A stretch of DNA of 34,880 nucleotides. Origin: Microbacteriaceae bacterium. GTDB taxonomy: Bacteria; Actinomycetota; Actinomycetes; Actinomycetales; Microbacteriaceae. Made by a program: the position numbers and the translations under genes. The stretch spans positions 1 to 34,880 of the forward strand of contig JBIISS010000001.1 in assembly GCA_044340895.1 (NCBI GenBank). Direction: 5' to 3'. Numbering within the stretch: the first letter of the stretch is position 1; each line of letters opens with the position of its first letter. The notes under the pieces are model-generated. The model saw nothing but the letters and a program-made list of their open reading frames with translations, had not been told where the DNA came from and searched no databases. Below are positions 1-34,880 of the stretch, piece after piece.

Positions 1-800
1 GCCTGGGCAGGACGGATATCCAGCGTGAGTTCGTGCCCGTACAGCGGCATGCCCGCTTCGAGGCGAAGCGTGTCGCGGCAGGCGAGCCCGCACGGAACAA
101 TCCCGTGGCTTTCGCCGGCCTCGGCGAGCGCGGTCCACAGCGCGGCTGCGTGAGTGGCATCGATGTAGAGCTCGAATCCGTCTTCACCGGTGTATCCCGT
201 GCGCGCAATGAGAACGGGGTGACCTAAGAACACCGCGGGGAGCGTCCAGTAGTACTTGAGGTCGGCCAGAGTTTTCTGGGGGCGATCGGCTGCGGAGTCA
301 GAGAGCGTCAGCCCGACCGTCGATTCCAACACGGCGAGCGCCGACGGGCCTTGCACCGCAGTCATGGCGGTTTCGTCCGACTGGTCGATGACGTCAGCCG
401 AGAAGCCGGCGACGCGAGCCTTCAGCGCATCAACGGCGGCAAAGCGGTTGCCGGCGTTCGCAACGACGAGCCAGTGCTCATCTCCCAGACGGTAGATGAT
501 GAGGTCGTCGATGACCGTGCCGGCTTCGGTGAGCAACAGCGTGTACTTGGCCTGCCCGAGAGCCAGGGCCGACATCTTTCCGGCGACGGCGAAGTCAAGA
601 AACTCCCCCGCCTGCGGGCCGGTGATAGAGATCTCGGCCATGTGCGAGATGTCGAAGATGCCGACTCGTTCACGCACAGCGTGGTGCTCGGCCAAGTCGC
701 TGTCGTAGCGAACGGGCATCTGCCAGCCAGCGAAGTCAGTGAAGCTCGCGCCCAAACCGACGTGCAGGTCGTGAAGCGGTGAATATCGGGCGTCGGTCAT
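1..800 (-). CDS. gcvT: Glycine cleavage system T protein (aminomethyltransferase); the C-terminal part runs off the left edge
   Basis: Not in the ORF track because it is truncated. ATG at 800-798 (rc), with GGAGGA at 804-809 (rc). My translation reads MTDARYSPLHDLHVGLGASFTDFAGWQMPVRY...RERVGIFDISHMAEISITG...ARTGYTGEDGFELY...RDTLRLEAGMPLYGHEL, a textbook GcvT. Confidence 0.9.
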   Translation of the reverse strand, partial: MTDARYSPLHDLHVGLGASFTDFAGWQMPVRYDSDLAEHHAVRERVGIFDISHMAEISITGPQAGEFLDFAVAGKMSALALGQAKYTLLLTEAGTVIDDLIIYRLGDEHWLVVANAGNRFAAVDALKARVAGFSADVIDQSDETAMTAVQGPSALAVLESTVGLTLSDSAADRPQKTLADLKYYWTLPAVFLGHPVLIARTGYTGEDGFELYIDATHAAALWTALAEAGESHGIVPCGLACRDTLRLEAGMPLYGHELTLDIRPAQ

Positions 801-837
801 GAGTCCTCCGTAGTCGTGCGGGGCACGAGTCTCAAAA

Positions 838-1027
838 AGAACTCCCCCTCTGTCATTTGTGCCTGAGAGTTTCGTGCGCGTTGTGCGACTTTCACCGTGG
901 GCGAGACGCCTGAGTGCGGCGCCTTCTTTTCAGAGTGGCCAGTTCGACGCGGTTTAGATACCTGAGAGATTGTCGGGGAGGATTGCTCCTTCGGTGCTGG
1001 CTCGAAGCTCGCCAGCTCTCCCGCGTC
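838..1027 (-). promoter_or_regulatory. Glycine riboswitch (tandem architecture) in the gcvT leader
   Basis: Aptamer 1 on the minus strand reads GCGGGAGAG..CAGCACCGAAGGAGCAATCC..ATCTCTCAGGTATCTAAACCGC. Aptamer 2 reads CACTCTGAAAAG...GAAACTCTCAGGCACAAATGACAGAGGGG. The conserved GGAGAG / CACCGAAGGAGCAA / CUCUCAGGCA..GACAGAG blocks and the P1 pairings (GCGG/CCGC, CTCTG/CAGAG) are visible. It lies directly upstream of gcvT, its classic target. Confidence 0.8.
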
Positions 1028-1069
1028 GACCGTGTGGCCCGATATGAACTTGTGTCACCAGCATAACGA

Positions 1070-1119
1070 CGGATGCCCGCCACTCCCATCATGTTTGTGT
1101 GAGTTGCGGCGGGCATCCG
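1070..1119 (-). terminator. Strong hairpin after the permease gene (candidate terminator insulating the gcvT leader)
   Basis: Perfect 12-bp inverted repeat: CGGATGCCCGCC (1070-1081) pairs with GGCGGGCATCCG (1108-1119). It extends by ACTC/GAGT after a 3-nt bulge. It starts 15 nt after the permease stop (1134). The T-tract is poor, as is common in actinobacteria. Confidence 0.5.
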
Positions 1120-1133
1120 GGCGAAATGTTTCG

Positions 1134-2690
1134 CTAGTCGGCAGTGTGTGCCCGACGCTCGAGTGTCTTGCCCTTGAAGAACTCGCTGTTCACGATGTTC
1201 CACCAGATCATCAAGACGAATCCCACTGCAATTGCCATGAGTCCGACGGCACCGACGGCACCGAGGCCGAAGATGGTGACGTTGTTTCCGTCTGCGTCGA
1301 CCAGCCAATCGGGCAACAAGAACTGCTGCAGACCGTAGGCGAAGACGACGGCCATGGTGATGCCACCCGCCAAAGGAATCAGCCCGCGCATGAAGAAGTT
1401 GCGTGCGCTGCGCGTGAGTGTCTTGCGGAAGAACCACGCGGCCGCGAATCCGGTCAGACCGTAGTAGACCGCGATGAGCAGACCCAGCGCACCGATGAGT
1501 GCGATGAGCAGGTTCGGGCTAATCAGGGTGAACAAGAGGTAGAACCCGGCCGAGGCGATTCCCATACCCCAGGTTGACCACGTGGGGGTGAGGAACTTCG
1601 GGTGAATCGTGGCAAAGCTTTTCGGCAGTGCCTTGAACGACGCCATTGACAGTGCCCCGCGAGCCGTCGGCAAAATTGTCGTCTGCGTGCAGGCGGCAGC
1701 CGACGTCAAGATCGACGCGGCGAGGAGCAACATCATGATCTGGCCAAGAACGCTGTCACCAAAGAGTGCCGGTCCAATCGCGGCGAAGATGTCGTCGGCG
1801 TTTTCTGGGTTACCCAAGCCAATTCCCGTTTCGCCCACTCCCGCGAAGGCAACAGCTCCCACGGTGACGAGAAGGTACGTGACAACCAGCAGGAGCGTGC
1901 TGAGGATTGCCGCGCGACCGGGCGTCTTGCTGGGGTTGGACGTCTCTTCGTTGATGGCAACCGCGGTATCCCATCCCCAATAGATGAAGAGAGCGGTGAG
2001 CACTGCGGGAGCGATTGCGGTACTGAAGTCGAGAGTGAACGGGTTGAACCAGCTCAACTCGGGAAGCGTGCTTCCGTCGACACCATTGCCCGAGTAGACG
2101 CGTCCGAGTGCGACGACGGCGAAGGCAACCAGAACAACAAGCTCGACGGCGAGCAACCAGTACTGCAACCGTGCCGAAATCTCGATGCCACGGTAGCTGA
2201 TCCAGGTCATCAGCACGATCCAGATGAGCCCCGCAACTGTTGACCAGACAACATCGGACGACAACGCAACAATGTCCGGGTTACCGACGATGCCACCCAC
2301 GAACGTGAACGAGTACGACCCGGCAATCTGCGCGAGGTTCGCCATGACGATAATGTCGGCGGCGATCAGCGCCCAACCACCCATCCATCCCGTGCGCGAG
2401 CCGAATGCGCGCGCGGACCACGTGAACACCGTTCCGCAGTCTGGCTCGACGCGGTTGAGTTCTTTGTACGCGATCGAGATGAAGAACATCGGGATGAACG
2501 CCAGGATGATGATGCCAGGTGCTTGGAACCCGACGAGCGCCTCACCACCGAGAACGATGAAGCCGAGCGCGGCTGCCAGCGAATAGGCAGGGGCTGTCGA
2601 TGAAAGACCGATGACGGTGCTCGACATGAGCCCGAGCGCCCCGGTCTTGAGGCCTTTCTTGCCGGCCATTGTGGATGTCGACGTTGACAT
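1134..2690 (-). CDS. APC-superfamily amino-acid permease
   Basis: 518-aa ORF that is hydrophobic throughout (about 12 TM segments). The N-terminus ..GLMSSTVIGLSSTAPAYSLAAALGFIV.. and overall pattern are typical of APC permeases. The substrate cannot be inferred. Confidence 0.8.
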   Translation of the reverse strand: MSTSTSTMAGKKGLKTGALGLMSSTVIGLSSTAPAYSLAAALGFIVLGGEALVGFQAPGIIILAFIPMFFISIAYKELNRVEPDCGTVFTWSARAFGSRTGWMGGWALIAADIIVMANLAQIAGSYSFTFVGGIVGNPDIVALSSDVVWSTVAGLIWIVLMTWISYRGIEISARLQYWLLAVELVVLVAFAVVALGRVYSGNGVDGSTLPELSWFNPFTLDFSTAIAPAVLTALFIYWGWDTAVAINEETSNPSKTPGRAAILSTLLLVVTYLLVTVGAVAFAGVGETGIGLGNPENADDIFAAIGPALFGDSVLGQIMMLLLAASILTSAAACTQTTILPTARGALSMASFKALPKSFATIHPKFLTPTWSTWGMGIASAGFYLLFTLISPNLLIALIGALGLLIAVYYGLTGFAAAWFFRKTLTRSARNFFMRGLIPLAGGITMAVVFAYGLQQFLLPDWLVDADGNNVTIFGLGAVGAVGLMAIAVGFVLMIWWNIVNSEFFKGKTLERRAHTAD

Positions 2691-2797
2691 GGGTGTCGTC
2701 TCACTTTCCGTTCGAGAACTTACCTGCCTACTTAACCCCTTTGACGGGCTCTTGTCACCTGTTTTTTTGCGAATTTGTTCGTGACCTAACGCAACGG

Positions 2798-2819
2798 TGA
2801 CGTAATGGTGTTTGCGTCA
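2798..2819. promoter_or_regulatory. 22-bp imperfect palindrome TGACGtAA-N6-TTgCGTCA in the permease/nrtR divergent region
   Basis: 7 of 9 outer positions are symmetric. It belongs to a cluster of GTGAC/GTCAC half-sites (2754-2758, 2781-2785, 2797-2801, 2822-2826, 2849-2853). Confidence 0.3.
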
Positions 2820-2820
2820 T

Positions 2821-2854
2821 TGTGACACTAAGATAACTCTTACTTAGAGTCACA
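2821..2854. promoter_or_regulatory. 34-bp palindrome, candidate NrtR operator overlapping the nrtR-nad promoter
   Basis: The arms TGTGACACTAAG (2821-2832) and CTTAGAGTCACA (2843-2854) match at 11 of 12 positions, with a 10-bp spacer. It ends 26-32 bp upstream of the nrtR start. It contains -10-like TAAGAT (2829-2834). Confidence 0.5.
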
Positions 2855-2879
2855 AATACTTTTACGAGCACATCGGGAG

Positions 2880-3542
2880 GTGATTATGCCCACACAGGTT
2901 TCGACTCCGTCGCTCGCCGTGTCAACGGTCATCTTCACCCTGCAACCCAACGATGAGGGTGTGCTCGAGTTGCGCATCCCGCTCGTTCGTCGCATTCGCG
3001 AACCCTATGCCGACATGTGGGCGTTGCCCGGTGGCCCACTCGATGCACAAGAAGACTTGGCCGCATCTGCGAGCCGAACCCTGCGCGAAACAACGGCGCT
3101 CGAGCCGCGCTATCTCGAACAGCTCTACGCGTTCGGCGACCCCGAGCGTTCACCGGGCGAGCGAGTCGTTTCGATCGTCTACTGGGCGCTCGTTGGTGGC
3201 GACGAAGCGGGCCAGGCGCTCACGAGCGAGAACGTGGCGTGGTTCGCAGCCGATGACGTGCCCACGCTTGCGTTCGACCACAACGCCATCGTCGACTACG
3301 CGCTCTGGCGCTTGCGCACAAAACTCGAATACAGCCGCATCGCGCATGGATTCTTAGGGCCCACGTTCACGCTCGCCGAACTGCGCGAGGTGTACGAAGT
3401 CATTCTGCAACGGCCGATTGACCCCGGAAACTTTCGGCGCACAATCGAATCGTCGCGAGCAATTGTTCCCACCGGCGAGCGCGTGAAGGGCACGCGCCAC
3501 CGACCGCCCCAGCTGTACCGATACAACGAGGAATCCGCATGA
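2880..3542 (+). CDS. nrtR: NrtR-family transcriptional regulator (Nudix-related, NAD metabolism)
   Basis: The ORF opens at GTG 2880, but GGGAGG at 2875-2880 favours ATG 2886. The N-terminal Nudix fold has a degenerate box, GPLDAQEDLAASASRTLRETTAL (REUxEE becomes RTLRET). The C-terminal winged-helix part reads FTLAELREVYEVILQRPIDPGNFRR. The stop overlaps the nadA start (ATGA 3539-3542). Confidence 0.8.
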   Translation: MIMPTQVSTPSLAVSTVIFTLQPNDEGVLELRIPLVRRIREPYADMWALPGGPLDAQEDLAASASRTLRETTALEPRYLEQLYAFGDPERSPGERVVSIVYWALVGGDEAGQALTSENVAWFAADDVPTLAFDHNAIVDYALWRLRTKLEYSRIAHGFLGPTFTLAELREVYEVILQRPIDPGNFRRTIESSRAIVPTGERVKGTRHRPPQLYRYNEESA

Positions 3543-4837
3543 GCACCGCATCTGTGAACGACCGTATTCAGCTGATTGTGAATGGGCAGTCCGACGAAGA
3601 AACGTGTAGTCCGTCGCTCGCGAAGGGGCCGTGGGAGTTCGATACGAGTGTTCCCGCGTATGGCCCGGGAGCCTCGATGGGAGACGTGATTCCGACCGGT
3701 TCGCCCGTGCAGGGTGGACTACCCCAGGAGTACAAGGTTGCGTCGAACGAAGAGTTGCACGAGCGCATCCGCGTGGCAAAAGAAACTCTGGGCGACAAGC
3801 TCGTCATTCTCGGACACTTCTATCAGCGCGATGAAGTCGTGCAGCACGCGGACTACCTCGGCGACTCGTTTCAGCTCGCACGCGCCGCGGCCGATCGACC
3901 CGAAGCCGACTACATCGTTTTCTGTGGTGTTCACTTCATGGCCGAGACCGCCGATATCTTGTCGCGCCCCGAACAACAGGTGATTTTGCCGAACCTGGCC
4001 GCCGGATGCTCGATGGCCGACATGGCAGACATCGAGTCGGTCACCGCATGCTGGAACGAGCTCGGCGCTCTCTATGGATTCGACCCTTCTGCGCCCCCGA
4101 CTCCCGACGCGTCGGGAAAGGTGCCAGTGATTCCCGTGACCTACATGAACTCATCGGCCGCGCTCAAAGGTTTCTGCGGAGAAAACGGTGGCATTGTCTG
4201 CACCTCGTCGAACGCCGCCATTGTGCTCGAGTGGGCGTTCGCGCGAGCACACCGCGTGCTGTTTTTTCCTGACCAGCACCTCGGCCGCAACACCGCGAAA
4301 GCGATGGGCATCTCCGTTGATGACATGCCGCTCTGGCACGGTCGTCGTGAGCTCGGCGGAAACAGTGCAGAGCAACTCGAGTCGGCGAAGGTCATCTTGT
4401 GGAACGGCTTCTGCTCGGTGCACAAACGCTTCACCGTCGACCAAATCGAGAAGGCACGCGTTGACTTCCCGGGCGTGCGCGTGATTGTGCACCCGGAGTG
4501 CCCGATGCCGGTTGTCGATGCGGCCGATGAATCCGGGTCGACGGACTACATTCGCAAAGCCGTTGAGGGCGCGAGCGAGCCGACAACGTTCGCCATCGGC
4601 ACCGAAATCAATATGGTGCAACGACTCGCGGCCCAGCATCCCGAACACACCATCTTCTGTCTCGACCCGGTCGTGTGCCCCTGCTCGACGATGTATCGCA
4701 TTCACCCCGGCTACCTCGCCTGGGTGCTCGAGCGACTCGTCGCAGGCGAGGTCGTCAATCAGATCAGCGTGTCGGCAGATGTTGCCGAACCAGCACGCGT
4801 CGCTCTCGAGCGCATGCTCGCAGCGAAGCCCGTCTAG
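3539..4837 (+). CDS. nadA: Quinolinate synthase
   Basis: 432 aa with motifs ILGHFYQRDEVVQHADYLGDSFQLAR, VFCGVHFMAETADIL, VHPECP and VCPCSTMY. It is the long actinobacterial form with an N-terminal extension. Confidence 0.93.
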   Translation: MSTASVNDRIQLIVNGQSDEETCSPSLAKGPWEFDTSVPAYGPGASMGDVIPTGSPVQGGLPQEYKVASNEELHERIRVAKETLGDKLVILGHFYQRDEVVQHADYLGDSFQLARAAADRPEADYIVFCGVHFMAETADILSRPEQQVILPNLAAGCSMADMADIESVTACWNELGALYGFDPSAPPTPDASGKVPVIPVTYMNSSAALKGFCGENGGIVCTSSNAAIVLEWAFARAHRVLFFPDQHLGRNTAKAMGISVDDMPLWHGRRELGGNSAEQLESAKVILWNGFCSVHKRFTVDQIEKARVDFPGVRVIVHPECPMPVVDAADESGSTDYIRKAVEGASEPTTFAIGTEINMVQRLAAQHPEHTIFCLDPVVCPCSTMYRIHPGYLAWVLERLVAGEVVNQISVSADVAEPARVALERMLAAKPV

Positions 4838-4849
4838 GCGGCGAGATTC

Positions 4850-6472
4850 ATGAAACACGTCGTCGTCATCGGGAGTGGAATCGCCGGGCTCATTGCCGCG
4901 GTCGAAGCCGCGCGCACGTCTCGCGTGACCCTGCTCACCAAGTCGACGCTCGGCGAGAGCAACACGCACTACGCGCAAGGGGGCATCGCGGCGGTGACGT
5001 CGACTGACGACAGCATCGCGTCGCACGTGACCGACACGCTCGACGCGGGCAACGGACTCTGCTGGCCGCCCGCCGTCGACGTGCTGTGTGCCGAGGGGCC
5101 CCAGCGCATTAACGACCTCGTGTCATTTGGCGTGAACTTCGACCGGGCCTCCGGAGGCGACTCTGGCGACTTTGCTCGCGGCCTCGAAGCGGCTCACTCC
5201 CACGCGCGAATTTTGCACGCGGGCGGCGACGCAACCGGCGCGGGCATCAGCGCGGCACTCGTCGCCGCGGTCAAAGCCAACGTGGCCGACATTCGCGAAT
5301 ACGACTTCGTTGCCGACATCGTGACTCACACGCACGAAAGCGGGCGGAACACCGTCACCGGCGTGACCGTGCTGACATCGGCCGGCCCCGAAACCATCGA
5401 GGCCGACGCGGTGATTCTCGCCAGCGGCGGTGCGGGTCAGTTGTACCGACACACGACCAACCCAGCCGTAACAACCGGCGACGGCGTCGCCCTCGCGTTT
5501 CGCGCCGGGGCCGTACTCTCCGATGTCGAGTTCTATCAGTTTCACCCGACCGCCCTGGCCGTGCCAGGGTCGTTCTTGATCTCTGAAGCTGTGCGCGGCG
5601 AGGGGGCCGTACTGGTGAACTCCGCGGGTGAACGATTCATGACAAAAGTGGATCCGCGCGCCGAGCTCGCACCGCGTGACATCGTGGCCCGCTCCATCCA
5701 GCGCGAGATGATGGCGCAAGGCGGGGTGCCAGTGCTGCTCGACGCCACGGCACTCGGCGCCGACTTTCTCGCGAAACGTTTTCCGAGCATCAACGCTGCC
5801 TGCGCCCGCTACGGTCTCGACTGGGCGCGCACACCGATTCCGGTCACGCCCGCCGCGCACTACTGGATGGGTGGCGTGGCAACCGACACGTTCGGCCGCT
5901 CGTCGGTCGAGGGACTATTCGCCGTGGGTGAAGTCGCCTGCACCGGAACGCACGGGGCCAACCGTCTGGCATCGAACTCGTTGCTCGAATCGGTCGTGTT
6001 TTCTCACCGCGCCGTTGCGGCACTCGACGAGCCGTGGCCGGTTGATCCTCCGTCGGTGCGCTGGGCAGACCAGCCACCGCTGGCACACCTGCGCATTCAG
6101 GAACCGGGATTCGAACGCGCGGGCGAAGCAGGAACCAGCGCAGTTAACCACATCTCGCAAACGGCAAAGAAACCCGACGTCATTGACCGAATCGAACTGC
6201 AAACCATGATGTGGGACAACGTCGGCCTGGCGCGTGACGCCGCCGGACTCGAATCGGCTCGCGCACGCATCGCCGGCTGGCGCGCGGCGCCTGTTGCAAA
6301 CCGTCTGTTTCCCGACCGGGAAGACGCCAACCTCTTGCTCCTCGCCAGTGCGGTCACGGAAGCCGCCCTTGCCCGCGAAGAATCGCGTGGCGCGCACTAC
6401 CGACTCGACTTCCCCGACACCATGCCCGGCTCGGCTCGACCGATCGTGCTCATTGAGAAAGGCGACTCATGA
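4850..6472 (+). CDS. nadB: L-aspartate oxidase
   Basis: 540 aa. It has the FAD fold VVVIGSGIAGLIAA, then HYAQGGIAA, FYQFHPT and ACTGTHGANRLASNSLLE, and the C-terminal motif ESRGAHYRLDFP. Confidence 0.93.
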   Translation: MKHVVVIGSGIAGLIAAVEAARTSRVTLLTKSTLGESNTHYAQGGIAAVTSTDDSIASHVTDTLDAGNGLCWPPAVDVLCAEGPQRINDLVSFGVNFDRASGGDSGDFARGLEAAHSHARILHAGGDATGAGISAALVAAVKANVADIREYDFVADIVTHTHESGRNTVTGVTVLTSAGPETIEADAVILASGGAGQLYRHTTNPAVTTGDGVALAFRAGAVLSDVEFYQFHPTALAVPGSFLISEAVRGEGAVLVNSAGERFMTKVDPRAELAPRDIVARSIQREMMAQGGVPVLLDATALGADFLAKRFPSINAACARYGLDWARTPIPVTPAAHYWMGGVATDTFGRSSVEGLFAVGEVACTGTHGANRLASNSLLESVVFSHRAVAALDEPWPVDPPSVRWADQPPLAHLRIQEPGFERAGEAGTSAVNHISQTAKKPDVIDRIELQTMMWDNVGLARDAAGLESARARIAGWRAAPVANRLFPDREDANLLLLASAVTEAALAREESRGAHYRLDFPDTMPGSARPIVLIEKGDS

Positions 6473-7329
6473 TCGATCAAACGATTGTTGACGAGGTGGT
6501 TGCGGCCGCCCTGCGCGAAGACGCTCCGTGGGGAGACGTCACGAGTGAGTACCTCATTCCGGTCGACGCGACCGCGGTGGCAACCCTGACTGCTCGCGAG
6601 CCAGGCGTGTTCGCGGGCGCAGCTGCGTTTGAGGCAGCCTTCACGTTGACCGACCCTCGCGTGCACGTTGAGTGGGAGGTTCGTGAGGGTGCGCGATTCG
6701 TCGCGGGCGACGTTCTTGCACGGGTGAGCGGACCAGCGCGGGCAGTGTTGACCGGCGAACGCATCGGACTGAACTTTGCCCAGCGCATGTCGGGCATCGC
6801 CACACTCACGGCCGAATACGTAGAGCTCATCGCCGGCACAAAAGCAGTCATTGCCGACACCCGTAAAACCACGCCAGGCCTTCGCGCATTCGAACGTCAC
6901 GCTGTGGTGTGCGGCGGCGGGCGAAATCACCGCTTCAGCCTCTCCGACGCGGTGATGGCAAAAGACAATCACCTGGCCGTGCTCACCGCAGGTGGCAAAG
7001 ACCTGACCACCGAACTCGCCCGCGTTCGCGCTGAACTCCCACACACCATGAAACTAGAAGTCGAGGTTGACCGCCTCGACCAGATTGAGCCCGTGCTCGC
7101 CGCCGGCATCGACATCATCATGCTCGACAATTTCTCGCTCGCTGATTTGATCACGGGCGTCACACAAGTTGCCGGTCGCGCAATTGTCGAAGCAAGCGGG
7201 GGCGTGAACCGCGAGACCGTGCGCGCCATCGCAGAAACCGGGGTCGACGTGATCTCGATTGGTGCCCTCACGCACAGCGCGCGTGCCCTCGACCTCGGCC
7301 TCGACGTCGTCATCACGCCCGGAGTATAG
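6469..7329 (+). CDS. nadC: Nicotinate-nucleotide pyrophosphorylase (carboxylating)
   Basis: 286 aa with ERIGLNFAQRMSGIAT, DTRKTTPGLR, AVMAKDNH and IMLDNF. The start overlaps the nadB stop (ATGA 6469-6472). Confidence 0.92.
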   Translation: MIDQTIVDEVVAAALREDAPWGDVTSEYLIPVDATAVATLTAREPGVFAGAAAFEAAFTLTDPRVHVEWEVREGARFVAGDVLARVSGPARAVLTGERIGLNFAQRMSGIATLTAEYVELIAGTKAVIADTRKTTPGLRAFERHAVVCGGGRNHRFSLSDAVMAKDNHLAVLTAGGKDLTTELARVRAELPHTMKLEVEVDRLDQIEPVLAAGIDIIMLDNFSLADLITGVTQVAGRAIVEASGGVNRETVRAIAETGVDVISIGALTHSARALDLGLDVVITPGV

Positions 7330-7350
7330 CGAGCGCGACGCCTGACGCCC

Positions 7351-8553
7351 ATGATCTATCTCGACCACGCCGCCACGACACCCGTTTTCCCGGGGGCACT
7401 AGAAGCCGCCTGGCCGTGGCTCACCTCAGAATTCGGCAACCCGAGCAGCACGCATGAGCTCGGCGGGCGCGCATCCACAGCGTTGGCGGATGCGCGACGC
7501 ACCGTCGCCACCTGGCTCGACGTCTCGGCGCACGAAGTGGTCTTCACCTCGGGCGGCACCGAAGGCGACAACCTGTGCGTGGTGGGTCTTGCGCTCGCCA
7601 ACCCGCGCGGCAAACACATCGTCTCGGCGCGCACCGAGCACGAAGCGGTTCTGCAGTCAATCGACTATCTGCAGCGCATCCACGGGTTCGAGGTCACCTG
7701 GTTAGCCGTCGATGAGACCGGCGCGATTGACTTGGCCCAACTTGACCCGGCGAATGAGGCGAGCGCACTGCGCCCCGACACCACGCTCGTGACACTGATG
7801 GTTGCCAACAACGAAATCGGCACGATTCATCCGATTGCCGAGATTGCCGAGCGAGCGCATGCTGTCGGCGCACTGATGCACACCGACGCCGTGCAAGCCG
7901 CCGCGTGGCTCGACATTCGCCCCACGGTGGCTGGCTCGTACACGTTTGGCGTGGATGCGCTGACAATATCTGGGCACAAACTCGGCGCACCCAAAGGCTC
8001 AGGTGCGGTGTACCTGCGCGCCGGTCTTGCCGTCGAACCGACGATGCACGGCGGTGGTCAAGAGGATGCTCGCCGATCGGGCACAGAAAACATTGCCTGG
8101 GCAGTTGCGCTGGCAACCGCAATCGAACGCACCGTTCCGCGCGGCGCCGAACTGACCGCCGAGGCCGCTCGCGTTTCCGGGCTCACCACGACGTTCATTC
8201 AGGAGGTGCTTGCCGGGGTTCCCGAGGCTCGGCTCATGGGCGCGCGCGCATCCGACCCGACTCGCCTGCCGTCGATTGCCTCGTTCGTCTTCGATGGGCT
8301 CAACGGCGAGACGATTCTGCTCGAACTTGAAGAGCGTGGCGTGGTTGTCTCTAGCGGTGCCGCATGTGCGGCCGGCAAAGACGAACCGTCACACGTGTTG
8401 CGTGCATGCGGATTCTCTGATGACACCGCACGAACACAGGTTCGGTTTAGCCTCGCCCACACCACGACTGCCGACGACGTTGCGGATGCAGCTCGAGCAA
8501 CCATCGCAGCGACGGCGTCCGTGCGAAATCTTCGCCCGGGCGCGAACGCGTAG
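7351..8553 (+). CDS. Cysteine desulfurase (NifS/IscS-like, class V aminotransferase), last gene of the NAD operon
   Basis: 400 aa. It has the PLP-lysine motif SGHKLGAPKGSGAVYLR and the active-site loop VSSGAACAAG. Its position matches the desulfurase linked to nadA in Corynebacterium (nadS) and Bacillus (nifS). Confidence 0.88.
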   Translation: MIYLDHAATTPVFPGALEAAWPWLTSEFGNPSSTHELGGRASTALADARRTVATWLDVSAHEVVFTSGGTEGDNLCVVGLALANPRGKHIVSARTEHEAVLQSIDYLQRIHGFEVTWLAVDETGAIDLAQLDPANEASALRPDTTLVTLMVANNEIGTIHPIAEIAERAHAVGALMHTDAVQAAAWLDIRPTVAGSYTFGVDALTISGHKLGAPKGSGAVYLRAGLAVEPTMHGGGQEDARRSGTENIAWAVALATAIERTVPRGAELTAEAARVSGLTTTFIQEVLAGVPEARLMGARASDPTRLPSIASFVFDGLNGETILLELEERGVVVSSGAACAAGKDEPSHVLRACGFSDDTARTQVRFSLAHTTTADDVADAARATIAATASVRNLRPGANA

Positions 8554-8580
8554 ACTCGAAGAACCCCCAAGGAGGTTCCC

Positions 8581-10740
8581 GTGCGCCGTCTGACGCAAGC
8601 CATTATTCGTCGTCCACTCGCAACACTGCTCAGCTTTGTCGCGCTCGTGGGCCTTTCGGCAATCGGCGGACTCCAGGTCTTCCCGGCCATGCAGTCGGCC
8701 GGCTACAGCGACCCCAACAGTGACTCGAGTCGAGTTGTCACCGTGCTGAAGGAAGACTTTGGCGACCACCCGCCCGAGCTCGCGATCATTGTCGACTTTA
8801 ACCGCAGCGCTGACGACCCCAAATCAGAAGCGACGACGACGACAATCGTCGAAAAGCTGTCCAAACTCGACGGAATCGACCAGGTCGCCACCTACTATTC
8901 ACTCGGCCGTCCAGACTCTCTGAAGAGCATCGATGGCGAAGCCGCATACGTCTTTGTCACCTACACCGACACCTCGCCGAGTTCGCGCAGCGCCGAAACG
9001 AAGCTCATTGAGACCGAACTCGGAACGTCAATTAACGGTGCGGATATTCACTACACCGGCCTCGCCGCCATGGCCAACGCGCTCAACGAGTCCATCGCCG
9101 AAGACCTGGCGCTCGCGGAGAGCATTGCCATTCCGCTGAGCCTCATTCTTCTCATCTTCGTCTTTGGTTCTGTCGTCGCGGCTGGACTGCCGCTTCTCGT
9201 CGGCGGGCTGGGAATTCTCGGCAGCTTCTTCTTCATCTGGCTTGCGACACTCTCGACCGACGTCTCGGTCTTCGCGCTCAACCTCATCACCGGAATGGGT
9301 CTTGGACTCGGCATCGATTACTCGCTGCTTATCGTCAGCAGATTCCGCGAGGAACGCGCCAGCGGTAAGACTGTCGCTGATGCCGTGTCGACGACCATGG
9401 CTACCGCCGGTCGCACGGTGCTCTTCTCTGGGCTGACGGTCGCCGTCGTGACCTCGTCGATGATCTTGTTTCCGCAGTATTTCTTGCGCTCGTTTGCGTT
9501 CGCCGGCATCGCCGTGGTCGGCACGGCCGTTGCTGGGGCCCTTATCGCCCTCCCCGCCGTGCTCACGTTGCTCGGCGATCGCGTGAACGCGTGGCGCGTC
9601 GTGCGCCGCCCCACGACCCAAAGCGACAACGGAGGCTGGGCGAGCGTTTCCCGATTCGTGATGAAGCACGCAGTGCTCGTGCTCGTCGTCACCCTGACCG
9701 CGCTCGGCGCACTCATCGCGCTGGGTAGCTCGGCGAAGTTCGGGCTCGTGGATGAGCGAATCCTGCCAGCCGACGCCCCGATTGCCGTAGCGAGCGAAAT
9801 TCAACGCGAACGATTTGACGGCCAAGAAGCCAAACCGGTCGAGATGATAGCCACCGGTGCCAGTGACGCAGAAATGGCCACGTACGTCGAGCATCTGAGC
9901 AAACTGACGCACATCGTTCGCGTTCAGAGCCCACTCGGTGTGACCGTCGATGGCGTCACTGACACTCGTGCCGCGCCCGCCTTTGCCGAATATGCCGACG
10001 GGGATGCACAACGCATCGTCGCGATTCACGACGTGGAGCCCCGCTCGAACGAGGGAGTCACGCTGACCACAGCAATTCGCGCGATTGAGCATCCGTTCGA
10101 CGTTCTCGTCGGTGGAATCGCTGCCGACTACGCCGACTCACTGCAGGGCATCGCGAACACCTTGCCGTGGGTGATTCTGTGGATTGCGCTCAGCACGTTC
10201 ATCTTGTTGTTCCTGTTCACGGGTTCGATTCTGTTGCCGATCAAGGCCGTCGCCCTCAACCTCGTCTCACTGCTCAGCACACTGGGATTGATGACCTGGG
10301 TCTTTCTCGAGGGGCATCTCAGCTGGCTCCTCGGCGGGTTCACAATCACGGGGTCGATTGACGCATCCATGTTCATTCTGATTGCCGTCGTGACCTTTGC
10401 GCTGTCGATGGATTACGAGTTGTTCTTGCTCAGCCGAATCAAAGAACAACACGATCTGGGTCTCAGTACCACGGAGTCAGTCGCAATCGGACTCCAACGC
10501 AGCGGACGCATCATCACCGCAGCGGCTCTCGTGCTCGCCGTTAACTTCTTGCCGTTCGTAACATCCGGGGTCAGCACGGTCAAGATGTTGGGCCTCGGCA
10601 TCGCGTTTGCGATTCTGCTCGACGCGACCGTGGTTCGAGCTCTTCTCGTACCTGCGCTGATGAAACTTTTTGGCGATGCGAACTGGTGGGCACCGACCTG
10701 GATGAAGCGCATTGCCGAAAAAGCAGGTCTCGCGCACTAA
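8581..10740 (+). CDS. MMPL-family (RND superfamily) membrane transporter
   Basis: 719 aa. GTG start with AAGGAGG at 8569-8575. It has two 6-TM bundles with soluble loops and the repeated motifs GLGIDYSLLIVSRFREE and ALSMDYELFLLSRIKEQ. Confidence 0.88.
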   Translation: MRRLTQAIIRRPLATLLSFVALVGLSAIGGLQVFPAMQSAGYSDPNSDSSRVVTVLKEDFGDHPPELAIIVDFNRSADDPKSEATTTTIVEKLSKLDGIDQVATYYSLGRPDSLKSIDGEAAYVFVTYTDTSPSSRSAETKLIETELGTSINGADIHYTGLAAMANALNESIAEDLALAESIAIPLSLILLIFVFGSVVAAGLPLLVGGLGILGSFFFIWLATLSTDVSVFALNLITGMGLGLGIDYSLLIVSRFREERASGKTVADAVSTTMATAGRTVLFSGLTVAVVTSSMILFPQYFLRSFAFAGIAVVGTAVAGALIALPAVLTLLGDRVNAWRVVRRPTTQSDNGGWASVSRFVMKHAVLVLVVTLTALGALIALGSSAKFGLVDERILPADAPIAVASEIQRERFDGQEAKPVEMIATGASDAEMATYVEHLSKLTHIVRVQSPLGVTVDGVTDTRAAPAFAEYADGDAQRIVAIHDVEPRSNEGVTLTTAIRAIEHPFDVLVGGIAADYADSLQGIANTLPWVILWIALSTFILLFLFTGSILLPIKAVALNLVSLLSTLGLMTWVFLEGHLSWLLGGFTITGSIDASMFILIAVVTFALSMDYELFLLSRIKEQHDLGLSTTESVAIGLQRSGRIITAAALVLAVNFLPFVTSGVSTVKMLGLGIAFAILLDATVVRALLVPALMKLFGDANWWAPTWMKRIAEKAGLAH

Positions 10741-10799
10741 TTCGTATATTATTTAGTGAACATTATTCCAGCACCATCTGTTTGAAAAGGACTCACATC

Positions 10800-11681
10800 A
10801 TGGCTCGCACACTCGTAGGCATCGGAGCAGCTGTCACGGCCCTCGGCCTCGCCATCGCACTCACCGCATCCCCCGCACTCGCCGCCGTAGACGACGGCAC
10901 CTGGGGCATCTGGGCCGCCGAAGACGTCGATGACGCTCCCGCCGGCACCATTGGCTTCGGCAGCACGACCGTGCCGAGCGCGTCCTACGAGTACACGGAG
11001 ATCTCGGGTGAGTCATCCGCGGAAATCAACACCGTCAATGACAAGGGGATGTGGGTCCCGGCCAGCTCTGCCCCTGGCGCCGTCTTTGGCGCTAACGGCC
11101 CATCCGACATTGAAAACCTCCTAGATATCGACTCCAATGAGACAGCTGAAGCGACTCTGGTCATTACCTTTGACGTCGAGGTGCCCGCGAACGCGCTGGG
11201 TTTTGTGATCATGGACATCGACGGGGAAAATAACGGACAAGCTGAAAACGCTGACCGCTTCACGGTTGAAGCAACCAACGCAGCAGGAACCAGTCTGACG
11301 TCAAGCGAGCTCAATGGTGGCGTTTTCAACTTCTGCAACGTTCCCGTGGCAGAAATGCCCGGAGACTGTGACGACACCGCGTACACCACCGTTCCCACCG
11401 TTACCGAGCCAACCGCCACGAGCGTCTTCTTTCAGGCAAACCTCAACAACTCGGGCGATGACGGTGACTCCGGGTGGGTCAATCCCACAGCCGCCGTCAA
11501 GACCATGACCGTGACCTGGCTTACTCAGGACGGCGGTAGTTCCGCCAAGCTTGCCGTCGCGGTGAAGAAGCCAACGCTGGCCAACACCGGTCTCGACGTC
11601 ACCACCGGTGCTCTTTCAGCTCTCGTGCTTGGCGCACTCGGTGCGGTTGCGGTCATCGCATCGCGTCGTCGCAACGCCTAG
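10800..11681 (+). CDS. Secreted cell-wall-anchored surface protein (LAxTG sorting signal)
   Basis: I prefer ATG 10800 (in frame with track ORF 10686), which is preceded by AAGGA. The signal peptide is MARTLVGIGAAVTALGLAIALTASPALA. The C-terminus has LANTG, a hydrophobic stretch and RRRNA. The passenger domain is unrecognised. Confidence 0.75.
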   Translation: MARTLVGIGAAVTALGLAIALTASPALAAVDDGTWGIWAAEDVDDAPAGTIGFGSTTVPSASYEYTEISGESSAEINTVNDKGMWVPASSAPGAVFGANGPSDIENLLDIDSNETAEATLVITFDVEVPANALGFVIMDIDGENNGQAENADRFTVEATNAAGTSLTSSELNGGVFNFCNVPVAEMPGDCDDTAYTTVPTVTEPTATSVFFQANLNNSGDDGDSGWVNPTAAVKTMTVTWLTQDGGSSAKLAVAVKKPTLANTGLDVTTGALSALVLGALGAVAVIASRRRNA

Positions 11682-11696
11682 ATCGCAAGCAAAGAA

Positions 11697-11727
11697 GGCA
11701 GCGGGCCAGTCGAACTGGCCCGCTGCC
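11697..11727. terminator. Bidirectional intrinsic terminator between convergent genes
   Basis: GGCAGCGGGCCAG (11697-11709), loop TCGAA, CTGGCCCGCTGCC (11715-11727). This is a perfect 13-bp stem followed by TTTTCC. Confidence 0.8.
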
Positions 11728-11758
11728 TTTTCCAGTTAAGCCTCGTCTCGAAGCGAAC

Positions 11759-12076
11759 CTAACTCGCGCGCGACAAGTATTCGTCGAGCGAGTCGAAGTA
11801 GCTCTCCATACCCGCCTTGGTCTGCGGAATCTGTTCGGCGGGCATCTCACCGAACTGCGTGAACTTGCACCACGACGTGGCGCCCCGCTCCTCGAACTCG
11901 ACGCGAATGATGTGCACCGGAACGTCCTCGTTGCGTGCCACAAACCCGTCGGCGTCTTGCGTGTAAGCCAGCGTGTGCACGAGATGATCGTGCAACTGCA
12001 CCTCAACGCAGGCATTCCAGAGGGTGGCCAGTGTTACCGGATATTCGCGCTCGACGGAGTAGAGGACATTGTTCAC
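11759..12076 (-). CDS. Short SRPBCC/AHSA1-like domain protein
   Basis: 105 aa with a GTG start. The pattern REYPVTLATLWNAC....VHIIRVEFEERGATSWCKFTQFG...AGMESYFDSLDEYL resembles the ends of Aha1/SRPBCC domains. It is about 40 aa shorter than usual members. Confidence 0.5.
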   Translation of the reverse strand: MNNVLYSVEREYPVTLATLWNACVEVQLHDHLVHTLAYTQDADGFVARNEDVPVHIIRVEFEERGATSWCKFTQFGEMPAEQIPQTKAGMESYFDSLDEYLSRAS

Positions 12077-12127
12077 GCGGAAAGCTTACGGCCACGTCTC
12101 CCTTCGGAGCGGAATCGCCGAGTGTGT

Positions 12128-12871
12128 TTAGCTGCCCTGAGTGCGCGCAAGAGTGATGAGCCGCTCGACGTGCGTGGCGAGAGCGAAATCGCCGAACTTT
12201 TTCGCCTCCGGTGACTCTGCCGAGGGCGCGTGGGAGCCAGCTGCCCAGACCGCGGCGCCCAGGGTTGCCATTGAAATGGATGTTCCGAGCGCCAGCAGCG
12301 CCTGATCTGACACGTACCGCGAAAGATCTACGTTTTCCTCGGTGAGTTCCTCTGCGAAAACTTCATTGCGCTGAACATCCAGAATGAGTTGGGCCAGGCG
12401 GCACATGTTCAAAGAAAACATCGCGCTCATCTGCTCACGAAAGTCACCTTCGAACTCGACCACGTTCTCGAGGGCAACGTGAGGATAGTTGAGCACGACC
12501 GCCCAGCCAGGAACAGCAACTGCGTAAGTAATCTGCGTTTCGATCCAGGCGCGCAGGCGTGCTTCGGGTGTGCGTTCAGCCTGAGCGACCGCATCCCCCA
12601 TCGCCGCGATGTAATGGGCATAAACCGTAAATGTGGCCTCGGCGATAAGTCCTGCGCGGGAGCCGAAGTAGTGATTCACCATGGCGACGGTCACACCGAG
12701 TCGGCGAGCGAGCTTTGCGTGGCTGAACTGTGCTGGGCCCAGGCGAGCAAACTCGTGAATGGTCAGGTGAAGAAACTTGTCGCGGGTCGACGGGTTACCG
12801 TCGCCACACACGGAAAGCCAGAAGGCCTCATCTAAGTTCTTGGGTTCACCGGCGGGTTGGATGAGCTTCAC
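12128..12871 (-). CDS. TetR/AcrR-family transcriptional regulator
   Basis: HTH segment LHLTIHEFARLGPAQFSHAKLARRLGVTVAMVNHYFGSRAGL. The track ORF opens at TTG 12919. I prefer GTG 12871, which has GGAAGG six nt upstream. Confidence 0.8.
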   Translation of the reverse strand: MKLIQPAGEPKNLDEAFWLSVCGDGNPSTRDKFLHLTIHEFARLGPAQFSHAKLARRLGVTVAMVNHYFGSRAGLIAEATFTVYAHYIAAMGDAVAQAERTPEARLRAWIETQITYAVAVPGWAVVLNYPHVALENVVEFEGDFREQMSAMFSLNMCRLAQLILDVQRNEVFAEELTEENVDLSRYVSDQALLALGTSISMATLGAAVWAAGSHAPSAESPEAKKFGDFALATHVERLITLARTQGS

Positions 12872-13015
12872 GTCACACCTTCCCGTCTCTGGCAACTCTG
12901 AGCGACAAATACTCCGCAATCCTAGCGTTTTGCCCTGAACATTAACGAGAACTGGCGACCGTATGCTCGAGGTAGAGAGCTGACCTCAAGCTCACCCAAA
13001 CGGTCGGAGGCCACG

Positions 13016-13303
13016 ATGTACACAGCGAAATGGAATGGTGCGGTCATCGCACAGTCCGACAAGACGATTGAAATCGAAGGCAACCAGTATTTTCCGTTTG
13101 ACAGTGTTGAACGTGAGTTCCTCGTCGATTCAGCAACGACGTCGACGTGCTCATGGAAGGGCGAGGCAAACTACTACTCGCTCGACGTGAACGGCGATGT
13201 GAACACCGACGCGGTGTGGGTCTATCGTTCACCGAAAGACGCTGCGAAAGAGATCGCGAATTACGTCGCTTTCTGGCGCGGCGTAGAGGTCACGCGCGCC
13301 TGA
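13016..13303 (+). CDS. DUF427 domain protein
   Basis: 95 aa, with GGAGG at 13006-13010. The sequence ..IEIEGNQYFPFDSVEREFLVDSATTSTCSWKGEANYYSLDVNGDVNTDAVWVYRSPKDAAKEIANYVAFWRGVEV matches the DUF427 pattern I know. Confidence 0.8.
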   Translation: MYTAKWNGAVIAQSDKTIEIEGNQYFPFDSVEREFLVDSATTSTCSWKGEANYYSLDVNGDVNTDAVWVYRSPKDAAKEIANYVAFWRGVEVTRA

Positions 13304-13318
13304 CGTTCGCGCAACTTT

Positions 13319-13352
13319 CCCAATGATTCAATCTGCCCAATGATCCAATTTG
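13319..13352 (+). repeat. 17-bp tandem direct repeat spanning the ABC ATPase start codon
   Basis: CCCAATGATTCAATCTG (13319-13335) and CCCAATGATCCAATTTG (13336-13352) match at 15 of 17 positions. Each copy carries an ATG (13323 and 13340). Confidence 0.85.
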
Positions 13353-14056
13353 ATCGCGTTTCGAAACGGTACGGCGACACCGTCGCGCTGAACGATTTTT
13401 CGTTGACCGTGCCCACGGCCAAAATCACGGTGTTGATGGGGTTGTCGGGATCCGGCAAGACGACAGCCATACGCTCAGTCAACAAAATGGTCACGCCGAC
13501 CTCCGGCTCGGTGAGCATCGACGGCGTTGACGTCGCCGAACTCGATGCCGTCACGTTGCGTCGCCGCATTGGTTACGTCATGCAAGAGGTTGGCCTTCTC
13601 CCGCACAAGACTGTGCTCGACAACGTCACGCTGATTGCGCGAATTGCCGGCCAATCGCGCGAGACCGCTCTTCGCAATGCGCACGAGATGCTCGCCATGG
13701 TCGGGACCGGCGAAACGTTCTTTTCTCGCTACCCCCACCAACTCTCCGGCGGCCAGCAGCAACGCGTGGGCGTGGCCCGTGCCTTGGCCACCAAGCCGAA
13801 CATTTTGCTGATGGATGAGCCGTTTGGCGCCGTCGACCCCATCGTGCGCGAAGAACTCCAAGATGAGCTGATGCGCATTCAACGCGACCTTGGGCTGACC
13901 ATCATGTTCGTGACTCACGACCGCCACGAAGCAGTGAAAATCGCCGACCAGTTGGTCGTGCTCTCAGACGGCGGGTACATCGAACAGTTCGGCACACCAG
14001 CCGAGCTCACCAAAAAACCGGCCAACGATTTCGTTCGAAAGTTGTTGGGCGTCTAG
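13340..14056 (+). CDS. ABC transporter ATP-binding protein, osmoprotectant (Opu/ProV-like) type without CBS domains
   Basis: 238 aa. Walker A GLSGSGKTT, signature LSGGQQQRV, Walker B ILLMDEPF. It ends right after the NBD. Confidence 0.9.
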   Translation: MIQFDRVSKRYGDTVALNDFSLTVPTAKITVLMGLSGSGKTTAIRSVNKMVTPTSGSVSIDGVDVAELDAVTLRRRIGYVMQEVGLLPHKTVLDNVTLIARIAGQSRETALRNAHEMLAMVGTGETFFSRYPHQLSGGQQQRVGVARALATKPNILLMDEPFGAVDPIVREELQDELMRIQRDLGLTIMFVTHDRHEAVKIADQLVVLSDGGYIEQFGTPAELTKKPANDFVRKLLGV

Positions 14057-14697
14057 TGGAGTGGTTCGTTGCCAACTGGAGCTTCATTGCCGGGCTCGCG
14101 TGGACCCACCTGAGCATCTCGATTCCGCCGATCATCCTCGGGTCAGTTATTGCGATTGTGATGGCTCGGGTGATACCTGCGCGGTTTGTCACGCCCACGC
14201 GCACAACCTTGGGGGCGATTTACGCGATTCCGTCGCTCGCCTTGTTCGTCGTGCTTCCCGCGGTTCTCGGAACCAAGTTCATCGGGCCGACAAACGTGAT
14301 CATCGCGCTCACGATCTACGCCATCACCTCGATGTACTTTTCGGCACGGGATGCGTTCAGTCAGGTTCCGGTCGCAACCATGACGACATCGCGCGCACTC
14401 GGCATGAATTCGCGCCAGATATTTTTGCACGTAGAACTCCCCCTCGCCGTGCCCGGGCTCATCTCCGGCTTGCGTGTCGCGGCGGCCAGCACCATCTCGA
14501 TTGCGTCGATTGGCGCGGTCGTTGGCGTACGCAATCTCGGCTACCTGTTTATTGACGGATTCCAACGCAAGATTCCTGAAGAAATCATCTCGGGGCTCGT
14601 TGCCATCAGCGTCATTGCCTTAGCCCTTGATGTGGGCCTGTGGCTGCTCGGGCGAGCGATGACTCCGTGGCGCAACGCAAAGGTCGCTCGTGCTTGA
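14056..14697 (+). CDS. ABC transporter permease (OpuCB/OpuBB-like)
   Basis: 213 aa BPD-type permease. The start overlaps the upstream stop (TAGTG at 14054-14058). Confidence 0.85.
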   Translation: MEWFVANWSFIAGLAWTHLSISIPPIILGSVIAIVMARVIPARFVTPTRTTLGAIYAIPSLALFVVLPAVLGTKFIGPTNVIIALTIYAITSMYFSARDAFSQVPVATMTTSRALGMNSRQIFLHVELPLAVPGLISGLRVAAASTISIASIGAVVGVRNLGYLFIDGFQRKIPEEIISGLVAISVIALALDVGLWLLGRAMTPWRNAKVARA

Positions 14698-15376
14698 CGT
14701 CGGCGGTCTCGGCGCGTGGTTCTCTGACGCCGCAAACTGGACGGGCCGATACGGGCTCGTGAACCTTCTGGGTGAGCACCTGTGGCTCACGTTCGTGTCG
14801 ATCGCTCTCGCCTCACTCATCGCCGTGCCGCTTGGCCTCTTTATTGGGCACACCGGTCGTGGCGAAGTTTTCGTGGTCGGTCTGGGCTCGCTGTCTCGGG
14901 CCATTCCCACGATGGGGCTCTTGTTCGCACTCGTTTTGTTGTTGGGCGTGGAGTTTCGCGAATTGTCTGTTGTGCTTGCCTTGGCCGTCATCGCGTTGCC
15001 GCCACTCATTGCGGGCGCGTATTCGGGTGTGGCGAGCATCCCGCCGTCAATTCGTGACTCGGCTACCGCACAGGGCATGACCGCGTGGCAACTCGTGCGA
15101 CACGTCGAACTGCCTCTGGCGAGTCCGTCGATCATCGGTGGGTTTCGCATTGCGTTCATTCAGGTGGTGTCGACCGTGGTGCTCGCGCCGCTTGTGGGCC
15201 TCGGCGGTCTCGGGTTCGGAATCATCCAGGGACTGGCTCTGCGGAATTTTGCCCAAGTTACCGCGAGTTCACTCGTGATAATCGCGCTCACCATCACCGG
15301 CGAACTTCTTTTGGGTTCTTGGCAACGACGTGCGGCGGATAGATTGGGCACACCGACGAACTTGGAGAAACCATGA
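14690..15376 (+). CDS. ABC transporter permease (OpuCD/OpuBD-like)
   Basis: 228 aa, a second BPD-type permease. It overlaps the upstream gene by 8 nt. Confidence 0.85.
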   Translation: MLDVGGLGAWFSDAANWTGRYGLVNLLGEHLWLTFVSIALASLIAVPLGLFIGHTGRGEVFVVGLGSLSRAIPTMGLLFALVLLLGVEFRELSVVLALAVIALPPLIAGAYSGVASIPPSIRDSATAQGMTAWQLVRHVELPLASPSIIGGFRIAFIQVVSTVVLAPLVGLGGLGFGIIQGLALRNFAQVTASSLVIIALTITGELLLGSWQRRAADRLGTPTNLEKP

Positions 15377-16248
15377 AGCTCAAACGATTTACCGCCCTTG
15401 CGCTGAGCGCCGGACTGTTATTGGGTGTCGCCGGATGCGCATCCACCGCCGAACCCTCAGCCGACCCCATCGTGATTGGGTCGCAGGCCTACTACTCGAA
15501 CGAAATCATCGCCGAAGCGTACGCGCAGGTGCTCGAAGACGCCGGCTTCTCGGTCGAGCGTCAGTTCTCACTCGGACAGCGCGACGTTTACATGCCCGCC
15601 ATTGAGGCCGGCGAAATCGACTTGTTCCCCGAGTACACCGGCAACTTGTTGCAGTACTTCGTTCCCGAAGCGACCGAGACGACGGCAGATGACGTGTACG
15701 CAGCTCTTGCTGCCGCACTGCCCGCGGGCTTGAGCGCGCTGGCCATGTCGCCGGCAACCGACCAGGATTCATACAACGTGACTGAGGAATTCGCCACGGC
15801 GAACAAGCTCACGTCGATTGCTGATCTCGCCGCGCTGAAGGATCTCAAACTCGGCGGAGCTCCCGAGCTTGCCGAGCGCCCGTATGGCCCGAAGGGTCTG
15901 CTTGAGAAGTACGGCGTCACCGTGACCTTCGAAGCAACCGGCGACACGACGGTCGACTCTCTCGTCGCAGGTCAGGTCAGCCTGGCCAACGTTTACAGTG
16001 CCGACCCTCGCATTTCGCAGCTGAAGCTCGTCACGCTGAGCGATCCGCTGGGGCTTTTCTTGGCCTCGAACGTGGTGCCCATCGCATCGGACTCCGTCAC
16101 TGCAGATGCCCGCGCACTGATTGATGCCGTTTCGGCCGCTATGACACCTGCCGACCTCGTTGCACTCAACGTGCGCAGTGTCGAGGAGAAGCTCTCGGCT
16201 TCGGTCATCGCTCGCGACTGGCTCGTATCGAAGGGTCTGCTCAAGTAG
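15373..16248 (+). CDS. Glycine betaine/choline-type ABC substrate-binding lipoprotein (OpuAC fold)
   Basis: 291 aa with lipobox LLLGVAGC. The sequence IVIGSQAYYSNEIIAEAYAQVLEDAGFSVERQFSLGQRDVYMPAIEAGEIDLFPEYTGNLLQYF is typical of OpuBC/OpuCC-like binding proteins. The start overlaps the upstream stop (ATGA). Confidence 0.85.
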   Translation: MKLKRFTALALSAGLLLGVAGCASTAEPSADPIVIGSQAYYSNEIIAEAYAQVLEDAGFSVERQFSLGQRDVYMPAIEAGEIDLFPEYTGNLLQYFVPEATETTADDVYAALAAALPAGLSALAMSPATDQDSYNVTEEFATANKLTSIADLAALKDLKLGGAPELAERPYGPKGLLEKYGVTVTFEATGDTTVDSLVAGQVSLANVYSADPRISQLKLVTLSDPLGLFLASNVVPIASDSVTADARALIDAVSAAMTPADLVALNVRSVEEKLSASVIARDWLVSKGLLK

Positions 16249-16262
16249 AGCGTCTGTTCACC

Positions 16263-16304
16263 GCACGAGGGCGAGCCACGGAAATCGTGTGCTCGCCCTC
16301 GTGC
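16263..16304. terminator. Bidirectional terminator hairpin between convergent genes
   Basis: GCACGAGGGCGAGC (16263-16276) pairs with GCTCGCCCTCGTGC (16291-16304). This is a perfect 14-bp stem with a 14-nt loop. Confidence 0.7.
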
Positions 16305-16339
16305 TGTGCCTGTTGCGGTATGTCACCGCGAGAATGGTT

Positions 16340-17062
16340 CTAACTCCGTGCCAAGCGACGGCGCGTAACCGTGACCGCGAGTGCACCGGCCATGAGCAGG
16401 CCTGCGCCGAGTGCTATTGACCCAGAATTGACAGAGGCGTTGGTGCCGGTGTCTGCCAGCAATGAACTGTCACTCGTCGGATCTGCCACAGGCGCGTCAT
16501 CGACGTAGGTCGTGAAGCTAATCCCATATGCGGGCTCAATAAACGCGAATCCAGCCACCCTCTTGTCGGGGGGAGAAAATCCCAGGGCAAGCATCATCCC
16601 GGCATTGCTTGAGGCTGAAGAGAGCGGAAACTCAAGAGTAAAGACATAGCCCGTTCCCGCGACGACTGTTGCAGGAGATGAGAACAAAACTGAAATTGTT
16701 CCTCCGCTCACGAGAGAGGCGGCGGGAATAACCTGCGTTGCAATCGCGGAGCCGGTGGGAAACCCAGTAACGGCATCGACGTTCCACACGTTCACGGTGA
16801 GGTCGGCCGGAGTCGTGTGTCTGATTGTTGGTATATCGATAGACGTTAATCGCCCAGAGATTCCAGCGGTAAAGGTGGACCCTTGAACTTGACACTGAGG
16901 ATTGCTCGACATGTCTACGTAACAGCTCACTGCTGCTTCACCAGCAGCAGTGACCGATTGAGTCTGATCAACTACCGGTGCGGCTATAGCAGGGGATGCC
17001 CCGGCGCAAACCAATGCGAAAGTGATCGCGAGAGCGGCCAGTGGTGCGAACTTCTTCTCCAC
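16340..17062 (-). CDS. Secreted cell-wall-anchored surface protein (LAxTG sorting signal)
   Basis: The track ORF extends to 17164. I prefer GTG 17062, which gives the signal peptide VEKKFAPLAALAITFALVCAGASPAIA. The C-terminus has LADTG, a hydrophobic stretch and RRRLARS. The passenger domain is unrecognised. Confidence 0.7.
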   Translation of the reverse strand: MEKKFAPLAALAITFALVCAGASPAIAAPVVDQTQSVTAAGEAAVSCYVDMSSNPQCQVQGSTFTAGISGRLTSIDIPTIRHTTPADLTVNVWNVDAVTGFPTGSAIATQVIPAASLVSGGTISVLFSSPATVVAGTGYVFTLEFPLSSASSNAGMMLALGFSPPDKRVAGFAFIEPAYGISFTTYVDDAPVADPTSDSSLLADTGTNASVNSGSIALGAGLLMAGALAVTVTRRRLARS

Positions 17063-17133
17063 GTTGACATCCAATCTTGAGGGTAAACACTCAAACCCTA
17101 TCGAACGGAGCCGGCCCGAACACAGCTCGGCGT

Positions 17134-17162
17134 TGCTAGACGTTGAAGCGGAACCAGACCAC
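17134..17162 (-). repeat. Relic copy of the ychF 3' end (direct repeat, copy A)
   Basis: TGCTAGACGTTGAAGCGGAACCAGACCAC matches 19609-19637 at 27 of 29 positions; the first 21 nt are identical. On the minus strand it reads ..WMNVVWFRFNV*, with an in-frame TGA at 17172-17174, so it is non-functional. Confidence 0.85.
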
Positions 17163-17455
17163 ATTCATCCATCAAAGAACATCTTCCACTCCGGCGACAA
17201 ACAAACTCAATCTCGGATGTCTATGGCAAGAAATTTGGTGGAGTCTTGAAACACGGCTCTGAGCCATGGCGAATTGCTCTAAGCGCCCGCCCCCCAAGCG
17301 ATGAGCTCCTCGCGACCGTCGATGCCAAATTGTCGACTCGCACACAAAGGATGGCTCGGGGTAAAGCAAAAGGTCGCGCTGCTCGGTGGCGCAATGATTT
17401 CGATGAACCGGTTGCTGCGCTCACTCGGGTAAAGAAGTTTCGCTCCGAAGCCTGC

Positions 17456-18268
17456 CTAATGCGCCAGTTTGGTGACCATTGCCGAGATTGACGTGACGTC
17501 AACCACCGAGTGAAGGTCGTCTTGGTCGACGGCGACATAGGCGTGACCCAGGTCGTGGGCAAGATCTCGGAAGAGAAACCGCACAGATGATGGCGTCGTG
17601 CGGGGAAGGATTTCGATGCTTGAACTTCGCGCGGGCATCCACACCATGTTCGCCAGTCCGGCTCCATGTTGGGCGACAAGCACTCCCGTTCGCGACATCA
17701 TCTCGACTTGATCGCGGGGTGCCATGTTCTCGCCGCGAAAGACACCTACGGGAGTTACTTCGTTTAGCGCCCGAAACAGCTCATCGGAATTGGCGATCGA
17801 CCGTCGGGCCGTGCCTGCCGTCAGGTTCTCCGCTTGGGTGTCGAAGAAGGGATGTCCGGGCAGGCGCTCAATCAGGGTTGTCGCACCCTCACCCGGTATC
17901 ACACCTAGGCCTAATCGTGACCTCACACGAGCACAAGCTTGGCGAATCTGCGATCGACGTCGGCGTCCCTTATTCTCCAGGGTGGGCAGGAGCACAAGAG
18001 GCGACCTGAACGGGTTCGATGGCGAAGCTCGGAGCGACTCGATTTCTTGCTTCGGAACTATGTCGACGCGCACGTTATCTGGGAGCACGTCGAACCACAC
18101 GTTCATCGGGCCGCAGTCCCGAACGACGATGTGGTTCGAGCCAGACCGGGCAACGTGACGTTCAATCGGCAAAAAGTAGCTGAGGAGAAAATGGTAAAAG
18201 TGCTCGACGGAGGAGCCAGCGTTGGGCATCTGCGGCAGGAGAATGTGTGGTTGCCGTGTGCGTCGCAT
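17456..18268 (-). CDS. Glycosyltransferase family 61 (DUF563) protein
   Basis: 270 aa with no signal peptide or TM segment. The N-terminus has EHFYHFLLSYFLP. The C-terminal block RRSIANSDELFRALNE..ENMAPRDQVEMMSRTGVLVAQHGAGLANMVWMP..SIEILP...FLFRDLAHDLGHAY fits the GT61 pattern (R.I.N..E....E.....EQV.....G.HGAGL.N..F...E..P). Confidence 0.7.
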   Translation of the reverse strand: MRRTRQPHILLPQMPNAGSSVEHFYHFLLSYFLPIERHVARSGSNHIVVRDCGPMNVWFDVLPDNVRVDIVPKQEIESLRASPSNPFRSPLVLLPTLENKGRRRRSQIRQACARVRSRLGLGVIPGEGATTLIERLPGHPFFDTQAENLTAGTARRSIANSDELFRALNEVTPVGVFRGENMAPRDQVEMMSRTGVLVAQHGAGLANMVWMPARSSSIEILPRTTPSSVRFLFRDLAHDLGHAYVAVDQDDLHSVVDVTSISAMVTKLAH

Positions 18269-18377
18269 GATTGGGCAAGTTTAGAAGATGCGACGGAGTC
18301 GCACTGCCGAAACGTGTAGACCCACTAAACGTCAAAGCGGGACTCGACGACGTTCAATCCTGGAAAACTTTTGCCCC

Positions 18378-19511
18378 TCAAGCGCGCGCAAACCGGCGAC
18401 GCGAAACCGCCATGACGGTCACGCCCGCACCGACAAACACCGCGCCGAGTGTCAACAACGTCAGGAGCTGCCCGCTGACATTGCCTGTATCAGGGAGCTG
18501 GGCCGGCTCGCTCACCACATAGACGAAGCTGCCACCCGTAATCCAAAACTGATCTGCAACAGGATTGCGATCAAGCAAGTACCAACCGCCTGGATTCGCA
18601 GTCGTTACATCAATGGGATCTCCGGCGTCAAAGGTCGTTGTATCCGTAGGGATGAGGTCGCCAGACGACGGGCTAAAGATATAGGCCAGGCGCCCATCGA
18701 CACTAAAGGCAACATCTTTTGGCTCATCGGTGAAGACATGTTCTGTCGCAAGGGTCGCCGTGTTGATGACCGTGGTAACTGTGGGAGACATCGAGAACGA
18801 CGTCACATATACCTTCGCCCCATCCGGTGAGATCGCGATCGTTGTGCCCTGAAGGTGATCTGTCGGAATCAACGAGTCGATTACCGTGTTAGTTGCGGTG
18901 TTGATGACAACAAGGGAGCCGTCAGAACAATTCACGAACACCTTCATCCCGTCGGGGGAAATAACGAGACCAGTCGGGCCGCCGCACGGGGAAATCGTCG
19001 TGACCACGGTGTCGCTCGCTACGTCAATAACCTTGACATCGGTTCCCGATCCGTTGTTTGTCGCCGCAACATACGCGCGCTCGCCGTCCGGGGTGAATGC
19101 AATTTGACCGACCCCCGAAGTTCCTACAGTGATTGGCGAGCCGAACGTGAGACTCGACGGAGAGAAAGGCAAGACCTTACCCTCGCCAAGGCTGAGGTAC
19201 GCCTTCTGACCATTTGGAGCCATGGCTATCGAATGGGTCACGCCGGCGCAGACGATGCCCGTCGAGAGCGGGTCCCCCACGCGCAACAGAGTCTTGGTGT
19301 CAACGACAACAAGTGAGCAGTCGCCCTCCAACATTCCACTTTCGTTTTGCACGACGTAGGCAAGTGACCCGTCGGGGGAGAACGCGACGCCCGAAGTGCC
19401 GAAGAATCCCTCGAGGGAGCTGACGACGGATGGGCTCGCTTGCGCTGCTGGAGCAGCCGCCAACACGGACATTGCCACGACAAATGTGGCGGCCAGAGCC
19501 TTGAACTTCAC
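18378..19511 (-). CDS. LPxTG-anchored YVTN-type beta-propeller repeat surface protein
   Basis: 377 aa. GTG start with AAGGAG (rc of 19518-19523). The signal peptide is MKFKALAATFVVAMSVLAAAPAAQA. The repeats are GVAFSPDGSLAYVV, SIAMAPNGQKAYLS, QIAFTPDGERAYVA, GLVISPDGMKVFVN, TIAISPDGAKVYVT and DVAFSVDGRLAYIF. The C-terminus has LPDTG, a hydrophobic stretch and RRRFARA. Confidence 0.8.
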   Translation of the reverse strand: MKFKALAATFVVAMSVLAAAPAAQASPSVVSSLEGFFGTSGVAFSPDGSLAYVVQNESGMLEGDCSLVVVDTKTLLRVGDPLSTGIVCAGVTHSIAMAPNGQKAYLSLGEGKVLPFSPSSLTFGSPITVGTSGVGQIAFTPDGERAYVAATNNGSGTDVKVIDVASDTVVTTISPCGGPTGLVISPDGMKVFVNCSDGSLVVINTATNTVIDSLIPTDHLQGTTIAISPDGAKVYVTSFSMSPTVTTVINTATLATEHVFTDEPKDVAFSVDGRLAYIFSPSSGDLIPTDTTTFDAGDPIDVTTANPGGWYLLDRNPVADQFWITGGSFVYVVSEPAQLPDTGNVSGQLLTLLTLGAVFVGAGVTVMAVSRRRFARA

Positions 19512-19608
19512 GGAATTCTCCTTCGCACGTGGCTTAAGCGACCAATCCCCTAAAGCCTAACCGTCCAGGGTGCGCGTCTGCTGAGATGACGCGCGTCGTC
19601 TAACCGGA

Positions 19609-19637
19609 TGCTAGACGTTGAAGCGGAACTCGACCAC
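19609..19637 (-). repeat. Direct repeat copy B (the functional ychF 3' end and stop)
   Basis: TGCTAGACGTTGAAGCGGAACTCGACCAC encodes ..VVEFRFNV* of ychF. See copy A at 17134-17162. Confidence 0.85.
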
Positions 19638-20693
19638 GTCGCCATCGTTCATGACGTAGTCCTTGCCCTCCATGCGGGCCTTGCCCTTGGCGCGAGCCTC
19701 GGCGACCGAACCGGTCTCGACGAGGTCGGCGAACGAAATGACTTCGGCCTTGATGAAGCCCTTCTCGAAGTCGGTGTGGATGACACCGGCAGCCTGCGGA
19801 GCCTTCCAGCCCTTGCCGATTGTCCAGGCGCGCGACTCCTTGGGTCCGGCGGTGAGGTAGGTCTGTAGTCCGAGCGTGTCGAAGCCAATGCGTGCGAGCT
19901 GGTCGAGGCCCGACTCGGGCTGACCGGTTGAGGCCAGAAGTTCCGCCGCGTCCTCGGCGGAGAGGTCGATGAGTTCACTCTCGAGCTTGGCGTCGAGCAA
20001 CACAGCCTTGGCCGGAGCAACGAGGGCTTCAAGCTCGGCGCGCTTGCCGGCATCCGACAGCACGGCCTCGTCGACGTTGAACACGTAAAGGAACGGCTTG
20101 GCGGTCAGCAACCCAAGTTCACGAATTGGGGTGATGTCGACCTTGCTCGCCGAAAGCGGGGTGCCCGAGTCGAGCACCGCACGCGCCTCTTCGAGCGTCT
20201 CGAGAACAACTGGCTCAGCCTTCTTCGCCTTGACCTCTTTTTCGATGCGGGAGTGCGCCTTCTCGATGGTCTGCAGGTCGGCCAAAATCAGCTCGGTGTT
20301 GATGGTTTCCATGTCGCTCTTGGGATTGACCACACCGTCGACGTGAACAACGTCGGGATCGGCGAATCCCCGAACGACCTGTGCGATTGCATCCGCCTCG
20401 CGAATGTTCGCGAGAAACTGGTTGCCCAATCCCTCACCCTCGCTCGCGCCCTTGACGATGCCGGCGATGTCGACGAACGATACGGCAGCGGGCAGGATGC
20501 GCTCGCTGCCGAAAATCTCAGCAAGCACGTTCAGGCGGGCGTCGGGGAGGTTGACCACACCCACGTTCGGCTCAATCGTGGCGAACGGGTAGTTCGCAGC
20601 GAGCACCGAGTTCTTCGTGAGTGCGTTGAAAAGGGTCGATTTGCCGACGTTGGGAAGTCCGACGATGCCGATAGTAAGAGCCACGAGGGTCAA
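19611..20693 (-). CDS. ychF: Ribosome-binding / redox-regulated ATPase YchF
   Basis: Motifs GIVGLPNVGKSTLFNALT, DIAGIVKGASEGEGLGNQFL, and the C-terminal TGS-like GKDYVMNDGDVVEFRFNV. The track start is TTG 20693. GTG 20684 (VALTIGIVG) is more likely. Confidence 0.93.
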   Translation of the reverse strand: MTLVALTIGIVGLPNVGKSTLFNALTKNSVLAANYPFATIEPNVGVVNLPDARLNVLAEIFGSERILPAAVSFVDIAGIVKGASEGEGLGNQFLANIREADAIAQVVRGFADPDVVHVDGVVNPKSDMETINTELILADLQTIEKAHSRIEKEVKAKKAEPVVLETLEEARAVLDSGTPLSASKVDITPIRELGLLTAKPFLYVFNVDEAVLSDAGKRAELEALVAPAKAVLLDAKLESELIDLSAEDAAELLASTGQPESGLDQLARIGFDTLGLQTYLTAGPKESRAWTIGKGWKAPQAAGVIHTDFEKGFIKAEVISFADLVETGSVAEARAKGKARMEGKDYVMNDGDVVEFRFNV

Positions 20694-20705
20694 GCCTACC
20701 GGCGG

Positions 20706-20924
20706 TTACAGCACGTCTTGAATCGTCACCGCGAAGGTGAAGTGCCAACCAAGCCACCACCAGGCCGCAATGATTCCGACCCGGGTTGTGCGCAGTCGCA
20801 TGACGTGATCGAGCATGTCGGCGAGAGGTGCAAGTCGCCGCGGACGCCAGCGAGCGAAAACTTCAGTGAGTGCCATGGCCACGAGAATCGCGAGGTACCC
20901 GGCCGTCGTGATCCACCACAGCAT
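20706..20924 (-). CDS. Small two-TM membrane protein (72 aa), function unknown
   Basis: I prefer ATG 20924 (MLWWITTAGYLAILV...). Its start overlaps the upstream stop as TAATG. It has a conserved-looking tail, AAWWWLGWHFTF. The track ORF's longer N-terminus would overlap the upstream gene. Confidence 0.55.
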   Translation of the reverse strand: MLWWITTAGYLAILVAMALTEVFARWRPRRLAPLADMLDHVMRLRTTRVGIIAAWWWLGWHFTFAVTIQDVL

Positions 20925-21532
20925 TAGTTGCCCCGCCTTCTGAAGAACCCGATCAAACTCAAGCCGCCGGCAAGCCACAGACCAACAAACAGGATGCGCC
21001 CGGGGATTGACTCAACGACCGGATCAAGAAGTATCGAGATCGTCGGAAAGTTGGCACCGCCGTTGGGCGTCGTGACCGAGAGGATGAACGCCGTCGCCTC
21101 CCACGCGCACAATGCCACCGCCCACAGAGACCACACGAGAGCAGAGCGCTTGATCGCGCGTGCCCCGTGAAAGGTGGATTTCGGTCGCGGATTCCAGGCT
21201 AGAACGAGCACGGTCAGACCGATCAAAACCATCGTGACGAGGTCGACCCAGCCATGACGCGGCGCCACAACCAGAATGATGCCAAGAGCGCCCGTTATTG
21301 CGACGACAACCCATCGTGGGGAATCCATTGGCCTGTTAATCAGCCGGATGCGCCCACCGGTGAGCCGGTCGACGATGAGCATCCCCGCGATAAGAAAGAA
21401 CAGGGCGGCGTCGACAAACGCGCCACGCCATGCTTGAAATCCTGCCATTGTGCTGAGCACGCAGATCCACAGAATCGCACTCACCGTCCACTGTGGGGTA
21501 ATCAGGCGAGTGCGCGCTGGCAACCGTGGCAT
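20924..21532 (-). CDS. Integral membrane protein (202 aa), function unknown
   Basis: I prefer ATG 21532 (MPRLPARTRLITPQW..), with GAGGGA 5 nt upstream. It has about 6 hydrophobic segments. The track ORF (to 22195) extends antisense into the MFS gene, so that part is rejected. Confidence 0.6.
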   Translation of the reverse strand: MPRLPARTRLITPQWTVSAILWICVLSTMAGFQAWRGAFVDAALFFLIAGMLIVDRLTGGRIRLINRPMDSPRWVVVAITGALGIILVVAPRHGWVDLVTMVLIGLTVLVLAWNPRPKSTFHGARAIKRSALVWSLWAVALCAWEATAFILSVTTPNGGANFPTISILLDPVVESIPGRILFVGLWLAGGLSLIGFFRRRGN

Positions 21533-21561
21533 CGTCCCTCGTTCCTTATGACTTGGCGGTT

Positions 21562-21639
21562 TCTCATTATCTTGCCCCACCGGTCGCGGTGATTGGGGGG
21601 TCGCGTGAAATGAGAGTGCGCGTGACTCGGGCAAGATAA
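21562..21639. promoter_or_regulatory. Inverted-repeat pair in the divergent membrane-protein/MFS intergenic region
   Basis: TTATCTTGCCC (21567-21577) pairs with GGGCAAGATAA (21629-21639), a perfect 11-bp match. TCTCATT (21562-21568) pairs with AATGAGA (21609-21615). The right arm ends 5 nt before the MFS ATG. Confidence 0.35.
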
Positions 21640-21644
21640 GACCG

Positions 21645-22898
21645 ATGGATGCGCAACGACTCACACAACGAGTCCCACAATTACGACCGCTGTGGCACGG
21701 CCGCGCCCTCGCGCTCATCGGCATCTTGGTTGTTGCCCTCAACCTGCGCGCCTCAACAAACCTGCTCTCGTCGATATACCCCTTCATTCGGGAGAGTTTC
21801 GCTGTGTCGCCGCTGGTTGTCGGCATCATCGGCACGATTGCGCCGTTCTCGTTCGCGCTGGCCGCGCTGGTCACGCCACGAATCGGTCGCCGTCTGGGTC
21901 TCGAAGCCGCGTTACTCCTCGCGATCACGCTCATTGTGGTGGGGCACATTTTGCGCACCGTTGCGCCGAGCCACTGGTTCTTGATGGTCGGCGCCGCGCT
22001 GTCGCTGATTGGCACGGGTATGGGCAACGTGCTGTTGCCACCCGCGGTGAAAAAGTACTTTCCCGACCGTATCGGCCTGATGACCGCGATGTACATGACG
22101 CTGATGAGCGTGAGCGCCACGGTGCCGGCCCTCATTGGCGTGCCGATGAGCGAATCGGTTGGCTGGCGCATGAGTCTTGTCGTCTGGGTGTGCACGGCAG
22201 CGGTTGCGGTGATCCCGTGGGTGGTCGAGTTGCGAAACGCACGTCAGTCCCCGGGCGGCACCAACACAGCCGACCTCATCGCCGACCCCACACAGTCGCA
22301 CGTGCCGGTGTGGCGCTCCCCCACCGCGTGGGCCATCACACTCGTTCTTGCAGTTTCGTCGATCAACGGTTATGTCTCCTACGCCTGGTTGGCAATCATG
22401 ATGCCGGATGTCGCCGGTCTCGACACCTCCGGCAGCGCCCTCATGCTCGCCGTTTATGGCGTGACCGGCCTGCCTCCAGCGCTCATCATTCCGATTCTCG
22501 CAAGCCGAATGAAGCGAGCAGATCGGCTCGTTCACCTCGGCACCGCGTTCTTCATGATTGGCTGGCTCGGGTTCTTGATCGCACCGGCCAACGGCACCTG
22601 GGTGTGGGGCACAATCCTCGGTTTCGGTGGCCTGTTGTTCCCACTGTCGCTCGTGCTCATCAACCTGCGCAGTCGCACGACCGCAACCTCAATGACGGTC
22701 AGCGGATTCGCCCAAGTCGGCGCCTATCTCTTTGCCGGGATCGGCCCCATCGTCGTTGGAGTGCTTCACGAAGTGCAGGGCGACTGGCACGGAGTTCTCA
22801 TTTTTCTCGTTCTCATCACCACGCCCGCATTCTTCGGCGGAATCGTGCTCAGTCGCAATCGGATGATCGACGACGAGCTGAAACGAGTGAGCGGCTAG
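21645..22898 (+). CDS. MFS transporter (CynX/NimT-like)
   Basis: 417 aa with 12 predicted TM segments. The N-terminal ..ALIGILVVALNLRASTNLLSSIYPFIRESF.. resembles CynX-type MFS proteins. Confidence 0.8.
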   Translation: MDAQRLTQRVPQLRPLWHGRALALIGILVVALNLRASTNLLSSIYPFIRESFAVSPLVVGIIGTIAPFSFALAALVTPRIGRRLGLEAALLLAITLIVVGHILRTVAPSHWFLMVGAALSLIGTGMGNVLLPPAVKKYFPDRIGLMTAMYMTLMSVSATVPALIGVPMSESVGWRMSLVVWVCTAAVAVIPWVVELRNARQSPGGTNTADLIADPTQSHVPVWRSPTAWAITLVLAVSSINGYVSYAWLAIMMPDVAGLDTSGSALMLAVYGVTGLPPALIIPILASRMKRADRLVHLGTAFFMIGWLGFLIAPANGTWVWGTILGFGGLLFPLSLVLINLRSRTTATSMTVSGFAQVGAYLFAGIGPIVVGVLHEVQGDWHGVLIFLVLITTPAFFGGIVLSRNRMIDDELKRVSG

Positions 22899-23881
22899 TA
22901 GCCCCAGCGGTCCGCGCGATAGTCGGCCTGTACGCGACGAATCGTGCCGGAGCGCGAACGCAACACGACCGAGTCGGTACGAATGATCGGCCCCTTGCGA
23001 CGCACACCGTCGACGAGCGCACCGTCGGTCACGCCGGTTGCCACGAAAAACGTGTTGTCGCTGGCAACGAGCTCGTTGGCCTCGTAGACGTAATCCATCT
23101 TCAGCCCGGCGGCGATGCCCTTTTGGCGTTCGGCGTCATCCTTCGGAGCGAGAATCCCCTGAATGAACCCATCGAGAGCCTTGATTGCACAGGCCGTGAC
23201 GATGCCTTCGGGGCTGCCGCCGATGCCGACGCACATGTCGATACGCGATTCGTAGCGCGCCGCGTTGATGCCACCGGCCACATCCCCGTCGAGCAGCAGG
23301 CGCGTGCCCGCACCCGACTCGCGAATTTGACGAACCAAATCTTCGTGGCGCGGGCGGTCGAGCACAGCGATGCTCATCTCCGAGACATCCTTGCCCTTGG
23401 CCTTTGCCAGCGCCCGGATGTTCTCGCCAATCGGCTTGCGAATGTCCACAACGCCGCGCGCCTCAATGCCGGCAACGATTTTGTCCATGTAGAACACGCT
23501 GGATGCGTCGAGCATCGATCCGCGGTCGGACACCGCGATGACCGAAATCGCGTTCTGGCGACCGGCGCCCGTGAGACTCGTGCCGTCGATGGGGTCGACC
23601 GCGATGTCACACTGCGGGCCATTGCCGTTGCCGACGCGTTCGCCGTTGAAGAGCATGGGGGCGTCGTCTTTTTCACCCTCACCGATGACAATCACGCCGT
23701 CGAAGTCGACCGTGGCGAGGAAGGCGCGCATGGCCTCCACCGCGGCACCATCGGCAGCGTTCTTGTCGCCCTTACCGATGAACGGGTAGGCGCTAATCGC
23801 GGCCGCTTCGGTGGCTCGAACGAGTTCCATCGCGAGGTTGCGGTCGGGGTGCTCACTGGGGCGATACGCGTCTTTGCTCAC
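22895..23881 (-). CDS. glpX: Class II fructose-1,6-bisphosphatase
   Basis: 328 aa with a GTG start. Motifs LVRATEAAAISAYPFIGKGDKNAADGAAVEAMR, VIGEGEKDDAPML, AVDPIDGT and GIGGSPEG. Confidence 0.93.
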   Translation of the reverse strand: MSKDAYRPSEHPDRNLAMELVRATEAAAISAYPFIGKGDKNAADGAAVEAMRAFLATVDFDGVIVIGEGEKDDAPMLFNGERVGNGNGPQCDIAVDPIDGTSLTGAGRQNAISVIAVSDRGSMLDASSVFYMDKIVAGIEARGVVDIRKPIGENIRALAKAKGKDVSEMSIAVLDRPRHEDLVRQIRESGAGTRLLLDGDVAGGINAARYESRIDMCVGIGGSPEGIVTACAIKALDGFIQGILAPKDDAERQKGIAAGLKMDYVYEANELVASDNTFFVATGVTDGALVDGVRRKGPIIRTDSVVLRSRSGTIRRVQADYRADRWGY

Positions 23882-23984
23882 GAGTTCACCCTACTCGCGC
23901 GCAACTATGCTGGAAGGGTCACGCGCTCACAGCGCATCCACTTTTCTTCGCACCGGAAGTGCGGAGTCGGCCAAGGAGCATCAC

Positions 23985-25010
<1,026 letters not shown>

Positions 25011-25013
25011 CCA

Positions 25014-25487
25014 GTGTCAGCTAACACCCCGACGCCCGTGGTCGAACGCGACCCCGCGTTGCGCACGGATCGCCTGCTCACATGGGTGATCATCGGCTTT
25101 GCCATCATCCAGGTGCTTAGCTCGTTGAGCCAGTACACGAACATGGTTCAGGTGCTCAGCGAGGTCTACCTGCAATTTGAAGCAATCGACCCGTCCATCA
25201 GCATCGGACGCTATGAAGACGCCGAGTTTGCGGCGCTCATTGGGCAGATCATGATGACACTCGATGGTGCGATTCTTGGCTTCACAATCTGGTGGGCCCT
25301 GGCGCGCATGCGCACCAACCGACGCGCATTCTGGGTTCCGGTTCTGGGGTGGCTTGTGTCGACCGTGACGTCTGTGATTCTGCTCGCGGTTGCGCTCAAC
25401 CACGACCCGGCATTCGTCGCAGAGCTGATGTCGTTCATGCAACGCGTCGCCGAGAGTGGCATGCCTACCGTGGCGCCCAGCAGCTAG
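25014..25487 (+). CDS. Membrane protein (157 aa), function unknown
   Basis: GTG start 3 nt after the fba stop; AGGAAAG at 25001-25007. It has 3-4 hydrophobic segments and no motif I recognise. Confidence 0.55.
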   Translation: MSANTPTPVVERDPALRTDRLLTWVIIGFAIIQVLSSLSQYTNMVQVLSEVYLQFEAIDPSISIGRYEDAEFAALIGQIMMTLDGAILGFTIWWALARMRTNRRAFWVPVLGWLVSTVTSVILLAVALNHDPAFVAELMSFMQRVAESGMPTVAPSS

Positions 25488-25505
25488 CTTTCGCGAGCAA
25501 GTGAG

Positions 25506-26528
25506 CTAGCTCTGTCGGCTGGGGCGAAGTTCTTTCGGCAACGAGAAAATCAGGTCTTCTTCGGCCGTCTTCACCTCGACGATGTCGGTGTAACCGCCGG
25601 TGGCGAGAAGTGCGAGAAGCTCTTCGACCAATTCCTCGGGCACGGATGCGCCGCTCGTCACACCCACCGACGCAACGCCCTCGAACCACTCCGGCTGCAC
25701 CTCGTGCGCAAAGTCGATGCGGTGAGCGGCCTTGGCGCCATACTCGAGCGCAACTTCAACGAGGCGAACCGAGTTCGACGAGTTGGCCGAGCCAACGACG
25801 ATCACGAGGTCGGCATCCGGTGAGACCTTTTTGATGGCAACCTGACGGTTCTGCGTCGCGTAACAGATGTCGTCACTGGGCGGATTCTGCAACTTGGGGA
25901 ATCGCTCGCGCAAAATTGCGACGGTGTCCATTGTCTCGTCGACCGACAGGGTGGTTTGCGAAAGCCACACGACGTTGTCAGGGTTCTTTACCACAACACT
26001 GGCCGCACCGGCCGGGCCATCAACGAGCGTGACGCGACCGGGCGCCTCGCCCATCGTGCCTTCAACTTCTTCGTGTCCCTCGTGCCCGATGAACAAGATC
26101 TCAACGTTGTCGCGATCAAATCGCTGAACCTCGCGGTGCACCTTTGTCACGAGTGGGCAGGTGGCGTCGATGGTCTGCAAATCTCGGTCACTCGCGGCCT
26201 GAATAACGGCCGGCGCTACGCCGTGGGCGCTGAAGACGACGAGCGAACCGGTTGGTACCTCATCCACCTCGTCCACAAAAATCGCGCCACGCTCTTCAAG
26301 CTCAGAAACCACATGCACGTTGTGCACAATCTGCTTGCGAACGTAGACCGGGGCTCCGTAGTTCTCGAGAGCCTTCTCGACGGCGATCACCGCGCGGTCA
26401 ACACCCGCACAGTATCCGCGAGGGGCGGCGAGCAATACGCGCTTGGGCGCACCGACCTCGACGTTCGGGATGACCGGATTCGCCGGCCTCCGCTTGGGAA
26501 TACCTAACCCGACCGACGACTCATTCAC
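25506..26528 (-). CDS. ispH: 4-hydroxy-3-methylbut-2-enyl diphosphate reductase
   Basis: I prefer GTG 26528 (340 aa). Motifs [39 protein letters not shown] and [10 protein letters not shown]. The track ORF's extra 131 aa would run antisense through xseA. Confidence 0.9.
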
Positions 26529-26570
26529 AAGGTCAAGTCTACGGTCACCGGCACGCGCTAACCTCGTGCC

Positions 26571-27800
26571 ATGACGAATGCCTCGACTGCCGACGAGCCA
26601 TGGTCGATTGCGAAGGTCACGACCGACCTCAAGAACTACATCAGTCGACTGGGGTTGTTGTGGGTGACGGGTGAAATCCTCGAGTGGAACCCGCGCCAGA
26701 GCGGAATCTTCGGCAAGATCAAAGACCCCGAAGTCGAGGCATCGATGAGCATCACGGCGTGGAATTCGGTCAAAGACTCGTTGCCCGCCAACGTCAAGGC
26801 CGGCGACAAAGTCATCGCCCTCGTGCGCGTCGACTTCTGGCCAAAGAACGGCCAACTCAATCTGGTTGTTCACGAGATGCGTCACGCTGGGCTCGGCGAC
26901 ATTCTCGAAAAGCTGGAGCAACTCAAGCGCAAGCTTGCTGCTGAGGGTCTGTTCGATGCGTCACGAAAGTTGCCGTTGCCGTTCTTGCCACAGAACATCG
27001 GGCTCATCACTGGCAAAGACTCGGATGCCGAACGCGACGTCATCGAAAACGCTCAACGTCGCTGGCCTCAGGTGCGCTTCACCCCGATGTACACACCGGT
27101 GCAGGGCGACGCCGCGGCACCCGCGGTGATCGAAGCGCTCACGAAGCTCGACGCCGACCCCACGGTCGACGTCATCATCATCGCTCGCGGCGGTGGCGAC
27201 TTTCAGAACTTGTTGCCCTTCAGTGACGAGGCACTCGTGCGGGCGGTCGCGGCGGCGACCACCCCGGTCGTGAGTGCGATTGGGCACGAGCCCGATTCAC
27301 CGATTCTCGACTTGGTCGCCGATCTGCGCGCATCCACCCCGACCGATGCCGCAAAGCGCGTGGTGCCCGACGTCAACGAGGAACTCGCGCTCATCTCTGA
27401 TCTGCGCAATCGGTCTTTTCAGACGGCGAGTAATTTCGTTCGACTCAATCTCGAGCGTCTCGAACAGGTGCGGTCACGCCCCGTGCTGGTCAGTAGTGCG
27501 TGGATCTTCGAACTGCGCGAAGAAGAACTCGTGCGTAACGTGCAGCGCGGGTTTGAGCTGGCAAGTCGGGCAATCGATGCGGCCGCAATCGAAACGGCAT
27601 CTCTGCGCAATCACGTTCGCGCGCTATCGCCGAAGTCAACACTCGATCGGGGTTACGCGATTGCCGTCGGCCCTGATGGGAAAGCCGTTCGCACGGCGAG
27701 CGAAGCGCCCGCCGGCGCACGGCTGGTTGTGACTCTGGCTGAGGGGGCAATCGACGCCGTGAGCGAGGGTGCCCACAAATCAGGAAAGGTAGAATCGTAA
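26571..27800 (+). CDS. xseA: Exodeoxyribonuclease VII large subunit
   Basis: 409 aa. It has an N-terminal OB fold ([21 protein letters not shown]) followed by [32 protein letters not shown] and SAIGHEPD. Confidence 0.92.
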
Positions 27801-27802
27801 CT

Positions 27803-28006
27803 ATGGCTGAGGCGAAATCCCCCGCAGATCTCTCATACGAAGAGGCGCGCAACGAGCTCGTTGCTGTCGTGGCCGAACTCGAAAAGGGTCAGAGCACCCT
27901 GGAAGACACCCTGAAGCTCTGGGAGCGTGGCGAAGCGCTTGCTGCCCGCTGCGAAGAATGGCTTGCTGGCGCGAAAGAACGACTGAATGCCGCGCGCCAA
28001 GGCTAA
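27803..28006 (+). CDS. xseB: Exodeoxyribonuclease VII small subunit
   Basis: 67 aa with [37 protein letters not shown]. It starts 2 nt after xseA. Confidence 0.9.
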
Positions 28007-28622
28007 GCGCGTCGTTGCCGAGTTAGGCCGACCCGAAACGCCCGAAGAAGAAGCTGCCCGACGGGCAGAGAATTCGCGTCTCTATCGACAGCGCAAGACA
28101 GTCAACAATCTCGTATACAGCCTGATTGTCACGCTCGGCGTCGTTGCCATCATCTACTTCGCAGTTCCCCGCACCGATGGCCCAGTCGCCTGGGAAGTTG
28201 ACTACGTGAGCGTCGGCGAACAGGCGCAAGAATCCCTGACACAGCAGATCGTGATTCCCGCACTGAGCGATGAGTGGAAGGCGAACGCCGCCGAAATCCG
28301 AACGGGATCCGACGGAATACAAACCTGGCGCATCGGATTTGTCACGCCGATGCAGGGCTACATCAGTTTCGAGCAGGCATTCGGGGCGAATCCGACCTGG
28401 ATTTCGAACCGAATGAACGGCACCACCGCGGTCGCCACCGTCAACATCGACGGCGTGACCTGGGATGTATTTGACAACGGCAACGAGGGCAACAACTCCT
28501 ACGCCCTCGCCACGACCCTGGCCGGCGTTACCTACTTGCTGCGTGGCGACGCGGGCGAAAGCGAATTCGCGCAACTCGCCTCCGCGGTGACCACCTCGAT
28601 CAACTCGCTGGCTTCTCAATGA
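27987..28622 (+). CDS. DUF4245 domain membrane-anchored protein
   Basis: 211 aa with a basic N-terminus, one TM segment ([17 protein letters not shown]) and an extracytoplasmic domain. It sits in the usual actinobacterial position after xseB and overlaps xseB by 20 nt. Confidence 0.65.
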
Positions 28623-29272
28623 CGCGAGTGACCCCCGCCAAGGCTTGGGCCGACATGATGGCGGGTAACCATCGGTTCGTGGCCGGCGAGCCAGCGCATC
28701 CACGCCAGGATGTCGAACGACGCAACGACCTCGTCGCGGCACAAAACCCCGGTGCCGCGCTCTTTGGTTGCAGCGACAGCCGACTCTCCGCCGAAATCAT
28801 CTTCGACAAGGGCCTCGGCGACCTTTTCGTTGTGCGGAACGCCGGACAAATCATCTCCGACTCGGTTGTCGCCTCGCTGGAATACGCCGTGGCGATGCTC
28901 AACGTGCCCCTCATTGTTGTGCTCGGGCATGACCACTGTGGCGCGGTGAACGGCGCAATCAAGATGTTGGGTCCGGATGCGACTCCCCTTCCCCCGCACA
29001 TCGGCAATTTGGTGGCGAGGATCGCCCCCGCAATCCGGAGAGTGGCCGGGGCTGCCGGGCAGTTTTCTCCCGATGGAACAGTAAACCCCGCAGACGTTGA
29101 TGCCCTAGCCGTTGGCCGGGAGCATCTGCGTGACACGATCGCTGAAATGCTCGAGTCGAGCGAGCTCATCTCTGCCGCCATCGCAGACGGTAATCTTGCG
29201 ATTGTTGGCGCCAACTATCGACTCGACCAGGGTGTCGTGTCACCCGACGTTGTCGTGGGCGTCATCGAGTAA
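28619..29272 (+). CDS. Beta-class carbonic anhydrase
   Basis: 217 aa. Zinc ligands are in FGCSDSRL and LGHDHCGAV. The start overlaps the upstream stop (ATGA). Confidence 0.88.
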
Positions 29273-29331
29273 ATCTCCCACCGCCGCCACTCATTTGCTT
29301 CGTGCATCCGTCAAGGAAAGGTCGCTCCAAC

Positions 29332-30738
29332 ATGACGTCGAACGATGAGTTCCGCATCGAGCACGACACAATGGGCGACGTGCGCGTGCCCAAGCATGCG
29401 CTCTACGCTGCCCAGACTCAGCGCGCCGTCGAGAATTTTCCCATCTCGGGCACCGCACTCGAGTCGGCACACATTGCCGCACTGGCTCAAATCAAAAAGT
29501 CGGCTGCCCTGGCAAACGCTCAGCTCGGCGTGCTCGACGCTGACATCGCCAAGGCCATCGCCGCCGCGGCCGACGACGTGATTTCGGGCAAGTACGACGC
29601 GGAGTTTCCGGTCGACGTGTACCAGACGGGTTCGGGCACGAGCTCGAACATGAACATGAACGAGGTGCTCGCCTCACTGGCAAGCCGTTCTCTCGGATCC
29701 ACGGTGCACCCGAACGACCACGTGAATTGTTCGCAATCATCGAATGATGTATTCCCCACCTCGGTGCACGTTGCGGTCACGGGTGCACTCATCACGAAGC
29801 TGATTCCGGCACTCGAGCACCTTGCGACTGCTCTCGAAGACAAAGCCAGGCTCTGGGCCACGGCCGTCAAGGCTGGGCGCACACACTTGATGGATGCAAC
29901 GCCCGTCACGCTCGGTCAAGAGTTCGGCGGATACGCCGCTCAGGTGCGCTACGGAATCGAGCGCATTCGCGCGGCACTGCCACGGGTGGCCGAGGTGCCC
30001 CTGGGCGGAACGGCCGTTGGCACGGGCATCAACACCCCCGCTGGCTTTGCACAGAAAGTGATCACGCTGCTCGCGGCTGAAACCGGGCTGCCCGTCACTG
30101 AGGCTCGCGACCACTTCGAGGCACAGGCAAACCGAGACGCCCTCGTCGAGGCATCCGGCGCGCTGCGCACCATCGCCGTGTCGTTGACCAAGATTTGCAA
30201 CGACCTGAGGTGGATGGGCTCCGGCCCCAATACCGGACTCGGTGAGTTGCACATCCCCGACCTTCAACCCGGCTCGTCGATCATGCCCGGCAAGGTGAAT
30301 CCGGTCATTCCCGAGGCCGTGCTCATGGTCTGTGCGAAGGTCATCGGCAACGATGCCACCGTCGCGTGGGCGGGGGCATCTGGTCTCTTCGAATTGAACG
30401 TGGCGATACCGGTGATGGCCAATGCAATCCTCGAGTCAATTCGTTTGCTGGCGAATTCAGCGACCGTGTTGGCCGACAAGACTATCGTCGGGCTCGAGGC
30501 TAACCTCGACCGCGCACGCGCCCAGGCCGAATCGAGCCCGGCCATTGTCACGCCACTCAACAAGTTCATCGGATACGAGGCCGCCGCCAAGATCGCGAAG
30601 CACTCGGTGGCAACCGGCAAGACGATTCGCGAATCCGTGATTGAACTCGGTTACGTGGATGGGGACAAACTGACCATGGATCAACTCGACAAGACGCTCG
30701 ACGTCATGTCGATGACGCATCCGTCGGGCGAGGCATGA
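29332..30738 (+). CDS. fumC: Class II fumarate hydratase
   Basis: I prefer ATG 29332 (AAGGAAAGG at 29313-29321). The sequence is [20 protein letters not shown], with the signature [11 protein letters not shown] and [14 protein letters not shown]. Confidence 0.93.
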
Positions 30739-31379
30739 AATCTGTAAAGGACATCGTCACTGGTTTTCGACTCATTGGCGAAGAGAGCACCGATGACGAG
30801 GCTGTAGCCGAAGTCATCATGGTGTCGACGGTTGCTACACGGTTAGCCGTGACAAATCGTGCCGTCATCTCGATGCTCCGTGAGAAGGCGAGCCCCGACC
30901 TCGATTGGTATCGGGCCGAAGTGCGCACCGAGTTGGCTCAACTCGCCACTGAAAAAACCCAGGATGCCGATTGGCTGAAACACGAAATCAAGATTGCCGC
31001 CGGGCGCCCAGGGCGGGCGCGTGACTCACAAGATTTTCGATCGATCGACGTCAAGCCCCTCAAGCGTCGACGCAATGTTTTGCTCGCGGTCGTCGACGCT
31101 CTGGGTCGCCTCTCTAAAAATGACTCCTACGTCACACACGAAGCGATTCAATGCCGTGACCGCACACACGCCGAGGTGAAGGAGGCGATTCAGGTGATTG
31201 CCGAGCGTGGCGTGCATCCCGACCCGTATCTCAGTGACGACGAGCGAGAGAAGCGCATCGGCGATCTTGGTCGTGACCTCATGAGCGAGGTGTCGCAGCT
31301 GGCCAAGGCCACGAAGCAGGCAGCCAAAGACGCCGAGAGGGCCGAAAAGAAGGCATCGAAGACCCGTCAGAAAAAGTAG
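30735..31379 (+). CDS. Hypothetical protein (214 aa) with a possible N-terminal HTH and a Lys-rich tail
   Basis: The start overlaps the fumC stop (ATGA 30735-30738). It has an HTH-like stretch, [21 protein letters not shown], and a basic tail, [21 protein letters not shown]. Codon use looks atypical (AAA, TCT, GTA, TTT). I recognise no family. Confidence 0.5.
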
Positions 31380-31388
31380 GCGAGTGGG

Positions 31389-32753
31389 CTAGGCCAACTC
31401 GTTGACTTCGAGCAAGTCGGTCACCAGAGCCGCGATGGCCGAGCGCTCGGATCGCGTGAGTGTGACGTGACCAAACAGGGATTGACCCTTCAGGCTCTCG
31501 ATGACACTTGCGACCCCATCGTGACGACCCACGCGCAGGTTGTCACGCTGAGCCACGTCGTGCGTGAGCACAACGCGCGAGTTTTGTCCGATGCGGCTGA
31601 GCACCGTCAACAGCACGTTGCGCTCGAGCGACTGGGCCTCGTCGACGATCACGAATGAGTCGTGAAGCGAACGTCCACGGATGTGCGTCAGCGGGAGCAC
31701 TTCGAGCATCCCCCGTTCGACAACCTCATCGAGCACGTTGCCCGACACGAGCGCGCCGAGCGTGTCAAAGACGGCCTGACCCCACGGGTTCATCTTCTCG
31801 CCCTGGTCGCCGGGCAGATAGCCTAGCTCTTGCCCGCCCACGGCGTAGAGGGGGCGGAACACGACAATCTTCTTGTGCTTCTGGCGCTCGAGAACCATCT
31901 CGAGGCCGGCGCACAGCGCGAGAGCCGACTTGCCGGTACCGGCACGCCCGCCGAGCGAGACGATGCCGATGTCTTGGTTGAGCAGCAGGTCAATCGCCAG
32001 GCGCTGCTCCGCAGAGCGACCGTGCAGACCGAATACATCGCGGTCTCCGCGAACGAGTGTGAGTTCACCGTTGCCCGAAACACGAGCGAGAGCCGAACCA
32101 CGATCGGAGTGCACGACCAATCCCGTGTTGAGCGGAACATCCACAACTGCTCTCGTGCGAAGCTTTTCGTTCTCGTACAGATCGGCCATGTCGTCCGCAC
32201 CGAGAGTGATTTCTGCGACACCCGTCCAGCCCGAGTCGACAGCGAGTTCGGCGCGGTATTCCTCCGCCGAGAGTCCAATCGACGAGGCTTTGACCCGCAT
32301 GGGCAGGTCTTTCGAGACAACCGTTACCGCGAGTCCGTCATTCGCGAGGTTCATTGCCACGGCGAGGATGCGCGAGTCATTGTCGCCCAACTGCAAGCCC
32401 GACGGCAGCACAGCTTGATTCGAGTGGTTCAGCTCGACTCGAAGCGAACCGCCGTCACCGATCGGAATCGGAAAGTCGAGTCGTTCGTGCTTCACGCGCA
32501 GGTCGTCGAGGTGGCGAAGGGCCTGGCGCGCGAAGTAGCCAATCTCGGGATCGTGTCGTTTCTTTTCGAGCTCACTAATGACGACCACCGGAATGACAAC
32601 CGCGTGCTCGGCGAAACGAAAAATCGCCTGCGGGTCAGACAACAAAACCGAGGTATCTAACACGTAGGTACGCTCGGTCTGGCGGGTGGCGGATGAGTTC
32701 TGGCGGCCGGAGGACGAACGAGTCTTCGCGGCACTCTCGCGCGGAGTGGTCAT
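31389..32753 (-). CDS. phoH2: PIN-domain / PhoH-like ATPase fusion protein (PhoH2)
   Basis: 454 aa. The N-terminal PIN domain has [19 protein letters not shown]. The C-terminal PhoH domain has Walker [12 protein letters not shown], Walker B FVIVDEAQ and LTHDVAQRD. Confidence 0.9.
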
Positions 32754-32833
32754 GTCGCCAAACTACGACCGCGCCTCGCTCGTACCGGCAACGACACGCC
32801 CACATTTGCGCAACGTTAAGCGTCGATTCAGCC

Positions 32834-33616
32834 CTACCCGCCGTAGCGCCGCTCGCGCTGTGCGTAGTCACGCAACGCACGCAAAAAGTCGACCTCGCGC
32901 AGGTCGGGATACAGCGCCTCCACGAAGTAGAACTCGCTGTGCGCGCTTTGCCAGAGCATGAAGTCAGACAGGCGCTGTTCACCGGATGTGCGAATGACGA
33001 GGTCAGGGTCGGGCAAGCCACCGGTATACAGGTGATTGCTGATGAGCTCCGGCGTCAGTTTCTCGGCGAGGTCGTCGAGCTTGCCACCCTCAGATTGGTG
33101 CTCAGAAATGATGCTGCGCACCGCGTTTGTGATTTCAGCTCGCCCACCGTACCCGATGGCGAGGTTCACGTGGAGTCCGGAGTTCTTTGCTGTGCTCTTT
33201 TCGGCCGCCGTGATGCGCGTGAGCAAGCCCGCGGGCAAACCTTCATCTGTACCCACGTGCATGATTTTCCAATTCGGATACGTCGCAAGGCGTTCGGCCA
33301 GATCTCCGATGATGTCGAAGAGCTGGTCGAGTTCTTTCGACGGCCGACCCGAAATGTTGTCGGTCGAGAGCAAGTAGAGCGTGACCATGCCAATGCCGAG
33401 TTGGTCGCACCAGACAAGAAACTCAGGAACCTTGCGTGCACCCGCCCGGTGCCCATGTGCTTCGCTCTCCATCAACCGTTCGCGCGCCCAGCGTCGATTG
33501 CCGTCGACAATCATGCCGATGTGGTGGGGCAACACGTCGGGAGTCAAACCCCGACGTAGGCGCTTCTCGTACAGGCGATACAGCAGGCCTGGAGCGCGCA
33601 AGTCATCGGTCGTCAC
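32834..33616 (-). CDS. Z-isoprenyl diphosphate synthase (UppS family)
   Basis: 260 aa with a GTG start. Motifs HIGMIVDGNRRWARE, LSTDN, IRTSGEQRLSDFMLWQS and EFYF. It is paired divergently with hemolysin III, as the short-chain Z-FPP synthase is in mycobacteria. Confidence 0.88.
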   Translation of the reverse strand: MTTDDLRAPGLLYRLYEKRLRRGLTPDVLPHHIGMIVDGNRRWARERLMESEAHGHRAGARKVPEFLVWCDQLGIGMVTLYLLSTDNISGRPSKELDQLFDIIGDLAERLATYPNWKIMHVGTDEGLPAGLLTRITAAEKSTAKNSGLHVNLAIGYGGRAEITNAVRSIISEHQSEGGKLDDLAEKLTPELISNHLYTGGLPDPDLVIRTSGEQRLSDFMLWQSAHSEFYFVEALYPDLREVDFLRALRDYAQRERRYGG

Positions 33617-33676
33617 CGCACAAGGCTAGTGGACACCTCGGTTCACAGGGGCATGCGCACCTTGGCGCACTAGGGT

Positions 33677-34372
33677 TTGACCATGGACGCCTTGCCACTG
33701 CTTGATGCAACGGAAACACTTACCCCGAATGAACTGAAGCCAACCTGGCGCGGTTGGATTCACGCGGCAACCTTTCCCGTTGCGATTGCCGGTGGCGTCG
33801 TGCTGATTGTCTTGGCTGACGGAATGATTGCAAAGCTGGCAGCCGCAGTGTTCATGCTCACCTCGATGCTGCTCTTTGGCAACTCCGCTCTGTATCACCG
33901 GTTCAACTGGAAAGACCGAACGCGCATCATCCTGAAGCGCATCGACCACGCCAACATCTTCTTGCTGATCGCCGGCACGTACACGCCGCTCGCCCTGCTC
34001 GCCCTGCCGCAAGACAAGGGGCTTCTGTTGCTCGCCCTCGTGTGGGGTGGAACGATTCTCGGAATCGGTTTCCGTGTGTTCTGGATTAACGCCCCGCGCT
34101 GGCTCTACGTGATCTTGTATCTCGCGCTCGGCTGGGCCGCTGTGATGTATCTCGGCGACCTGCTGGCGGCGAACCTCGCCATGATGGTGCTTGTCGTGGT
34201 GGGCGGATTGCTCTACACGGTCGGCGCGATTGTCTACGGGCTCAAGAAGCCAAACCCGGTGCCCGGTGTTTTCGGCTTCCACGAGATTTTTCACACGGCG
34301 ACGGTACTGGCGTTCCTCTGCCACTGGACGGCAATCTTGCTCATCTGCCTGTCGCCGGTCTACAACGCCTAA
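33677..34372 (+). CDS. Hemolysin III / PAQR-family membrane protein
   Basis: 231 aa with 7 TM segments. Motifs RGWIHAATFP, NSALYHRFNW, RIDHANIFLLIAGTYTP and HEIFHTATVLA. Confidence 0.9.
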   Translation: MTMDALPLLDATETLTPNELKPTWRGWIHAATFPVAIAGGVVLIVLADGMIAKLAAAVFMLTSMLLFGNSALYHRFNWKDRTRIILKRIDHANIFLLIAGTYTPLALLALPQDKGLLLLALVWGGTILGIGFRVFWINAPRWLYVILYLALGWAAVMYLGDLLAANLAMMVLVVVGGLLYTVGAIVYGLKKPNPVPGVFGFHEIFHTATVLAFLCHWTAILLICLSPVYNA

Positions 34373-34390
34373 GCGCCGAGTCGTTCTGGG

Positions 34391-34609
34391 CTACTTCTTC
34401 TTGGAGCGTGAACCCGGCTTGGACGCACGAGCCGCAGCTTCTTCGGCATCGAGCATCGCCTCAACCTCAGCCCGAATCTTCTGACGACGGATGCGTCGCA
34501 CCATGTCGAACAGCAACAGAGTCGTGGCGACCGCAACCAAAACAATCGCGGCGAATCCGATCGGACCGGGTGTCACGAGTTCGGGATCGATTGTTTCTGC
34601 CAAGAGCAC
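34391..34609 (-). CDS. Small single-TM protein with a basic/acidic tail (72 aa), function unknown
   Basis: GTG start. It has one hydrophobic segment (GFAAIVLVAVATTLLLF) followed by RRIRRQKIRAEVEAMLDAEE..SKKK. The coding call rests only on ORF shape. Confidence 0.4.
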   Translation of the reverse strand: MLLAETIDPELVTPGPIGFAAIVLVAVATTLLLFDMVRRIRRQKIRAEVEAMLDAEEAAARASKPGSRSKKK

Positions 34610-34677
34610 GATGGCAACCCTTCAGTTGGTGCGGATTATCCTGTTACCAAGCGTAACTGTCTTTGAAGGAGTCGAAG

Positions 34678-34880
34678 GTGTCACAACCCCCCTCCCTCAA
34701 CGACCGCTATGGCCGGTCGAGGTCCACGGTTCGAGGCAACCGTCTGGCCATGTGGATGTTCGTCGCCTTCGTAATCGTCGCGCTCATCGCATGGCTTCTC
34801 TGGGCGAATCCGCTCAAGATCGGCCCGAGCGCAGAGGCCCGTGACATCGGTCACACGGTTGTCGACTCCGGAACCGTCGT
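34678..34880 (+). CDS. DUF4307 domain protein, N-terminal part (runs off the right edge)
   Basis: Not in the track because it is truncated. GTG 34678 has GGAG 8 nt upstream. My translation is VSQPPSLNDRYGRSRSTVRGNRLAMWMFVAFVIVALIAWLLWAN.., the RYGR plus single-TM pattern of DUF4307. Confidence 0.6.
   Translation, partial: MSQPPSLNDRYGRSRSTVRGNRLAMWMFVAFVIVALIAWLLWANPLKIGPSAEARDIGHTVVDSGTV

Follow-up and report, generated by a model that had tools for sequence, protein, structure and literature searches.

The 3' end of ychF recurs twice downstream of the gene in the window analyzed here, a stretch of 34,880 nucleotides from a Microbacteriaceae bacterium, and the resulting array probably represents the scars of serial cassette insertion at this gene end by serine recombinases of the LSR type, which would have left a recombinase-less, accreted islet. 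The evidence comprises the copies themselves, a site architecture common to a whole family of such repeats, the association of LSR genes with these sites, the switching of partners at the site core, an empty site in a relative and the atypical composition of the inserted DNA. As we picture it from sequence comparison, the last roughly nine codons of ychF form an attB-like target and would serve as attB for a family of LSRs, with the crossover at a central GT corresponding to the first two bases of the second valine codon in ..DGDVVEFRFNV*. Integration would leave downstream a hybrid scar in which a P arm derived from the element is joined at the GT to the former ychF end (B'), the ychF end itself would be rebuilt from the right arm of the incoming element, and repeated events would displace older units downstream into a same-strand array. 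Applied to the window, this would place propeller, GT61 and LAxTG units after ychF, parted by two relics (M and A); together they would make up a low-GC islet of 3.3 kb that carries genes for the cell surface and separates ychF from the opuAC terminator.

Three Copies of the ychF End and the Units between Them

The preliminary description of this DNA had taken the repeat as a 29-bp duplication of the ychF end enclosing one 2.4-kb insert with two genes. The duplication is real, with copies A and B identical at 27 of 29 positions, and the perfect 21-mer within it (TGCTAGACGTTGAAGCGGAAC) has two occurrences and no more, both on the plus strand (17134 and 19609); with 0.00 matches expected in shuffles, a chance repeat can be dismissed, in line with the earlier argument. 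Copy B is the ychF terminus and reads ..DGDVVEFRFNV*, and copy A, on the minus strand, reads *WMNVVWFRFNV* with an in-frame TGA at 17172-17174, both as originally described. The proposed geometry did not survive. A third, diverged copy at 18323-18355, between the GT61 ORF and the propeller gene, had been missed; the three copies delimit single-gene units, copy A is internal, and the insert is 3.3 kb long with three genes. The third copy matches copy B at 23 of 30 positions, reads ..NVVESRFDV* (nhmmer E about 1e-3) and is a member of family D1 in a repeat analysis of the window. We call it relic M, and copy A relic A. From ychF to the native flank, the features of the locus are as follows.

19611-20684 (-), ychF, redox-regulated ATPase; Pfam MMR_HSR1 and YchF-GTPase_C
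19609-19641 (-), copy B, the live 3' end of ychF and proximal B|B'-type site; nhmmer E 1.5e-8
18378-19511 (-), cassette 1, LPXTG-anchored beta-propeller surface protein; Pfam DUF5074, beta-propeller and Gram_pos_anchor
18323-18374 (-), relic M, hybrid P|B' site; ychF-like right arm 18323-18355, left arm 18349-18374
17456-18268 (-), cassette 2, glycosyltransferase ORF with a GT61 domain; Pfam Glyco_transf_61, 5.7e-12
17376-17431 (+), convergent remnant of an FAD amine-oxidase gene, last 17 codons and stop; blastn, tblastn
17134-17185 (-), relic A, hybrid P|B' site; right arm 17134-17166, left arm 17160-17185; nhmmer E 9.6e-5
16340-17074 (-), cassette 3, secreted surface protein of the LAxTG type; ORF, with signal-peptide and sorting-signal features read from the sequence
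16316-16339 (no strand), distal junction, 24 nt between the LAxTG stop and the flank common with the empty site
16259-16308 (no strand), native flank, a bidirectional terminator-like hairpin common with the empty site; inverted repeat I2
15373-16248 (+), opuAC, convergent, beyond the hairpin; Pfam OpuAC

The GT61 ORF and the LPXTG propeller gene thus lie between copies A and B as had been listed, but the interval also holds the third copy and the amine-oxidase remnant. The single-gene units measure 1286 and 1189 bp, in agreement with a median of 1296 bp in the wider site family, and the window array amounts to three units with two internal sites. The family alignment, together with the offset test described below, places the putative crossover GT at 19633-19634 in copy B, 18347-18348 in relic M and 17158-17159 in relic A. 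Both relics match ychF from ACGTSGTC onward, with a P-type GAAY replacing the CGAC of ychF as in LSR-type sites. Their left arms are non-ychF and degenerate, their dyad symmetry is degraded, and the full site HMM aligns to them from the ychF-like part onward only. A P-arm PWM scored at fixed register over window positions, with models from 43 metagenome or 17 genome sites, ranked the left arm of relic A in the top 0.05% or 0.25% of positions, respectively, and that of relic M in the top 0.2% or 2.2%, compared with 7-9% for the left arm of ychF itself under the same scoring.

Two start codons are available to ychF (GTG at 20684 or TTG at 20693); the public gene call gives a 360-amino acid form, and the protein is 84-86% identical to YchF of Microbacteriaceae. 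A Pfam search returned no family for the LAxTG protein. The public gene call for the GT61 ORF in conspecific contigs spans merely 148 amino acids.

The region 16316-19610 has a GC content of 0.572 compared with 0.611 elsewhere and is the lowest 3.3-kb stretch in the window, so that the contrast noticed earlier is real but modest. GC3 values for the propeller, GT61 and LAxTG genes were 0.66, 0.65 and 0.56 (core genes, 0.74 ± 0.04), and CAI values were 0.59, 0.56 and 0.47 (core genes, 0.69 ± 0.04). With the lowest GC, GC3 and CAI of the window, the insert is atypical, as had been suggested, and so is the LAxTG gene beyond copy A, which is the most compositionally atypical gene of the window (4.6 S.D. 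below core genes in GC3 and 5.4 S.D. in CAI).

An Empty Site in a Relative Sets the Boundaries of the Islet

It had been predicted that a relative with an empty site would join ychF to the flank on the 17133 side. An empty site is present in the relative L102, but there the ychF stop runs straight into the flank with the hairpin and opuAC, at window position 16315, and the sequence past the stop aligns to the window from 16315 down to 16232. The insert is therefore 16316-19610, 3.3 kb with three genes, and copy A is an internal junction rather than an outer boundary, because the L102 junction lies at 16315. The LAxTG gene is missing from the empty site and belongs to the insert. In the flanking hairpin, 18-nt arms are 94% complementary. 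Neither alignment nor a site-model search revealed a ychF relic at the distal junction (16316-16339), and a hidden relic considered at the 3' end of the GT61 ORF was not seen in alignments.

Synteny upstream of ychF is conserved, and homology with relatives stops exactly at the ychF stop codon. Downstream of YchF proteins that are 95-99% identical, L100 carries amine oxidase/UbiA, L102 carries opuAC and L104 (YchF 95% identical) carries the propeller gene next to ychF; the propeller gene is absent from L100, L101 and L102. The FAD amine-oxidase gene of L100 directly adjoins ychF, and the remnant in the window matches it over 46 nt at 95.7% identity in blastn and at residues 456-472 of 473 with 88% identity in tblastn (E 1e-3). 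The arrangement of the window was identical in 10 of 10 same-species contigs; the islet is fixed in the sampled population and would now be passive DNA, or at most mobilizable in trans.

A Family of Hybrid Sites Downstream of ychF in Actinobacteria

Searching 80 actinobacterial species, each with its own 27-nt ychF end as probe, gave 42 matches downstream of ychF on the ychF strand and 1 in each of three control classes. With a site HMM, 26 downstream same-strand sites were found against 0 elsewhere, and of the sites found in metagenome loci all 148 lay on the ychF strand. In the copies both the frame of ychF and its stop codon are retained, and most of the differences are synonymous. The copies often stand in arrays, in which 10 kb can contain as many as 6 sites. 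The median spacing is about 1.3 kb (1296 bp), 62% of units are no longer than 1.5 kb, and most units have no LSR. The cargo includes toxin-antitoxin pairs, a glyoxalase, an AadA-like enzyme and McrBC, as well as defense and metal-resistance genes. One and the same HigBA cassette is found after sites in Microbacterium, Brevibacterium, Demequina, Nocardia and several metagenome contigs, its position in the array differing between them.

The site consensus is CAGAGGTTnnTCGGCTACGGAAC-GYG|GT|SGA-GTTCCG-nTT-CAACGTnTAG, and each copy is a hybrid in which a conserved non-ychF left arm is joined at the central GT to a ychF-derived right arm. Some copies form perfect palindromes around the GT, such as CCGGAACTCG-GT-CGAGTTCCGG, and perfect 10-bp arms flank the GT in L054 and L081. 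Among 18 relics dyad symmetry was present, with an inner-motif identity between halves of 0.62 at offset 0 and the GT central in 14; for the distal motif the halves matched at +5 bp only (0.55, compared with 0.17-0.31 at twelve other offsets), the motif lying 5 bp farther out on the left (P-type) arm than on the right. The distal (zinc-ribbon-domain) motif is 5 bp nearer the center in attB-type than in attP-type halves of LSR sites (PMC3783163), and the offset thus points to the attP-versus-attB half-site geometry of LSRs. RNA-type folds of single sites were heterogeneous.

Three pairs of sites are 99-100% identical for 300-400 nt to the left of the GT, whereas on its right the identity has dropped to background after 6-13 nt, and one further pair shows the converse. 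This change of partner between cassette pairs within about 20 nt of the GT is comparative support that suggests the action of a cognate recombinase at the site.

Recombinases at ychF Ends

Searches were carried out by tblastn with the LSRs of L118 and L026, whose genes (Resolvase + Recombinase) adjoin sites at 28 and 19 bp, respectively. A Bxb1 integrase probe missed all LSRs in the first sets, including that of L026, and gave a weak match to the LSR of L177 only. In L177 the start codon of the LSR, likewise a Resolvase + Recombinase protein, lies at the edge of the P arm, and LSR pseudogene fragments are found within the arrays of L066, L137, L145, L167 and L171. The complementary junction, a ychF end with 8-nt spacing and an altered C-terminus, is present in L109, L113, L119, L026 and L118; the window and the other array genomes keep the native FRFNV* end with B'-type spacing. 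No tyrosine or serine recombinase was detectable in the 35-kb window, which extends the earlier remark that none lies near the interval, and permissive tblastn for an LSR remnant gave noise only. A blastn search of phage and plasmid sequences with the site consensus yielded no LSR element and led to MulchRoom, a Streptomyces satellite phage, and to a Nocardia array. The inner-palindrome pattern matched viral contigs 7 times, in each case an unrelated hairpin or coding sequence.

Proposed Serial Insertion and Its Alternatives

The site architecture and the empty site bear out the preliminary view of the copies as att-type scars of integration into the ychF 3' end, and the evidence favors the third of the options listed there, repeated accretion at one hot spot. 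From the comparison of sites we infer LSR catalysis as the maker of both window scars, and the order of events; the ychF-proximal site may still be competent for re-insertion. Several observations stand against this reading. The 35-kb window lacks a detectable LSR gene or remnant. A simple serial model predicts a relic beside the native flank, yet there is none at 16316-16339. Relative to the direction of ychF, the amine-oxidase remnant is found upstream of relic A, a placement not expected from simple integration into an L100-like ancestor. Canonical LSRs recombine attP with attB only, and their attL alters the YchF C-terminus (L026, L118), yet array genomes keep FRFNV*. Elements with tyrosine integrases also target the ychF end (L080, L105, L107, MulchRoom).

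Homologous recombination might have brought in the array, either complete or block by block, with the conserved ychF as the left anchor and other homology on the right, the scars being older and stemming from the donors. We consider this plausible, if on balance somewhat improbable. It is in keeping with the end of homology exactly at the ychF stop codon, the differing downstream regions of L100, L102 and L104, and the distal junction without a relic; the amine-oxidase remnant in unit 2 suggests DNA from an L100-like arrangement, the right arm of relic M ends in GTT-TAG, like the ychF alleles of L101/L102, where this genome has GTC-TAG, and L025 contains a displaced 600-bp ychF 3' half. Import would account for the arrival of the scars but not for their origin, and so complements LSR insertion at ychF and does not take its place; a donor carrying the same array did not turn up, and the ten conspecific contigs are identical with no intermediate visible.

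We regard as rather unlikely that the units are active recombinase-less cassettes, moved in trans by an LSR elsewhere with the hybrid P|B' site as substrate in an integron- or SCC-like manner. The compactness of the units, the joining of identical cassette ends to different partners exactly at the core, the occurrence of one HigBA cassette in several genera at varying array positions, a cargo typical of cassette systems and the native ychF end of array genomes would all fit such movement. Against it, the LSR pseudogene fragments in arrays indicate that some units are decayed full elements, the window sites are degenerate in an array invariant across ten contigs, and canonical LSRs need a directionality factor to act on hybrid sites (PMC3783163).

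It is quite improbable that the window scars were left by elements with tyrosine integrases targeting the ychF 3' end, such as MulchRoom-like satellites or those of L107/L080. Tyrosine integrases do adjoin ychF-end repeats in six loci (L080, L105, L107, L110, L111 and L114), and in MulchRoom the last 13 ychF codons are found some 70 bp away from the integrase gene. However, these repeats have different left boundaries, (A)GTTCCG in L107/L080 and 42 nt to ATGCAG in MulchRoom, whereas in the relics of the window the match to ychF begins at ACGTSGTC and the P-type GAAY of LSR-type sites is present, and there is no Phage_integrase gene in the window. That the copies have nothing to do with recombination, being a chance repeat, members of a dispersed family or a structural element (a terminator, for example), is effectively refuted and most improbable: the sites contain inverted repeats that can fold as hairpins, and there are unrelated hairpins that share the inner palindrome and nothing more, but zero matches are expected by chance, the sites are confined to the ychF strand downstream of ychF, their ychF frame and stop are kept with mostly synonymous differences, and partners switch at the core.

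Significance of the ychF 3' End

Accretion of foreign cassettes would explain why three cell-surface genes form a low-GC islet that varies between strains; its boundaries are now fixed at 16316-19610. The almost invariant ychF end appears to be a common landing pad in Actinobacteria, used by at least two recombinase classes. Because the architecture of the LSR-type arrays is readable, flexible islands beside ychF can be delimited by a simple rule based on sequence, and the arrays would constitute a naturally occurring collection of attB/attP pairs from one serine integrase clade, of interest for genome engineering. They raise the question of a serine integrase system that gathers hybrid sites with attB intact, so far mainly documented for the SCC of Firmicutes.

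As a tentative extension, which we regard as less likely than not, the ychF 3' end could be the capture platform of an LSR-run, integron-like cassette system across Actinomycetota, in which very small cassettes without a recombinase (median 1.3 kb) would each terminate in a hybrid P|B' site, with this site as substrate and shuffling in trans. The right arm of each incoming element would then regenerate both the YchF C-terminus and a competent attB, making insertion repeatable without limit, and the three surface-protein genes of the window would be a quiescent array of that system. Its LSR would have to depart, with no directionality factor, from the canonical restriction to attP and attB.

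Relation to Known Systems

The islet is SCC-like, but at ychF. SCC elements are also known as tandem composite islands and as pseudo-SCC units that lack ccr. In the staphylococcal (SCC/SCCmec) and enterococcal (ECC) cassette chromosomes, as proposed here, LSRs target an attB at the 3' end of a conserved housekeeping gene, whose terminus is restored by the insertion; the ychF arrays are likewise tandem and include recombinase-less units bounded by att repeats. The att repeats of SCC/ECC are about 50 bp with dyad symmetry. Remnants that lack a recombinase are found there as well, flanked by an attL within the gene and an attR downstream of it (PMC6222049). In contrast to these systems, the target is the ychF 3' end and not rlmH, the phylum is Actinomycetota, a single LSR takes the place of the CcrAB pair, the units are much smaller (median 1.3 kb), and the core is unrelated (GT within GTGGTSGAGTTCCG as opposed to TATCATAA). 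Nor are the recombinases Ccr: the LSRs scored 62.6 and 60.3 bits against NCBIfam CcrB (best 62, cut-off 900). Scores against NCBIfam XisF were 44 and 68 bits (cut-off 375), and the CcrB and XisF scores alike reflect generic LSR similarity only.

The ychF sites resemble those of Bxb1, phiC31 and A118/LI in being 40-50-bp imperfect palindromes around a central dinucleotide, with the distal motif 5 bp nearer the center in attB-type halves (PMC3783163) and the integrase gene adjoining attP. Those integrases leave one attL/attR pair with no re-insertion at attL, whereas ychF scars accumulate in arrays and the proximal site retains the native gene end. In Actinomycetota, ychF has been listed as the integration site of LSR-encoding pipolins, which have the target gene, recombinase class and phylum in common with the present sites; that site was inferred from gene context only, with no att sequence, scars or arrays described (PMC11551731).

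Like sedentary chromosomal integrons and CALINs, the ychF loci have same-strand arrays of small cassettes, mostly of 1-2 genes, separated by structured imperfect palindromes, with cargo rich in toxin-antitoxin, defense and resistance-type genes, and arrays without an adjacent integrase exist. On inspection of the site alignment against the attC boxes (RYYYAAC ... GTTRRRY), the outer arms read GAGGTTG ... CAAC(C/G)TC, with opposite polarity, and there is no attC R/L-box consensus. About 27 nt are common with the platform gene rather than about 7, and no IntI-type recombinase was found within 10 kb of ychF in the array loci (tblastn with a XerD probe) or in the window. The integron/attC reading was rejected because the box polarity is opposite, the shared core is too long and IntI is absent; the geometry fits a double-strand serine-recombinase site and not a folded single strand. 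A Xer/dif reading was dropped, since the site bears no known resemblance to dif. Site-specific accretion at a gene 3' end, with internal att sites and recombinase-less modules, is reportedly also a feature of CIME accretion and of PAISt-type modular islands at the bacA 3' end, which differ in that they rely on tyrosine recombinases, target other genes and consist of far larger modules.

Copies of the ychF 3' end in the window

The preliminary description had reported a duplicated ychF 3' end around one 2.4-kb two-gene insert and read it as an att-like scar. The duplication is real: the window contains the 21-mer TGCTAGACGTTGAAGCGGAAC at exactly two places (+ strand, 17134 and 19609), with a chance expectation from shuffles of 0.00 matches, and the 29-mers of copies A and B are identical at 27/29 positions. 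Copy B is the terminus of a bona fide ychF (domains MMR_HSR1 + YchF-GTPase_C), and copy A is, as proposed, a relic behind an in-frame TGA, reading *WMNVVWFRFNV* on the minus strand. A mismatch-tolerant scan and a repeat finder agree on a third copy at 18323-18355 (23/30 against copy B, reading ..NVVESRFDV*), which separates the GT61 ORF from the LPXTG propeller gene. Because three of the five differences in its last eight codons are synonymous third positions, this copy seems once to have been part of a functional ychF allele. Spacings between the three copies are 1189 and 1286 bp, so the unit is one gene rather than a two-gene block. The att-scar reading is thus right in essence and wrong in its geometry: the array comprises three copies and three single-gene units in a 3.3-kb insert.

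Features of the array
19609-19641, minus: live ychF 3' end (copy B)
18378-19511, minus: LPXTG propeller gene
18323-18374, minus: third copy (relic M)
17456-18268, minus: GT61 ORF
17134-17185, minus: copy A (relic A)
16340-17074, minus: LAxTG gene

A 16-nt match to the relic-type core, AACGTGGTCGAGTTCG (nhmmer E 0.0066), lies at 12452-12467 (minus) on the ychF strand, in frame as ..ENVVEFEG.. within a TetR-family ORF and in a region variable relative to the related contig L100; it may be a chance match or a very ancient scar.

Relatives and the empty site

Sequence downstream of ychF in relatives
Contig; YchF identity; downstream arrangement
L090-L099 (ten contigs); identical; same as window
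L102; 97%; 3 nt, then hairpin + convergent opuAC, aligning to window 16315 down to 16232
L100; 99%; convergent amine oxidase, UbiA and others, homology with window resuming at 12004
L104; 95%; propeller gene

L102 is the empty site and sets the insert at 16316-19610, LAxTG gene included. An empty site had been anticipated in a relative; the flank that ychF meets there is the one at 16315, not the one at 17133.

Across the Microbacteriaceae synteny is conserved upstream of ychF and nothing is conserved downstream. Between ychF and the MMPL/nad block, 7.6 kb of the window (12005-19614; TetR, opuA ABC operon and the three-gene islet) is replaced in L100 (5913-9163) by a different 3.25 kb holding the amine oxidase, UbiA, AHSA1 and others, so the scar-bounded islet is only part of the flexible region. 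The upstream side is not wholly static either, since L101 (8979-9616) and its equivalents in L102 and L103 carry a MazE/PemK toxin-antitoxin pair between DUF6186 and ychF that is absent from the window; further upstream, L101 has a HipBA module and DUF4417. A Salinibacterium MAG (L025, 19235-19840) has a displaced second copy of the entire YchF C-terminal domain (201-aa ORF, YchF-GTPase_C 1.2e-38), located 8.1 kb downstream from the real gene and just past a convergent McrBC restriction system; this duplication is too long for a 50-bp att site, which points to homologous or illegitimate events having occurred at this hotspot.

Composition and cargo of the islet

The interval 16316-19610 has a GC content of 0.572 against 0.611 in the rest of the window and is its lowest 3.3-kb stretch, a real contrast although far smaller than the earlier hand counts implied. 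The LAxTG gene, already suspected of low GC, departs furthest from the core genes.

Codon composition of islet and core genes
Gene; GC3; CAI
LAxTG gene; 0.56; 0.47
GT61 gene; 0.65; 0.56
Propeller gene; 0.66; 0.59
23 core genes, mean ± SD; 0.74 ± 0.04; 0.69 ± 0.04

The GT61 gene may be truncated or degenerate: it is 270 aa as a mechanical ORF (17456-18268) and only 148 aa in public gene calls on conspecific contigs, and its Pfam match covers positions 68-134 of the 137 in the profile, the C-terminal part only. In agreement with the preliminary description, which saw no recombinase in or beside the interval, neither a large serine recombinase (LSR) gene or remnant nor a tyrosine recombinase was detectable across the 35-kb window. 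Here the array is best regarded as a passive islet of cell-surface genes that lacks its own recombinase and is at most mobilizable in trans.

Survey of ychF ends across Actinobacteria

We retrieved ychF loci from 80 actinobacterial species and probed each with its own 27-nt ychF end. Matches numbered 42 downstream on the ychF strand and one in each of three control classes (upstream plus, upstream minus, downstream minus). Arrays are present in Salinibacterium, two Demequina species, Microbacterium, Brevibacterium, Psychromicrobium, Rothia and Nocardia, and a site HMM found 26 downstream same-strand sites in 15/80 species and 0 elsewhere. A left-arm pattern scan of metagenomes gave 65 loci, 62 of them with complete sites; ychF, where present, was always upstream of the sites on the same strand, and all 148 HMM sites at these loci lay on the ychF strand. 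Consecutive sites are separated by a median of 1296 bp (interquartile range 870-2296, n=112), and the spacings in the window fall at this median.

Array cargo includes toxin-antitoxin pairs (ParDE, HigBA, HepT/MNT), glyoxalase, TetR + aldo-keto reductase, McrBC, DUF6414, DUF5677 and SelO, as well as resistance-type genes (ArsR + P-type ATPase; an AadA-like nucleotidyltransferase). The last of these is a ~1-kb cassette in an LSR-associated array on metagenome contig L177 (654-1553 in original coordinates, minus; aminoglycoside nucleotidyltransferase, AadA_C 5.6e-19), where a neighboring unit encodes the ArsR and P-type ATPase, resistance-type cargo as in integron cassettes. One HigB/HigA cassette with a conserved leader (TAGcgttattgacgc..cgttata..gtgatca) is placed after a site in Microbacterium, Brevibacterium, Demequina, Nocardia and several metagenome contigs (L014, L075, L078, L054 at +5743, L081 at +5342, L131, L133, L147, L160, L177); its position in the array varies, and in some cases an aspartate/ornithine carbamoyltransferase-like gene comes next.

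Architecture of the site

To the left of the ychF-like part, the copies share ~25 conserved nt that are not ychF-derived, giving the consensus CAGAGGTTnnTCGGCTACGGAAC-GYG|GT|SGA-GTTCCG-nTT-CAACGTnTAG. Its inner motif, CGGAAC, complements the GTTCCG of the Glu-Phe-Arg codons, and some copies are perfect palindromes up to the central GT, for example CCGGAACTCG-GT-CGAGTTCCGG. When the motifs of the two halves of 18 relics were compared at sliding offsets, the inner motifs matched at 0.62 at offset 0, and the distal motifs reached 0.55 only with the left one shifted by 5 bp (0.17-0.31 at the other twelve offsets); the central dinucleotide is GT in 14/18 relics. This offset is the geometry of large serine integrases, in which the zinc-ribbon-domain motif of attB lies 5 bp nearer the crossover than that of attP (PMC3783163), and because of it we infer that the ychF-end copies are hybrid P|B' sites, an element-derived left arm (P) joined at the central GT to a ychF-derived right arm (B'), that is, attR-type scars. 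The likely class of recombinase, an LSR, can be named from this architecture.

With the stop codon setting the register, relic A's left arm ranks in the top 0.05% of all window positions and relic M's in the top 0.2% on a matrix of 43 metagenome sites; a 17-site matrix puts them in the top 0.25% and 2.2%. In comparison, ychF's own left arm reaches only 7-9% on these matrices. Both relics have GAAY, as in the site family, where ychF has CGAC. They are degenerate members of that family.

Many sites are doublets, with a second right-arm copy lacking a stop codon 0-20 nt after the ychF-like right arm (L059 at +633, +2499 and +3308; L022 at +1213/+1236; L056 at +2883; L002 at +40). An example of such a second copy is GTAG-TTCCGGTTCAACCTCTGG. 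The distal motif in these second copies exactly complements CAGAGGTTG in the left arm; the second copy could be an idealized B' half-site or the remains of an earlier right arm. In a Microbacterium MAG (L028; +665, +1442) ychF itself ends in FRHS*, and a downstream copy retains the ychF left arm (..QDGDVVEFRHG*) as an attL-type duplicate, followed by a normal P|B' scar with an FRFNV* end; attL-type junctions can therefore also be displaced downstream.

Recombinases beside the sites

A Bxb1 integrase probe proved too insensitive and gave no matches; viral contigs starting at ychF provided the route to the LSRs. The 5.9-kb element L118 encodes a 458-aa Resolvase + Recombinase protein 28 bp from a relic. 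With this LSR as probe, we found an intact LSR 19 bp from a relic in Microbacterium sp. 1154 (L026) and a 35-aa LSR remnant adjoining a degenerate relic in the Demequina globuliformis array. In L177 the start of a 515-aa LSR coincides with the distal edge of a canonical left arm, with three more sites downstream, and frameshifted or fragmentary LSRs adjoin sites in L137, L145, L167 and L171. The nearest NCBIfam families, CcrB and XisF, both score far below their cut-offs; the proteins are LSRs but not Ccr recombinases.

The complementary junction, a ychF end with 8-nt spacing (GTTCCG-N8-CAACGTCTG), occurs in L109, L113, L119, L026 and L118, where the YchF C terminus is altered. It fits the variants that follow VVEFR across genomes (FNV*, FNN*, HS*, HG*, FNL*).

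Partner switching at the core

Three independent metagenome pairs are 99-100% identical on the left side of the central GT (L176/L171 and L170/L173 over all 400 nt compared, L131/L182 over the 46 nt of left flank available) and fall to background identity (0.16-0.27) from 6-13 nt to its right. In L160/L147 the right side is kept and the left side switched. Cassettes have therefore acquired different partners, with each switch falling within ~20 nt of where the crossover is predicted.

At attL, canonical serine integrases do not insert a second time; contrary to this, scars build up into arrays and YchF keeps its native end. One explanation would be that the incoming right arm closely mimics B', as in L171, whose right arm encodes EFKFNVS* and is followed by an LSR gene; the other would be that these LSRs tolerate hybrid sites, as is reported for Ccr recombinases. 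No relic lies at the distal end of the insert, beside the native flank. Only the last 17 codons of an L100-type amine oxidase are kept in the window (17376-17431), on the ychF side of relic A, which would not be expected from simple integration into an L100-like ancestor. Homologous recombination anchored on ychF, importing DNA as a block, probably played a part.

Other users of the ychF end

Literature searches turned up no account of arrays or accretion at ychF, and the one earlier reference to the gene as an LSR target that they yielded concerns pipolins and infers the site from gene context (PMC11551731). The nearest known system is the SCC/ECC cassette chromosome (PMC6222049), from which the ychF arrays differ in target gene, phylum, recombinase clade and unit size.

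Tyrosine integrases also adjoin ychF-end repeats, in Amycolatopsis (L080) and in viral contigs L105, L107, L110, L111 and L114; the left boundaries of these repeats are unlike those of LSR-type sites. The Streptomyces satellite phage MulchRoom (L082, OQ784832) carries the last 13 ychF codons as a 42-nt copy of the Streptomyces 3' end (7336-7379, MQDGDVVEFRFNV*) in an unannotated gap ~70 bp from its tyrosine integrase gene (6514-7269). This copy is very probably attP; the MulchRoom paper mentions neither an attachment site nor a ychF-end copy. IMG/VR contigs L116 and L117 look like integrated MulchRoom relatives, because their post-ychF sequence matches the MulchRoom right flank.
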